From the NCBI GenBank assembly GCA_963841925.1, contig CAWJER010000005.1, positions 34,086-98,085 of the forward strand: 64,000 nucleotides of DNA, read 5' to 3'. Below the pieces are notes generated by a model. That model searched no databases and was not told the DNA's origin. It saw nothing but the letters and a program-made list of their open reading frames with translations. The stretch comes from an uncultured Acidimicrobiales bacterium (lineage in GTDB: Bacteria; Actinomycetota; Acidimicrobiia; Acidimicrobiales; RAAP-2). The position numbers and the translations under genes were made by a program. Numbering within the stretch: position 1 is the stretch's first letter; every line of letters begins with the position of its first letter. Of the stretch, positions 1 through 64,000 are shown in pieces.

Positions 1-387
1 GCACGGGGACCGCTGCGTGAGCTCGGGCCCGACCCCGACACGGGTCTGGCCATGGTGGTCAAGGACGGGCGGTTCGGCCCCTACGTGACCGACGGCACCA
101 CCAACGCCTCGCTCCGGGTGGGCGACGACGTGGAGGGACTCACCGTCGAGCGGGCGGCGGAGCTTCTGGCGGAGCGTCGGGCTGCGGGTCCGGCCAAGAA
201 GAAGGCGACCAAGAAGAAGGCGCCGGCCAAGAAGAAGGCGGCGAAGAAGCGGGCGCCGGCCAAGAAGGCGGCCGGTACGAAGAAGGCCGCCACGCCGGCG
301 TCCGCCGGGGCCGCGAAGGCGGCGGCGGTGAAGGCGGCGGCATCGCCGATCGTGCCCGCGGTGCCGATCGCCGGTAACGACGGGTGA
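1..387 (+). CDS. topA: DNA topoisomerase I, C-terminal end (5' partial; continues upstream of the window)
   Basis: Frame 1 is open from nt 1 (ARGPLRELGPDPDTGLAMVVKDGRFGPYVTDG...). It ends in a Lys/Ala-rich basic tail (KKKATKKKAPAKKKAAKKRAPAKK), as in actinobacterial TopA. The topA-tmk-holB order is conserved. Confidence 0.85.
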   Translation, partial: ARGPLRELGPDPDTGLAMVVKDGRFGPYVTDGTTNASLRVGDDVEGLTVERAAELLAERRAAGPAKKKATKKKAPAKKKAAKKRAPAKKAAGTKKAATPASAGAAKAAAVKAAASPIVPAVPIAGNDG

Positions 388-1021
388 CCACGACCCGGGG
401 CCGGCTGATCGCCCTCGAGGGGATCGACGGGTGCGGCAAGTCCACCCAGGTCCGGATCCTGGCCGAACGGCTCGGCGCCGTGTCCACCTTCGAGCCGGGG
501 GCGACCCCCTGGGTGCCGCGCTCCGTGCCCTCCTCCTCGACGGGGGTCAGGCGCCCGTGACCACGCGGGCCGAGGCACTGCTCATGGCCGCCGATCGGGC
601 CCAGCACGTGGCCGAGGTGATCGAGCCCGCTCTCGTCGCCGGCCGGTGGGTGGTCACCGACCGGTACTCGGCGTCGACCCTCGCCTACCAGGGCTTCGGC
701 CGCGGACTCGACCGTGGTGAGCTCGAGTTCCTGGTCACCTGGGCGACGGCCGGCCTCCGACCCGACCTGACCGTGCTGTTGGACCTGCCTGTGGCGGTCG
801 CCGCCGGTCGTCGCCACGGAGGGGTATCCGACCGGATGGAGTCCGAGACCGGCGATTTCCACCGGCGGGTGGCCGGCGGGTTCCGTGCCCTCGCCGCCGA
901 CGGTGCGGACCCGTGGCTGGTCGTGGACGCCACCGGGGGGATCGAGTCCGTCGCCGGATCGATCTGGGACGCCGTCGTGCTGCTGGACGGGCCGGACGGT
1001 CCCCCCGAGGGATCACGGTGA
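384..1021 (+). pseudogene. tmk: Thymidylate kinase, interrupted by one frameshift in this assembly
   Basis: The GTG at 384 overlaps the topA stop (GTGA). The N-terminus VTTTRGRLIALEGIDGCGKSTQ (P-loop) is in frame 3 and stops near 558. The rest (LGAALRALLLDG...DRYSASTLAYQGFGRG) is in frame 2 (ORF 431..1021). The frames join as FEPGATP|LGAALR if one C is added to the C5 run at 505-509. Confidence 0.85.
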
Positions 1022-2124
1022 CCGTCGCCACCGGTCCGTCGCCGACCCTGTTCGACGGGGTCGTGGGGCAGGAGCGGGCCGTGTCCCGACTGATGGACGC
1101 GGCCCGCCATCCGGTCCACGCCTACCTCTTGTGGGGACCACCGGGAAGCGGCAAACGGGCGGCGGCGCGGGGTCTGGCCGCAGCGCTGCTCTGCCCCGAC
1201 GGTGGCTGCGGGGTGTGCAACTCGTGTCGGCGGGCTCTGGCGGGCACCCATCCCGATCTCGTCACGGTGGAGCGGACGGGCGCCGCCCTCGACGTCGACG
1301 ACGCCCGGGAGATCACCGCCCGCGCCCAACGCCGCCCGCTGGAGTCGTCTCGGCAGGTGCTTCTCGTGCCCGACATCCACCTGGCCTCCAGGGCGGCGCC
1401 CGCCCTGCTGAAGACCGTCGAGGAACCGCCGCCTTCGACCGTGTTCGTGCTCCTGGCCGATGACCTGCCGCCGGGACTCGCCACCATCGTGAGCCGTTGC
1501 GTCCAGGTCCCCTTCGTGGCCGTGGCGCCACGGGTGGTGGAGGAGTGGCTCGTGGGCCGGGGGGTGGCGGGTGACGTGGCCGCCACCGTGGCCGCGGCAT
1601 CGGGCGGGAACCTCGATCGGGCGCGGCTGCTGGCCGACGACCCCGGGTTCGACGAGCGCCGCCGGCAGTGGCGTTCGGCCCCGGCGCGCCTCGACGGCAC
1701 CGGTGCGACGGCCGTCACGGTGGCCGACGGCCTGCTGGCGCTGGCCGACGGTGCCCTCGCCCCGCTGCGCGAGCGCTATGTCCGGGAGCTGGCCGGACTG
1801 GAGGAGCAGGCCGAGGCGGTCGGGGCACGCGGCGTCCCCGGTCGCAAGGCCGTCGAGGACCGCCACAAGCGTGAGGAGCGCAGGTGGCGGACCGACGACC
1901 TGCGGATGGGGCTGGCCGCGCTGGCCGACGCCTACCGGGACCGCCTGGTGGCCACGGTGGAAGGTGACGCCCGGCCGGGAACGCCGGGGGTCGATGCCGA
2001 CCGGCGGGCGGCGGCCGGGCACGTGGACGCCGTCGGGCGGGCCTCGGCCGCACTGACTCGCAATGTGCGGGAGGACCTCCTGGTGGAGTCCCTCATGGTG
2101 GAGCTGTCGGGATTGCTCGAGTGA
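1018..2124 (+). CDS. holB: DNA polymerase III subunit delta'
   Basis: The GTG at 1018 overlaps the tmk stop. Motifs: AYLLWGPPGSGKRAAA (Walker A), CGVCNSCRR (zinc module), LLKTVEEPP. The upstream part of ORF 913..2124 is Arg-rich filler. Confidence 0.85.
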   Translation: MTVATGPSPTLFDGVVGQERAVSRLMDAARHPVHAYLLWGPPGSGKRAAARGLAAALLCPDGGCGVCNSCRRALAGTHPDLVTVERTGAALDVDDAREITARAQRRPLESSRQVLLVPDIHLASRAAPALLKTVEEPPPSTVFVLLADDLPPGLATIVSRCVQVPFVAVAPRVVEEWLVGRGVAGDVAATVAAASGGNLDRARLLADDPGFDERRRQWRSAPARLDGTGATAVTVADGLLALADGALAPLRERYVRELAGLEEQAEAVGARGVPGRKAVEDRHKREERRWRTDDLRMGLAALADAYRDRLVATVEGDARPGTPGVDADRRAAAGHVDAVGRASAALTRNVREDLLVESLMVELSGLLE

Positions 2125-2187
2125 GCCCCGCAGCGGGTGAGCCCCGCCGCGGGTGAGCCCCGCCGCGTCGGATAGTTTGGTGACTTC

Positions 2188-2260
2188 GCCTGGGTAGCTC
2201 AGTCGGTAGAGCAACGCACTCGTAATGCGTAGGTCAGGAGTTCGATTCTCCTCCCAGGCT
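2188..2260 (+). tRNA. tRNA-Thr (anticodon CGT); an encoded CCA follows at 2261-2263
   Basis: Hand-folded cloverleaf: acceptor GCCTGGG/CCCAGGC, D arm GCTC-AGTCGGTA-GAGC, anticodon stem ACGCA/TGCGT with loop CTCGTAA, T arm AGGAG-TTCGATT-CTCCT, discriminator T. Confidence 0.9.
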
Positions 2261-2382
2261 CCACACGTTCCACGCTCCCGTGCCGGGAGCGTCCACCGGC
2301 GGAACTCATGGAGCCCGTGCCCGTACGTTTCAGACCGCGCCGACCCGGCTTCCGGTCGATCGTTGTGTGGTAAGAGAGTGCG

Positions 2383-3772
2383 GTGTCGTGGCGGGTTGCT
2401 CATCGAGGCTGTGGCTCCGGGCGCGACCTGAGCGTGCGTGGGGCTCCCAAACGGAGGTGGTCCCACCGGGCGCGGCTGGCGGCCGTCGTCGTGCCCCTGG
2501 CCGTGGCGGCGGGCTGCTCGAGCAGCCCCCAGGTGACGGCGTCGCCGACTCGGGGCGTCACCGGCGAGCAGGTCACCATCGGCGCCACCGCGCCGCTCAC
2601 CGGGCCGTTGTCGGGCGGGACGTCCGAGGTGGTCCACGCCGTCGGTGCCTATGTCGCCTATGTGGACGCCAAGGGCGGAGTGCACGGCCGGAAGATCGAC
2701 TACGACGCCAAGGACGACGGAGGTGATCCGTCGCGTGCGGCCGCCCTGACGACACAACTGGTGAACCAGCAGGGGATCTTCGCCGACGTCGGCCCTACCG
2801 GTCCGACCTCACTGGGTGCCGTGGCGTCCGTGCTGAACAAGGCCGGGGTCCCGGCGGTCTTCATGGGGAGCGGGTGCAGCTGCTGGAGCTCCCCGTCGCT
2901 GCCCTTGACGTTCGGGTGGCAGACCCCGGCGGTCGACGAGGGGAAGATCCTCGGCCAGTACCTGGTCCAGCACGACCCGGGTGCCCCGTTCGCCTACGTG
3001 TCCGGTACGGACCCGGCCGGCCAGGACGGCCTCGTCGGCCTGACGAGCGAACTCCCGCGCTCGCGGCTCGTGGTGCGACGGACGACACCGGCAGATCAGT
3101 TCGGTACTGCGCCCGAGGTGGTCGACGCCGTCCGCTCCCTGGAGTCGGCGGGTGCCCGGGTGGTCGTGCTGCACACGTCACCCACGGCCACCGCCCAGCT
3201 GATCATGGGTGCCGCCGCCCAGGGGTATCACCCGCAGTGGGCGCTGTTCTCCGACGCCGGCGATCCGACGTTGCTGAGCTCGCTGATGGCGTCGGATCCC
3301 CAGGGCCCGCAGCTGCTCGGCGGCATCGTGGCGACGGGGTTCCTGCCACCGGCCACCGATACGACGGACGCCTGGGTCTCGGCGTTCCGGTCCATCCTGG
3401 CCAAGGAGGACCCCGGCGCGCCATGGGACGGCGCCGCCGAGTACGGCATGGCCCTGGGCTACACGTTTGTCGAGGCGCTCGGGTCCGCCGGGCGCGACCT
3501 GACCCGGTCGGGCCTCGTCCAGGCCATCGAGCACCGGGGGGCCGGGTTCGCCGGACCGGGACTCGTCCCGCTCGACGTACACCGCCGTCGACCATCACGG
3601 GTACCAGGGAGCCCAGGTGGTCGTCTTCGATCCGGGCGGTGCATCGGTCACGCCGGCCACACCCGCACTGGCGATCACTACCGATGGCGCGATCGTGCCG
3701 ATCCGGTCCAGCCCCGCGTCTGCCGCCCGCAGGGCTGGGGGAGTGACACGGATGGACGGGCCGGCTCCGTGA
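2383..3772 (+). pseudogene. Branched-chain-amino-acid-type ABC transporter substrate-binding lipoprotein (LivK-like), one frameshift
   Basis: Signal peptide with lipobox (PLAVAAGCSSS) and a periplasmic-binding-protein-like body. After ...GPGLVPLD near 3571-3578 the frame-1 text turns Arg-rich. Frame 2 continues sensibly (YTAVDHHGYQGAQVVVFDPGGASVTPATPALAITTDGAIVPI...) to a TGA at 3770-3772. The start could instead be the GTG at 2434. Confidence 0.7.
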
Positions 3773-5133
3773 CGGCGGGTGATGACGGGGACCCACCGGG
3801 AGCGGGGCTCCCCGCCGATGCACCCGAGTGGTTGACCTGGTCCTCGCTACTGGCCGCGCTGGCTGCCGGCCTGACGGTCGCCGCGGCGTACCGTCGTGGT
3901 GCGTTCTACCCGGGCGACGCGTTGCCCGTGGCGGTCGCCTCGCTCGTGCTGATCGGCGCACGGCTGGTGGCCGGTGCCGACCGTCGGGCGGTGCTGACGG
4001 CGGTGTCGGTGGGCGCACTCGCCGGATGGTGGATGGCGACCGCCCTGATCCACCACCGCCCCGGCGCCTTCCTCCCCATGGGTGCCGGCATGCTCGGGTT
4101 CCTCGCCACGTTCCTGTCGTTTCGCGGCCTCGACCACCGCTACCGGCGGTCGGCCGCGGTCGGCCTCGCCCTACTGGGAGCCGTCGGCGCCGCGGTAGGG
4201 CTGGTGGCCGTGGCACTCCGCATCTATCCACAGTCCATCCCCGACCAGGGACTGTGGCGGGCAGCCACCACGCTCACCTACTCCAACGCGGCCGGCTGCA
4301 TGTTCGCCATCTCGATCCTCGTGGCGTTCGGCCTCGACCTCACGCCGCGTCCGCCGCGCGCCATGGTGTGCCTGCTGGCCGCAGCGCTGGTGGCCTCGGA
4401 GAGCAGGGGCGCGGTCCTCGCCTTCCTGGTGGTCCTCCCCATCGTCCCGCTGGTGAGCCTGAAGGCCGCCGTCCGTCCCGTGCTCCTCGGGACCGTCGCC
4501 GGGCTGCTCGAGGTGGCCACGTCCCGCGGCATGGCGCATCAGCCGCTCGTCCTGGCCCTCGTCGTCGTCCTGGTGGCCGTGGCCGCCGCCCTCCCACCGC
4601 GTTCCACCCCGCTCCGCCTCGACGGTTGGCGGGTGGCGGCCATCGCCGTGGCCGTGGCCGCCGCCGGCACCATCGTCGGCATCACCCTCCACGCACAGAT
4701 CGCCCTGCGCCTCCAGCCGGGCAGCAGTCTGGTGCGTACGCGCGAATGGACTGCGGCACTGGACCAGTGGCGGACGTCCCCGGTGACCGGCGTAGGACCG
4801 GACGTGCTCCTCCATCTGCAGGGGCTCGGTCATGCCGTCGACCACTTCGCCCACGACGAGTACCTCCAGGTACTGGCCGGTGCCGGACTGGTCGGCCTCC
4901 TGTTCCTGGCCGCGTCCGGACTGTCGGTGGTCAACGCCATCCGGAGGGTCGACGTCGCCACGTCCTGCGCCGCGGCCGCAGTGGCCGCCTTCGCCGTGGC
5001 GTCCGGGCTCGACTTCGACTGGCACCTGCCGGCGCTGGCGCTGATGGCCGGGTGGGCGGCCGGTCTGGGGGGCGAGGGCCGCCGCGCCGAGGCGGCCGCG
5101 GGGCGCGGCGCAGTGGTCGCCGCGCAACGCTGA
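3769..5133 (+). CDS. O-antigen ligase / Wzy_C-family polytopic membrane protein
   Basis: The GTG at 3769 overlaps the corrected stop of the binding protein (GTGA). The protein has many hydrophobic helices and a Wzy_C-like block (HFAHDEYLQVLAGAGLVGLLFLAASGL). This is the C-terminal half of track ORF 2383..5133. Confidence 0.65.
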   Translation: MTAGDDGDPPGAGLPADAPEWLTWSSLLAALAAGLTVAAAYRRGAFYPGDALPVAVASLVLIGARLVAGADRRAVLTAVSVGALAGWWMATALIHHRPGAFLPMGAGMLGFLATFLSFRGLDHRYRRSAAVGLALLGAVGAAVGLVAVALRIYPQSIPDQGLWRAATTLTYSNAAGCMFAISILVAFGLDLTPRPPRAMVCLLAAALVASESRGAVLAFLVVLPIVPLVSLKAAVRPVLLGTVAGLLEVATSRGMAHQPLVLALVVVLVAVAAALPPRSTPLRLDGWRVAAIAVAVAAAGTIVGITLHAQIALRLQPGSSLVRTREWTAALDQWRTSPVTGVGPDVLLHLQGLGHAVDHFAHDEYLQVLAGAGLVGLLFLAASGLSVVNAIRRVDVATSCAAAAVAAFAVASGLDFDWHLPALALMAGWAAGLGGEGRRAEAAAGRGAVVAAQR

Positions 5134-5595
5134 CACTCGCCGGGCGTACGGAAGTCGTCACGCGTCGACGTCGCGCGCGTCGGCGCCACGTGGCGCGTCG
5201 TCACGCTCGGTGAGGGCTCCGCTGCGTCGCGAAATCTCCCGGGCAGCATCCGGAACTCTGTGCTAAAACCTGCGATCGGCGGGATCAGCGGAAGGCGGAA
5301 GTCCAGTCCGAACTGACCCCGGATGCGGCAGTCAGTCAATCGGTACTCGAACACAGGCGGTGCGACGGTGCGGTTCAATTCTTCCTCGGGTTCGTTCGTC
5401 GGCAAGAGGCTGTTCCTCGTGGTGGCCCTCGGTGCGGCGGTAGCATTCACCCTGCTGCTGACGTTCCTCAGCCAGGCGTTCGGAACCGCCGGTACGGCCG
5501 CAGGTGATGCGGTGGGCAACTACAGCCCGGTCGGGAACTGCCAGGCGGTCGGGACCTACAGCTCGATCAACGGATGCGTCACACCCCTGTCCAAG

Positions 5596-8500
5596 GCCGG
5601 CTCCATCTCGGGGACGGTGACCAACAGCTCGGCAGCGGCGGTTCCGGGCATCTGCGTCTACCTCTACCAGGGCGGCGGCCCCCAGCAGTACTCGGTGGAG
5701 GCCACCACCGCCCAGGACGGCACCTACGCCATCAACGGCCTTCCGGCGGGGAGCTTCAACGTCGAGTTCGTGCCCGGGTGCGGGAGCTCCGGGTCGTATG
5801 CGCCCCAGTGGTACTCCGGAGCGCCTTCCGGAGCGCCGTCCGAGGCGTTGTCGACACCCGTGGTGGTGACGGTGGGCAGGACCGATCGCGGCATCGGCAC
5901 CCAGCTGCAGGCGGGTGGAGGGATCAGCGGAACGGTCACCGATGGGTCCAGCAACCTGCTGTCGGGGATCTGCGTCTCGGTGTACACGGCCGGCACCACG
6001 AACCTGGTGACGACGGCGACGACCGCGTCCGACGGCACCTACGTGGCGGACAACCTGGGCGCCGGCTCCTACGACGTGGAGTTCGCCCCGGGCTGCGGCT
6101 CCGCCCCCGGATTCGCCACCCAGTGGTACGACAACGTGACGACCCAGTCGGCCTCCACCGCCGTGAGCGTCACCGCCGGCAGTACCCATACCGGCGTCAA
6201 CGATGCCTTGGCGCCTCCCGGCCGGATCTCCGGGAAGGTGACCGACGCCAAGTCGAACCCGCTGCAGGGCGTGTACGTGTACGCCTACCCGAAGGTGCAG
6301 GGGTCGGGCGGGGTGGAGTCGGCCTACACGGCGGCGGACGGGACCTACACCGTCCCCGACGTGTCGCCCGGCAGCTACGTGGTCGAGTTCTACTACTACT
6401 CCACCGCTGGCTACGACACCCAGTGGTACGACAACGTCGCCACGGAGGCGGCCGCAACGGCCGTGACCGTGACGTCCAACGCCACCACCACCGGCATCAA
6501 TGACGCCATGTCCGGGGCGTCGGGGACCTCCACGGTCTCGGGCACCGTCACCGGACCCGGGTCTACCCCGCTGAGCCAGGTCTGCGTGTTCGCGTACCCG
6601 ACCGGGTCCACCGTCGTGTCGGGTTCCACCTCCACCGCCAGCGACGGGACCTACACGCTGTACCTGTCGGCGGGCTCGTACGACGTCGAGTTCAGCACCA
6701 CCCTCGATACGAACGAAGGTTGCGGCATTACCTCGGGGAACTACGCCTCCCAGTGGTACCAGAACGCGTCGAGCCAGTCGACGGCGACCGCCGTCACGGT
6801 GACCGGCGGCACGCCGGTCACCGGGGTCAACGACCAGCTCGCGTCCGGTGGCACGATCACCGGGACGGTGACCGCCTCGGGCGCGCCGCTCGGCGGGGTC
6901 TGTGTCAACGCCTACCTCGGGGCATCGTCGGTGCAGTCGGCGAGCACGACCACGGCTCCCAACGGCACCTACTCGCTGGTAGGCCTGGCGGCCGGGAGCT
7001 ACGACGTCCAGTTCGTGGGGAGCTGCTCGGTCTCCGGCAGCTATGCCACGCAGTGGTACGACAACGTGACCGCCCGTGCGTCCGCCACTGCGGTGACGGT
7101 CACGGCAGGGGGAACGTCGCCCGGCGTCAACGACGCCCTGGCCGCGGTGGCCTCGGGTTCGGTGAGCGGTACCGTGACCGACCCGTCGGGCAACCCCGTC
7201 CCCGGCATCTGCGTCGACGCCTACCCCCAGGGGAGCACCAGCCCCGTCACCTCGACCACCACGGGCTCGGACGGCACGTACGTGCTGGCCCACCTGGCCC
7301 CCAGGGCCTACAACCTGTACTTCGACACCTCGTGCGACTTCTCCAACCTCTTCGTGTCGCAGTGGGGAGGCGGCGGCTCGACCCAGGCCGGTGCCACCGT
7401 CGTCACCGTCACCTCGGGCGGCTCGGTGACCGGGCAGAACGCCACCCTCGTGCCCCTGACCACGGGGGGGATCTCCGGCACCGTCACCAGTACGTCCGAT
7501 GTCGGCGTGGGCAACGTGTGCGCCGAGGTGTTCGCAGCCGGGACGAGCAACTTCGTGAGCTCGACACCCACCGCATCTGACGGGTGGTACTCGGTCATCA
7601 ACCTCCCCGCGGGGAGCTACGACGTCGAGTTCGCCAGCTGCACCTCGCTCTCGCCATATCTGGTGCAGTGGTACTCAGGTGCCACCACGCAGGGGGCCAG
7701 TACGGCCGTCACCGTCCTGTCGGGCCGGACAACCACCGGCATCAACGCCACCCTCACCCCCACCACGGGCTCGATCTCGGGGACGGTGACCGACGCCTCC
7801 TCGAGTCCGCTGGGTGACGTGTGCGTCGACGCATTCGCCCACGGATCGCAGTCCCTGGTGGCCGAGGCCACGTCGGACCCGACGACCGGCGCGTACACGC
7901 TGGCGGGGCTGCCCGTCGGCAGCTACGACATCGAGTTCTCGGGCACCTACTGCGGTGCCTACGGCTATGCCACCCAGTGGTACAACGGTGTGGCGTCCCA
8001 GACGTCGGCGACGGCGGTGGCGGTGACCCTCAACGGGACGACCACGGGCATCAACGCCAAGTTGGCCAGCACCGTGGGCACCATCTCCGGAACTGTGCTC
8101 AACGGGTCCGCGGAGGGTGTCTCGTACGTCTGCGTCTCCGCCAACCAGGGGAGCACCCAGGTGTCCTCCACCTACACGGGGACGGACGGGTCCTACTCGC
8201 TCGAGGACCTGGCGCCCGGCAGCTACACGGTGGAGTTCGTCTACGGCTGCGGGTCCGCATCCACGGTCCCCGTCCAGTGGTACAAGGGCGCTTCCACCCA
8301 GTCGGCGGCGACGCCGGTCGCCGTGACCGTAGGTCACACGACCTCGGGGATCGGGGCCACCCTGACCGGTGCCCCCGGGAACCCGTTGGGGGCGATCTCC
8401 GGTACGGTCACCGACGCCTCGAGCCAGCCGATCGCCGGCATCTGCGTCGAGGCCGACGGGCCCGCCGGCACGTTCGAGGCCACGACCCAGTCGGACGGTA

Positions 8501-11405
8501 CCTACGACATCACGGGTCTCGACGCCGGTGCGTACAGCGTGTCGTTCTCCAGCGGGTGCGGGAGCACGGTGACCTACCTGGAGCAGTGGTACGCGGACGC
8601 CACGACCCAGGCGGCGGCCACGCTGGTGACCGTCCCGGCCAACACACCCGTCCCCGGGATCAACGCCACCCTGCAGCAGGCCGGAGCCATCACGGGGGTG
8701 GTCACCGACACCACGACGCTCCCGATCGCCGGCATCTGCGTGACCGCGTACGGCGGCGGGCAGTCGGCGGACGCGGTGACGGCCGCCGACGGGACGTACA
8801 CCATCACCGGGCTGAACCCCGGCTCGTACAAGGTGAGCTTCTCGGCGGGCTGCGGGAGCCTGGCCAGCTACCAGCCCATCTGGTTCGGCGGGGCGGCGAC
8901 GGAGTCGGCGTCGACCTCGGTGACGGTCACTGGCGGTGTCACGACGCCGGCCATCGAGCGCGGCCCTGGCGGCGTCGTCGTCGACGGCCACCGTCTCCGG
9001 CACCGTGAAGGACACGACGTCCGCCGCCGTGTCCGGGTTCTGTGTCGACGCCTATACCGGCGCCAGCCTCGTGGCCTCCACCAGCACAGCGTCCGACGGC
9101 ACGTACTCGTTCACCGGCCTCGCTCCGGGGGTCTACCAGCTGGACTTCTCCTCGGGCTGCAGTGCCCCGGGCGTCGACGTCGGGCAGTGGTACCAGGGGG
9201 CCGCCACCCAGAGCGCGGCCACGCCGGTGACGGCGGGGGGCGGCGCCACGGTGACCGGCATTAACGCCACCCTGCAGATCACCGGGACCATCTCGGGGAC
9301 CGTGAAGGACTCGACGTCGGCCCCGATCTCGGGGGTCTGCGTCGACGCCTACTCGGCCGGCACCTACGTGGACGGCACGTCCACGCTGTCCGACGGCACG
9401 TACTCGATCCCTGGTCTCACCCCCGGCACCTACACGGTGGACTTCACCGCCGACTGCGGCACCACGACCAGCTACCTCGAACAGTGGTACAACGGCGCGT
9501 CGACGGCCTCCTCGGCGACCCCGGTGGTCCTGGCGTCGGGCGGGACGGCGGCGGCGATCAACGCCACCATGTCGACCGGCGGCAGCATCTCGGGGACCGT
9601 GAAGGACTCGACCTCGGCGCCGATCTCGGGGATCTCCGCGGATGCCTACGACGGCTACAGCTACGTGGGGTCGGCGGTCACGCAGTCGAATGGCACCTAC
9701 ACCATCACCGGGCTCGCTGCCGGGAGCTACACCGTGGAGTTCTACGGCTGCGGCACCACGGGCAGCTACGTGTTGCAGTGGTACCAGGGGGCGGCGGGCC
9801 AGAGCACGGCCACCTCGGTGGCGGTCGCCAACAACCAGGCGGTGACCGGGATCAACGCCACCATGCAGGGCGCGGGCACCATCTCGGGCACCGTCACCAA
9901 CCAGCCGGCCACGGGCTCGATCGTGTCCGTGTACCAGGGTGGCACCTACGTCACGGAAGTCGAACCTCTGGCGGCCGGCACCTACTCCATCACCGGCCTC
10001 ATGCCCGGCTCGTACACCGTCGAGTTCTCCGCCTCGGGCTCCGTGACGCAGTGGTACAACGGCGTCTCCACCGAGGCAGCGGCAACGCCCCTGACCGTCG
10101 GGGCGGGCCAGACCGTGTCCGGCATCAACGCCACCCTGCAGAACGACGGTCAGATCTCGGGGACGGTGACCGACGTGTCGTCCGACCCGGTCAACGGGGC
10201 GTGCGTGTACGTCTACCAGGCCGGGACGTTCGTCACGTCGACGACCTCGGGCGTGGGCGGCACCTACGACGCCACCGTCCCCCCCGGTGCCTACACGGTG
10301 GAGTTTGCCAGCGGCTGCGGCAACGGCACGAACTTGGCGTCGCAGTGGTACAACGGCGCCCAGTCGGAGGCGTCGGCGACCCCGGTGACGGTCACCGCCG
10401 GTCAGACATCGACGGGGATCAACGGGCAGCTGCTGCCCTTCGGCTCGATCACGGGCACGGCCCGATCGGTCTCGGGCACCCCATTGCCGGATATCTGCGT
10501 CCTGGCCCAGCCCGTCTCCAGCGGGACTCCCGGGTACTACGACACGACGACCGCCGCCGACGGCACCTATTCGCTGACCGATGTGCCCGCCGGCAGCTAC
10601 TACGTCGAGTTCGAGTGGTGCGGCTACACGACGCAGGGCTATCTGACCCAGTACTACGGGGACTCGCCGACCGCCCAGGCGTCGACGCCGGTCGTCGTGA
10701 CACCGGGTGCCGCCACCCCGTCGATCAACGCGTCCATGCTGACCGGGGGCTCGGTGTCGGGCACGGTCACGACGGGCACGACCCCGCTGCCCGACGTGTG
10801 CGTGTACGTCTTCAACGGCTCCACGCTCGTGACCTCGGCCTACACCGGTGACGACGGGACGTACACGACCTACGAGCAGCTGGCACCCGGCCAGTACCAG
10901 GTCGAGTTCGACCCGACGTGCTCCGCCTACGGTACCGGTGGGGCCCAGAGCCTCGTGCCCCAGTGGTACGGCGGGAGTGCGACCCAGTCCGCCTCGACGC
11001 CGATCACGGTGACGAACGGTCAGACGACCACCAGTGTCAACGCCCAGCTCGCCGTCCAGGCGGGTGACGGCGTGATCGCCGGCACGGTCACGAACGCCCT
11101 CGGCACCGGCAGCAGCGGTGTGTGCGTGGACGCCTACCCGTTGGGCCAGGGTCCGCCGGCCAAGCCGGTGGCCACCGGCGTAACCGGGAGCAACGGTGCC
11201 TACGCGCTGACGGACACGACGAACGGAACGACCAGTGCGGCGTTGCCGGCGGGGAGCTACCAGGTGGCCTTCGACCCGACGTGTGGTGGGAGCTTCGCCA
11301 ACGGGTTCCTCGAGCAGTGGTACAACGGCGCCACGTCCGAGTCGGGTGCGACCACCGTGGTGGTCGCCAGCGCCTCCACCGTGGGCAACATCAACGACGT
11401 GCTCC
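5596..11405 (+). repeat. 19 in-frame, diverged approx. 95-aa repeats (carboxypeptidase-regulatory-like / Cna-B-like fold)
   Basis: Recurring pattern: [GS]-I-S-G-T-V-T-D...G-[IV]-C-V-x-A-Y...DG-x-Y...L-x-x-G-S-Y-x-V-E-F...GC...Q-W-Y...A-T-x-V-x-V...G-I-N-A-x-L. I counted 19 copies by the ISGTV(T/K) anchor. Each copy has two conserved Cys. Confidence 0.75.
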
Positions 11406-11419
11406 AGTCGGGCTCGACC

Positions 11420-12660
11420 GCACCGGTCATCTCGTCGGTCACGCCGGCCGGTGGCCCGGTCGGCGGCGGCACGGCCGTCACGATCAACGGGTTCAACCTG
11501 TCGGGTGCCACCGTCACCGTGGGTGGTTCGGCGCTGACCATCACCTCGGACACCGCCACCTCGATCACCGGCACCACGCCGGCCGGGGCCAGCGGCGCCG
11601 CGGACGTGGTGGTCCACACGGCCAACGGGTCGGCCACCGACTTCGGCGGGTTCACCTACGCGCCGGTGCCCACCGTCACCGGCATCAGCCCGAACAGCGG
11701 CTCGACCGCCGGCGGCACGGCGGTCACGATCACCGGGACCAACCTGGCCAATGCCACGGCGGTCACGGTCGGGGGCAACCCGCTGGTCGTGGCCACCGAC
11801 GCCGCCACCTCGATCACCGGAACCACGCCGGCCGGGACGTCCGGGCCGGCAGCCGTGGCCGTGACGACCTTCGGCGGGACGGCCACCGATGCCGGGGCGT
11901 TCACGTATGTCACGAGCCCGACCATCACCGGCGTGGCCCCGGCAGCGGGGCCGACGGCCGGCGGGACCCCGATCGTGATCTCGGGGGCCAACCTGGCCGG
12001 AGCGACGTCTGTCACGGTCGGAGGGATCACGGTGGTCCCGACCTCGGACACCGCCACATCCATCCAGGTGACGACACCGCTCCATGCCGCTGGGTCGGTC
12101 GACGTGGTGGTCACCACGGCGCTCGGCACGGCGACGGACACGGGTGGGTACACGTACCAGGCGGCCCCCACCGTCAGCGGCATCGTTCCCACCAGCGGTC
12201 CCGCGTCCGGCGGCACGGCAGTCGCGATCACCGGGACCAACCTGGTCGGGGTGACCGGCGTGAGCTTCGGATCGACCGCCGCCGCCAGCTTCACCGTCAA
12301 CTCGTCCACGTCGGTGACGGCCACCTCACCCTCCGGCGGTTCGGGCACCGTCGACATCACGGTGACCACACCGGGCGGGACGTCGGCCCCGGGCACGCCG
12401 GACAAGTTCACCTTCATCCCGGCCCCGGTGGTGTCGGGCGTCACTCCTTCGAGTGGACCGGCCGCCGGCGGCACGACCGTGACCGTCAGCGGTACCAATT
12501 TCACCGGAGCCACCGCCGTCAAGTTCGGGACGACGACCGTGCTGCCGCAGAGCGTCACGGCCACGAGCCTCACGGCCGTCTCGCCGGGTGGGTCCGGCAA
12601 GGTGGACGTCACCGTCACCACGCCGGGAGGGACCTCGGCCACCGTCCTGGCGGATGAATT
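11420..12660 (+). repeat. 5 IPT/TIG-like immunoglobulin-fold repeats
   Basis: Five units of the form P-x-[IV]-[ST]-[GS]-[IV]-x-P-x-x-G-x-x-x-G-G-T-x-[IV]-x-I-x-G-x-N-[LF]...V-x-[VF]-G, for example PVISSVTPAGGPVGGGTAVTINGFNLSGATVTVGG. Confidence 0.65.
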
Positions 12661-12669
12661 CAACTACCT

Positions 12670-15040
12670 CACCGCCCCGGTGATCACCTCTGCGGCACCG
12701 CCGACCTCGACGGTGACGGGGACCGCGTACGGCTTCACCTTCACGGCCTCGGGCAACCCGGCACCCACCTTCGCCCTCGCCACCGGGGCACCGGCGTGGC
12801 TGTCGATCAACTCGACGACCGGGGTGCTGTCCGGCACCGTGCCCGCGGGCATCACCACCTTCACCTACTCGGTGGTGGCCTCCAACGGGGTCACGCCCAC
12901 CGCCACGGCCGGACCCTTCACGGTGGCCGTGTCGTCACCTCCGACGTTCACCACCGACTCCCCGCCGACCACCTCGGTGACCGGGCAGTCCTACAGCTAC
13001 ACGTTCGTCGCCTCGGGCAACCCGGCACCCACCTTCGCCCTGGCCACCGGGGCACCGGTGTGGCTGTCGATCAACTCGACCAGCGGCGCGCTGTCTGGCA
13101 CGGTGCCGGCGGGCATCACCACCTTCACCTACTCGGTGGTGGCCTCCAACGGGACGGCGCCCAACGCCACGGCCGGGCCCTTCACGGTCTCGGCGACGAC
13201 CCCGCCGGCGTTCACCACCGACTCGCCGCCGACCACCTCGGTGACCGGACACGCCTACAGCTACACGTTCGCCGCCTCGGGCAACCCGGCGCCCACCTTC
13301 GCACTGGCCACCGGAGCGCCCGTGTGGCTGTCGGTCAACACGACGACGGGTGCCGTGTCGGGCACCGTGCCGGCGGGCATCACCACCTTCACCTACTCGC
13401 TGGTGGCCTCCAACGGGACGGCGCCCAGCGCCACGGCCGGGCCCTTCGTCGTGGCCGTGTCGTCACCGCCGGCGTTCACCAGTGCGTCACCCCCGACGGT
13501 GGAGACGGCCGGGCAGTCCTACGGCTACACGTTCGCCGCCTCGGGCAACCCCGCTCCCACCTTCGCCTTGGCCACCGGGGCACCGGCCTGGCTGTCGATC
13601 AACCCGACGTCCGGCGCGCTGTCGGGCACGGTGCCGGCGGGCACGACCACCTTCACCTACTCGGTGGTGGCCGCCAACGGGGTCACACCCAACGCCACGG
13701 CCGGGCCCTTCGTCGTGGCCGTGTCGTCTCCTCCCCTGTTCACCACCGACTCGCCGCCGACCACCTCGGTGACCGGACACGCCTACAGCTACACGTTCGC
13801 CGCCTCGGGCAACCCGGCGCCCACCTTCGCCCTGGCCACCGGGGCACCGGCCTGGCTGTCGGTCAACGCGACGACGGGGGCCGTCTCGGGCACGGTGCCG
13901 GCGGGCATCACCACCTTCACCTACTCGGTGGTGGCCTCCAACGGCATCACGCCCAGCGCCACGGCCGGGCCCTTCGTCGTGGCCGTGTCGACACCGCCGG
14001 CGTTCACCACCGACTCCCCGCCGATGTCGGGGACGGCCGGGCAGTCCTACAGCTACACGTTCGCCGCCTCGGGCAACCCCGCTCCCACCTTCGCCCTGGC
14101 CACCGGGGCACCGGCCTGGCTGTCGATCAACCCGACGTCCGGCGCGCTGTCGGGCACGGTGCCGGCGGGCACGACCACCTTCACCTACTCGGTGGTGGCC
14201 GCCAACGGGACGGCGCCCAACGCCACGGCCGGGCCCTTCACGGTGAACGTGCCCGAGGCACCCCTGTTCACCACCGACTCGCCGCCGACCACCTCGGTGA
14301 CCGGACACGCCTACAACTACACGTTCGCCGCCTCGGGCAACCCGGCGCCCACCTTCGCACTGGCCACCGGAGCGCCCGTGTGGCTGTCGGTCAACGCGAC
14401 GACGGGGGCCGTCTCGGGCACGGTGCCGGCGGGCATCACCACCTTCACCTACTCGGTGGTGGCCTCCAACGGCATCACGCCCAGCGCCACGGCCGGGCCC
14501 TTCGTCGTGGCCGTGTCGACACCGCCGGCGTTCACCACCGACTCCCCGCCGCTGTCGGGGACGGCCGGGCAGTCCTACAGCTACACGTTCGCCGCCTCGG
14601 GCAACCCCGCTCCCACCTTCGCCCTGGCCACCGGGGCACCGGCCTGGCTGTCGATCAACCCGACGTCCGGCGCGCTGTCGGGCACGGTGCCGGCGGGCAC
14701 GACCACCTTCACCTACTCGGTGGTGGCCGCCAACGGGACGGCGCCCAACGCCACGGCCGGGCCCTTCACGGTGAACGTGCCCGAGGCACCCCTGTTCACC
14801 ACCGACTCGCCGCCGACCACCTCGGTGACCGGACACGCCTACAGCTACACGTTCGCCGCCTCGGGCAACCCGGCGCCCACCTTCGCACTGGCCACCGGAG
14901 CGCCCGTGTGGCTGTCGGTCAACGCGACGACGGGGGCCGTCTCGGGCACGGTGCCGGCGGGCATCACCACCTTCACCTACTCGGTGGTGGCCTCCAACGG
15001 CATCACGCCCAGCGCCACGGCCGGGCCCTTCGTCGTGGCC
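12670..15040 (+). repeat. 9 putative-Ig (He_PIG-like) 88-aa repeats; the last 6-8 are organised as near-identical 528-bp two-domain tandem units
   Basis: Unit: FTTDSPPTTSVTGHAYSYTFAASGNPAPTFALATGAPxWLSxNxTTGAxSGTVPAGxTTFTYSVVAxNG..ATAGPF. The string caccaccgac recurs at 13741, 14269 and 14797 (period 528 bp), with a more diverged copy starting near 13213. Confidence 0.75.
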
Positions 15041-15715
15041 GCCTACACCCTCCCCGACGCGCCGACAGGCGTCACGGCAACGGCCGGCGTCGGTTCGGCC
15101 CAGGTCTCCTGGACGGAGCCCAGCGGGGGAGGCGCAGCGTCGTCCTTCACCATCGCCTCGAATCCGGCGACCTCGACGACCTCGGTCGGTGGCGCGGCGA
15201 CGACGGCGACGGTCTCGGGACTCCAGCCCGGTGTCTCCTACACCTTCACCGTCACAGCGGTGAACGCCGGTGGCCCGTCGGCGTCGTCGGCGGCCTCCAA
15301 CGCCGTGGTCCCGACGGCGGTGGCGCCGCAGGGGAGCACCAGCGGGTCCGGGACGAACCCGACGGCCTCCACGGCGTCCGGATCCACGACCGTGACCGCC
15401 GCGGCCACGGGCTCCGGTACGGTCACCGTCGCCACCTACCCGTCCGATCCGGTGGCGGCGTTCTCCACGGGCACGGCCTACTTCGACGTGTCGGCCGGAC
15501 CCGGCGCCGACTTCACCGCCCTGAGCTTCCAGGTGTGCGGACTGGACTCGGGACAGAGCGTGTCCTGGTGGGATCCGGCGGCCCAGGCGTGGGAGGCGGT
15601 TTCTGACGTCACCCCGGTGGATGCCTCCGGATGCGCGACCGTGAGCCTCAGTGCCAGCACCAGCCCGAGCATCGGGCAGCTCACGGGGACGGTCTTCGCC
15701 GCCACGCTGGCGACG

Positions 15716-16465
15716 GGCCACGGCTACTGGCTGGTGGCCTCCGACGGCGGCATCTTCGCCTACGGCGACGCCGGCTTCTACGGCTCCACCGGAGCGATGA
15801 CGCTCAACAAGCCGATCGTGGGCATGGCACCGACGCCGTCGGGCCACGGCTACTGGCTGGTGGCCTCCGACGGCGGCATCTTCGCCTACGGCGACGCCGG
15901 CTTCTACGGCTCCACCGGAGCGATGACGCTCAACAAGCCGATCGTGGGCATGGCGGCGACGCCGTCGGGCCACGGCTACTGGCTGGTGGCCTCCGACGGC
16001 GGCATCTTCGCCTACGGCGACGCCGGCTTCTACGGCTCCACCGGAGCGATGACGCTCAACAAGCCGATCGTGGGCATGGCACCGACGCCGTCGGGCCACG
16101 GCTACTGGCTGGTGGCCTCCGACGGCGGCATCTTCGCCTACGGCGACGCCGGCTTCTACGGCTCCACCGGAGCGATGACGCTCAACAAGCCGATCGTGGG
16201 CATGGCGCCGACGCCGTCGGGCCACGGCTACTGGCTGGTGGCCTCCGACGGCGGCATCTTCGCCTACGGCGACGCCGGCTTCTACGGCTCCACCGGAGCG
16301 ATGACGCTCAACAAGCCGATCGTGGGCATGGCGCCGACGCCGTCGGGCCACGGCTACTGGCTGGTGGCCTCCGACGGCGGCATCTTCGCCTACGGCGACG
16401 CCGGCTTCTACGGCTCCACCGGAGCGATGACGCTCAACAAGCCGATCGTGGGCATGGCCACCTGA
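15716..16465 (+). repeat. 6 tandem 126-bp (42-aa) units, almost identical at the DNA level
   Basis: Units start at 15716, 15842, 15968, 16094, 16220 and 16346. Each encodes GHGYWLVASDGGIFAYGDAGFYGSTGAMTLNKPIVGMA(P/A)TPS. Units differ by only 1-2 nt, in the GMA-P/A-T codon region. Confidence 0.9.
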
Positions 16466-16574
16466 CGGGATCGGCCCGGTCAGCTCGGGCGTTCGCGGAC
16501 GGCGTGGTCGGGGCCCTGTAATTGGCGAGGTCCACCCGGGCCGGCCGGGGAACCGTAGCAGGTGGACCGGCCGC

Positions 16575-17459
16575 TCAGGCGGGGACGGGAAGGTCCGGGG
16601 CCAGCCGGGGCCGTCCGGCGCCGTGGTCGGCCCGACGGGTGCCGACGCCGGACCTCGTCTGTCCGAGCACGGACAGGAACCGACCGTCGCCGGCCCGGGC
16701 CACCCGCAGCCACTCGGTCGACAGGAGGTGGTGGAATGCGCCGGCGGGCAGGCCCATGAACGACGGTGCCTCCATGACCTGGCTCGAGTGGGCGGCGACC
16801 GCCAGCAGCTTGCGGTCGAGCTGACCGGAGACGTCGACCCCGACGAGGTCCGGGCCGGGCTCCACGCCCAGCTGTTCGGCGAGCGCCGTCGGCCAGAGGT
16901 CGGGCACCAGCCCCCGACCGAGGAGACGGTGCCGGAGCTGGCGCAGCGCGCTGCGGTCGAGCGTGGCCTCGTAGAGCCCGCAGGCACCGCCCTCGACGCT
17001 GCGGGCGGCGATCTCGTGCACCAGCACGTGGTCGACGTGCCCGTAGATCCCGTTGTCGTCGTAGCTGGTCAGGGCGCTGGCGCCCTCCTCGGCCAGGATG
17101 TGCCGGAAAGCGGCGACGGCGCCGTCCAGGTGGGCCGCGGCCAGTGTGCCCGGACCGAGGCTGCGCCCGGCGGCCACCCCCGGGGGGAGCTCGGGGTCCG
17201 GGTCGGCGTAGCCGGAGTCGCCGTAGCCGAGGAAGGCGACGCGACCGATGCCGAGCACCGAGGCGGCGTCGCGGGTCTCCGCCCGTCGGCGTGCGGCCAG
17301 CTCCTGGCGGGTCGCCCCGGCGCTGGTGCCGCGGTCGCCGTCCGTGGCCACGACGAGGACGACTCGCCACCCGGCCTCGACGGCCCGGACGATGGTTCCA
17401 CCCGTGAAGATCGCCTCGTCGTCGGGGTGGGCGTGGAGGGCCACCAGGACAGGACTCAC
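16575..17459 (-). CDS. PIG-L/LmbE-family N-acetylglucosaminyl deacetylase (MshB/Mca-like)
   Basis: The GTG at 17459 overlaps the rhodanese stop (GTGA). Motifs: VLVALHAHPDDEAIF and YGHVDHV (zinc ligands). The upstream part of ORF 16575..17660 is Arg/Pro filler. Confidence 0.8.
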   Translation of the reverse strand: MSPVLVALHAHPDDEAIFTGGTIVRAVEAGWRVVLVVATDGDRGTSAGATRQELAARRRAETRDAASVLGIGRVAFLGYGDSGYADPDPELPPGVAAGRSLGPGTLAAAHLDGAVAAFRHILAEEGASALTSYDDNGIYGHVDHVLVHEIAARSVEGGACGLYEATLDRSALRQLRHRLLGRGLVPDLWPTALAEQLGVEPGPDLVGVDVSGQLDRKLLAVAAHSSQVMEAPSFMGLPAGAFHHLLSTEWLRVARAGDGRFLSVLGQTRSGVGTRRADHGAGRPRLAPDLPVPA

Positions 17460-17842
17460 AGCCGGACCACCTTGCGCTCGTTCCAGGCCCGCCACGCCAG
17501 GAAGCCACCCTCGAGGTCGGCGGCCGCGGTGAACCCGAGGTCGGCGAGCGACGCCGCCGCCAGGCTCGATGCATAGCCCTCCGAACACACGACCACGACG
17601 CGCTGTCGATGGCCGCGGACCTGCGGGATGCGGTGCTCGCCCGCGGGGTCGAGCCGCCACTCCAGCACGTTGCGCTCGACCACCACGGCACCGTCGAGGT
17701 CGCCCTCCTCGACCCGCTGGGTGAGGGGCCGGATGTCCACGACCAGCGCGCCCTGGGCCACCACCTCGTCGAGCTCCTCCGGCCGGATCCGGTCGATGCG
17801 CCGTCGGGCCTGGGCGACGAGGTCGTCGGGGGTGCGCGTCAT
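17456..17842 (-). CDS. Rhodanese-like sulfurtransferase domain protein
   Basis: 128 aa with the active-site loop VVVCSEGYASS. Its start overlaps the stop of the upstream cupin gene (ATGA). Confidence 0.8.
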   Translation of the reverse strand: MTRTPDDLVAQARRRIDRIRPEELDEVVAQGALVVDIRPLTQRVEEGDLDGAVVVERNVLEWRLDPAGEHRIPQVRGHRQRVVVVCSEGYASSLAAASLADLGFTAAADLEGGFLAWRAWNERKVVRL

Positions 17843-18366
17843 CCGACCAGGAGCCCGTCGCGATAGTGCTCGGTCCGCACGGCTACCAGACCGGCGTCGT
17901 CGATGCTGTCGAAGAAGGTCATGCTCCGGAGCGCGGGCGTGTAGACGTGCACGCTCAGAGCCGGTCCGGGCCCGTCGTTGACCATGTCGTGCACGTGGCC
18001 GGGTCCGAAGACGACGTGCCCACCCTCGCCGACCGGGGTGGAACGGGTGGCGAGCCGCCCGTCGGCCCCCGCGTGCAGCGACGTCTCGACGAGCAGTCCC
18101 GAGGCGACTACCACGGCGCCACCCGAGTCACCGTGGTCGTGGAGCTCGATGGCGCCACCCACGGGCCAGGCCACCACCCACGCCTCGAGGCGGTCGGTGA
18201 TGGCGATGGTCCGCCAGCACCGCTCCACCGGGTCGTCGAGGCCGGGCCACGAGTCGGCCGAGTGGGCGAGACCCTCGGCCACCTCCAGGAGTTCCGCCGG
18301 CCCGAGCGGGCGACGACGGGCGTGGCGTGCGGCGGAATCGGCGTTCCGCCAGGGGGCGATGGTCAC
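17839..18366 (-). CDS. Cysteine dioxygenase type I-like cupin
   Basis: 175 aa with cupin metal motifs (IELHDHGDSGG and GHVHDM). Pairing of a CDO-like gene with a rhodanese gene is a common actinobacterial arrangement. Confidence 0.65.
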   Translation of the reverse strand: MTIAPWRNADSAARHARRRPLGPAELLEVAEGLAHSADSWPGLDDPVERCWRTIAITDRLEAWVVAWPVGGAIELHDHGDSGGAVVVASGLLVETSLHAGADGRLATRSTPVGEGGHVVFGPGHVHDMVNDGPGPALSVHVYTPALRSMTFFDSIDDAGLVAVRTEHYRDGLLVG

Positions 18367-18424
18367 GACAGCTCCTCGGGCTCGGGTCGGGTGTCGGCGG
18401 CACCGGTCGGACGGGACATCGGGA

Positions 18425-19319
18425 TCAGACCGGCTCGTCGCCGCGGAGGGTCACGCGCTCGGATGACGCGGTGCTGGGTGCCGAAGTCACCCACGACCGA
18501 GTGCTGTGTGGCCCGGTTGTCCCAGAACCCGATGTCACCGGGCGACCAGTGGTAGCGGACGGTGAACTCGGGGCGGACCGAGTGGCGGTAGAGGAAGGCC
18601 AGCAGGGCATCGCTCTCGGCGCGTTCGAGCTCGACGATGTGGGAGGTGAAGCCCGGATTGACGAAGAGGGCACGGGCGCCGGTCTCGGGATGGGTCCGCA
18701 CGACCGGGTGGACGACGGGCTCGAGCGCTGGGACCGGAACGCCCTCCCACCGCCCCTCGCCGACGCGGTCGAGCGCCGCCTGGAACTTCGTGCGACCGTC
18801 GTGGACGGCGGTGAGCGTCAGGAGGAAGGACTGGAGGGTGGGGCTGAGGTCCTCGAAGGCGGCGACCTGGTCGCTGAAGACGGTGTCACCGCCCGAGGGC
18901 GGGACGACCACGGCCCGCAGGATCGACCCGAGCGGTGGGCGGCGGACGAAGGTGACGTCGGTGTGCCAGTCCAGACCTTGGCGTCGCGTGGACACATCGC
19001 CGTAGTTGGCGTACACCTCGCGGGCCCGGGAGTAGTCGATCTCGAAGACGTTGGGGGAGCCCGGCAGGCCGGGGATAACCGGGTGGCCCTCGGTGGGCTC
19101 ACCGAACCGGGAGGCGAAGGCCTGATGGCTCCCGGCGTCGAGCTGCTGGCCCGGGAAGAAGACGACCCGTCGGTCGAGCCAGACGCTGCGGATGGCGGCG
19201 ACGGTGGCGTCGTCGAGGTCCCGGAGGTCGAGGCCGTGGATGACGGCACCGATCGTGCCGGACAGCGGGGTGACGTCGAGCGCCACGCGTGCGGTGGCGT
19301 CGGGGCGGGCGATGGTCAT
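18425..19319 (-). pseudogene. TauD/TfdA-family Fe(II)/2-oxoglutarate dioxygenase (taurine/sulfonate dioxygenase-like), frameshift 12 codons before the natural stop
   Basis: Motifs: GLDWHTDVTF (HxD) and FWDNRATQH. After ...GTQHRVI the track ORF runs on as RARDPPRRR... to 18363. The canonical ending ERVTLRGDEPV* is in the adjacent frame (ORF 18425..18673). One extra C on the coding strand at about 18461-18462 explains it. Confidence 0.8.
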
Positions 19320-19456
19320 GACGGCGATTCCTCGACGGTCGGCGACAGGTGGTGACGGGCCGGACGGGACGTCCGCAGGAGGTCGGGGCGGCCGGACACG
19401 GCGCCGTCGGACCCGTCGACGCCGAGGAGTCCATTGCCGAGCGGGTTGTTGTCCAT
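19316..19456 (-). CDS. Candidate 46-aa upstream ORF, translationally coupled to the TauD-like gene
   Basis: ATG at 19456; the TGA overlaps the TauD ATG (ATGA). Translation: MDNNPLGNGLLGVDGSDGAVSGRPDLLRTSRPARHHLSPTVEESPS. About 40 of 46 codons end in G/C, as in real genes here. An AT-rich promoter-like stretch lies just upstream. No homology is known to me. Confidence 0.3.
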   Translation of the reverse strand: MDNNPLGNGLLGVDGSDGAVSGRPDLLRTSRPARHHLSPTVEESPS

Positions 19457-19459
19457 CCG

Positions 19460-19500
19460 TCCAATCTATAGAAATACGATGGACTTAGTCAAGAATAGAT
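19460..19500. promoter_or_regulatory. AT-rich divergent promoter/operator region between the TauD operon and the oxidoreductase gene
   Basis: tccaatctatagaaatacgatggacttagtcaagaatagatc is one of the few AT-rich stretches in the window. It contains the ATCTAT...ATAGAT inverted hexamers. It lies between two divergent gene starts. Confidence 0.3.
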
Positions 19501-19543
19501 CTGCCGGTGAGCACCGGGCCGGGCGGCCACCGACCGGCTCTGC

Positions 19544-20571
19544 TTGACTGGCCCGGTGCCCGACACCTACCGCCGCATCCTGCTCGCCGCCCGTCCCCGC
19601 GGGCTGGTCGACGACTCCACCCTCCGGACCGACGACACCGCCACGGTGCCAGAGCCGGGGGACGGTCAGGCCCTCGTCAAGGTGCAGCACCTCTCGATCG
19701 ACCCCACCATCCGGACCTGGATGGACGACGCTCCGGGGTACCTTCCCCCCATCGGCATCGGCGACGTGGTCCGCAGCGGCGGCACCGGTGAGGTCGTGGC
19801 CAGCCGCACCGGTGCCCTGCCGGTGGGTGCCACGGTCTTCGGCATGCTGGGATGGCAGGAGTACGCACTCGTCGACGGGGCCGACGGGTCGACGACCGTG
19901 GTCCCGCCGGGGATCGACCCGGCCGTCGTCCTCGGCGTCCTCGGCGTCACCGGGATGACCGCCTACTTCGGGCTGAAGGACATCGGGCGGCCCGAGCCCG
20001 GGGACACCGTGGTGGTGTCCGGGGCGGCGGGCGCCACCGGCTCGGTCGTGGGGCAGCTGGCCCGGATCGCCGGCGCGGGCTCCGTGGTGGGCATCGCCGG
20101 GTCCGCCGAGAAGTGCGCGTGGCTCGTCGACGAGCTCGGCTTCGACCACGCCGTCGACTACCACGCCGAGGACGTGGCCGCCCGACTGCGCGCCGTATGC
20201 CCCGGGGGATCGACGTCTACTTCGACAACGTCGGCGGCGAGATCCTCGACGCGTGCCTGGCCAACCTCGCCATGCACGCCCGTGTCGTCCTGTGCGGTGC
20301 GATCTCCCAGTACAACGAGGTCCGGCCCGTGGGACCCCGCAATTACCTCCAGCTGATCGTGAAGAGGTCACGGATGGAGGGGTTCCTGATCCTCGACTAC
20401 CTGGACCGGTTCCCCGCCGCCCAACTCGAGATGGCGGGCTGGGTGATGGAGGGCAGGATCCAGCACCGCGAGCACGTGGTTGACGGGCTGGAGCACGCGG
20501 GTGAAGCGCTCAACCTGCTCTTCAGTGGCGGCAACACCGGCAAGGTGGTCGTCGCCGTCCGACCCCGGTAG
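19544..20571 (+). pseudogene. NADP-dependent oxidoreductase (medium-chain reductase, YncB / leukotriene-B4 12-HD-like), one frameshift
   Basis: N-terminal part in ORF 19544..20356 (...VVVSGAAGATGSVVGQLARIAGA...RLRAVCPGG). C-terminal part in ORF 19852..20571 (IDVYFDNVGGEILDA...NTGKVVVAV). They join as CPGG|IDVYFDNVGG if one G is added to the G5 run at 20204-20208. Confidence 0.8.
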
Positions 20572-20672
20572 GCCCCCCGTCCGGGCCGGTACCGGACCCT
20601 TCGGGACGCGTAGTCCCTGCTCCGCAGGGGGTACTGCGACGGTGTCGCGATTCGCGTCATGCTTGTGGCGCG

Positions 20673-23600
20673 ATGGACTCCCGCGCCCCACACCGATTGG
20701 CCCGCGGCACCGTGCCGCCAGTGAACGTCCTCGTGGCGGTCGCCGTGGTCGTGCTGGCCGTGCTCGGCACCCTGACGGCCGTGGTGTGGAGCGGTGCGGG
20801 CACCGCGGCCCCGACCCCCCAGATCCCCGGAAGCCCGGCGGCACCGACCGCCGCCGACGTCAGCCCGATGTGCACCACCACGGATCCGGCCGCCGTCCTC
20901 GGCCCGTCCACCAGCCTGCCGTCGACCACCACCTCGACCGTCGTGACACCCTCGGGCGGGGTGGTGACCTTCGTGGCCACGTCCTCGGACCTCTACGTGA
21001 ACACGGGGACCCAGCTGGCCACCTACACCCTCGCCGGCTCCGAGGTGGGCTCGTTCGCCCTGCCCTATGGCTTCACCTCGTCCGAGGGGCCCACCGCGCC
21101 GGTGATCGACTCCTCGGGGAACATCTACATCGCCAGCAGGGACGGCCAGGTGGTCGACAAGTACTCGCCCACCGGGACGCTCGACTGGTCGGTCGACCCC
21201 GAGTCGGGCAGCCCGACCGGGCTCTTCTCGGTCACCAACGGCGGCACCTTCGAGCTGATGGTCTCCGTGTCCCAGGACACGGCCCACAGCGACGTCCTGA
21301 ACACGGCCACCGGGGCGGTCACCGGCACCTTCCCGCTGGTCGACAGCGGCTACGTGACCCAGGCGCCGGGCGGCGACCTGCTGTACTCGGCCAACGGCTA
21401 CGTGACCACGTTCAGCCCGACGGGCACCGTGCTGTCCCGGTTCGGGGACTCCCAGACCGAGCAGAACGGGGCCCACACCGGGGGCGGGGTCGAGTTCGCC
21501 GACGGCGGCCAGGCCCTCCAGGCCACCTCGGGCGGGACGATCTACACCGTCGACCCGAACCACACCATCGAGGCCACCAGCCCCCAGGGGTTCTTCCAGG
21601 CCAGCACCTCGTTCAACTCCACCCTGGCCGTGGGCTCCGGCTACGCCTCCCTGATCGGGTCGACCGTCTACTTCGTGGGCGGTCCGACGTTCAACACCCC
21701 GGCCGACGACATCTCCTCGGTCCCCCTCGCCACCCTCCAGGCCTACCTCGGGGCCATCCAGGCCCCGGACGACTCCCTGGGCTGGGGCGCGGGCCTGGCC
21801 ACCCCGGCGACGGGCAACTACTTCGCCCCCGGCACCACCCCGTCGCTCGAGGCCACCTTCGACCCGTGGTGGACCTCGGTGGCCTCGGGCCTCCAGCTGT
21901 CCTACTCGGTGGAGAACGTGGCCTCCCTCGACGCCTACAGCGTCCCCGCCCCCACGGTGGTCACGCTGCCGACCACGGCCGCCGGGCTCGCCTCGGTCCC
22001 CCTGGCCCTCCCGTCCGCCGACACGGTGGCCGGGCCCTACCAGGTCCAGGCCTCCCTGATCGACACGGCCACCAACCCGCCGACCACCCTCGGCACCACG
22101 TGCATGCCCTACACGGTGGGGGCCACCGGTGACGGCCTGGACTTCGCCACCCTGCCCGCCGGGGTCGACACCGGCGGCCCGGCCGACCCCCGGGGCGTGG
22201 CCCTGGCCGCCCAGCTCGGACTGTCGGGCCTGCGCAGCCAGAGCGTCATCAACTGGGGGACCTTCCTCCCCAACTGCAACTCGTCGTCCCCGACGGCGGC
22301 CACCTGCGGCCCGTCGGCCATGACCTTCGCCTCGGCCAGCACCGACCCCTACCGGGCCGCCTACCTCGCCGACCAGGACGGGGTCGCCTACTGGATCCAG
22401 GTCTCGGGGGGCGACGCCACCTCGATGGCGCTGGTGACCAGCGGCCTGTGGCAGGCCGACGTGGCCTCCCTCGTGTCCCACTACGCCACCGTGCCCGCCG
22501 GGTGCGGGGCGTGCGCCCCGGTCACCAAGTGGGAGCCCTGGAACGAGTCGAACAACACCGGCTGGGGGAACGCCGCGGCCTACACCACCCAGGTGCTCGC
22601 CCCGTTCTACGCCGCCGTGAAGTCGGTGCTCCCGGGCACCTCGTCCACCGTCATCGGGGGCACGACCATCGAGCCCTCCATCGGGTGGTGGCAGCAACTG
22701 GTGGCCGCCGGCGGCCTGGCCGACATGGACGTCGCCGCCATCCACCCCTACACGGGCTCCAACGACGCCTACGAGGAGGACGGGATCCCGGCCCAGGTCC
22801 GCCAGCTGGAGGCCGTCCTCGGGACCAAGCCGCTGTGGTTCACCGAGATCGGCTGGTGGAGCGACGGCGACTACAACTTCCTCGGCCAGGCCAACGACGT
22901 GAGCCGCTCGCTCATCTGGCAGAAGGCCCTGGGCGTGCCCGTCCAGAACTACTTCTTCGACGAGGGCGGCTACGGCAGCCAGGGGGTGTCCTACTCCCTC
23001 ATCGAGGCCAGCCAGGGCGTCGACTACGTGAAGCCCTCGGCACTGGCCGCCATGACCACGTCGGGCCTGCTGGCCGGCCGGCCGGCCCTGGCCACGCCGT
23101 CCATCGGCATCCCCCAGGGCTACGAGGCCGACTTCGGCGCCACCGCCGGGGGCACCACCCGGGTCTCGGCGGTGTGGACCGACGGCCTCCCGGTCACGGC
23201 GTCGGTGACCCTCACCAGCCCGACCGGCTCCACCGACCCGATCACCGTCACCTCCGAGTACGGCAACGCCACCACCGTCTCGGCCGACTCGGGCACGGCC
23301 TACAGCCTCCCCCTCTCGGACCAGGTCTCCTTCCTCACCTACCCGGCCGGTGACACCCTCACCGTCGGCCCCACCGAGGCCTTCGGGACCAACCTGGCCT
23401 CGGCCGCCGCCGGGGCCACGGCCACCGCCTCGAGCGGCACCGCCGCCAACGCCATCAACGGGCTCCCCCTCGGCTACGGGCAGGGCTGGACCTCGGGGAC
23501 GGGGGACACCACGCCGTCGCTGACGGTGACCCTGGCCGCCGCCTCCACCCTGGACCGGGTCATCGTGGACACCCAGTCCCAGGGCTCGGTGGCCGGCGGA

Positions 23601-24713
23601 CTGCGCGACTACACGGTGTCGGCCGACGAGCCGGGCACCGGGTGGGTCACGGTCGGCACCGAGCAGAACCAGCTCCGGAACCACGAGGCGCTGCTCACCT
23701 TCGCCCCGCTGGTGGCCACCGCCCTCAAGGTCTCGATCAGCGAGATCGACTTCGGCGGCTACTTCGGAGGCGGCATCCCACCGTTCTGGCCCGTCACCTG
23801 GAACAACACAGCGTTCATCCACACCGTCGAGGCCTACGGCGGCTCGGGCGGCCCCTCGGTGGTCGACGGGACCGGGCTGCCGGCGCTGGTCGCCCAGACG
23901 CCGGTGGGCGGAGGGGGCGGTTCCAGTCCCCCCTCCCCGGGCCCGAGCCCGTCGTCCGGCGGGAGTGACGGCTACCGGCTGGTGACGTCCACCGGCGAGG
24001 TGTCGACGTTCGGCTCCGACCGGTTCTTCGGCCCGGACCAGGTGCACGCTCTCAGCAAGCCCATCGTGGCCATGGCCGGCACCCCGGACGGCAACGGCTA
24101 CTGGCTGGTCGGCGCCGACGGCGGGATCTTCAACTTCGGCGACGCCGGGTTCCACGGCTCCACCGGATCTCTGGACCTGAACGCCCCGATCGTCGGGATC
24201 GCATCCTCGGTGGACGGGGGCGGCTACTGGATGGTCGGCGCCGACGGGGGCATCTTCGCCACCGGGGACGCCCCCTTCCTCGGCTCGACCGGCGCGCTCC
24301 GGCTCAACAAACCCATCGTGGGCATGGCCGCCACCGGCAACGGCAAGGGCTACTGGCTGGTGGCCTCCGACGGCGGGGTCTTCGCCTTCGGCGACGCCGG
24401 CTTCTACGGCTCCACCGGTGCCCTCACGCTCAACAAGCCCATCGTGGGCATGGCGGTGACGCCCTCGGGCCACGGCTACTGGCTGGTGGCCTCCGACGGT
24501 GGGGTCTTCGCCTTCGGCGACGCCGGCTTCTACGGCTCCACCGGTTCGCTCGCCCTGAACAAGCCGATCGTGGGTGCCGCCACCACCCCCGACGGCAAGG
24601 GCTACTGGCTGATGGCCTCCGACGGCGGGGTCTTCGCCTTCGGTGACGCCCCGTTCCTCGGGGCGGGCGAGACGTCGGCCAGCGCCCCCTTCGTGGGTGC
24701 CGAAGGCGGCTGA
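20673..24713 (+). CDS. Secreted multidomain protein: unknown N-terminal region, clan GH-A-like glycoside hydrolase, F5/8 type C (discoidin)-like domain, six-copy 42-aa C-terminal repeat
   Basis: Signal/TM segment: VLVAVAVVVLAVLGTLTAVVW. KWEPWNESNN (approx. 22530) and LWFTEIGWW (approx. 22850) are spaced approx. 105 aa apart, like the acid/base and nucleophile Glu of (beta/alpha)8 hydrolases. A discoidin-like block lies at approx. 23390-23830, followed by a GGGGSSPPSPGPSPSSGGS linker. Six GYWLV..DGG.F.FGDA repeats span 23962-24713. Confidence 0.75.
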   Translation: MDSRAPHRLARGTVPPVNVLVAVAVVVLAVLGTLTAVVWSGAGTAAPTPQIPGSPAAPTAADVSPMCTTTDPAAVLGPSTSLPSTTTSTVVTPSGGVVTFVATSSDLYVNTGTQLATYTLAGSEVGSFALPYGFTSSEGPTAPVIDSSGNIYIASRDGQVVDKYSPTGTLDWSVDPESGSPTGLFSVTNGGTFELMVSVSQDTAHSDVLNTATGAVTGTFPLVDSGYVTQAPGGDLLYSANGYVTTFSPTGTVLSRFGDSQTEQNGAHTGGGVEFADGGQALQATSGGTIYTVDPNHTIEATSPQGFFQASTSFNSTLAVGSGYASLIGSTVYFVGGPTFNTPADDISSVPLATLQAYLGAIQAPDDSLGWGAGLATPATGNYFAPGTTPSLEATFDPWWTSVASGLQLSYSVENVASLDAYSVPAPTVVTLPTTAAGLASVPLALPSADTVAGPYQVQASLIDTATNPPTTLGTTCMPYTVGATGDGLDFATLPAGVDTGGPADPRGVALAAQLGLSGLRSQSVINWGTFLPNCNSSSPTAATCGPSAMTFASASTDPYRAAYLADQDGVAYWIQVSGGDATSMALVTSGLWQADVASLVSHYATVPAGCGACAPVTKWEPWNESNNTGWGNAAAYTTQVLAPFYAAVKSVLPGTSSTVIGGTTIEPSIGWWQQLVAAGGLADMDVAAIHPYTGSNDAYEEDGIPAQVRQLEAVLGTKPLWFTEIGWWSDGDYNFLGQANDVSRSLIWQKALGVPVQNYFFDEGGYGSQGVSYSLIEASQGVDYVKPSALAAMTTSGLLAGRPALATPSIGIPQGYEADFGATAGGTTRVSAVWTDGLPVTASVTLTSPTGSTDPITVTSEYGNATTVSADSGTAYSLPLSDQVSFLTYPAGDTLTVGPTEAFGTNLASAAAGATATASSGTAANAINGLPLGYGQGWTSGTGDTTPSLTVTLAAASTLDRVIVDTQSQGSVAGGLRDYTVSADEPGTGWVTVGTEQNQLRNHEALLTFAPLVATALKVSISEIDFGGYFGGGIPPFWPVTWNNTAFIHTVEAYGGSGGPSVVDGTGLPALVAQTPVGGGGGSSPPSPGPSPSSGGSDGYRLVTSTGEVSTFGSDRFFGPDQVHALSKPIVAMAGTPDGNGYWLVGADGGIFNFGDAGFHGSTGSLDLNAPIVGIASSVDGGGYWMVGADGGIFATGDAPFLGSTGALRLNKPIVGMAATGNGKGYWLVASDGGVFAFGDAGFYGSTGALTLNKPIVGMAVTPSGHGYWLVASDGGVFAFGDAGFYGSTGSLALNKPIVGAATTPDGKGYWLMASDGGVFAFGDAPFLGAGETSASAPFVGAEGG

Positions 24714-24775
24714 GGCCGGAGGGCCCCACGGCACCACCCGTCCTGGGGGCGGTCGGGGCTGTGTAGGGTGGCCCC

Positions 24776-25354
24776 ATGGCCGACCAGGCGCAGTTCGCGG
24801 ACCTCGCCATGGAGTACATGTCGGCCCTGTACACGGCGGCCCTGCGCATGACCCGGAACCCGGCCGACGCCGAGGACCTGGTCCAGGAGACGTACCTGAA
24901 GGCCTACCGGGCCTTCGGGTCGTTCCAGGCCGGAACCAACCTGAAGGCCTGGCTCTACCGGATCCTGACCAACACGTACATCAACACGTACCGTGCGAAG
25001 AAGCGCCGGCCGGAGATCGCCGACGTGGAGGACGTGGAGGACCTGTACCTCTACCACCACCTGGCCGGTGATCCCTCGGCCGGACTCGGGCGCAGTGCCG
25101 AGGACGAGGCACTGGACCGGTTCACCGACACCGACGTCAAGGCGGCGATCGAGTCCCTTCCGGACACCTTCCGCATCGCCGTCCTGCTGGCCGATGTCGA
25201 GGGGTTCTCGTACAAGGAGATCGCGGAGATCACCGACGTGCCGATCGGCACCGTCATGAGCAGGATCCACCGCGGAAGAAAAGCCCTGCAGAAGGCGTTG
25301 GTCGATGTTGGAAGAGCACGCGGCCTCGTCGGGGCCTCCGACGAGGCGAGGTAG
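24776..25354 (+). CDS. sigH: ECF RNA polymerase sigma factor, SigH/SigR type
   Basis: [25 protein letters not shown] and [17 protein letters not shown] closely match mycobacterial SigH as I recall it. A ZAS anti-sigma gene follows. Confidence 0.85.
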
Positions 25355-25366
25355 GGGAGACGCACG

Positions 25367-25678
25367 ATGGCACGACAGGGAGACGGGGTACCCGACGCCG
25401 CGGCCACCGCTCGGATGCCCGAGGCGCCGGCCGGGTTCGTCGGCTGTGACGAGACCATCGAGAAGCTCTACTTCTACCTCGACGGCGAGCTGACCGAGCA
25501 GCGGCGCGTCGAGATCGCCCGCCACCTCGACCTGTGCGGGCCGTGTGTCGGGGCCTACGGGTTCGAGTCCGAGCTCCGCAGGCTGATCGCCAGCCGGTGC
25601 CAGGACCACGTGCCGGAGGCGTTGCGGGCACGGGTGGCCGAGGCGCTCCGCGAGGAGAGCGCAGCGGCGGCGGACTGA
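25367..25678 (+). CDS. rshA: Zinc-binding anti-sigma factor (ZAS; RshA/RsrA-like)
   Basis: HLDLCGPC (HxxxCxxC) plus an upstream Cys (CDETIEKLYFYLDGEL). Small size and its position directly after sigH fit the family. Confidence 0.8.
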   Translation: MARQGDGVPDAAATARMPEAPAGFVGCDETIEKLYFYLDGELTEQRRVEIARHLDLCGPCVGAYGFESELRRLIASRCQDHVPEALRARVAEALREESAAAAD

Positions 25679-25732
25679 CCGTCGGGACGTTCGAACCCCT
25701 CGCGGTGGCCGGCGCTCCCTACACTGGTCGCC

Positions 25733-26896
25733 GTGACCCTGTCCGAAGCCGAGACGCCTCCAGTGGACCACTCACCCGGAGGCGACGGCCGTGGTGGTGC
25801 GGGCGCGGTGAGCTGGGACACGGCCGAGCGCGTCGCCGGCTGGGTCGGGAGCCGCACCCGGGTCCCGGCTCCCTACCGACCCGACCTCCTCCAGGCGGAA
25901 TTCGCCGAGCTGACGGCCCAGGCCGAGGAGCTGGTGGCCGTGTCGACCGGGCTGCGCTCCGCCGCCGGCCCGGCACGGGCCCGGGTGACCGACCGCGCCG
26001 GCTGGGTGGCGGCCAACGTGTCCAGCTTCCAGCGGCTGCTCGGCCCCCACCTCGACCGGCTCGACCCGAGCCGGCTGGGTGGGTCCAACGCCGCGCTGTC
26101 CCTGCTGGCCGGACCCTTGGCCACCGCCGGCCGCGCCGCCACGGGCGCCCAGATGGGTGTCGTCCTGGGCTGGCTCTCGACCCGTGTGCTCGGTCAGTAC
26201 GACCTGCTGCTCACCGAGGAGGCCGCCGACGAGCAGGACCTCGTCTACTTCGTGGGCCCGAACGTGGTCGCCCTCGAGCGCCAGCACGGGTTCGAGCCCC
26301 GGGAGTTCCGGCTGTGGCTGGCCCTGCACGAGGTCACGCACCGCTGCCAGTTCACGGCGATCCCGTGGATGCGGGACTACTTCGTGTCGCTGGTCGAGGA
26401 GGGCATCGGCACGCTCGAACCCGACCCCGCCCGGCTGGCGGCGGCGCTGCGGCGGATGACCGACCAGATCCGGGCCGGGCGCAACCCGCTCGAGGACAAC
26501 GGTGCACTCGGCCTGGTGGCCACTCCCGAGCAGCTCGAGGGACTCCACCGGATCCAGGCGCTGATGAGCCTGCTCGAGGGCCATGGAGACGTCACCATGG
26601 ACCGGGCCGGCGCCGCCGACATCCCGAGCGCCCCCCACTTCGCCGCAGTCCTGCGCCAGCGCCGCAAGCAGGCCCACGGGCTGTCGCGGATCCTCCAGCA
26701 GCTCATCGGGATCGAGGCGAAGCTCCGCCAGTACGAGGAGGGCGAGCGGTTCATCGCCGCCGTCGAGGAGGTGGGCGGGACCGGACTACTCGACAACGCG
26801 TGGCGGGGCCCCGAGTGGCTGCCCTCGCTCGAGGAGATCCGGGACCCTTCGGGCTGGATCTCGCGGGTCGCCGCCGCCGCCACGCTCGTCCCGTGA
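25733..26896 (+). CDS. DUF2342-family putative zinc metalloprotease
   Basis: HEVTHRCQF (HExxH). 387 aa. It sits upstream of tilS-hpt, as in other actinobacteria. Confidence 0.7.
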   Translation: MTLSEAETPPVDHSPGGDGRGGAGAVSWDTAERVAGWVGSRTRVPAPYRPDLLQAEFAELTAQAEELVAVSTGLRSAAGPARARVTDRAGWVAANVSSFQRLLGPHLDRLDPSRLGGSNAALSLLAGPLATAGRAATGAQMGVVLGWLSTRVLGQYDLLLTEEAADEQDLVYFVGPNVVALERQHGFEPREFRLWLALHEVTHRCQFTAIPWMRDYFVSLVEEGIGTLEPDPARLAAALRRMTDQIRAGRNPLEDNGALGLVATPEQLEGLHRIQALMSLLEGHGDVTMDRAGAADIPSAPHFAAVLRQRRKQAHGLSRILQQLIGIEAKLRQYEEGERFIAAVEEVGGTGLLDNAWRGPEWLPSLEEIRDPSGWISRVAAAATLVP

Positions 26897-26900
26897 GCCG

Positions 26901-27917
26901 GTGACCCGATCCCGGCCGCGGGAGACGGGCGGGGGGCCCGCCCACGCGCCAGGCGACACTCCCGCAGACGCCGGTGGGCGGCTGACGAACCGGATCCTGG
27001 CCGACGAACCCGGGGTCGCCGTCCTGCTGGCCCGGTGCACGTTCCCCCCGGCGGGGGAGTCGCTGGTGTGCGGGGTGTCCGGCGGACCCGATTCGACGGC
27101 GCTGCTCGCCCTGGCCGTGGCCGCCGGGTGCCGGCCCATCGCCGTGCACGTCGACCACGGGCTGCGGCCAGGGTCCGACGCCGAGGCCCACGTGGTGGCC
27201 ACCTCCGCCGACCGGCTCGGGGCGGCGTTCCGGTCCGTCCGGGTCGAGGTCCCCGACGGCCCCAATCTCGAGGCCCGTGCCCGGGAGGCCCGGCACCGGG
27301 CCCTCGGCACCGGCGCCGCCACGGGCCACACCATGGACGACCAGGCAGAGACGGTCCTGGGCAACCTGCTCCGGGGGGCCGGGGCCCACGGCCTGGCGGG
27401 CATGCGCGCCGGGTGGACCCACCCGCTCCTGGCCGTCCGGCGCCGCGAGACGGTGGCCCTGTGCGCTCGGTGGGGGCTCCCCACGGTCGAGGACCCGTCC
27501 AACGGTGACCCCAGGTTCGTCCGCAACCGGGTGCGCGCCGAACTGCTCCCGCTGTGCGCCCACATCGCCGGTCGCGACGTCGTGCCCGTACTGGCCCGCC
27601 AGGCCGTGCTCCTGGCCGGCGACGCCGACCTGCTCGACGCCGTCGGTGACCTGCTCGACCCCACCGACGCCGCCGCCCTGGCCGCCGCTCCCCCGGCGCA
27701 GGCCCGGCGTGCGCTCCGGCGGTGGTTGGCGTCCGGGGGGCCGTACCCGCCCCCGGCCGACGCCGTCGACCGGGTGCTCCAGGTGGCCCGGCTCGAGCGC
27801 CGGGCCACCGAGGTCCCCGGCGGGGTCCGGGTGTCCCGGTCCGCCGGGCGGCTCGTCCGGGTTCCGTCGGTGGGCCCCGGGCCGGGAGGGGTCGCCGGCG
27901 CTCCGGTACAGTCGTGA
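26901..27917 (+). CDS. tilS: tRNA(Ile)-lysidine synthase
   Basis: PP-loop motif [15 protein letters not shown], plus [11 protein letters not shown]. The start at GTG 26901 is a best guess; the upstream part of ORF 26583..27917 overlaps the previous gene. Confidence 0.8.
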
Positions 27918-27918
27918 C

Positions 27919-28500
27919 GTGACCAGTCCCGGCGACCACCGCCCCATCGACGGCTCGCGCCTCGAGGACGGTGACGAGGTCGGCGACGTGATCGTCTCCG
28001 AGGTGGACCTGCAGCGCCGCATCGCCGAGCTCGGGGCGGCAATCACCGGCGACTACGCGGGCCGGCCCCCACTCCTGGTCGGCGTGCTGAAGGGCGCGTT
28101 CATGTTCATGAGCGACCTGTCGAGGGCCATCGCCCTGCCCTCCGAGGTCGACTTCATGGCCGTCTCGTCCTATGGGACCGCCACCCGGACCTCGGGCGTG
28201 GTGCGGATCGTCAAGGACCTCGATGTGGACCTCGTCGACCGGCACGTCCTGGTGGTCGAGGACATCGTCGACAGCGGACTCACCCTCAGCTATCTCCAGC
28301 GCTACCTCCTTGCCCGTGAGCCGGCGAGCCTCGAGGTCTGCGCCCTCCTCGTCAAGGAGGGCCAGCAGCGCACCGCGGTCGACCTGCGCTACGTCGGGTT
28401 CACCATCCCGGCCGACTTCGTGATCGGGTACGGCCTCGACGTCGCCGAGCGCTACCGGAACCTGCCGGCCATCCACGCCTACCTCGGACCGAAGCCGTAG
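27919..28500 (+). CDS. hpt: Hypoxanthine phosphoribosyltransferase
   Basis: PRPP motif [20 protein letters not shown] at 27919, two nt after the tilS stop. Confidence 0.85.
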
Positions 28501-28635
28501 GCACCGACGGCCGGGATCGGGATGCCCGTGCGGTGCGGGACGGGTGCACCCGACACGGTGGGCGCCGACGCCGGGTAGAACGGGGCACCGGGCCCACGCA
28601 GCGGGCCGACCGACGACTGGAGAGGTGACCGGACG

Positions 28636-29205
28636 ATGAGCGTGGACACGAAGCGGATCGAGGCGGCCGTGCTCGAGATCCTCGCCGCCGTGGGCGAGGA
28701 CCCGGGACGTGACGGCCTCCTGAGGACGCCCGAGCGCGTCGCCCGGATGTACGAGGAGCTCTTCGCCGGCTTCGACCAGAACCCGGCCGATCATCTCGAG
28801 GTGACCTTCGCCGCCGACCACGACGAGATGGTCATGGTGCGGGACATCCCCTTCGCATCGCTGTGCGAGCACCACATGGTCCCGTTCATGGGCCGGGCCC
28901 ACGTGGCCTACATCCCGGGCTCGGACGGCCGGATCACCGGCCTGTCCAAGCTGGCCCGGCTCGTGGACGGCTTCGCCCGGCGCCTCCAGGTCCAAGAGCG
29001 CATGACCAGTCAGATCGCCGACGCCATCGAAGAGGCGCTCGACCCCAAGGGCGTGCTGGTGGTGGTCGACGCCGAGCACCTGTGCATGTCCATGCGGGGG
29101 GTCAAGAAGTCGGGCACGTCCACCGTCACCTCGGCCGTGCGCGGCCTCTTCCGGACCGATACCTCGACCCGGTTCGAGGCGATGCAGTTCGTCCGGGGCC
29201 GCTGA
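28636..29205 (+). CDS. folE: GTP cyclohydrolase I
   Basis: [22 protein letters not shown] and LQVQERMT. 189 aa. Confidence 0.9.
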
Positions 29206-29284
29206 GCGGCCACCAGCCCCGGGACCCCACCCGCGGGCCCGGCGGGCGGTCGCGGCACCTCCCGCCCTGGTTTACGCTGGGCGG

Positions 29285-30133
29285 ATGCCCCAAGCCTCCA
29301 CCGAGGAACGCGCCCTGGTCATGGGGATCCTGAACGTGACCCCGGACTCGTTCTCCGACGGCGGGCGCTGGTTCGAGCCGGAGCTGGCGATCCGTCGGGG
29401 CCACGAGATGGTCGACGAGGGTGCTGACATCGTCGACGTGGGAGGCGAGTCCTCCCGCCCGGGCGCCGTCGAGGTGCCGGTGGAGGAGGAGCTCAGGCGG
29501 GTGCTCCCGGTGGTGGAGGCGCTCTGCCCCCACGTGCGGGTATCCGTGGACACGGTGAAGGAGCCTGTCGCCGAGGCCGCAGTGGCCGCCGGGGCGACCC
29601 TGGTCAACGACGTGTCCGCCTCCCTGTGGCCGGTGGCCGCCCGGCACGGCGTCGGCTGGGTCGCCATGCACCGGAAAGGGACCCCGACCACCATGCAGGA
29701 CGATCCGCGCTACGACGACGTGGTGGCCGAGGTGCGCGACCTGCTCGCCGAGCGGGCCACCGCGGCACTCGAGGCAGGGGTGCCCGAGATCTGGATCGAT
29801 CCGGGGATCGGCTTCGGGAAGACGATCGACCACAACTTCGAGCTCCTGGCCCGGCTGGACGTGCTGGTGGCCACCGGCCACCCGGTCCTGGTCGGGACCA
29901 GCAGGAAGGCCTTCCTGGGGAGGCTCGCCGCCGGTCCCGACGGCGGGCCCGTGCCCCCCGCGGACCGGTTGCCGGGCTCCCTCGCCACGGCCACGTGGGC
30001 ACTCCAGCAGGGGGCGGGTATGGTCCGGGTCCACGACGTGGCCGCCACGGTGCAGGCCGCGCTCCTGGTGGGCGTGCCGGGCCGGGTCGGTCGCGACGTC
30101 GGGACGAGGACGGATACGGAGGTCACATCGTGA
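29285..30133 (+). CDS. folP: Dihydropteroate synthase
   Basis: MGILNVTPDSFSDGG, DIVDVGGESSRPGA, DPGIGFGK. Confidence 0.9.
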   Translation: MPQASTEERALVMGILNVTPDSFSDGGRWFEPELAIRRGHEMVDEGADIVDVGGESSRPGAVEVPVEEELRRVLPVVEALCPHVRVSVDTVKEPVAEAAVAAGATLVNDVSASLWPVAARHGVGWVAMHRKGTPTTMQDDPRYDDVVAEVRDLLAERATAALEAGVPEIWIDPGIGFGKTIDHNFELLARLDVLVATGHPVLVGTSRKAFLGRLAAGPDGGPVPPADRLPGSLATATWALQQGAGMVRVHDVAATVQAALLVGVPGRVGRDVGTRTDTEVTS

Positions 30134-30669
30134 AGGGCAAGTGGGCGGCGGGCATCCCGCCGCGGAACTTCACCTGGGTGATCAAGGATCGCCTGGCCAT
30201 GAGCGAGCGTCCGGGCGGGTTCGCCCCGAACCACCGCAAGGTCCGGCGCCAGGAGGAGATCATCTGGCTCCAGGTCCAGGGATTCAACCGGGTGGTGTCG
30301 CTGCTCCCGTCGTCGCACAACCTGCAGGCGTACGAGGAGAAGTCACTGGCCAGCGTCCACTACCCCCTGCCGGCCTCGGGTGACGTCCGCGGCGTCCTGG
30401 GCGAGGTCTACCGCGACGTCCACGCCCGACTCGCCACCGGCGAGCGGATCCTGGTGCACCAGGAGGAGCTGGGCGACCGGGTGTCGGGGGTCATTGCCGG
30501 CTACCTGCTGTGGTCGGACCGGCTGCCCACCGGCCCCCAGTCCATCACTGCGCTCGAGCACCTGACCGGGCACCCGATGGGGCCCTCGGGCCGCGAGCTC
30601 GTGGCCTATGCCGGCCAACTGGCCCCACCGGCCACCCCCCACGACGCGGGTACCGGCCGCCGGGCGTGA
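30130..30669 (+). CDS. Dual-specificity-phosphatase-like protein with the catalytic Cys replaced by Gln
   Basis: The GTG at 30130 overlaps the folP stop, and its TGA overlaps the folB ATG. DSP-like layout with the P-loop ILVHQEELGDRVSGVIAGYLL. This is the HCx5R signature with Q in place of C; the Arg is retained. Confidence 0.6.
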   Translation: MKGKWAAGIPPRNFTWVIKDRLAMSERPGGFAPNHRKVRRQEEIIWLQVQGFNRVVSLLPSSHNLQAYEEKSLASVHYPLPASGDVRGVLGEVYRDVHARLATGERILVHQEELGDRVSGVIAGYLLWSDRLPTGPQSITALEHLTGHPMGPSGRELVAYAGQLAPPATPHDAGTGRRA

Positions 30670-31046
30670 TGGCCGGCGCACCGGACGACCGCATCGAGCT
30701 GCGCGGGCTCCGCAGCGTAGGCACCCACGGCGTCCTGGCCGAGGAACAGGAGCGGGCCCAGCCCTTCGAGGTCGACCTGGACCTGTCCGTCGACCTGCGC
30801 CCCGCCGGTGGGTCGGACGCCCTGGCCGACACGGTCGACTACGGGGAGGTGGCGGCCGTCGTGGCGGCGGTCGTGTCGGGCCCCCGGTCGTTCGCCCTCC
30901 TCGAGGCCCTGGCCTGGCACGTGGCCGACGCCGTGCTCGACGTCGACCGCAGGATCGACGGGGTCGCCGTGACCCTCCGGAAGCTGCGGCCGCCCCTGGC
31001 CGTGGACATCGACACCGTCGGTGTGCGGGTGGTCCGCCACCGGTGA
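30669..31046 (+). CDS. folB: Dihydroneopterin aldolase
   Basis: IELRGLRSVGTHGVLAEEQERAQPFEVDLDL. 125 aa. Confidence 0.85.
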   Translation: MAGAPDDRIELRGLRSVGTHGVLAEEQERAQPFEVDLDLSVDLRPAGGSDALADTVDYGEVAAVVAAVVSGPRSFALLEALAWHVADAVLDVDRRIDGVAVTLRKLRPPLAVDIDTVGVRVVRHR

Positions 31047-31543
31047 CCGCACCGTCGCCGGCGGTGCCCACCGTGCGGGCGTTCCTGTCGATGGGGTCGA
31101 ACCTCGGTGACCGCACGACCCACCTCCGTCGGGCCGTGGACCAGCTCCGGGCGGGGAGCGACCCGGCGGTCACCGCCGTCTCCCGGGTCTACGAGACCGA
31201 GCCGATGGGCGGGCCAGACGACCAGGGTGCCTACTTGAACCTGGTGGTGGAGCTGGCCGTGGCGGCCGTCGACGATCCGTTCCGGCTGCTGGAGCAGTGC
31301 CACCGACTGGAGGCCGCCGCCGGCCGGGTGCGCACGGTGCGCTGGGGACCGCGCACGCTCGACGTCGACGTGATCTGGATCGACGGGGTCGTCGTCGACG
31401 ACCCCGAGCTGACCGTGCCCCATCCGCGGTGGCGCGAGCGGCGCTTCGTGCTGGCCCCCCTGGCGGAGCTGGCCCCGGACCTGGTCGGGCCGGACGACCT
31501 CGAGTCCGCTGGCGGCGAGGTGCGCGTCGTGGGTAGTGTCTAA
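31043..31543 (+). CDS. folK: 2-amino-4-hydroxy-6-hydroxymethyldihydropteridine diphosphokinase
   Basis: The GTG overlaps the folB stop. AFLSMGSNLGDR, RWGPRTLDVDV, PHPR. Confidence 0.85.
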   Translation: MTAPSPAVPTVRAFLSMGSNLGDRTTHLRRAVDQLRAGSDPAVTAVSRVYETEPMGGPDDQGAYLNLVVELAVAAVDDPFRLLEQCHRLEAAAGRVRTVRWGPRTLDVDVIWIDGVVVDDPELTVPHPRWRERRFVLAPLAELAPDLVGPDDLESAGGEVRVVGSV

Positions 31544-31610
31544 CCAGCAGTTCCTGGATTTCCTGATGCGAACGGCACCCTGCGGGGGCTGGAACGTCGA
31601 AAGGGGTCTC

Positions 31611-32432
31611 GTGACCACATTCCGTGTACTCGGACCGGGCCGTGCCGGCCGGTCGTTGATGGCAGCCCTGGTCGCTGTCGGTGGCTATCGCCCTGCGGGC
31701 GCCTGGGGGCGCGACCGGTCCCCGGTCGATGCCGCCCTGGGGGTGGACCTGCTGTTCATCGCCACCCCTGACGACGTGGTCGCCGACGTCGCCGCCGCCG
31801 TGCGCCCGCTCGACAGCACCGCCGTGATCCACCTGTCGGGCTCCCTCGGCCTCGACGTCCTGGCCGGTCACCCGAGGTGCGGGTCTCTCCATCCGCTGGT
31901 GCCGCTCCCCACGCCCGCCATCGGGGCGGAGCGCCTGCGCTCCGGCATCACGTTCGCCGTCGCCGGCGACCCGGCGGCCCGCGCTGTGGCCGGGGACCTG
32001 GGCGGCAACGTGGTGGAGGTGGCCGACACGGACCGCGCCGCCTACCACGCCGCGGCGGTGATCGCCGCCAACCACCTGGTGGCCCTCATGGGCCAGGTCG
32101 AACGTGTGGCTGCAACCACCGGACTCCCACTCGACGCCTTCGCCGGCCTGATGCGGGCGGCAACCGAGGACGCCCTGGCCCTCGGCCCGCGGTCGGCGCT
32201 CACCGGACCGGCGGTCCGGGGCGACTGGGAGACGGTGGAGCGACACCGGGCGGCGATCGCCGCCATGCCCGCCCACCGGACCGAGCTCGCCGGTTACGAC
32301 GCCATGGTGGCCATGGCCCGGCGACTCTCACTCGACACGGCGGACGACCTCGACCCCGCCGGTGCGGACGCACTGGGCGGGCCCGCGGTGCCCACCGAGG
32401 TGACGGGGGCCGTCACCGAGCAGGTGGCGTGA
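31611..32432 (+). CDS. Rossmann-like / DUF2520 domain protein (PanG-type ketopantoate-reductase-like)
   Basis: FRVLGPGRAGRSL dinucleotide fold. DUF2520-like C-terminus (YHAAAVIAANHLVAL...LTGPAVRGD). It lies directly upstream of panC. RBS aaagggg precedes the GTG at 31611. Confidence 0.6.
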   Translation: MTTFRVLGPGRAGRSLMAALVAVGGYRPAGAWGRDRSPVDAALGVDLLFIATPDDVVADVAAAVRPLDSTAVIHLSGSLGLDVLAGHPRCGSLHPLVPLPTPAIGAERLRSGITFAVAGDPAARAVAGDLGGNVVEVADTDRAAYHAAAVIAANHLVALMGQVERVAATTGLPLDAFAGLMRAATEDALALGPRSALTGPAVRGDWETVERHRAAIAAMPAHRTELAGYDAMVAMARRLSLDTADDLDPAGADALGGPAVPTEVTGAVTEQVA

Positions 32433-33334
32433 CCGTCGCCACGGCCCGGGTGGGTGCGGCCGCCACCGGTGCGGCAGTCGTCGACACCATGGCCGGGCTC
32501 TCGGCCCGGCTCGACGACGAGCGGCGCCAGGGTCGCTCCGTGGGCGTGGTGCTCACCATGGGCGCGCTCCACCGCGGGCACACCGCACTGGTGGGGCAGG
32601 CTGCGTCGGAGTGCGACACGGTGGCCGTCAGCATCTTCGTCAACCCCACCCAGTTCGCCGAGACCGCCGACCTGACCAACTACCCCCGCACGCTGGGTGC
32701 CGACGTCGACGCCGCCGGTGCGGCTGGGGCAGCGCTGGTGTTCGCGCCGACGGTCGACGAGATGTACCCGGGTTGGCCCTCTCCACCGGCGACCACGGTG
32801 TCGGTGCGGGGCCTGGCCGCACGGTGGGAGGGGGCGTCCCGTCCCGGCCACTTCGACGGTGTGGCCACCGTGGTGGTCAAGCTCCTGTCCGGTGCCGGGC
32901 GGTGCCGGACCTACTTCGGCGAGAAGGACTTCCAACAGCTCGCCGTCGTCCGCCGCGCCACCGCGGACCTGTCGCTCCCGGTCACGGTGGTCGGCTGTCC
33001 CACCGTCCGCGAGGCCGACGGCCTGGCCCTGTCGAGCCGGAACGTGCGCCTGGGCCCGGACGAGCGCGCCGCCGCACCGGTGCTGCACCGCGCCCTGTGC
33101 GTCGGTTCGGCGGTCCTGGCGGCCGGCGGTGACCGGGCCGCCGTCGAGCGGGCCATGGCGGCCGAGGTGGCCGCCGAGCCCCTCGTCGCCCTCGACTACG
33201 CCGCCCTGGTCGATGCCCGGGACCTCGAGCCGGCAGCCGACCTGGGGGACGACCGTCCCCTGCGTCTCCTGATCGCCGCCACCGTCGGACCCGTGCGGTT
33301 GATCGACAACCTCGACCCCCGGCGACCGTCATGA
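32429..33334 (+). CDS. panC: Pantoate-beta-alanine ligase
   Basis: TMGALHRGH (HxGH), YFGEKDFQQ, LALSSRN. The start is GTG 32429 or an internal ATG. Confidence 0.85.
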   Translation: MTVATARVGAAATGAAVVDTMAGLSARLDDERRQGRSVGVVLTMGALHRGHTALVGQAASECDTVAVSIFVNPTQFAETADLTNYPRTLGADVDAAGAAGAALVFAPTVDEMYPGWPSPPATTVSVRGLAARWEGASRPGHFDGVATVVVKLLSGAGRCRTYFGEKDFQQLAVVRRATADLSLPVTVVGCPTVREADGLALSSRNVRLGPDERAAAPVLHRALCVGSAVLAAGGDRAAVERAMAAEVAAEPLVALDYAALVDARDLEPAADLGDDRPLRLLIAATVGPVRLIDNLDPRRPS

Positions 33335-35049
33335 GCACGGTGCCCCCGGGGACGCTCGACGTCCTGGTCCTGGGCAGCGGGGTGGCCGGCCTGTCCGCCG
33401 CCGTCCGCCTGGCGGCACCGCTTCCGCCGGCGGGCGGAACCGCCGAGGGTGGGGACGGCCTGCGGGTCGGCGTCCTGACCAAGGCCGAGCTCTCCCAGTC
33501 CGCCACCCGCTGGGCCCAGGGCGGCGTGGCCGCCGTCCTCGGCGGCGACGAGGACTCGACCGACCTCCACCTGGCCGACACGTTGGCCGCCGGCGCCGGT
33601 CTGTGCGACGCCGACGCCGTCCGGGTGCTGGTCGACGAGGGGCCGACCCGGGTCCACGGGCTCATCGCCATGGGTGCGGTGTTCGACCGCCAGCCCGGTG
33701 GGGCACTGGCCCTCGCCCGGGAGGGTGGGCACTCCACGGCGCGGGTGGTCCATGCCGGTGGCGCCGCCACCGGTGCCGAGGTGGAACGGGCACTGGTGGA
33801 CGCCACCCGTGCTTCGGCGGCGGCAGTCCTCGAGGAGTGGTTCGCCCTCGACCTGGTGGTGGAGGGCGGACGGTGCCGTGGCGTCGTCGCCCTCAGCACC
33901 ACCGGAAGGTCGGTCGAGGTCCGTGCCACCCACACCGTGCTGGCCACCGGTGGTGCCGGCCAGGTGTTCTCGGTGACCACCAATCCGGCGGAGGCCACCG
34001 GCGACGGCCTGGCCATGGCCCTGCGGGCCGGCGTCGCCGTCGCCGACGTCGAGTTCATGCAGTTCCACCCGACCGCCCTCCACCACCCGGCCATGCCGAG
34101 GCCTCTGCTGTCCGAGGCCCTGCGGGGCCACGGGGCGCTGCTGCGCGACGCCCGGGGGGACCGGTTCGTGGACGAGCTCGCCCCGCGGGACGTGGTGAGC
34201 CGGGCCATGGCCGAGCGCATGCACGACCAGGGCGTCGACAGCCTGTGGCTGGACGCCACGGCGCTCGACTCGTTCGATGCCCGATTCCCGACCATCCGGG
34301 CGTCGCTGGCGGCGATCGGCCTGGACCCGTCGACCGACTGGCTGCCGATCGCCCCGGCCGCCCACTACCTGTCGGGGGGCGTGCTGACCGACCTGTGGGG
34401 GGCGACCGCACTGCCCGGGTTGTGGGCGGCGGGCGAGGTGGCCTGCACCGGCGTCCACGGGGCCAACCGCCTCGCCTCCAACTCGTTGCTCGAGGGCATG
34501 GTCTTCGGCGCCCGCCTGGCGGAGGCGATCCTCGGCGGCACCGACGGCCCGACCCCGACCGGCGTGCTGGCCCCGCTCCTCGACGGGCGTCTGGAGCCGG
34601 TCCCCCCGGGTGCGACCCACCGGACCGACGCCGCCGCGGCACCGCCGGACGACGGGGCGGCGTCGTGGCCCGACGTGACCAAGACCCGGGACCGGCTGCA
34701 GCGGGCGATGACCGACGGTGCGGGCGTGGTGCGCAGCGCCGACTCCCTCGCCCGTGCCGGGCGCACCGTGGCGACGGTGGCCGCCGCCGTCGGGTCGTCC
34801 CCGCCGGTCGACCGTGCCCACGGCGAGCTGGCCAACCTGGTGACCGCGGCGCGGGCCATCCTCGAGTCCGCCAACCTGCGAACCGAGACCCGGGGCGCCC
34901 ACGCACGCAGCGACTTCCCGCTCACATCGGACGACTGGCGGTGCCGCATCGTGCACGGCCACGGGTCGGGCACCGTCCCCGTCCACACCGGGCCCCGGTC
35001 CGGCACCTCCGGGCGGGGTCCCGGCGGCGTCGGCGGGGCACGGGCGTGA
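33331..35049 (+). CDS. nadB: L-aspartate oxidase
   Basis: VLVLGSGVAGLSAA FAD fold, RWAQGGVAA, HYLSGGV. The 572-aa ORF is intact. Confidence 0.85.
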   Translation: MSTVPPGTLDVLVLGSGVAGLSAAVRLAAPLPPAGGTAEGGDGLRVGVLTKAELSQSATRWAQGGVAAVLGGDEDSTDLHLADTLAAGAGLCDADAVRVLVDEGPTRVHGLIAMGAVFDRQPGGALALAREGGHSTARVVHAGGAATGAEVERALVDATRASAAAVLEEWFALDLVVEGGRCRGVVALSTTGRSVEVRATHTVLATGGAGQVFSVTTNPAEATGDGLAMALRAGVAVADVEFMQFHPTALHHPAMPRPLLSEALRGHGALLRDARGDRFVDELAPRDVVSRAMAERMHDQGVDSLWLDATALDSFDARFPTIRASLAAIGLDPSTDWLPIAPAAHYLSGGVLTDLWGATALPGLWAAGEVACTGVHGANRLASNSLLEGMVFGARLAEAILGGTDGPTPTGVLAPLLDGRLEPVPPGATHRTDAAAAPPDDGAASWPDVTKTRDRLQRAMTDGAGVVRSADSLARAGRTVATVAAAVGSSPPVDRAHGELANLVTAARAILESANLRTETRGAHARSDFPLTSDDWRCRIVHGHGSGTVPVHTGPRSGTSGRGPGGVGGARA

Positions 35050-35931
35050 CCGCGTCCACCGGGGACGGCTGGGAACCGGTCCTCGACCCGCCACGGGCCG
35101 CCGTGGTCGACGCCGTCACCCGGGCGATCGCCGAGGACGTCCTCCCGCTCGGGGACCTCACCGCCGGGCTGGTCGACGCAGGCCGCCGGGCGGTGGTGGA
35201 CGTGGTGAGCCGGGGCACGGTGTCGTGGCCGGTCGGGCCTGCGCCGTCGAGGCGCTCGCCCAGATCGATCCGGGGCTCTCGGTCACGTGGTCGCTGGCCG
35301 ACGGCGCCGAGGTGTGGCCGGGCTCGGTGGTGGCCACGATCGAGGGACCGCTGCGCTCGATCCTGACGGCCGAGCGGACGGTGCTGAACTTCCTCGGCCA
35401 CCTGTCGGGGGTGGCGACGCTGACCCGCGCCTACGTGGACGTGGTCCGGGCGGCCAATCCGGCGACCCGGGTCCTCGACACCCGCAAGACGACGCCGGGC
35501 CTGCGGTGCCCTGGAGAAGGCCGCGGTGCGGGCGGGCGGCGGCGTGAACCACCGCGGCAGCCTGTCCGAGGCGGTCCTGGTCAAGGACAACCACCTGGGC
35601 GGGGCGACGATCGCCGAGGCGGTGGCCCGGGCGCGCCGGATCGTGGCCGGGCCGGATGGTCGAGGTCGAGTGCGACCGCCTGGACCAGGTGCGCGAGGCG
35701 GTGGCGGCGGGCGCCACCGTGGTCATGCTCGACAACATGGGTCCCGAACAGGTGGGCGAGGCCGTCGCCGTCGTGCGGGGCGCCGGTTCGGACGCCCTGA
35801 TCGAGGTGTCCGGCGGCGTGACCCTCGCCACGGCGCCCGCGCTGGCTGCCGCCGGCGCCGACCTGCTGTCGGCCGGGGCCCTCACCCACTCCGCGCCGGC
35901 GCTCGACCTCGGGCTCGACCTCCGGGTCTGA
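35046..35931 (+). pseudogene. nadC: Nicotinate-nucleotide (quinolinate) pyrophosphorylase, three frameshifts
   Basis: The protein can be followed through four frames. 35046-approx. 35222: ...LTAGLVDAGRRAVVDVVSRGT. Then AGRACAVEALAQ...TAERTVLNFLGHLSG...TRKTTPGLR to approx. 35507. Then ALEKAAVRAGGGVNHRGSLSEAVLVKDNH to approx. 35645. Then VEVECDRLDQ...MLDNM...SGGV...GALTHS to 35931. Confidence 0.8.
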
Positions 35932-35981
35932 TCCCGCGGCTCCGCCGACGCCCGCACGACCGCCGCCAGGAAAGGAACCCC

Positions 35982-36806
35982 ATGCTGCTAGCCATCGACG
36001 TGGGGAACACCGATACCGTCGTCGGGCTGTTCGCCGACGACCCGGGTGCGCCGGTAGACGAGTCGGTACCCCGGGACGGGACCGAGCCGGTCGGCCTCGC
36101 CCACCACTGGCGCCTGTCGACGGTCGACGTGCGCACGGCCGACGAGCACGCGCTGCTCCTGACCCAGCTCCTCGACCTGAACGGGCTGGACATCGACGAC
36201 ACCATCACCGGGATCGCCGTCACGTCGTCGGTGCCCCTGGTGACGGCCAACCTTCGCCAGATGGCCAGCCCGGTGGTTCGACGTGCCCGCCGTGGTGCTC
36301 GAGCCCGGCGTCCGGAGCGGCATGCCGATCCTCTACGACAATCCGAAGGAGGTCGGTGCGGACCGGATCGCCAACGCCGTGGGTGCCTATGACCTGTTCG
36401 GCGGCCCGTGCGTCGTCGTCGACCTCGGGACGGCGACCACCTTCGACGCCATTTCGGCAGCGGGCGAGTACATCGGCGGGGCGATCACCCCGGGGGTCGC
36501 CATCAGCCTGGACGCCCTTTTCGCTCACGCCGCCGCCCTGCGACGGGTGGAGCTGGTCGAGCCGCGCAGCGTCATCGGCAAGTCGACCGTCGAGTCGATC
36601 CAGTCGGGTGCCCTCTACGGGTTCGCCGGACAGGTCGACGGGCTGTGCCGCCGGTTCACCGCCGTACTGGGCGAGTGCACCGTGGTGGCCACGGGCGGCC
36701 TGTCGAGCTGATCTCGCCCTACGCCGAGGAGATCGAGTACGTGGAGCCGTGGCTCACCCTCCACGGTCTCCGCATCATCTTCGAGCGCAACGTGGTGACG
36801 ACCTGA
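35982..36806 (+). pseudogene. coaX: Type III pantothenate kinase, two frameshifts
   Basis: RBS aggaaagga, then ATG 35982. MLLAIDVGNTDT...ANLRQMAS runs to approx. 36270. The next frame reads WFDVPAVVLEPG...DNPKEVGADRI...DLGTATTFD...VVATGGL to approx. 36703. The third frame reads ELISPYAEEIEYVEPWLTLHGLRIIFERN to 36806. Confidence 0.8.
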
Positions 36807-36849
36807 GCCCCGACGGCCCGGCCCATGTGCGCCCGTCGGACGGCCGCCC

Positions 36850-38020
36850 TCAGCCGAAGCGGACCCGACTGACCGACGACATCGAGCACCAGTAGACGGT
36901 GCCGTCGTGCCCCACGGAAGGAAACACGGTCGACTGCAGCGGACCCTCCGTGTCGGCCCGGACCAGCTCCTCGCCGGTGGCGATGTCGAGGGCGACGACC
37001 TGCTCGACGGGACCGCCCCCGGTCGTGGTCGCCGGTGACGACGACTCCCGGACCGGGAAGCAGCACCAGGTGGGAGGCGTGGTTCTGCCGCCGCCGCCAT
37101 TTCGGGGCCAGCGACCCGTCGGCGGCGACGTCGAAGGCCGCCATGACCCCGTTGCCGCTGTCGTAGGCGACGGCGACGACCGTTCGACGTCGATGAGCGG
37201 CGGGTTGGCGATCAGCCCGCCGGGGAGGCCACAGACCTCGGTGAGGGTGACCGCAGCGGTGGTGAGATCCACGCGGACCAGGTGCAGGGGGGCGGTGGCG
37301 ACCCCCCTGCCCTCGAACGACCCGTCGAAGCCGATCGTGCCGTCGCCGTCATCGAGGAACCAGGCCGCCCCCAGGGCCAGCACGCAGTCCCAGCCGTAGG
37401 ACTGTCCCTCCATGGTCCGATATGTGGCCCGGAACCCGTCGTCGGGGACGAACCGGCCGCCCTGCCAGGACACCCGGAGCAGGCTGGTGTCGCCGACGAC
37501 GTAGACCTCGTCCCCCTGTGCCGAGATCCGGGCGATCGACGGCTCGGGCAGGACACAGGAGTCGAGCACCGTCAGGGTCGCCGGGTCGAGGGCCACGAGC
37601 TCGCACGGGCGCGATCCTCGGGGGCGACCGGAGCGGTGGGACGGGAGCCGGCGAAGTCCTTGGTGACCAGGGTGCCGTCGGGCAGGACCACGAAGCCGTT
37701 GTAGGGGCGCCTTCGGGGGAGCTCGGCCGAGGCAAGCACCTCGAGGTCGGCCCCGAGCCGGTGGGCGTGGTGGCCGAACACGACGTGCAGCGATCCGTTC
37801 CCGTGGGCGGCGATGCTCCCGGGCCACATGGCGCCACCGGGGAGGTCGACCGACCGGGCGAGGGGCTCCAGCGTGTCGGGGTCGATGCGCTCGACGAACG
37901 AGACGGCGTCGTCGCCCAGGGTGTGGCGCAGGAGGAAGACCTCCCCGGGCCGCGGGTCACGGCCATGGTGACCAGGGGGTCGGTCCGGGTGCGGACGTCG
38001 ACCGGGGTGCCGGCCACCAC
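36850..38020 (-). pseudogene. Hypothetical protein, at least four frameshifts
   Basis: A coherent non-Arg-rich reading can be followed across three frames: VAGTPVDV...TRGPG | EVFLLRHTLGDDAVSFVERIDPD...VTKDFAG... | CELVALDPATLTVLDS...LIDVER | VVAVAYDSGNGVMAAFDVAADGSLAPKW...TGDHDRG | GPVEQVVALDIATGEEL...VYWCSMSSVSRVRFG. Junctions lie near 37944, 37608, 37180 and 37016. I could not assign a family. Confidence 0.5.
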
Positions 38021-38122
38021 GGTGGGCAGCGTCCCCCCGCCCCCGGGTTCTGCAGGCGCCGGGGCCCGCCGTCCTCGGCCGGCCAGGGGCCGGGCCAGTA
38101 GGGGGCGAGCCCGGGTCGGGGC

Positions 38123-39679
38123 TCACACCGGCGCCTCGAGGGCCAGTCGCTCGGACCTGACCTCGGGCTGGGAGTCCCACAGATCGGCGACGAGGTCGTC
38201 GCGCAGGGGCCGGGCGGAGGGGTCGTCCCAGCGGTTGACCCGCTGGAGCGGGTCGTCGGTCAGGTCGTAGAGCTCGCCCTCGGTCCCGTCGTGGCTGGTT
38301 CCGGGCAGGTACGTCGTGACGACCCACCGGTCCCGCATCATGGTGCGCAGGTGGACGTCGGTCCCGAACAGCTCGCTGTCCCACTCGGTGAGCACCTTCT
38401 CGAAGCCCCGGGCGTCGGCATCGGCGTCGTCGACCGGGAGCGGCTCGCCCTGCATCCACCCGGGGGGCTCGATGCCGGCGATGGCGCAGAACGTGGGCGC
38501 CAGGTCGACGAGGCCGACCGGACGGCTCACGACCGAGGCGGCGGGCGGGTCACCCGCCCGGGTCGAGGGCGCCGGGCGCCACACCAGCGGGAGCCGCATC
38601 AGGGCGTCCACGTGGTACGGGCCCTTGAACAGGAGGCCGAAGTCGCCCTGGAGCTCGCCGTGGTCGGTGGTGAACACGACGTCGACGTCGTCGGCCCAGC
38701 CCCGCTCGGCGATGCGGTCGAGCACCCGGCCCAACGCCTCGTCGATGAGCTCGACCTCCACCGCATTGCGGGCGTTCACCTCGCGGACCTGGTCGGCGGT
38801 CAATGTGGCCGGGACCCAGTCGGCCGGCGCCTCGTAGTTGGAGACCAGCGTGCCGTCGTACCAGGCCCGCCAGTGGCGCGGCTTGCCGTCGATGACGCCC
38901 TCACGGGTGGCCCGGTCCTCGGGGTAGCCGGCAGGCAGGGGCACGTCGCGCCAGTCGACCCGTCCGACCTCGGACTCCGGTGGGTCCCACGGATGGTGGG
39001 GGTCAGGGAAGCTCATCCAGCAGAACCAGTCCTCGTCGGCCGCCACGGAGTCGAGCCAGGCGATCGTCCGGTCGGCGACCCAGTCGGTGTGGTAGATCCC
39101 GCGGTCGATGGGGTTGACCTTCACCTGGGGGGCGCCGGTGTCACCGCCCGCGGCCGCGCTGACCTGCAGCGAGTCGTCGATGGCGCGGCAGTACATGCCG
39201 AGCGCCTCGGGGTGCTCCCTCAGCAGCCACTGGCAGTAGTGCAGCGGGCCCATGGCCCCGTGGGACGCGGTCTCGAGGTGCTCGAACCCACGCCGGGAGC
39301 CGCCGTGGGGCGTGGTCCCCTCGGTGGAGAGCAGGTTCTCCTCGAAGCGGAGGAACGGATCGAAGTAGGGCTCGAAGTGGGCCTTCCCGACGAGTGCCGT
39401 GCGGTACCCGGCCTGGCGCAGGACCTCGGCCACCGACGGTGCGTCGCCCGGCAGCGGGACGCCGTTCATCCACACGCCGTGGGTACTCGGATGCTGGCCG
39501 GTCAGGATGGTCGAGCGCGACGGCATGCACACCACCGACTGGGGATGTGCCCGGTCGTACCGGACGCCCTCGGCCGCCAGCCCGTCGATGACCGGTGTGC
39601 GCGACAGGGCGCCACCGTTGCAGGCGAGCGTGTCGTAGCGCTGCTGGTCGGTGGTGACCAAGAGGATCTTGCGGCCCAT
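38123..39679 (-). CDS. Sulfatase-family (arylsulfatase-like) enzyme
   Basis: VVCMPSRSTILTGQHP (CxPxR formylglycine motif) and LLVTTDQQRYD. The 518-aa ORF is intact. Confidence 0.85.
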   Translation of the reverse strand: MGRKILLVTTDQQRYDTLACNGGALSRTPVIDGLAAEGVRYDRAHPQSVVCMPSRSTILTGQHPSTHGVWMNGVPLPGDAPSVAEVLRQAGYRTALVGKAHFEPYFDPFLRFEENLLSTEGTTPHGGSRRGFEHLETASHGAMGPLHYCQWLLREHPEALGMYCRAIDDSLQVSAAAGGDTGAPQVKVNPIDRGIYHTDWVADRTIAWLDSVAADEDWFCWMSFPDPHHPWDPPESEVGRVDWRDVPLPAGYPEDRATREGVIDGKPRHWRAWYDGTLVSNYEAPADWVPATLTADQVREVNARNAVEVELIDEALGRVLDRIAERGWADDVDVVFTTDHGELQGDFGLLFKGPYHVDALMRLPLVWRPAPSTRAGDPPAASVVSRPVGLVDLAPTFCAIAGIEPPGWMQGEPLPVDDADADARGFEKVLTEWDSELFGTDVHLRTMMRDRWVVTTYLPGTSHDGTEGELYDLTDDPLQRVNRWDDPSARPLRDDLVADLWDSQPEVRSERLALEAPV

Positions 39680-39815
39680 CAGCGGGCTCCTTTCGGGCGG
39701 CCCGACAGGTGCGGGGCGACGGGGACAGGGGGTCGGTGTTCGCCGGGGGAGCGGCGTGGGCTGGGGAGCGGGTCGGGGAGCATGGATGCGGGAGGGGTGC
39801 CGGTGGGGGGCCCGC

Positions 39816-40226
39816 TCATGGGATCCGGTCGACGCCGAGCAGCCCCGGCAGGTGGCCGAGCGCGGCGCGCGCCGCCCCGCTGATGACGAGGGCCAGTACG
39901 GCGGGCTCGGCGTCGACGCTGTAGACGGTCAGGCACGTCCCGTCGTGCAGGTCATGCACGTCGATCGTGCTCAGGTGCTCGACGAACAGCGGTGCGGTGA
40001 TCCGGTACTGGAACCGACGGAGGTTGTTGTCGATGGTGAGCATCCGCTCGGGCATGGGCAGGCCCGAGCGGGTCTGGACGGTGCGCTCGTCGCCGACGAT
40101 GACGCAGGAGTCGATGCCCTCCCACCACTCGGTGAGCCGTTCGGGGGCGCCGACCACGTCCCAGACGGTGTCGGGCGGGCAGTCGAGGTGGATGGCGTGG
40201 CGCATGCTGCCGCGTCGGGCGGTCAT
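39816..40226 (-). CDS. SRPBCC (START/polyketide-cyclase-like) family protein
   Basis: RBS ggagga, then ATG 40226, which overlaps the TetR stop (ATGA). 136 aa: MTARRGSMRHAIHLDCPPDTVWDVVG...RFQYRI... Confidence 0.6.
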   Translation of the reverse strand: MTARRGSMRHAIHLDCPPDTVWDVVGAPERLTEWWEGIDSCVIVGDERTVQTRSGLPMPERMLTIDNNLRRFQYRITAPLFVEHLSTIDVHDLHDGTCLTVYSVDAEPAVLALVISGAARAALGHLPGLLGVDRIP

Positions 40227-40870
40227 CGGGTTCCTCCGGGGGAGAGCAGGACGGACAGGGCCCGGGCGACCACGGACCTCGCCCCGGGGACGGTGAACCC
40301 CTGGTCGTCGATGAGCAGCTGGTAGGACTCGAAGGTGGTGAGGATGTCGGCCGAGGCGAGGGCCCACTCCGCCCGCCCGTCGCCCATGGCTTCGAGCTCG
40401 CCGCCGAACAGCGAGCGGAGCTGTCCGCGCAGGAAGCGTCGGTTGTCGGCCAGGGACTCGGCCAACCGGGGCTGGAACGGGGCTCGCAGGCGGGACACGT
40501 GGGCGGCCTGCCCGACGGCCGCGAACAGTCGAAAGCGCTGGTCGACCAGGGCCGCCACCCGGTCCTCGAAGGGGGCCGTCGGGTCGGCGTCCACCTGCAC
40601 AAGGGGCAGGGCCCGGGCCAGTTGGCGGCTGACGGCCTCGCCGGCCAGGTCGTCGGTGTCCTCGAAGTACCGGAAGAGCGAACGCGGTGAGATCCCGGCC
40701 CGTTCGGCGATCTCGTCGGTCCCTGGACGGAGGTTCCCCTCCTGGTAGAGGTCGAGGAGTGCGTCGACGACGGCCTCGCGGTTGATGGCTCTGCGCAGGC
40801 GGCGGCCGTCGGTCTCGGTCGTCGCGCCGTCGGCCCTGTCCGGACGCGACCGGCCGGCGACTTCGGTCAT
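40223..40870 (-). CDS. TetR-family transcriptional regulator
   Basis: HTH region GTDEIAERAGISPRSLFRYFEDTDDL. ATG at 40870; the upstream part of ORF 40223..41029 is filler. Confidence 0.8.
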   Translation of the reverse strand: MTEVAGRSRPDRADGATTETDGRRLRRAINREAVVDALLDLYQEGNLRPGTDEIAERAGISPRSLFRYFEDTDDLAGEAVSRQLARALPLVQVDADPTAPFEDRVAALVDQRFRLFAAVGQAAHVSRLRAPFQPRLAESLADNRRFLRGQLRSLFGGELEAMGDGRAEWALASADILTTFESYQLLIDDQGFTVPGARSVVARALSVLLSPGGTR

Positions 40871-41121
40871 CGACCGCCGTCCCCGGTGGCGGCCAGGCAG
40901 CGGGTTCCCACGGTTCGCGGACCCGCCCGGTGCCCGGGGACGACCGGTGCCGACGGCTGGCTCGGGACGGGTACCCCCCAGGAGTGGATGAGGTGGGCCA
41001 CGTCGACGTCGGGCTGCACGGGACCTCACTTCGGTGGGGAGTTGACCGCCGGGCCGCTCCCGGAGCCGGCCGCTGCGCCCGCCCCGGCCGGCGCTGGCGC
41101 TGGCGCTGGCAGGTCAGGATA

Positions 41122-41148
41122 ACAGTTGACAGTAATTGTGACAAGTGT
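41122..41148. promoter_or_regulatory. 27-bp imperfect palindrome (candidate TetR operator) overlapping a TTGACA -35-like hexamer
   Basis: In ACAGTTGACAGTAATTGTGACAAGTGT, 10 of 13 arm positions are complementary. TTGACA lies at 41126-41131. The site sits in the TetR / DinB-like divergent intergenic region. Confidence 0.4.
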
Positions 41149-41197
41149 TTACATGACCGGACGGGCCCGGTCGTCGGGATCCCGGAAGGGAGCCGTC

Positions 41198-41806
41198 GTG
41201 GGAGAGGATCCAGGTCCGGGCGTGCCGGGTGCGGACGGGAGTGCCCCCCTGGTGCTCGACTCGCTGCAGCGCCGGATGCGCGCGCTGTTCTCGCTCTACG
41301 AGGACGCGGTCGCCACCATGGACCTCGACCAGGTGAACCACTTCGAGCGCGAAGGCGTGCTCCCGATCGCGTTCAGCCTGTTCCACATCGTCAACATGAT
41401 CGACGCCTCGTTCCTGCTCATGACCGGGACCCCGCCGGTGTGGGACGGAGCGTGGGAGGCGCGGGTGCGTCCCGCCATCGCCGATCACGGCAAGCACCGG
41501 ACCGTCGCCGAGATGGTCCACCAGCGCATCGGGGACTACGACGAGTTCCAGAAGTACATGCGCACGGTGTTCGCCCGGGTAGAGGCGTGGCTCGCCGGTC
41601 TGGACCCGGCCGAGCTGGCCAGGGTCGTGATCACCCGGCCCTTCCCCGAGCAGATCGCCAGTACCTACAGTGCCCGGGTGGCGGGCCCCGAGGGGATCAC
41701 CCTGCTCGACGCCTCTGAGTGCTGGATCTACCAGCACGGCTTGCGCCACATGGGCGAGATCGAGCTCGCCCGCGGCCTGGTCGGCCTGGGCGGCCTGACC
41801 TCCTAG
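41198..41806 (+). CDS. DinB-superfamily (four-helix bundle) protein
   Basis: RBS ggaagggag, then GTG 41198. The His-containing helices resemble DinB_2 (FSLFHIV..., IYQHGLRHMGEIE). The TAG stop at 41804-41806 overlaps the IS630 target TA. Confidence 0.5.
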   Translation: MGEDPGPGVPGADGSAPLVLDSLQRRMRALFSLYEDAVATMDLDQVNHFEREGVLPIAFSLFHIVNMIDASFLLMTGTPPVWDGAWEARVRPAIADHGKHRTVAEMVHQRIGDYDEFQKYMRTVFARVEAWLAGLDPAELARVVITRPFPEQIASTYSARVAGPEGITLLDASECWIYQHGLRHMGEIELARGLVGLGGLTS

Positions 41807-43034
41807 TGTCCTGTCCGGCTGAAGCGGTTGGAAAGTCGTGATGTCATGCGTCCGCCCCCTCGTTGATGGCGCTGCAGTATCCGGCGAGGCGCTCGAGGAT
41901 CGGCTCGGCCGTCTTGTGCCATACGAAGGGCTGGGGGTCCTCGTTCCAGTTGTCGACCCACGCCTGGATGTCGACGGCGAGTTCCTTGGCACTGCAGTGG
42001 GCCGACCGGTGCAGCTTCTTGGTGGTGAGCGCGGAGAACCACCGCTCGACGAGGTTCGTCCACGACCCATACGTCGGGGTGAAGTGGAGATGGAACCGGC
42101 GGTGACGCAGCAGCCAACGATGGACTTTGGGCGTCTTGTGGGTGGCGAGGTTGTCCAGGATCACATGGACGTCGAGGTCAGCGGGCACCTCGCGGTTGAT
42201 CTTGTTCAAGAAGGCGATGAAGTCGTTCTGGTTGTGACTGGTCCGGATGTCCGAGATGACGGTGCCACGGGCGATGTCAAGGGCGGCGAACAGATCGACC
42301 GTTCCGTTGCGCACGTAGTCGTGGGTGGCCCGCTGCGGCGTGGTGGGCAACAACGGCAGAGTCGGTGCGGTGCGGTTGAGCGCTTGGATCTGCGGCTTCT
42401 CGTCGACGGCGAAGACCGCCGCGGCTTCGGGCGGATTCATGTACAGGCCGACGAGATCACGGACCTTCTCGATCAGGTCGGGGTCCGGGGACACCTTGAA
42501 GCTGCCCTGCTGCCACGGCTTCAGTCCGAAGGCTCGCCAGATCTCCGCCACGGTGGTCTTGGAGATGCCGTGCTTGGCCGCCAGTCCCCGAGTGGACCAG
42601 TGGGTGTCCTCGCCCGGTGTGGACTCCAACGTGTCGACCACCACCGCTTCGATGGTCGCATCGGCGATGGTGCGAACCGCCCCGGGTCGGGGAGCGTCTC
42701 CAAGACCCTCCAGTCGGTCCACCGCGAACCGGCGTCGCCACTTCGACACGGTCGCCGGATGCACCCGCTCGGCGGTGGCGACCTCTTGGTTGGTCATCCC
42801 CTCGGCGCACGCGAGCACGATCCTGGATCGCAGCGCGAGTGCCTGGGCCGAGCTGTGTCGCCGCACCCAACGCTGCAAGGTCTCGCGTTCGGCGTCGGTC
42901 AGTTCGATGACAGCTGTCGGACGTCCTCGGGTGGACATGGCACCTCCAATGTTGGCTCACATCGGAGAGCGCGACCGGACGAGGGAAATTCCCGAATCAG
43001 CGATACTTCGCGGCTAATCAGCAGGACAGGACAC
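41806..43034 (-). mobile_element. IS630-family insertion sequence (1,229 bp) with a TA target-site duplication
   Basis: Terminal inverted repeats GTGTCCTGTCCGGCTGA (left) and GTGTCCTGTCCTGCTGA (reverse complement of the right end) match at 16 of 17 positions. TA lies at 41804-41805 and 43035-43036. A single DDE transposase ORF lies inside. Confidence 0.85.
41844..42938 (-). CDS. IS630-family (Tc1/mariner-like DDE) transposase
   Basis: 364 aa. N-terminal HTH (MTNQEVATAERVHPATVSKWRRRF). DDE_3 region (AVFAVDEKPQIQAL...HVILDNLATHK...TPTYGSWTNLVERWF). Confidence 0.85.
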   Translation of the reverse strand: MSTRGRPTAVIELTDAERETLQRWVRRHSSAQALALRSRIVLACAEGMTNQEVATAERVHPATVSKWRRRFAVDRLEGLGDAPRPGAVRTIADATIEAVVVDTLESTPGEDTHWSTRGLAAKHGISKTTVAEIWRAFGLKPWQQGSFKVSPDPDLIEKVRDLVGLYMNPPEAAAVFAVDEKPQIQALNRTAPTLPLLPTTPQRATHDYVRNGTVDLFAALDIARGTVISDIRTSHNQNDFIAFLNKINREVPADLDVHVILDNLATHKTPKVHRWLLRHRRFHLHFTPTYGSWTNLVERWFSALTTKKLHRSAHCSAKELAVDIQAWVDNWNEDPQPFVWHKTAEPILERLAGYCSAINEGADA

Positions 43035-43285
43035 TAGTTCGCCGGGCTGGTCGAATCCGGGACGGTCGAACCCGGGACGGCCCCCTCGGGGCCGGGTGGA
43101 CGGCCCTTTCGGGTGGACGGCCGAGGGTCGGGTGGACGGGGCCCTGGGGCGGGACGTGGCGACGACTCCGGGCGTGCCGACGGAAATGATTCAAGTGCTG
43201 GTCGGTCGGGCCGATGAACACTCCAGCGGCCGCAAGGCGTGCAGAGGGGCTTCGTCAGCACGATTCCAGAAGGAGCACGATCGAC

Positions 43286-43684
43286 ATGTTGAACCCGCAG
43301 AAGACGGTGGCCAAGGTGGTGATCTCCTGTCTCGTCCTAAGTCCCCTCGCATTCGGCGGGGCCGGCGTGGCCGGAGCGACGACGAAGCCGGCGGACACGG
43401 TCCCGACGGTGCGACTCCTGTCGGAGGCCCAGCGTCTGGACATCTGTAGCCGGCAACGGGCCGCCCTCGAGCAGATGTCCCACCGGATCCATGACTTCGA
43501 CCTGGTGACGGACACCGACAAGGCACTGTTGACCGCAGCCGTGGCCGACAAGAACATCTCCAGGCAGCGCTTCTTGAGGTCCTACCTGGCCCACCGCCAT
43601 GCGGTCCGGCTCATCCGCGCCGCTCGTCTGCTGGCCCTGCGGACCCACATCAGTCAGGCCCGGCAGTCCTTCGGCGGCTGCTGA
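43286..43684 (+). CDS. Small secreted hypothetical protein
   Basis: RBS agaaggag, then ATG 43286. Signal-like MLNPQKTVAKVVISCLVLSPLAFGGAGVAGA. The GC content is visibly lower than in the neighbours. No family recognised. Confidence 0.45.
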   Translation: MLNPQKTVAKVVISCLVLSPLAFGGAGVAGATTKPADTVPTVRLLSEAQRLDICSRQRAALEQMSHRIHDFDLVTDTDKALLTAAVADKNISRQRFLRSYLAHRHAVRLIRAARLLALRTHISQARQSFGGC

Positions 43685-43737
43685 CGCCGCGCCGGCACCG
43701 GTCGGGGGTCGGAAAGGCTCCTCGTCCGGTGTCGGGG

Positions 43738-44715
43738 TCAGGCCGAGGGTAGGCCGTCCACCAGCGAGTGGGCCAGCCGGGCCAACGCCGCCGCGAGCTC
43801 CGGCGACGGTCCCGCCAGCGCTGCAGCCGCCGCCTGGTCGGCGTAGTCCCGGGCTACGCCGACCGACTCGGCGATCGCCCCCGATCCCGCCACGATGGCC
43901 CGCGCCTTCTCCTGTTCGGGCAGGCCCAGCGGCTGGCCCAGCAGGTCGCGGAGCTCGGGCCCGTGCACAGGGTCGGCCAGGGTGAGGAGCACGGGAAGCG
44001 TGTAGATGCCCTCGGCCAGGTCCTGGCCGGCCGGCTTGCCCAGCTCCACCTCGGACCCGACGACGTCGAGGATGTCGTCGCGTACCTGGAAGATCATGCC
44101 GAAACACCGTCCGAAATCGGTAAAGGCGTCGACCTCGGGCCGGGAGAGGCCGCCCGTGAGGGCACCGATCCGGCACGAGGTAGCCATGAGGGAGGCGGTC
44201 TTTCCGGCGATGGCGGTCGAGTAGTCCTCGCGGCTCCGGTCCACCTGGAAGGCGGCCCGCACCTCCGCCACCTGACCCTGGCACAGCTCGCCCAGCGTGG
44301 CGGCCAGGAGGGCGGCGATCTCCACGCCCAGGCCGGCTGCGATCTCGGCCGACCGGGCCAGGAGGAAGTCGCCGGCCACGATCGCCACGAGATTGCCGAA
44401 CCGGGAGTTCACGCTCTCCACGTTGCGCCGCATGGTGGCCTCGTCCATCACGTCGTCGTGGTACAGCGAGGCGAGGTGCACCAGCTCGACGGCGACGGCC
44501 CCCATCAGGTCCTCCCGGCTGGCGTCCTTGGCGCCGGATGTGGCCGTGGCCAGGGCCAGGACCGGCCGGAGCCGCTTCCCACCGGCGGCCAGCAGGTGCG
44601 TCGTGACCTCGTCGAGGAAGGCGTCGCCGGTGACGACGGACTCCACGAGCAGCGGCTCGAGTCGGGTCAGCTGTGCTTCGAGTGCGGGGAGTCCCAGGAT
44701 GTCGACGACGTTCAC
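43738..44715 (-). CDS. Polyprenyl diphosphate synthase (trans-isoprenyl diphosphate synthase family)
   Basis: LYHDDVMDE and QVRDDILD (two DDxxD motifs), plus GKRLRP. 325 aa. Confidence 0.85.
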   Translation of the reverse strand: MNVVDILGLPALEAQLTRLEPLLVESVVTGDAFLDEVTTHLLAAGGKRLRPVLALATATSGAKDASREDLMGAVAVELVHLASLYHDDVMDEATMRRNVESVNSRFGNLVAIVAGDFLLARSAEIAAGLGVEIAALLAATLGELCQGQVAEVRAAFQVDRSREDYSTAIAGKTASLMATSCRIGALTGGLSRPEVDAFTDFGRCFGMIFQVRDDILDVVGSEVELGKPAGQDLAEGIYTLPVLLTLADPVHGPELRDLLGQPLGLPEQEKARAIVAGSGAIAESVGVARDYADQAAAAALAGPSPELAAALARLAHSLVDGLPSA

Positions 44716-44845
44716 TGGCTACAGACGATAGGGCAGACTGCCGATGGGTGGTACATGGACCCCGGCTCCGGGGCGTGCGGGTGCGGGTCAACCCTTCACC
44801 TGTAGACTCAGGTTCCAGTTACGGACCGCGGATGGAGGCGGTGGA

Positions 44846-47401
44846 GTGTTCGAACGATTTACAGACCGAGCTCGACGAGTCCTGGTGTTGGCGCAGGAGG
44901 AGGCGCGCCTGCTCAACCACAGCTTCATCGGTACCGAGCACATCCTCCTGGGCTTGATCCACGAAGGTGAGGGTGTCGCCGCCAAGGCACTCGAGTCACT
45001 CGGGGTGTCGCTCGAGGCCGTGCGTGAGAAGGTCGAGGAGACCATCGGCCTGGCCGGTACCGCCCCGACTGGGTCCCCGCCCTTCACCCCCCGGGCCAAG
45101 AAGGTCCTCGAGCTCTCGCTGCGCGAGGCGCTGCAGCTCGGCCACAGCTACATCGGCACCGAGCACATGCTGCTCGGCCTGGTGCGCGAGGGCGAGGGTG
45201 TCGCCGCCCAGGTGCTGCAGAGCCTCGGCGCCGATCTGCCGCGCGTGCGCCAGCAGGTCATCCAGCTGCTCTCGGGCTACCAGGGCAAGGAGGCCGTCGG
45301 GGGTGGCCAGCCCGGCAACCAGCAGGCGGACGCCCCGACCGGTTCCGCCGTGCTCGACCAGTTCGGCCGAAACCTCACCGCGCTGGCCCGCGACCACAAG
45401 CTCGACCCGGTCATCGGGCGCGAGAAGGAGATCGAACGGGTCATGCAGGTGCTGTCCCGGCGCACCAAGAACAACCCCGTCCTGATCGGTGAGCCTGGTG
45501 TCGGCAAGACGGCGATCGTCGAGGGCCTCGCCCAGCGGATCGTGGCCGACGAGGTCCCCGAAACCCTCACGGGCAAGCAGCTGTACACCCTCGACCTCGG
45601 TGCGTTGGTGGCCGGCAGCCGCTACCGCGGCGACTTCGAGGAGCGCCTGAAGAAGGTCCTGAAGGAGATCCGGACCCGGGGCGACATCGTCCTGTTCATC
45701 GACGAGCTGCACACGCTGGTGGGTGCGGGCGCCGCCGAGGGCGCCATCGACGCCGCCTCGATCCTGAAGCCGATGCTGGCCCGGGGTGAGCTGCAGACGA
45801 TCGGCGCCACGACGATCGACGAGTACCGCAAGCACCTGGAGAAGGACGCCGCGCTCGAGCGGCGGTTCCAGCCGATCAAGGTGGAGCAGCCGAACGTCGC
45901 CCTCACCATCGAGATCCTGAAGGGACTGCGCGACCGCTACGAGTCCCACCACGCCGTCACCATCACCGACCAGGCCCTGGTGGCCGCGGCCAACCTGGCC
46001 GACCGCTACCTGGCCGACCGTTACCTCCCGGACAAGGCCATCGACCTCATCGACGAGGCCGGCAGCCGCCTGCGCATCCGTCGGATGACGACCCCCCCTG
46101 CCTACAAGAAGCTGGAGGAGGAGATCACCCGGCTGCGTGCCGACAAGGAGGCCGCCATCGAGAAGCAGGCCTTCGACCAGGCGAAGAAGCTCGCCGAGCA
46201 GGAGAAGGACCGCCTCGACGCCAAGGAGGCCATGGAGGCCGAGTGGCGGGCCGAGGGCGTCGACCTGTTCGACGTCGTCGATGAGGAGGTCATCGCCGAG
46301 GTGCTGGCCAACTGGACGGGCATTCCCGTGTACCGCCTCACCGAGGAGGAGACAGCCAAGCTGCTGCGCATGGAGGACGAGCTCCACAAGCGGGTCATCG
46401 GCCAGGAGCCGGCCATCGCCGCCCTCGCCCGATCCATCCGGCGCACCCGTGCCGGTCTCAAGGACCCGAAGCGCCCGAGCGGCTCGTTCATCTTCCTCGG
46501 TCCGACCGGCGTGGGGAAGACCGAGCTGGCCAAGACGCTCGCCGAGTTCCTCTTCGACGACGAGGACGCACTGATCCAGCTCGACATGTCCGAGTACATG
46601 GAGAAGCACACGGTGAGCCGCCTCGTGGGTTCGCCTCCCGGTTACGTGGGGTACGAGGAGGGCGGACAGCTCACCGAGGCCGTGCGGCGCAAGCCGTTCT
46701 CGGTGGTCCTGTTCGACGAGGTCGAGAAGGCCCACGCCGACGTGTTCAACACGCTGCTCCAGATCCTGGAGGACGGTCGCCTGACCGACGCCCAGGGCCG
46801 GTCGGTCGACTTCAAGAACACCGTGCTGATCATGACGTCCAATCTCGGAACCGCCGACCTGCGCAAGTCCTCGGTGGGCTTCGCCCAGAATTCGGGTGCT
46901 GTGACCTACGAGCGGATGAAGACGAAGGTCAACGAAGCGCTCAAGGCCCACTTCCGTCCCGAGTTCCTCAACCGCATCGACGAGGTCGTGGTGTTCCACG
47001 AGCTGTCGAAGGTGGAGGTCATCGAGATCGTCGACCTGATGATCCGGCGGGTCGCCACCCAGCTCGAGCTGCAAGGCCTGAGCCTGGAACTGACGCCGGA
47101 GGCGAAGACGCTGCTCGCCGACAGGGGCTACGACCCGCAGCTGGGTGCCCGCCCGCTCCGGCGTGCGATCCAGCAGATGATCGAGGACCCGCTGTCCGAG
47201 CGCATCCTGTGGAAGGAGTTCCGCGTCGGCCAGACCATCATCGTGGATGTCGAGACCATCACCCCGGAGGCCGCCGAGGCCTACGACGTGAAGGGCGCAC
47301 CGCCGCTCGTCGCCGGTGAGAAGCAGCTGACGTTCACCGCCATCGAGGGTCTGGAGCCTCCGCCGGTGGCGTTGGCCGGGGCCGACTCCTCGGCGGATTG
47401 A
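44846..47401 (+). CDS. clpC: ATP-dependent Clp protease ATP-binding subunit ClpC1
   Basis: GGAGG, then GTG 44846. [37 protein letters not shown] (double Clp_N), GEPGVGKT and GPTGVGKT Walker A motifs, UVR-like linker. Confidence 0.9.
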
Positions 47402-47443
47402 CCACGGCGGCGCGGCGGCTGCCGCGTCCCGACCAGAACGGAC

Positions 47444-47472
47444 CGACGCCCCACCAGACCGGTGGGGCGTCG
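47444..47472 (+). terminator. GC-rich hairpin downstream of clpC1 (candidate intrinsic terminator, no U-tract)
   Basis: CGACGCCCCACC-agacc-GGTGGGGCGTCG: a 12-bp perfect stem approx. 45 nt after the clpC1 stop. Confidence 0.5.
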
Positions 47473-47642
47473 CCGCGTCCGGACGAGGTCCGTGCACGGC
47501 ACCACTTGGTTCGTTAGGGTCCTTGGTGCGCCACCGGCGGAAGGCGGTGGCGCCACGGAGTGCAGTGTGGACCGGACGGCCTGCTGCACCGGATGGGCAG
47601 CCGGTGGAAGTCGGGTCGTCTCAAGCGAGAGCGGAGACCGAC

Positions 47643-50069
47643 ATGACGACACAGAACCGGATCGGGCGAGCGCTCCGGTCCATCACCCGATCGCTGCTCG
47701 CGGTCCTCATCGGGGCAGGAGTGCTCCTGGCCGCCGCCGCAGCGGACTCGCCTCCGACCGGTGCCGCCGAGACGGGCACCGTCGTCTACACGGCACAGCT
47801 GAACATCCCCGCCCCGCCCTCGTCGAACTTCGCCGGCTCAGCCGGCGGAGACGGCTGGGGTCTGGCCTTCACGCCGACCGCCGTCTACAACGTCTTCCAC
47901 CATCAGTCGACGCTCCAGGTGGCGTGTCACCTCCAGACGGACGCCACGCCGTGCTGGACGGGCCCCAAGACCATCACCGACGGCAGCAGTGACAACTTCG
48001 CCACCGCCGCCCAGCCCGGCCTATGGATGGACCAGAGCACGGGACACCTGTTCGTCTTCGCCACCCGCACCTCGGACGGCACCGCCGGCGTCGTCTGCAT
48101 CGACACGACGCAGCCAGCGAGCACCGCCGATCCCTTCTGCGGGTTCACGGCGCTGTCGGCCGTGGGCGGGGCCCCGACGAACGGGGGGATCAGCGGTGTG
48201 AGCGATCCCGTCATCGTGGGCACCAACTGGTACGCGTTCAACGCCGTCGACGGCCTCCAGACCGGCACGGAGAACACCCTCCTGTGCTTCAGCCTCACGT
48301 CGCTGTCCGCCTGCCCGAACCAGCCGTTCGCCGTCGACCTCGGCTCGAGCGTGACGGTCGCCGACACCTCGGAGCCGAATGCGTCGATCGACGCACTGGG
48401 GAGCCAGATCGTCGTTCCCGTGATGCTGTCCTCCTCGAGTGAGCTGGCCTGCTACGACGTCTCCACCGGCGGCAATTGTGCCGGTTCGTGGCCGATCAGC
48501 ACCACCGGCCTCAGCTACCCGGTCAACTCCGACGGGGGCGCACCGTTCCCGATCCTCGACGGGACGGGTACGGCGACCGGATTCTGCCTGCCGCTCGCCT
48601 CGCTCCCGTGCTACGGACTCAACGGCGCCACAGTGTCAACGCCTCCGGGAATGTCCGCGGCCATCCCGCGCACCACCAGCGCCTGGAACGGGCCGGCCCT
48701 GGCCATCGGGGCCCGCATCTACATCCCCGACGGGAACACCAACGCCGTTGACTGCTACGACTACACGGCCGGTGCCAGCTGTTCCGGGTTCCCGAAGGCC
48801 ATCCCCAACCTCGAACTTCTCTACACGGTGAATGCGGACCCGCAGCGACCCACGTGCATCTGGGTGAACTCGGACGGTGGCACCTCGCAGATCCAGAACT
48901 TCGACGCCTACACCGGTGGGGCCTGTGGTCAGGGCCCGGTCCGCGTGCTGGCGGCGAGCATCGTGGCGCCCAGTGACGTGTGTATCCCGGCCAACTACAC
49001 GTCCCTCCAGGTGACGGTTCCGGCCCGCAGCCAGTACACGTCGGGATCGGTGCAGTTCGAGGACTTCAACGGGGACCCCATCCCGAGCATCCCCGATCAG
49101 CCGCTCGACAACACCGGTTCGGTGAACCTCACGCCGCTGAACCTGGCCACGGCCAGCCCGCTCCCCCAGTTCCTGATCACCCTCAACGGGGCCGGCTCAC
49201 CACCGGAGGTCGACGTCAAACTCACCTGGATCGGCACCTACTCGGCGGCGTGCACGACGGGTGGCCAGAAGGTGGCCAACGGGCAGGGATACCGCCTCGG
49301 AGCCCGGGACGGTGGGGTGTTCGACTTCGGTACGGCGGCGTTCTACGGCTCGATGACCGGCAAACACCTGAACGGTCCCGAAGTGGGGATCGCGTCGACC
49401 GCGGACGGGGGCGGCTACTGGCTCGCCGCCTCCGACGGCGGCGTGTTCGCCTTCGGTGACGCCGTCTACCTGGGAGGGCTCGGTGCCAACGCACACCTGA
49501 ACTCACCGATCGTGGGTATCGCCGCCGATCCCACGGGTAGCGGCTACTGGCTGACCGCGTCCGACGGCGGCGTCTTCGCCTACGGCAGTGCCCAGTTCCA
49601 CGGGTCGTCCGGGCAGACCGATCCGACCAAGCCGCCCGGCGGTGCCAACTCCTTCACTCCGTCCGCGCCCATCGTCGGCATCGCCGCCACGCCGTCCGGT
49701 GACGGCTACTGGCTGGTCGGATCCGACGGCAGTGTCTACGCCTTCGGTGACGCCGTCGACCTCGGGGGGATGAACGGCTCGCCGCTGACGGGCGCCATCG
49801 TCGGGATCACCCCGGCGCCGTCCGGCCAGGGGTACTGGCTCGTCGGGTCGGACGGTGGCGTGTTCGCCTTCGGGGACGCACCGTTCGAAGGCTCGATGTC
49901 GGGGAAGCACATGGACGGTCCCGCGGTGGGGATCCAGGCCACGACCACCGGTGCCGGCTACTGGCTCGACGCCGCCGACGGTGGTGTGTTCGCCTTCGGG
50001 GACGCACCCTTCCTAGGCTGCATGGTCGGCTCCCCGCTCAACGCGTCGTTGGACAGCCTCACGAGCTGA
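47643..50069 (+). CDS. Secreted Cys-rich protein with the six-copy 42-aa C-terminal repeat
   Basis: ATG 47643. Signal peptide LLAVLIGAGVLLAAAAADS. The approx. 540-aa body has seven C-x7-22-C pairs (mostly C-x8-C). Six GYWL..SDGGVFAFGDA repeats span 49281-50069. Confidence 0.75.
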   Translation: MTTQNRIGRALRSITRSLLAVLIGAGVLLAAAAADSPPTGAAETGTVVYTAQLNIPAPPSSNFAGSAGGDGWGLAFTPTAVYNVFHHQSTLQVACHLQTDATPCWTGPKTITDGSSDNFATAAQPGLWMDQSTGHLFVFATRTSDGTAGVVCIDTTQPASTADPFCGFTALSAVGGAPTNGGISGVSDPVIVGTNWYAFNAVDGLQTGTENTLLCFSLTSLSACPNQPFAVDLGSSVTVADTSEPNASIDALGSQIVVPVMLSSSSELACYDVSTGGNCAGSWPISTTGLSYPVNSDGGAPFPILDGTGTATGFCLPLASLPCYGLNGATVSTPPGMSAAIPRTTSAWNGPALAIGARIYIPDGNTNAVDCYDYTAGASCSGFPKAIPNLELLYTVNADPQRPTCIWVNSDGGTSQIQNFDAYTGGACGQGPVRVLAASIVAPSDVCIPANYTSLQVTVPARSQYTSGSVQFEDFNGDPIPSIPDQPLDNTGSVNLTPLNLATASPLPQFLITLNGAGSPPEVDVKLTWIGTYSAACTTGGQKVANGQGYRLGARDGGVFDFGTAAFYGSMTGKHLNGPEVGIASTADGGGYWLAASDGGVFAFGDAVYLGGLGANAHLNSPIVGIAADPTGSGYWLTASDGGVFAYGSAQFHGSSGQTDPTKPPGGANSFTPSAPIVGIAATPSGDGYWLVGSDGSVYAFGDAVDLGGMNGSPLTGAIVGITPAPSGQGYWLVGSDGGVFAFGDAPFEGSMSGKHMDGPAVGIQATTTGAGYWLDAADGGVFAFGDAPFLGCMVGSPLNASLDSLTS

Positions 50070-50094
50070 CCGATCCGACCGGACAGGCGCATCG

Positions 50095-50128
50095 GGACCA
50101 TCCCTCCGGCTCGCCGGAGGGATGGTCC
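50095..50128 (+). terminator. Perfect 15-bp stem hairpin downstream of 47643..50069
   Basis: GGACCATCCCTCCGG-ctcg-CCGGAGGGATGGTCC, 26 nt after the stop codon. There is no U-tract, which is common in high-GC actinobacteria. Confidence 0.55.
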
Positions 50129-50519
50129 GCGTCCGGACGGTGTGCACCCGGTAGTGGAGGCCTCGCACACCGCACACCGCACACCGCACTCCACCGCGCC
50201 ATCTCGCCACGGGTGGTGCGTCGGAGCGCCACCCGTGGCGCCGATCCCGGTCGTGCCCGGGACGGACGAAGTTCGGGCCGTTCGGCCCTGACCCACGGAC
50301 CACCGACCGGGGTCTACTGGAGGAGGCGGGGATCTCGTGACTGCCCAGGGCCCTGCCCCTGGGCCGGCGGCCCTGCGCCCGACCGACCTACCCCCCGAGG
50401 CGGTGCGGGCATCGCCACCGTCCCCCCGGCTCCCCGCCGGGGGGCGGTGAGCGTGAGGGGCAGGGGCCTCCGGTGGCAGCGTCACCGCGGATGGCACACC
50501 CGGTCCCTACCATCGGGGC

Positions 50520-51911
50520 ATGGCAAAGACGGCCAAGCGGCACCGATGCATCGACTGTGGCTCGACGACCGCACGATGGGCCGGGCGCTGCCCGACCTGC
50601 GGGGAGTGGAACACCCTCGTCGAGGAGTCGGCGCTGGGTCCGCTGGTGCGGGCCGTCGACGAACTCGACCTCTCCGGCATGCCGGTCCCGCTGTCCACGG
50701 TGGACCTGTCCGAGGCGTCGGCGGTGCCGACCGGTGTCGAGGAGTTCGACCGGGTGCTGTCCGGTGGACTGGTCCCGGGGTCGGTGACGCTCCTCGGGGG
50801 TGAGCCCGGCATCGGCAAGTCCACGCTCCTGCTGCAGGTGCTGGCGGCCCGTGCCGCCGCGGGGCACCGGGTCCTCCTGGTCTCGGCCGAGGAATCCGCA
50901 CACCAGGTGCGCCTGCGGGCCGAGCGGCTCGGCCCCGTCCCGCCCGGACTGCTCGTCCTGTCGGCCACCGACGTCGGCCAGGTGATCGATGCCGTGGTCG
51001 AGTCCGATCCCGACCTCCTGGTGATCGACTCGATCCAGGCCGTGGCCGTCGGGCCGGCCACCCCGGGGGAGCGGCGTGCCACCGGCGTCCCCGGCTCGAT
51101 CGGCCAGGTCCGTGAGTGCGCCGACCAGCTGGTCGGGCTGGCCAAGGCCCGCCAGGTGGCCACGGTCCTGGTCGGCCACGTCACCAAGGACGGGTCCCTG
51201 GCGGGCCCCCGGGCGCTCGAGCACATGGTCGACACCGTGCTGAGCTTCGAGGGTGACCGGCACCACGCCCTGCGGCTCCTCCTCGCAGTCAAGCACCGGT
51301 TCGGCCCCACTGGTGAGCTCGGACTGTTCGAGATGGGGGACCAGGGCCTGAACCGGGTCGACGACCCGGGACGCCTGCTCCTCGGCGACCGCCTCACGGG
51401 CGTGCCCGGCGGTGTCGTCCTCCCGGCGTTGCAGGGCCGGCGGACCCTGATGGTGGAGCTCCAGGCCCTGGTCGCCCCGATGGGCCAGGCACAGCCCAAG
51501 CGCTCCGTCGTCGGCCTCGACGGCGGCCGGCTGGTCATGACGCTCGCCGTGCTGGCCCGCCACGCCGGGCTCGCCATGCACACCGTCGACGTCTTCGCCT
51601 CGGTCGCCGGCGGCATCCGGGTAACCGAGCCCGCAGCCGATCTGGCGGTGGCACTCGCCGTCGCCTCGGCGTCGACCGGAGTCGCCCTCCCGGCCGACCT
51701 GGCCGCCGTGGGCGAGGTCGGGCTCGCCGGTGAGATCCGTCAGGTCACCAACCTGCCCCGCCGACTCGAGGAGGCGGCACGGCTCGGGTTCGGCCGGGTC
51801 GCGGTGCCGGCGTCGGCGCCGGACGGTCCGACCGGCGTGGACCTGATCCGGGTCGACACGGTCGCCGAGGCGGTCGGGCGTTTCGGCTGCCTCGACGTCC
51901 TCGGCGGCTGA
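50520..51911 (+). CDS. radA: DNA repair protein RadA
   Basis: CIDCGSTTARWAGRCPTCGEWNT zinc finger, GEPGIGKSTLLLQ Walker A, KNRFG-like VKHRFGPT, Lon-like C-terminus. Confidence 0.9.
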   Translation: MAKTAKRHRCIDCGSTTARWAGRCPTCGEWNTLVEESALGPLVRAVDELDLSGMPVPLSTVDLSEASAVPTGVEEFDRVLSGGLVPGSVTLLGGEPGIGKSTLLLQVLAARAAAGHRVLLVSAEESAHQVRLRAERLGPVPPGLLVLSATDVGQVIDAVVESDPDLLVIDSIQAVAVGPATPGERRATGVPGSIGQVRECADQLVGLAKARQVATVLVGHVTKDGSLAGPRALEHMVDTVLSFEGDRHHALRLLLAVKHRFGPTGELGLFEMGDQGLNRVDDPGRLLLGDRLTGVPGGVVLPALQGRRTLMVELQALVAPMGQAQPKRSVVGLDGGRLVMTLAVLARHAGLAMHTVDVFASVAGGIRVTEPAADLAVALAVASASTGVALPADLAAVGEVGLAGEIRQVTNLPRRLEEAARLGFGRVAVPASAPDGPTGVDLIRVDTVAEAVGRFGCLDVLGG

Positions 51912-51922
51912 CGCCACCGCAG

Positions 51923-53047
51923 GTGCGCCGTAGCGGTGCCGAGTACGATCCGTACGTGACCACGCGCCAGCATGCGGCCATGAGTGACGCCCTGGCGATG
52001 GTGGCCCCGGGAACGGGCCTGCGCGACGGGCTCGACCGGATCCTGCGGGCCAAGCGGGGTGGCCTGGTGGTGGTCGGTGACGGTCCCGACGTCCTCTCCA
52101 TCTGCTCGGGTGGCTTCCTGCTCGACTCCGAGTTCAGCCCCCAGCGCCTGTCGGAGCTGGCCAAGATGGACGGGGCGATCATCATCGCGTCGGACGCGTC
52201 GAGGATCGCCCGGGCCAACGTGCACCTGATGCCCGATGCGACGATACCGACCACGGAGACGGGCACCCGGCACCGGACGGCGGAGCGTGTCGCCCGCTCC
52301 ATCGACGTCCCCGTCCTGTCGGTGTCGGCGGCCATGTCGGTCATCGCCGTGTACCGCAGCGACGTCAAGCACACCATCCAGCCCACCGGCTGGCTCCACG
52401 ACCGGACCGACCAGGCGCTCGCCACCATGCAGCGGTTCCGCAGCCGGTTCGACGTCACCCTCGGGAACCTCTCGATCCTCGAGCTCGAGGACACCGTGTC
52501 GGTCGGGGACGTGGTGGCTGTCATCCAGGCCGCCGAGATGGTCCTGCGGATCGCCGAGGAGGTCGACGGCTACCTGGTCGAGCTGGGCGAGGACGGGCGT
52601 CTCGTGGGCCTCCAGTCGTCCGAGCTGGCGGACGGTGTGGGCAGGGCCCTCCACCTCGTCGTCCGCGACTACTGCGTCATGACCGCCGAGGAGTCCGTCG
52701 ACTGGGCCGCCATCGTGGGCTCGGTCATCGATCAGCTGGCCAACCTGCCGTCCGACGAGCTGCGCGATCCCACCCGGGTGGCCGGGATCCTGCGGCTCCC
52801 CGGGCCATACCACGACGCCGAATCCGGGGTCGAGCCACGCGGCTACCGGCTCCTGCACCACCTGCCGAGGTTCTCCGACACGATCATCGAGCGGATCGTC
52901 GACCGGTTCGTGAACCTCCAGCAGATCATGCGTGCCTCGATCGTCGAGCTCGAGCAGGTCGAGGGCGTGGGCCAGATGCGCGCCCATTCGGTGAAGGACG
53001 GCCTCGCCCGACTGGCCGAGGCCAGTATCTTCGAGCGCTACCAGTAG
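51923..53047 (+). CDS. disA: DNA integrity scanning protein DisA (diadenylate cyclase)
   Basis: APGTGLRDGLDRIL, DGAIIIASD, GTRHRTAERV, C-terminal HhH region. The start is uncertain (GTG 51923, GTG 51956 or ATG 51980). Confidence 0.85.
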   Translation: MRRSGAEYDPYVTTRQHAAMSDALAMVAPGTGLRDGLDRILRAKRGGLVVVGDGPDVLSICSGGFLLDSEFSPQRLSELAKMDGAIIIASDASRIARANVHLMPDATIPTTETGTRHRTAERVARSIDVPVLSVSAAMSVIAVYRSDVKHTIQPTGWLHDRTDQALATMQRFRSRFDVTLGNLSILELEDTVSVGDVVAVIQAAEMVLRIAEEVDGYLVELGEDGRLVGLQSSELADGVGRALHLVVRDYCVMTAEESVDWAAIVGSVIDQLANLPSDELRDPTRVAGILRLPGPYHDAESGVEPRGYRLLHHLPRFSDTIIERIVDRFVNLQQIMRASIVELEQVEGVGQMRAHSVKDGLARLAEASIFERYQ

Positions 53048-53143
53048 GGGCTGCCCGCACGGGTGGGGCGTCCGGCACCGGCCGTGGGGATCGTGCGGGC
53101 CCGCCGGAGTGCGGTGGGCCCGTCGGGGGAGGTACCCGGCAGC

Positions 53144-53152
53144 TGGTAGAAT
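53144..53152 (+). promoter_or_regulatory. Extended -10 promoter element (TGgTAGAAT) upstream of carD
   Basis: gcTGgTAGAATggg lies approx. 70 nt upstream of the carD start. No clear -35 is present. Confidence 0.4.
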
Positions 53153-53223
53153 GGGATGCTTTCCCACGCAGACCGGATGTCGCTCACCAGCCCCGGTTCC
53201 GCAGCGCAACGCCAGGAGGAACG

Positions 53224-53700
53224 GTGTTCGACATCGGTGACAAGGTCGTCTACCCGCACCACGGCGCGGCAGTAGTCGAACGACGAGAGACCAAAGAGGC
53301 GTTCGGCAAGAAGCAGGAGTACCTCGTGCTCCGTCTCGCCTACGGCGACCTCACCCTGATGGTGCCGGCGGACAACACCGACGGTGTCGGCCTGCGCGAG
53401 GTCATCAACGACGAGGAGGTCGAGGAGGTCTTCGCCGTGCTCCGCAAGAAGGAGGCACGGATGCCGACCAACTGGTCCCGCCGCTACAAGAACCACTCCG
53501 AGAAGCTGCGTTCCGGAGACATCTACCAGGTGGCCGAAGTGGTCCGGAACCTCTCGATCCGCGACAAGGACAAGGGACTGTCGGCCGGTGAGAAGCGCAT
53601 GCTCAGCCGGGCGCGCCAGATCCTGGTGTCCGAGCTGACCTTCGCCCTCGGCGTCGACGAGGAGACCGCCGAGGTCCGCCTCAACGAGGCGCTGCCCTGA
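53224..53700 (+). CDS. carD: CarD-family RNA polymerase-binding transcription regulator
   Basis: RBS aggagga. [38 protein letters not shown]. 158 aa. Confidence 0.9.
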
Positions 53701-53726
53701 GCCGAACGGGGCCCGTCTGGGCCATC

Positions 53727-54392
53727 GTGGTCGCCGGCGGCACGGGCCGCCGGTTCGGCGGGCCCAAGCAGTTCCTCCCCCTGGCCGGGATGCCGGTCGT
53801 CGCCTGGTCGGTCCGCGCCGCACGCTCGGTGGCCGACGGCGTGGTCCTGGTGGTGCCGTCCGGTACCGCGGCGGGTGTCGGTGCCGGTCTGCCGGCACCC
53901 GGTGCGACCGGCGTCGCGGCGTTCGGGGCGACCTCGCGGTCGCCGGGGGCGCCACCCGGGCGGACTCCGTGCGGGCCGGGCTCGCCGCCGTGCCGGCGGA
54001 TGCGGTGATCATCGTGGTCCACGACGCGGCCCGGCCGCTGGCCGCCGGACGGACTCTTCGCCGCGGTGGTCGATGCCGTCCGGAGTGGGGGAGTGGACGG
54101 GGCCGTGCCCGCCGTCGCGGTGGCCGACACCCTGAAGCGCGTGACCGGCACCCGGGTCGTCGGCACCGTCGACCGTGCCGAACTCGTCGCCATCCAGACC
54201 CCCCAGGCCTTCGTCGCCGACGCCCTGCGGGCCGCCCATGCCGACGGAGGCGAGGCCACCGACGATGCCGCGCTGCTCGAGGCGTCGGGCCGGACGGTGG
54301 TGACCGTCCCCGGGGACCCGCGCAACCTCAAGCTGACGCGTCCCGAGGACCTGTCCGTGGCCGAGGCCCTGCTCAGTGGGGCGGCCCGGTGA
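53727..54392 (+). pseudogene. ispD: 2-C-methyl-D-erythritol 4-phosphate cytidylyltransferase, two frameshifts
   Basis: (WAI)[19 protein letters not shown]...VVLVVP runs in frame 0 to approx. 53926 (G4 run). Then [22 protein letters not shown]...[10 protein letters not shown] runs in frame 2 to approx. 54044. Then PDGLFAAVV...AVADTLKRV...IQTPQAF...[10 protein letters not shown] runs in frame 0 to 54392. Confidence 0.8.
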
Positions 54393-54953
54393 GCGGCGGG
54401 CCCGGCGCGGCTCCCGCACTGCGGGTGGGCCAGGGGATCGACGTGCACCCGTTCAGCGACGACCCGGAGCGTCCCCTCGTCCTGGGGGGCGTGGTGATCG
54501 CCGGGGACGGTGTGCGCGGCCTGGACGGCCACAGTGACGCCGACGCCGTGGCCCACGCCGTCGCCGACGCCGTCCTCGGGGCGGCCGGGCTCGGAGACCT
54601 CGGGCCGGCACATGCCCGACACGGACCCCCGGTGGGCGGGGGCCGACTCCCTCGACATCCTCCGTCGTGTGGTGGCCCTGGCGGCCGAAGCCGGGTGGGT
54701 CCCGGTGAACGCCGACTGCACGGTGGTGGCCGAACGACCCCGGCTGGCTCCGCACGTGCCGGCGATGACCGAGCGGCTGGCCGGGGCACTGGGCGCTCCG
54801 GTCAACGTGAAGGCCACCCGGGCCGAGGGCCTGGGCGCCCTGGGCCGGTCCGAGGGGATCGCCTGCTCCGCCGTGGTCCTCCTCGTCGGGTCGACGGTCC
54901 TCCCGGGGTCAGGGAGTACGGCGGCCGGGGACGACGACGGGGACGTCCGATGA
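54389..54953 (+). pseudogene. ispF: 2-C-methyl-D-erythritol 2,4-cyclodiphosphate synthase, one frameshift
   Basis: The GTG overlaps the ispD stop. [12 protein letters not shown]...[26 protein letters not shown] runs to approx. 54605. The next frame reads [22 protein letters not shown]...[13 protein letters not shown]. Confidence 0.8.
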
Positions 54954-55969
54954 GTCCGGCACCGTCCGGCCGGGGACGGGGCAAGTCGTCACGCACGCCG
55001 GCCAAGAAGGGTGGTGCCCGGGGTGGCCCCTCCCCGAAGGGGACCGAGGCCAAGAGTGCGTGGATGAAGTCCAAGGACGCCAAGGCCGGACGTGGCACGG
55101 CCCGGGGCGCGGGCACCGTGCGGGCCGGGAGTGCCGGGCGGTCCCCGGTGAACGACCGGGGGCGCGGGCCCGGCGGGCGGGACGTCCAGGTCCGACGGGG
55201 CCCCAAGCACGAGGGCCTCGGGGGGGACCAGGTCGAGGGGCGTCAGGCCGTGCGGGAGCTCCTGAGCGCCGGGCGCCGCCCGGTGACCACCCTGCTCATG
55301 GCCGAGGGGATGGATGCCGCCGAGATCCTGGACGACATCGAGGCCCTGGCGGTCAAGCGGCGGGTCAAGGTCGAGTACGTGTCCCGCAAGCGGATCGACG
55401 CGGCCGCCCGTACCGACGGGTCCCAGGGGGTGGTCGCCCTGGCGAGGCCGATCGGGGACACCCCGCTCGACGACCTGTGCCAGCCGACCAAGCGGGGCCG
55501 GCTCCCGTTCCTGCTCGTGCTGGACGGGATCACCGACCCCCACAACCTGGGAGCCGTGCTCCGCAGCGCCGAGTGCGCCGGCGTGACCGGTGTCGTCCTG
55601 CCCCGGCACCGCTCCGCCCACCTGTCCCCCACGGTGGCCAAGGTGGCGGCGGGGGCCATCGAGTACCTGCCGATGGCGCTGGTGGCCGGCGTGCCGACGG
55701 CGCTGCAGCAGCTGTCCTCACTGGGCACGGTGACGGTCGGACTCGTGGGGGAGGCACCGACATCGCTCTACCAGCTCCCCCTGGGCGACCAGCCGGTGGC
55801 GCTGGTCCTGGGTTCGGAGGGCTCGGGTCTCGCCGCACTGACCCGTCGCCGGTGCGACGAGTTGGCCTCCATCCCCCAACACGGGACGCTGTCCTCGCTC
55901 AACGTGGCCACCGCCGGCGCCATCGCCTGCTTCGACGTGGCCCGCCAGCGCACCGCCGCGGGCAACTGA
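54950..55969 (+). CDS. rlmB: TrmH/SpoU-family 23S rRNA 2'-O-methyltransferase (RlmB-like) with a basic N-terminal extension
   Basis: The ATG overlaps the ispF stop (ATGA). [41 protein letters not shown]. Confidence 0.8.
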
Positions 55970-56259
55970 GGCCGACCGGAAGCGGTCGCAGGGTCCACGA
56001 GACGCTCCACGACCGGGTCCACTCCAGGATGGAGCCCGCGGCCTCGTAACCGGGCGGGGTCGGTCGTTCGGAGTGTCCGGCACCCGTGGTCACCGGGGCC
56101 GAGAGCTACGTCCCGGACCGGCGTCCCGGGGAGCGGCGACGACAGGGGTCGGAGTCCCCGGGGGTGGGGGCACCAGCGTGACTGGACGCCCAAGGGGCTG
56201 GTCACCGGGATCGGCGGCCTGCTCGCCCCCGGCACTGTCGGGGACACGAATCCGGCGCG

Positions 56260-56640
56260 TCAGCTCGTGTAGTCCACCGGGCCCGCCCCGTCGATCCCGA
56301 CGGCGAACGCCAGTCCGCGCAGTCCCGAGTTGACCGTCAGCGGCCAGATGCTGTGCACGGTGTCCGGCGGAATCCTGATCAGGTCGCCCTGACCCACTTC
56401 CCGTTCCTCGTCGGCGATCTTCATGATTCCGCGTCCGGAAATGATGTAATAGAACTCGTGGGTGGGATGGGAGTGCGGGTCGACGAGACCGCCGCCGGCC
56501 ACCTCCCACTCGCTCACCAGCTCGAGGAAACCACCACTGGTGGCGTCCTGCAGCTCACCGGGTTGGATGAGCCACCAGACCGGCACGGTCCCGGCGTGTT
56601 CGATGACCGGGGCAACATCTCTGGCCGAGCGGACGTCCAT
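56260..56640 (-). CDS. Cupin-domain protein
   Basis: DPHSHPTHEFYYIISGRG...GDLIRIPPDTVHS (cupin motifs 1 and 2). 126 aa. Confidence 0.7.
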   Translation of the reverse strand: MDVRSARDVAPVIEHAGTVPVWWLIQPGELQDATSGGFLELVSEWEVAGGGLVDPHSHPTHEFYYIISGRGIMKIADEEREVGQGDLIRIPPDTVHSIWPLTVNSGLRGLAFAVGIDGAGPVDYTS

Positions 56641-56939
56641 CTGCCTCCTCCCTCGATCCGTCCGAGCAGCGGACGGACATCAACCGTCGAGTGTACGGCC
56701 GGACGTCCAGGGGTGCTCGCCGGCCGCAGCATGGCGGTGCTGATCAGGCTGGATGGATGACGCCGGTCGGTGGCCTCGCTTGCGGTGCGCCGTCGGCAGT
56801 CGCCGCTCGGCCTCGATGCGATCGATGTGCGGTCCCCGACGTGCCCGGCGGTGGGTGAGTCGATCGTCGCCCCCGCACGCCTCCACGGCCACACCCCAGC
56901 CGTCGAACCACGGGGTCCGACGCACCGCCTGCCGAGAGC

Positions 56940-57230
56940 TCAGACCTCGTCGACGGTGACGCCCTTCCAGAAGGCCACCCGGTCGGTGATCTCGCGGGCG
57001 GCATCCTCGGGCTCGGGGTAGTACCAGGCGGCATCCGGATTGCGGGTCCCGTCCACCACGACCGTGCGATAGCTGGCCGTGCCCTTCCACGGGCACACCG
57101 TCTGCGTGTCGCTCGACTCGAAGAACTCGTCGTTCACGTCCTCCGCCGGAAAGTAGTGGTTACCCTCCACCACCACGGTGGTGTCGCTCTGGGCCAGGAC
57201 GGCCCCGTTCCATGTCGCTCGGATGGTCAT
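56940..57230 (-). CDS. DUF427-domain protein
   Basis: 96 aa: WNGAVLAQSDTTVVVEGNHYFP...CPWKGTASY...AAWYYPEP, the typical DUF427 signature. Confidence 0.7.
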   Translation of the reverse strand: MTIRATWNGAVLAQSDTTVVVEGNHYFPAEDVNDEFFESSDTQTVCPWKGTASYRTVVVDGTRNPDAAWYYPEPEDAAREITDRVAFWKGVTVDEV

Positions 57231-57297
57231 GACGGGTGCAACACCGACATCGTGCCTCCTGTTCCTGCGGGCGTCCCCACCCGTCCGGGCCCGCCCG

Positions 57298-58278
57298 TCA
57301 TCGACGCACGGCCATGGTCATCAGGAACTCGTCGCCCGGCGACGCCCAGCTGGCCTCCACCTCCAGACCGCTGGCCTCGAGCTCGTGCCGGAGCGAGTCC
57401 GGCGAGAACTTGGTGCTGATCTCCGTGAGCATCTCCTCGCCGGCGGCGAAGTCGACCTCGAGGTCCAGGTCGACGACCCGGACGCGGCACGCGTCGGCGG
57501 AGCGGAGCCACATCTCGATCCGGTGGTCCGGCTCGTTCCACCGGGCCACGTGGGTGAACCGGTCGACGGCGAAGTCGGCCCCCAGGTCACGGTTGAGCAC
57601 GTGGAGGACGTTCCGGTTGAACTCGGCGGTGACGCCCGCCGAGTCGTCGTAGGCGGCGACCAGTCGCTCCCGGTCCTTGATCAGGTCCGTCCCGAGCAGG
57701 AACCGGTCCCCCGGTCGCATGGCGCCGGCGAGCTCGGCCAGGAACCCGGCCCGTTGCGCCGGGTAGAAGTTGCCGATGGTCCCGCCCAGGAAGGCGATGA
57801 GCCGACGGCCGTCGGCAGCGAGCTCGTCCATGTGGAGGTGGAAGTCGCCCACCACGGCCCGCACGGCCAGTCCGGGATACTCCTCGGACAGCGCCGTCGC
57901 CGCCTCCCACAGGGTGGAGTCGCTGACGTCCAGCGGCTGGTAGGTGCCGAGCCGACCGCAGGACCGCATGGCGTCCAGCAGGACCCGCGACTTGTCGCAG
58001 GTCCCCGCGCCCAGTTCGACCAGCACGTCGGCCCCTGCCGACTCCACCATGTCCTTGGCGTGGGCCTCGAGGATGGCCCGCTCGGCCCGGGTCGGGTAGT
58101 ACTCGGGCAGCCGGGTGATCTCGTCGAACAGGCGGCTGCCCCGGTCGTCGTAGAAGTAGACGGGGGGAAGCTGCTTGGGTATCGAGGTCAGCCCGGTGCG
58201 GACGTCGGCCTCCATGGCGGCCCGCAGGTCGCCCGGTGCGAGGTGCACCTCGATGGTCGGTGGGATGACGGTGTCCAT
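57298..58278 (-). CDS. egtD: L-histidine N(alpha)-methyltransferase (ergothioneine biosynthesis)
   Basis: ATG 58278. PPVYFYDDRGSRLFDEITRLPEYYPTRAE, LVELGAGTCDK, FLGGTIGNF. Confidence 0.85.
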   Translation of the reverse strand: MDTVIPPTIEVHLAPGDLRAAMEADVRTGLTSIPKQLPPVYFYDDRGSRLFDEITRLPEYYPTRAERAILEAHAKDMVESAGADVLVELGAGTCDKSRVLLDAMRSCGRLGTYQPLDVSDSTLWEAATALSEEYPGLAVRAVVGDFHLHMDELAADGRRLIAFLGGTIGNFYPAQRAGFLAELAGAMRPGDRFLLGTDLIKDRERLVAAYDDSAGVTAEFNRNVLHVLNRDLGADFAVDRFTHVARWNEPDHRIEMWLRSADACRVRVVDLDLEVDFAAGEEMLTEISTKFSPDSLRHELEASGLEVEASWASPGDEFLMTMAVRR

Positions 58279-58381
58279 TGGCTCCAGGTCGTCCGGTGTC
58301 ACGCGGTCAGGTGGTCGTGTGGCATGGCGTGCTGTCGTGCTGTCGTGGGCTCGTACCCCAGGTGACGTCCCGCCATGGCGG

Positions 58382-59646
58382 TCAGGCGTTACGGGCCAAC
58401 CGCAGTCCGGAAACGGCCCAGCGTGCCGAAGGGGGGAAGAAGTTCCGGTAGGTGGCACGGACGTGGTCGGCCGGGGTCAGGCACGAGCCGCCCCGCAGCA
58501 CGTACTGGTTGACCATGAACTTGCCGTTGTACTCGCCGACGGCGCCGGCGGCAGGGGCGAACCCCGGATACGCGCTGTAGGCCGAGGACGTCCACTGCCA
58601 CACGTCACCGAACGGTGCCGACGCGCCGCCCCGCACCGGACCGGGGTGGAGTTCGGTCGGGTCGAGCAGGTTGCCCACCGGGCCGCTGTCGGCGGCCCGC
58701 TCCCGGGTGGCCACCTCCCACTCGGATTCGGTGGGCAGGCGTGCCCCGGACCACCGGGCGTAGGCGTCGGCCTCGTAGTAGCTCACGTGGCTCACGGGAC
58801 GGGACGGGTCGATGCGGTCGTCGCCGGCCAGGGTGAACTCGTGCCACCCGTCGTCGCCCGGTGACCAGTAGAGCGGTGCGGTCCAACCCTCGGCGGTCAC
58901 CGTCGCCCAGCCGTCGGACAGCCACAGCTCGGGCCGGCGGTAGCCGCCGTCCTCGATGAACTCGAGCCACTCGCCGCACGTCACCGTCCGATCGGCCAGC
59001 GCGAAGGCCTCCAGGTGGACGAGGTGCCGGGGGAACTCGTTGTCGAATCCGAAGCACCCGCCGCCGTGACCCACCGGGACGGTCCCCCCAGGATGGGAGG
59101 TCCAGGTCGGCGCCTCGGGCCGGCTCGGTGCCTCCGTCGCCCGGGGACGGTAGGCCGGAAGCATCGGGTTGAGCGACAGCACGTGCTTGATGTCCATGAG
59201 CAGCAGCTCCTGGTGCTGCTGCTCGTGCTGGATGCCCAGCTCGACCAGCGCCGCCACGGCAGGTCCCGGGCCACGTTCGAGGAGGTCGGCCATCCCGGCG
59301 TCGACGTGGCTCCGGTAGTCGGCGATCTCCATGATGCCGGGCCTCGACACGAGGCCCGCTGGGGCCGCGGGTACCGGGCGCCCACACCCTCGTAGTACGA
59401 GTTGAAGAGGTAGCCGAACTCGGGGTGGAAGGTCCGGTACCCGGGAAGCGACGGCACCAGCAGGAAGGTCTCGAAGAACCACGACGTGTGGGCCCGGTGC
59501 CACTTCGTCGGGCTGACGTCGGGCATCGACTGGACCGTCTGGTCCTCGGCCGACAGCGGGGCGGCGAGCTCCTCGGTCAGGCACCGGGTGGCGCCGAACC
59601 GTTCGACCAGCAGCTGGTCGTCCACGGTCGTCAGGAGGTCGGCCAT
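58382..59646 (-). pseudogene. egtB: Hercynine oxygenase / sulfoxide synthase EgtB (DinB_2 + FGE-sulfatase domains), one frameshift
   Basis: N-terminus in ORF 58981..59646 ([17 protein letters not shown]...[14 protein letters not shown]). The rest is in ORF 58382..59689 ([19 protein letters not shown]...GDVWQWTSSAYSAYPGF...RGGS). They join as RPQR|GLVSRP if one G is added at approx. 59355-59357. Confidence 0.8.
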
Positions 59647-59857
59647 CCCCGCTCCTTCCGGTTCGCCTGGGGATCGTCCGGCGTGGCACCGGAGGACCGG
59701 TGCGTAGCCACGACTAGAACATACCCGGACGGTGCCCGGAACACGCCGGGGCCGGACTTTCTCCGCAGAGGACCCCGCCCGGCGAACCCGCCGCCGAACC
59801 CGCCATGGACGGCCGGTGACCCACCGGGGTCCGTCTCGGCACGTCAGGGCTCGATGC

Positions 59858-60535
59858 TCAGGGCTGGATGCTGTACCCGATCCCCGGTGCGGTCCGGATC
59901 AGCGTCCCCGACTCGTCGTGGAGCTTCTGGCGCAGCCGGTGCACGTAGGTGCGTACGTACTGCCCCTCGTGCCCGTAGCCGGGGCCCCACACGGCGGACA
60001 GGATCATCTGGTGGGTGCACGTCTTGCCCGCGTGGCGGGCCAGGTAGGCCAGGAGGTCGAACTCCCGGGCCGTCAGCTCGACCCGGTCGCCGCCGACCCG
60101 GGTCTCGTGGTGCACGAGGTCGAGCTCGAGAGGGCCGACGGCGATGGACGAGGGGGCCGACTCACCGGAATCGAGGGACCGGTGGCGGATGGCGGTGCGG
60201 ATCCTGGCCTCGAGCTCGGCGATGCCGAACGGCTTCGTCACGTAGTCGTCGGCGCCCCCGTCGAGGGCGGCGACCTTGCGGTCCTCGGTGTCGCTGGCCG
60301 AGAGGATGATGATCGGCACGTCGCTCCACTGGCGGATCCGCTTGCACACGGTGAGGCCGTCGATGTCGGGGAGCCCGAGGTCCAGCACGATGACGTCCGG
60401 GGAGGTCAGTGCCGCCTGCGAGATCCCCTGCTCGCCGTTGACCGCGCCCGCCACCTCGTGCCCGCCGTTGCGCAGGCTGACGCGGAGCGCGCGCAGGAGC
60501 GAGGGGTCGTCGTCGATCACGAGCACCTTGGCCAT
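59858..60535 (-). CDS. kdpE: OmpR-family response regulator KdpE
   Basis: Receiver domain (VLVIDDD...[13 protein letters not shown]...KPF) and winged-helix output ([18 protein letters not shown]...GYS). Adjacent to the kdp sensor kinase and kdpFAB. Confidence 0.85.
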
Positions 60536-60540
60536 CGCCG

Positions 60541-62011
60541 TTACCGGTGCTCGCCGCCGTCGGCCACGACCGGGAGCGTGAAGACGAACCGGGCGCCCCC
60601 GCCGGGAGCGTCCTCGGCCCAGATGTGCTCGCCGTGGGCCTCGACGAAGGTCTTGGCGATGGTGAGCCCCAGACCGGCCCGGCCACCGGTGTCGAAGCGC
60701 ACGAACCGGTCGAACACGGCGTCACGCTCTGCTTCGGGAACGCCCTTACCCTGGTCGGCGACGCTGACGGCCACCCGGCCATCGTGGCGGGCCCCTTCCA
60801 CCGTGATCACGCTCTGCGGCGGCGAGTGGCGGGTGGCATTGTCCAGCAGGTTAGCCAGTACCTGTCCGATCAGGAGGGGGTCGACGTCGACATCGGGCAG
60901 ATCGTCGGGGACGATCACGTCGACCCGGTGCTCGCCCAGGGCGGTGCGCAGCGCGGTGACCGTCTCGTCCAGGAGGTCGGCCACGGCGACCGGGACGGGA
61001 CGGACCTTCAGCTCGCCGGCGTCGATGCGGGTCATGTCGAGCAGGCTGGTGACCAGTCGCGGTGAGACGGTCGGTCTCCAGGTCGATGAGGTCGTAGAGC
61101 TCACGGGTGTCCGCATCCGACAACGGGGCCGGCGGGTCCAGCAGCATGGAGGAGGCCACCTTCATGGTGGCGAGCGGCGTACGCAGGTCGTGCGAGACCG
61201 CCCCCATGAGGGCGTGGCGCAGCCGGTCGACCTCCTCCAGCAGGTCCGAGCGCAGGGCCTGCTCCCTCAGCTGGGCCCGCTCCAGAGCCAGGGCGGCATG
61301 GTTGGCGAACGTACCGAGCAGGGCCCGGTCGGCCTCGGAGCGTGGTAGCCCGCGCAGCGCCAGGATTCCGACCGGGCGCCCGGCGGCCGTCAGAGCCACG
61401 GTACGCATCCCGCCGGGGGAGTTGCCGACGGTGCCCAGGCTGACCGGGAGCCCCGACTGCGGGTCCAGCAGGCGCAGCTCGTCCCGGGACAGCGCCTCGC
61501 CGGCGGAGGCGGCGATCCTCAGCCGGTCCCCCTCGGGGACGAGGAGCGTCACCCCCGGAACCTCGAAGACACTGGCCACGATCCGGACGATGGTCTTGAG
61601 CAGGTCCTCGACCGAGCGGTCCTCGACCAGCAGCTCGGACAGCTCGAACAGCCGGCGGGCGTCGACGGCCCGCCGGGCGGACTCGGCGCGCGCCGACTGG
61701 AGGTCGGCCACCACCCGGGCCACCAGCAGCATCACCACGACGTAGACGATCAGTGTCTCCCAGTTCCGGGGACTGGCCACGCTGAGCCGGTAGTAGGGGG
61801 GGAGGAACAGGAAGTCGTAGACGAGGAACCCGGCGGCCACGCTCACCACTCCGGCGGCGAACCCCCCGACGATGACCCCGGCCACGACGGGGAGGACGAG
61901 CGTCGTGGCGGCGGCGGCCACGCTCAGGTGGGAGCGGAACGGCACCATGGCGGCGCCCAGGGCGACCGCCAGGACGATGCCCGTGACCGATCCGACCAGA
62001 CTCCTGCGCAC
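60541..62011 (-). pseudogene. kdpD: KdpD-type sensor histidine kinase lacking the N-terminal KdpD/Usp module, one frameshift
   Basis: DUF4118-like TM bundle, GAF-like region and HisKA (MGAVSHDLRTPLA) in ORF 60851..62011. This ORF runs to ...DLETDRLT near 61059. RLVTSLLDMTRIDAG... and the HATPase (NLLDNATRHSP, DQGKGVP, GLGLTIAK) are in ORF 60541..61116. Confidence 0.75.
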
Positions 62012-62060
62012 TACGTGATTGTCCCACCGAAACGGCCGGGTGGCGCCGGTGGACGAGTCC

Positions 62061-62100
62061 GTTCACAACTTATTGATCCGTAGCGGCCGATGTTCACAAC
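62061..62100. promoter_or_regulatory. Two exact 9-bp direct repeats (GTTCACAAC) in the kdpD / kdpF divergent control region
   Basis: GTTCACAAC occurs at 62061-62069 and 62092-62100 (31-bp period). The second copy abuts a TTGACG -35-like hexamer. These are candidate KdpE boxes. OmpR-type regulators bind direct repeats, although the spacing here is unusual. Confidence 0.25.
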
Positions 62101-62131
62101 CTGTTGACGCCGGCTGCCGGATACTCGATCC

Positions 62132-62215
62132 ATGGCAGATTTCATCGTAGTTCTCGGAATCCTCGGATTCGCCGCAGCGATGCTCGGCCTGATCTGGGCC
62201 CTGGACCGGGTATGA
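62132..62215 (+). CDS. Candidate 27-aa hydrophobic micro-protein, translationally coupled to kdpF
   Basis: ATG 62132. MADFIVVLGILGFAAAMLGLIWALDRV forms one TM helix. Its TGA overlaps the kdpF ATG (ATGA). It is too short for the ORF track. Confidence 0.35.
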   Translation: MADFIVVLGILGFAAAMLGLIWALDRV

Positions 62216-62301
62216 CACTCACCCAGGGGATCCTCCTCGGCGTCGCCGTCCTGATGTTCATCTATCTGGGCGTAGCCATGTTCAAGCCCGAGAAGTTCTG
62301 A
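62212..62301 (+). CDS. kdpF: Potassium-transporting ATPase subunit F
   Basis: 29 aa: MTLTQGILLGVAVLMFIYLGVAMFKPEKF, with the typical KdpF ending (F-x-PEKF). It lies immediately upstream of kdpA. Confidence 0.75.
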   Translation: MTLTQGILLGVAVLMFIYLGVAMFKPEKF

Positions 62302-62302
62302 C

Positions 62303-63991
62303 ATGGGTCTGACAATCACCATCGTCACCCTCGTCATCGCTCTGGGTCTGACTTGGCGCTACCTGGGGTCGTACATGGCCGCTGTCTTCGACGGACGTGT
62401 GCACTTCCTCGGATGGGCCGAGCGCCCGGTCTACCGGGCCCTCGGGACCAACCCCGAGCAGGAGCAGAACTGGAAGCGTTACGCCACCTCCATGGTGATC
62501 TTCTCGACCGTGGCCATGGGCGTGACCTACCTGCTCCTCCGCATCCAGGGGTCGCTGCCGTTGAATCCGCAACACCTGGGCCACGTGGGGCAGGCGCTCA
62601 GTTTCAACACCGCAGCATCGTTTATGACCAACACCAACTGGCAGAACTACGGCGGCGAGTCGACCATGTCGTACTTCTCGCAGATCGGCGCCCTCACCCT
62701 CGAGCAGTTCCTCAGCCCCGTGATCGGCATCGCCGTGGCCATCGCCATGGTTCGTGGATTCTCCCGACGCAATTCCCCGACGATCGGCAATTTCTGGGTC
62801 GACATGACCAGGGGGCTCCTCTACATCGTGTTCCCGATCGCCTTCGTGGCCGGGTTGATCTTCGTGGGCGAAGGTGCGGTGCAGACGCTGGCCGGCACCA
62901 TCTCCATCCACGACGCCATCAACGGGGTGTCCCAGACCATCGCCCGAGGCCCGATCGGGTTCATGGAGGCGATCAAGCAGCTCGGGAACAACGGAGGTGG
63001 ATTCTTGAACGCCAACTCGGCGACCCCCTTCGAGAATCCCACCGGACTGACCAATTGGCTGTCGATCTACCTGCTGCTGGCCATTCCATTCTCCTTGACC
63101 TACACCTTCGGCAAGATGGTGGGCAGCATCCGACATGGTGCCGCCCTGCTGGGCGCCATGGTCATCATCTTCGCCGTGTGGGTGGGCTACACCAGCTACG
63201 CCGAGCACCAGCCGAACCCGGCCGTCGCCGCAGCTGGCGTGCACTCGACCGTCGGGAACACCGAGGGCAAGGAGGTCCGCTTCGGCGATACCTCCACGGC
63301 GCTGTTCGGTGTGGCCTCGACCAACACGTCGACCGGCTCGGCCGATGCCTCCTATGACTCGTTCACGCCGATCGGCGGGCTGGGCCTGATGAGCGGCATG
63401 ATGCTCGGGGAGGTGACACCCGGTGGCGCGGGAAGCGGCCTCTACACCATCCTCATCTACGCCATCATCGCCGTGTTCATCGGCGGGCTCATGATCGGGC
63501 GAACGCCGGAGTACCTCGGGAAGAAGATTCAGGCCCGGGAGGTGAAACTTGCTGGCCTAGGCGCACTGGTCATGCCGATCATCGTGCTGGTCTTCACCGC
63601 CATCGCCGTGTCCATCCACGCCGGACGGGCGGGCCCTCTCAACGCCGGACCTCACGGGTTCTCCGAAATCCTCTACGCCCTCACCTCGCAGGGGAACAAC
63701 AACGGGTCGGCCTTCGGAGGACTCACCGGCAACACCGGGTTCTACAACATCATCGGCGGCATCGACATGCTCCTCGGCCGGGTCGGGATCATGATCCCGG
63801 CTCTGGCACTCGCGGGAACGCTCGCTGCCAAGAACGTGGTGCCCGAGTCGCTCGGGACCTTCCGCACAGACAACGGCATGTTCGTCGGACTCACCATCGG
63901 CGTCATCGTGATCATCGGTGGCCTGACCTTCTTCCCCGCCCTCGCGCTCGGCCCGATCGTCGAGCAGCTCAGCCACGGAAAGTTCTTCTGA
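62303..63991 (+). CDS. kdpA: Potassium-transporting ATPase subunit A
   Basis: 562 aa, polytopic. TNTNWQNYGGE, NNGGGF, GNNGSAF selectivity-filter-like motifs. Confidence 0.9.
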   Translation: MGLTITIVTLVIALGLTWRYLGSYMAAVFDGRVHFLGWAERPVYRALGTNPEQEQNWKRYATSMVIFSTVAMGVTYLLLRIQGSLPLNPQHLGHVGQALSFNTAASFMTNTNWQNYGGESTMSYFSQIGALTLEQFLSPVIGIAVAIAMVRGFSRRNSPTIGNFWVDMTRGLLYIVFPIAFVAGLIFVGEGAVQTLAGTISIHDAINGVSQTIARGPIGFMEAIKQLGNNGGGFLNANSATPFENPTGLTNWLSIYLLLAIPFSLTYTFGKMVGSIRHGAALLGAMVIIFAVWVGYTSYAEHQPNPAVAAAGVHSTVGNTEGKEVRFGDTSTALFGVASTNTSTGSADASYDSFTPIGGLGLMSGMMLGEVTPGGAGSGLYTILIYAIIAVFIGGLMIGRTPEYLGKKIQAREVKLAGLGALVMPIIVLVFTAIAVSIHAGRAGPLNAGPHGFSEILYALTSQGNNNGSAFGGLTGNTGFYNIIGGIDMLLGRVGIMIPALALAGTLAAKNVVPESLGTFRTDNGMFVGLTIGVIVIIGGLTFFPALALGPIVEQLSHGKFF

Positions 63992-64000
63992 TGACGATGA

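Follow-up and report, generated by a model that had tools for sequence, protein, structure and literature searches.

An open reading frame of 179 codons, here called gene X, lies between the genes for dihydropteroate synthase (folP) and dihydroneopterin aldolase (folB) of an uncultured Acidimicrobiales bacterium, and the question raised by this locus is what a phosphatase-like protein does in the middle of a folate operon. The original prediction regarded it as a positional candidate for removing phosphate from dihydroneopterin triphosphate (DHNTP) or, alternatively, as a phosphate-binding non-catalytic partner. In the passages of PMC1971073 (2007) on this step, FolQ/NudB (Nudix) and FolQ2 candidates (HD family) are encoded in the fol clusters of some bacteria, and for most bacteria the gene for DHNTP pyrophosphatase was at that date still listed as missing. 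The window, i.e., the whole stretch of 64,000 nucleotides that was analyzed, contains the following features around gene X:

26850..28500 (starts not fixed), forward strand: tilS and hpt, the upstream part of an ancestral gene block (PF01171 with PF09179; PF00156)
28636..29205, forward strand: folE, GTP cyclohydrolase I (PF01227, 1.7e-77)
29285..30133, forward strand: folP, dihydropteroate synthase (PF00809, 1.4e-76); its stop and the X start overlap
30118..30122, forward strand: Shine–Dalgarno sequence GGAGG, read from the sequence, within the 3' end of folP and with a 7-nt spacer to the GTG of X
30130..30669, forward strand: gene X, a 179-aa protein of the dual-specificity phosphatase (DSP) fold without the catalytic Cys (translation, profile and predicted structure)
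30205..30267, forward strand: family-specific segment E26-R27-P-G-G ... H35-R36-K-V-R39-R40-Q-E42-E43-I-I-W46 (conservation, 46 sequences)
30457..30489, forward strand: degenerate P-loop, residues 110–120 (H-Q-E-E-L-G-D-R-V-S-G), net acidic, with Gln in the Cys slot
30669..31046, forward strand: folB, dihydroneopterin aldolase (PF02152, 5.6e-31); its start overlaps the stop of X
31043..31543, forward strand: folK (HPPK) (PF01288, 1.7e-37), with a GTGA overlap with folB
31536..33334, forward strand: a DUF2520 gene with panC, the ancestral block's downstream part (PF10728; PF02569)

The frame at 30130–30669 was translated without an internal stop. As GGAGG lies upstream and orthologues share the same start, GTG at 30130 is the true start of gene X, and the common N-terminus of the orthologues, M/V/L-[KR]-G-[KR]-W-A, matches it. 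The frame forms the 3' part of a longer open frame (29626–30669). Both overlaps described in the original prediction are present: the folP stop TGA (30131–30133) overlaps the X start (30130–30132) as GTGA, and the X stop TGA (30667–30669) shares one base with the folB ATG (30669–30671) as TGATG. The Pfam match of FolB starts at residue 9 of its ORF. The 4-base folP/X overlap is a trait of the window's genus and not of the family as a whole. X was present in 40 of 41 genomes of relatives and in 148 of the 151 sampled genomes of the class Acidimicrobiia, those of approximately 1 Mb included, while outside the class only 4 of 277 genomes gave a match, each of them weak. Compared with four relatives of the same genus, the dN/dS of X was 0.07–0.17; a value of 0.65 against a distant orthologue (L048) was set aside as unreliable at such divergence. 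The ribosome-binding site, the class-wide conservation and the low dN/dS thus uphold the ORF as a real gene and not a chance frame.

Neither Pfam nor NCBIfam holds a model that matches X at E ≤ 10, and the source annotation of family members is always 'hypothetical protein'. The Pfam search suggested with the original prediction therefore left X unplaced, and it was the PDB profile that gave the DSP fold. The best PDB sequence match was 25xa_A (3.8e-5 for the sequence alone, 5.3e-11 for a profile, residues 12–146), and VHR was matched by the profile at 1e-4. Moreover, the AlphaFold2 model of X (pLDDT 92.7) was paired with DUSP23/VHZ by Foldseek at 5.9e-9 with a TM of 0.85. On structural comparison, DUSP23 (2img) gave a Z of 19.4 and an rmsd of 2.1 Å over 145 aligned residues with 22% identity, and Tk-PTP and ShufPTP gave Z of 16–17. 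In the ESM Atlas, the nearest named clusters carry PTP-SAK, Tc-R-P and DSPc. X accordingly has the PTP/DSP alpha/beta fold by both profile and predicted structure, as had been proposed.

The former catalytic loop lies within residues 107–127 (ILVHQEELGDRVSGVIAGYLL). In the HMMER alignment, LVHQEELGDRVSG of X was placed against LIHCRAGYGRTG of 25xa_A, a solved DSP-family protein, with Gln111 (codon cag, 30460–30462) opposite the catalytic Cys and Arg117 opposite the P-loop Arg. The replacement of the nucleophilic Cys by Gln was thus borne out, and the H-C-x5-R signature is broken in the window. Gln occupies this slot in 119 of 120 close homologues; the 'HQx5R' form is peculiar to the window's genus and not to the family. 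Among 44 orthologues, slot 111 holds Arg (14), His (11), Gly (7), Ala (4) or other residues including Gln, and Cys occurs in none of them, nor in any of the 84 cluster representatives that cover the slot. An extra sequence from family f7 (genome G129) has Cys at slot 111 and Lys in the Arg slot. H110, the residue before the slot, is kept in 44/44 orthologues.

The claim that the Arg is kept holds for the window but not across the family, where 24 of 44 orthologues have Arg at slot 117, 10 have Thr, 3 Glu, 2 Leu and the remainder Pro, Ala, Gly or Asp (Arg in 45/77 cluster representatives). Residue 113 is acidic in all 24 orthologues with Arg117; in the 15 where it is not acidic, slot 117 never holds Arg or Lys. 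The net charge of residues 111–117 is −2 to −4 in every one of the 44 orthologues, and 37 of them have Glu or Asp at position 85, a candidate for the general-acid Asp that active enzymes of this fold carry on the loop following strand 4. On these alignments, the former catalytic loop is no conserved phosphate-binding loop, and its Cys slot is free to vary. The loss of the nucleophilic Cys supports the idea of a non-catalytic protein. As the Arg is dispensable and the loop acidic, phosphate binding in the old pocket is unlikely; thus, of the proposed phosphate-binding non-catalytic partner, the second attribute is supported and the first is improbable. X retains the fold, has lost the catalytic residues and is under purifying selection, the combination that marks a pseudophosphatase.

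A family-specific charged segment precedes the loop in the sequence. In 46 sequences, G29, G30, R36, R39, R40, E43 and W46 are invariant, and E26, R27, H35 and E42 reach at least 90% conservation. The basic stretch of this segment is absent from 25xa_A, in which a 6-residue gap stands opposite nhRrvR. So large an invariant charged set (R36, R39, R40, E43 and H110, with E/D112 and D/E116) resembles a site for a small molecule or a metal more than it does a simple surface for binding proteins, a point against the pseudophosphatase reading favored below. The core domain has a median net charge of −2 (range −7 to +4, 44 orthologues). The C-terminal tails vary by lineage, with Ser/Lys repeats in one (L060), acidic residues in another (L053) and no tail in most.

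In the case of gene order, folP is directly upstream of X at 33 of 37 class loci and folB directly downstream at 22 of 37, and folP-X-folB is the usual arrangement. Of 10 genomes sampled from other Actinomycetota classes, 9 have the surrounding block, tilS-hpt-ftsH-fol-pan-coaX-lysS; in 7 of these 9, folP is followed directly by folB or folK, and in 2 of the 9, the folP|folB junction is occupied by an alpha/beta hydrolase or a cyclophilin. As this old block mixes unrelated functions, position alone is weak evidence for the role of X. In family f7, X stays beside tilS, which it follows, and the fol genes are elsewhere; this adjacency is a remnant of the block after the departure of the fol genes and no new association. 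Many metagenomic gene calls join folP-X-folB, which confirms the gene order, with the domains in them broken. Apparent folP-X, X-folB and tilS-X fusions were considered as Rosetta-stone evidence and rejected, the Pterin_bind, FolB, HPPK and PP-loop matches being partial and broken; these long proteins look like frameshifted calls and not true fusions. A replacement of FolB by X at five folP-X-folK loci was likewise rejected, since all five genomes have FolB elsewhere, beside a second folK and folE.

The presence of X did not track the folate pathway. Among the 151 genomes of the class, 140 have both X and HPPK, 8 only X, 1 only HPPK and 2 neither. Of the 8 with X and no HPPK found, six are f7 genomes that are 98–100% complete, and X is under purifying selection there: its dN/dS in f7 is 0.06–0.10 (0.10 for the pair G081/G113), and in genus g7 pN is 0.13–0.17 with synonymous sites saturated. 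In the subset searched for it, G030, G081, G129 and G145 yielded no GTP cyclohydrolase I of either type, and in the f7 subset searched for FolB, none was found in G030 and G081; in such genome searches, a fol gene not found is not proof of its absence. The streamlined genome G107 reads tilS-hpt-ftsH-X-panC-coaX-lysS, with all four fol genes lost and X in place between ftsH and panC; folE, folP and folK were not found anywhere in this assembly, which is 88% complete. Conversely, G085, a single contig of 99% completeness, reads hpt-folE-folP-folB-folK-panC with folP and folB 68 nt apart, and X was not found in it, a profile search included. G103 and G115 were considered as cases of X lost together with the fol genes and were uninformative, as these two assemblies are 87–88% complete and lack panC as well. 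X is therefore uncoupled from the de novo synthesis of folate, and of the expected conservation with the fol genes, the frequent neighborhood of folP was confirmed, whereas X persists without the pathway and a fol operon runs without X. X may still act at another point in the handling of folates or pterins, as folate-auxotrophic lineages still use folates.

As X is kept in genomes that yielded no GTP cyclohydrolase I of either type, DHNTP is not the substrate that retains it. No Nudix fold or Nudix box was detected in X, which has no Pfam or NCBIfam match and a DSP fold. When the window's genome was searched with the NudB equivalog model (NF006961), only Nudix proteins below the cut-off were obtained, the best at 26.5 bits against 103. 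This model is narrow, passing in 1 of 14 control genomes (E. coli), so that a score below its cut-off is no evidence that this genome lacks a DHNTP pyrophosphatase. With a degenerate loop, a gene kept without the pathway and a position of little weight, the proposal that X performs the missing phosphate removal from DHNTP is not sustained, and X probably lacks catalytic activity and is not the phosphatase that the folate pathway is missing.

A role within the pathway might still be that of a non-catalytic accessory to the enzymes of the pterin branch, either an adaptor between FolP and FolB/FolK or a binder of pterin phosphate. The neighborhood of folP and folB, the overlaps with both neighbors in the window and the gene order confirmed by the joined metagenomic calls would suit such a subunit, and a second role for X would account for its retention in folate-auxotrophic lineages. 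It is nevertheless unlikely, as X is under purifying selection where FolK was not found, and where FolB and GTP cyclohydrolase I were also not found in the subsets searched. Moreover, G107 keeps X in place after a clean loss of all four fol genes, G085 runs its fol operon without X, the fol genes of f7 moved off while X remained by tilS, and the long 'fusion' proteins look like frameshifted calls. Complex predictions for FolP, FolB, FolK and X, with X as the partner and alignments supplied, scored 0.08 and 0.02, where the mark was 0.32; run with no controls, they count neither for nor against this reading.

It is very improbable that X is an active, metal-dependent phosphohydrolase in which H110, E/D112 and D/E116 are ligands, the invariant arginines hold polyphosphate and DHNTP is among the substrates where it is made. 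Its acidic, His and Arg invariant set recalls polyphosphate–metal enzymes, and its structural neighbors baculovirus RNA 5'-phosphatase, PIR1/DUSP11 and Siw14 act on triphosphate or pyrophosphate ends. The lack of a NudB equivalog above the cut-off of the narrow model, and a pyrophosphatase gene described as missing in most bacteria as of 2007 in the passages cited above (PMC1971073), would leave room for such an enzyme. However, X is retained without either type of GTP cyclohydrolase I, and DHNTP cannot then be the retaining substrate. To our knowledge, every characterized enzyme of the PTP/DSP fold needs the Cys, and in PTP-fold proteins the His preceding the Cys slot is buried and has a structural role. 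No more probable is a scaffold turned into a cysteine-independent, metal-assisted site that binds or hydrolyzes polyphosphate, with the acidic loop and H110 holding a cation and six invariant arginines the phosphates. If this were true, X would act on a universal phospho-metabolite, including DHNTP in folate producers, the long-missing FolQ step would be filled class-wide and the chemistry would be new for the fold. Binding to nucleic acid or the nucleoid, or action with tRNA-related neighbors such as TilS, is likewise among the least probable readings. X frames of 452–479 aa occur in 4/4 sampled genomes of family f39, and the sole one translated (G082, L037) has a Lys/Ala/Glu-rich, histone-H1-like C-terminal tail of ~280 aa; the cluster representatives P0122 and P0144 match the HC2 histone-H1-like family below the cut-off, and X follows tilS in f7. 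On the other side, the core domain is slightly acidic, the tails differ between lineages and are lacking in most, and the f7 adjacency is left over from the old block.

The reading judged probable is that X is a class-specific bacterial pseudophosphatase in an ancestral housekeeping block, predicted to bind and not to hydrolyze, and independent of folate synthesis. The DSP fold of X would be incapable of cysteine-based phosphate transfer, the old catalytic loop having turned into a Cys-less, net-acidic one. The family has gained an invariant Arg-rich segment (R36, R39 and R40, with R12, R27 and R155), which we assume from general DSP architecture to lie beside this loop. The charged surface may fill the old pocket as an internally salt-bridged plug, or it may bind a partner or a small charged ligand. 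X would have been inserted at the root of the class, and it would lie between folP and folB because that junction of the old housekeeping block was permissive; translational coupling along folP-X-folB may then provide steady expression. The kept adjacency of folP and X, with the overlaps in the window's genus, is what functionally linked genes would be expected to show and counts against this pseudophosphatase reading. Near-universal in Acidimicrobiia, kept at ~1 Mb and nearly absent elsewhere, X has the distribution of a class-specific housekeeping pseudoenzyme. An attractive but wrong candidate for the DHNTP phosphate steps in Acidimicrobiia is removed, and a family without a Pfam or NCBIfam model is defined. 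The natural gene-loss cases also illustrate that even genes packed tightly and overlapping in an operon can owe their position to history and not to function. The partner or ligand of X is worth finding.

Compared with known systems, X and FolQ/NudB/FolQ2 have unrelated folds, with no Nudix or HD Pfam match in X, and X does not track the pathway. The same fold over the whole domain is found in atypical DSPs of the DUSP23/VHZ type and the small archaeal and bacterial PTPs (SsoPTP, Tk-PTP and ShufPTP; PTP-SAK, Tc-R-P and DSPc). With the DUSP23/VHZ type, X shares what we take to be common elements, namely the N-terminal P-x-N-F-x-W-V strand, the His before the Cys slot and the E-E-I-x-W helix. 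Unlike that type, X has no Cys, no conserved P-loop Arg, a net acidic loop and an extra basic stretch before helix 1, and is unmatched by the corresponding Pfam models at E ≤ 10. The closest solved sequence, 25xa_A, a 'Dual specificity protein phosphatase family protein', differs from X in its canonical H-C-x5-R-T-G loop and in lacking the 6-residue basic stretch. Distant homologues of X (27–33% identity) occur in f66, another Actinomycetota family (L042 and L043). Similar to X, they have E-R-P-G-G ... S-H-R ... R-R ... E ... W-W and the His, whereas their Cys is kept (H-C-D-R-x-x-E-W) with Trp in the Arg slot; their loci lie among sugar-transferase, GT4 and sigma-factor genes with no fol neighbors. 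By title, the literature matches listed included none on bacterial DSP pseudophosphatases, and for Acidimicrobiia folate biosynthesis only unrelated papers. The nearest functional parallels are eukaryotic: STYX and MK-STYX are DSP pseudophosphatases in which the nucleophilic Cys is replaced and which act by binding, and STYX, its P-loop Arg intact, is a binder of phosphorylated ligands. X resembles both in its DSP fold and replaced Cys, as known from its sequence and model, and departs from STYX in that its Arg is dispensable, its loop is acidic, and it is a bacterial protein of one class encoded in a housekeeping operon.

The 179-residue frame between folP and folB, here called X, was stop-free on translation and single-copy in the genome that holds the window. 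Its GTG start at 30130 overlapped the folP stop as GTGA and was preceded by a Shine–Dalgarno sequence, GGAGG (30118–30122), with a 7-nt spacer, and the last base of its TGA stop (30667–30669) was common to the folB ATG. The same start site, M/V/L-[KR]-G-[KR]-W-A, recurred in X orthologues, and dN/dS against four same-genus relatives was 0.07–0.17. The original prediction of a genuine ORF overlapping both neighbors was thus borne out in all sequence details. The translation also confirmed Gln (codon cag) in nucleophile position 111; residues 107–127 read ILVHQEELGDRVSGVIAGYLL. The gene order determined using Pfam was Zincin_2, tilS, hpt, folE, folP, X, folB, folK, a DUF2520 gene, panC, and nadB, with the following coordinates.

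28636–29205, folE (Pfam)
29285–30133, folP (Pfam)
30130–30669, X (translation)
30669–31046, folB (Pfam)
31043–31543, folK (Pfam)

Outside the window, the same genome held a second folP-like stretch (G000:C6:225521-226318) with 44% identity to the window's FolP and one in-frame TGA.

No match to X was obtained from Pfam-A or NCBIfam, even at E ≤ 10. Among 5.8 billion proteins searched, 3819 matched at E ≤ 0.001, and all 120 matches listed, from Acidimicrobiales metagenome bins, were named 'hypothetical protein'. The best PDB-sequence match of the single protein was 25xa_A, a 'dual specificity protein phosphatase family protein' (3.8e-5). A profile built from an alignment of 46 X orthologues brought the 25xa_A match to 5.3e-11 and matched human VHR/DUSP3 as well (1e-4). 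The AlphaFold2 model from this alignment (pLDDT 92.7, pTM 0.87) was matched best by DUSP23/VHZ in Foldseek (5.9e-9, TM 0.85 on the target), followed by ShufPTP, KAP, Tk-PTP, baculovirus RNA 5'-phosphatase, Cdc14, and Siw14, and VIA-align placed X on DUSP23 over 145 residues (Z 19.4, rmsd 2.1 Å, 22% identity). In the ESM Atlas, the nearest named clusters bore PTP-SAK, Tc-R-P, and DSPc. Thus, the profile match, AlphaFold2, Foldseek, and VIA-align agreed on the phosphatase-like layout claimed for X; of the profile search and structure prediction originally proposed, the dual-specificity phosphatase (DSP) fold was recovered and a Pfam match was not.

In the DSP motif H-C-x5-R, slots 111 and 117 hold the catalytic Cys and the P-loop Arg. 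X was taken from 60 loci, and removing 14 near-duplicates (same genus or genome) and two out-of-class sequences left 44 non-redundant Acidimicrobiia orthologues. None of the 44 had Cys in slot 111 (R 14, H 11, G 7, A 4, remainder Q, L, V, M, N, and Y), and slot 117 was R in 24, T in 10, E in 3, L in 2, and P, A, G, and D in one each. Of the 150 cluster representatives listed (50% identity), 84 covered slot 111, none with Cys (Q 25, H 14, G 13, R 11, others), and 77 covered slot 117, 45 of them with Arg. Since 119 of 120 close homologues carried Gln in slot 111, this residue is a trait of the window's genus. One additional X sequence, of family f7 (L079, genome G129), had Cys in slot 111 (I-V-H-C-E-E-V-S-D-K) and Lys in slot 117; the Cys appears to have arisen anew by chance, the position being free to vary.

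The orthologues showed two loop forms, x-E-E-x-G-D-R and R-[ED]-x-x-D-D-T. An acidic residue 113 accompanied a basic residue 117 in 24 of the 44 and a non-basic one in five, neither was present in 15, and a basic 117 never occurred without an acidic 113 (0/44); related sequences are not independent, so this pairing is descriptive and does not amount to a test. The net charge of residues 111–117 was −2 to −4 in all 44. Judged from its residues, such an acidic, Cys-less loop cannot serve as a PTP phosphate cradle. Consequently, the original reading of an HCx5R P-loop was given up, as, among the 44 orthologues, Cys was never kept, Arg was kept in just over half, and the loop was always net acidic.

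Invariant in the X family were W16, G29, G30, R36, R39, R40, E43, W46, and H110, and near-invariant were G8, P11, R12, E26, R27, H35, E42, N64, Y68, G120, Y125, and R155. Position 112 was E or D in 43 of 44 orthologues and position 116 D or E in all 44. The basic stretch H35-R36-x-x-R39-R40 lay opposite a 6-residue gap in the 25xa_A alignment, in a loop that we take to be the VHR 'variable insert', which presumably borders the active-site cleft as in DSP structures.

X was present in 40 of 41 relatives and in 17/17 genera. Class-wide, it was found in 148 of 151 genomes, many of ~1 Mb included, and in 133 of the 134 with at least 90% completeness; it was not found in G085 (99% complete), G103 (88%), and G115 (87%). 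A phylum-wide draw of 301 genomes gave matches in 27, 23 of them among the 24 class members. Beyond the class, matches were confined to 4 of 277 genomes: three f66 genomes (1.3e-14 to 2e-7) and one with a match of 45 residues (4.7e-4). In a scan of GTDB species genomes, 540 relatives turned up, and the titles of the best 80 all named Acidimicrobiales, Acidimicrobiaceae, or unclassified Actinomycetota/Actinomycetes bins. Four genomes flagged unpublished (G190, G206, G234, and G272) were counted in the phylum-wide and other-family tallies only and contributed no locus. X remains a well-defined, class-wide, unannotated protein and a probable pseudoenzyme.

To place X among folate genes, the window's Fol proteins were mapped on 37 loci of 37 class genomes with 3-kb flanks (L022–L041 and L045–L061). 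folP was directly upstream of X in 33 (exceptions L031, L045, L051, and L052) and folB directly downstream in 22; the survey of relatives proposed earlier thus found the placement beside folP conserved. Five loci had the order folP-X-folK. X was considered as a FolB stand-in there and rejected, as each of the five genomes had a FolB at another site, next to a second folK and folE. This second cluster, folB-folK2-folE, lay apart from folP-X-folK at L068–L072 (G057, G096, G092, G170, and G076; families f33, f35, and f51), and these genomes therefore have two HPPK (folK product) genes each. In f7, no fol gene was near X in the five loci first fetched, a Pfam scan of two f7 loci placed X between tilS and an epimerase gene, and G053 and G133 had folP, folB, and folK at other sites. 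HPPK was found in 141 of the 151 class genomes searched for X.

Table. Co-occurrence of X and HPPK in class genomes
X found, HPPK found: 140 genomes
X found, HPPK not found: 8 genomes
X not found, HPPK found: 1 genome (G085)
Neither found: 2 genomes (G103, G115)

Six of the eight X-only genomes were f7 members of 98–100% completeness (G030, G081, G113, G129, G141, and G145). The f7 genome search also did not find FolB in G030 and G081, and GTP cyclohydrolase I of type IA or IB was not found in G030, G081, G129, and G145, so that no dihydroneopterin triphosphate (DHNTP) is expected in these four. X was intact with all invariant residues in the HPPK-less f7 genomes; its dN/dS was 0.10 for G081 vs G113 and 0.06 for G141 vs G073, and within genus g7 its pN was 0.13–0.17 with synonymous sites saturated. 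In G107, the most clear-cut case (~1.1 Mb, 88% complete), the locus read tilS-hpt-ftsH-X-panC-coaX-lysS (L084, 1–6456), and folK, folP, and folE were not found anywhere in the genome. The four fol genes were excised from the ancestral block and X was left in place, which suggests a folate-auxotrophic streamlined lineage. Conversely, G085, a single contig, had hpt-folE-folP-folB-folK-panC, folP and folB being only 68 nt apart, and neither single-protein nor profile search found X in it. G103 and G115 were set aside as uninformative on co-loss of X and fol genes; panC was missing too, so the whole block was probably unassembled. The presence of X does not follow that of the folate pathway. Therefore, the proposal that X is the missing folate-pathway phosphatase is unsupported, X being kept where HPPK, FolB, and GTP cyclohydrolase I were not found, and G107 and G085 having one without the other.

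The operon position was also compared with 10 genomes sampled in other Actinomycetota families, nine of which had the order tilS-hpt-ftsH-(folE)-folP-(folB)-folK-(DUF2520-panC)-coaX-(lysS). On that basis the block is an old one, combining genes for tRNA modification, purine salvage, folate, and CoA with a protease gene. ftsH lay between hpt and folE in 9/10 of these genomes and after hpt in G107; the window had no ftsH at 28500–28636, folE directly following hpt. In three other-family genomes, folB followed folP at 52–74 nt. In two, from other classes, the folP-folB junction was occupied by an alpha/beta hydrolase gene (L173, 6136–6969, minus strand) or a cyclophilin gene (L175, 6254–6997, minus strand), and the junction thus tolerates insertions of unrelated genes. 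X may be one such insertion that became fixed in Acidimicrobiia. Its fol-operon placement is weak evidence for function.

The f66 homologues had the signature E-R-P-G-G ... H-R ... R-R ... E ... W in common with X. Those at L042 and L043 kept the Cys (H-C-D-R-x-x-E-W) but had Trp in the Arg slot, and may form a separate, uncharacterized non-canonical DSP group. Their neighbors were sugar transferases, a GT4 glycosyltransferase, and an ECF-type sigma factor, so the basic segment occurs there without a tie to folate genes. As Cys-bearing homologues have the same signature, the basic segment may be older than the Cys loss. A different form was seen in f39: X of G082 (L037, 2119–3486, minus strand) had a ~280-residue C-terminal extension, Lys/Ala/Glu-rich and histone-H1-like, and the X frames were open in the other three sampled genomes (G069, G142, and G175), with 452–479 residues across all four. 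Elsewhere, tails were Ser/Lys repeats in L060 and acidic in L053.

On balance, X is probably a pseudophosphatase that acts through binding and whose function is not tied to de novo folate synthesis. Its conserved charged cluster would form an internal salt-bridge network closing the old pocket, in line with the steady loop net charge of −2 beside three invariant arginines; alternatively, the cluster would be a site for a partner or small charged ligand, in line with the large number of invariant charged residues. That X is instead an accessory to Fol enzymes with a second job fits the folP-X linkage and is unlikely given its retention in genomes such as G107. A cysteine-independent, metal-assisted hydrolase would suit the invariant charged residues and is quite improbable. 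Marginally less probable still is a nucleic-acid-associated protein: it is suggested by the histone-H1-like extension of the f39 gene that was translated, the 452–479-residue frames of the four f39 genomes, and the tails in two representatives, but the X core is slightly acidic (median net charge −2, range −7 to +4, 44 orthologues) and the C-terminal tails vary between lineages.

Among the papers listed in the literature search, judged by titles and abstract openings, none dealt with a bacterial pseudophosphatase of the DSP type or with Acidimicrobiia folate genes. PMC1971073 assigns the DHNTP pyrophosphatase step to FolQ, which as of 2007 was still missing from most bacteria, and relates the belief that a non-specific phosphatase takes off the final phosphate. 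X is unrelated to FolQ/NudB, a Nudix protein. X is at most similar in mode to the eukaryotic STYX pseudophosphatases, which retain the phosphate-binding Arg; the X family does not keep it. X comes nearest to the DUSP23/VHZ-type and archaeal-type small DSPs, having their fold but lacking two of the catalytic features that define them.
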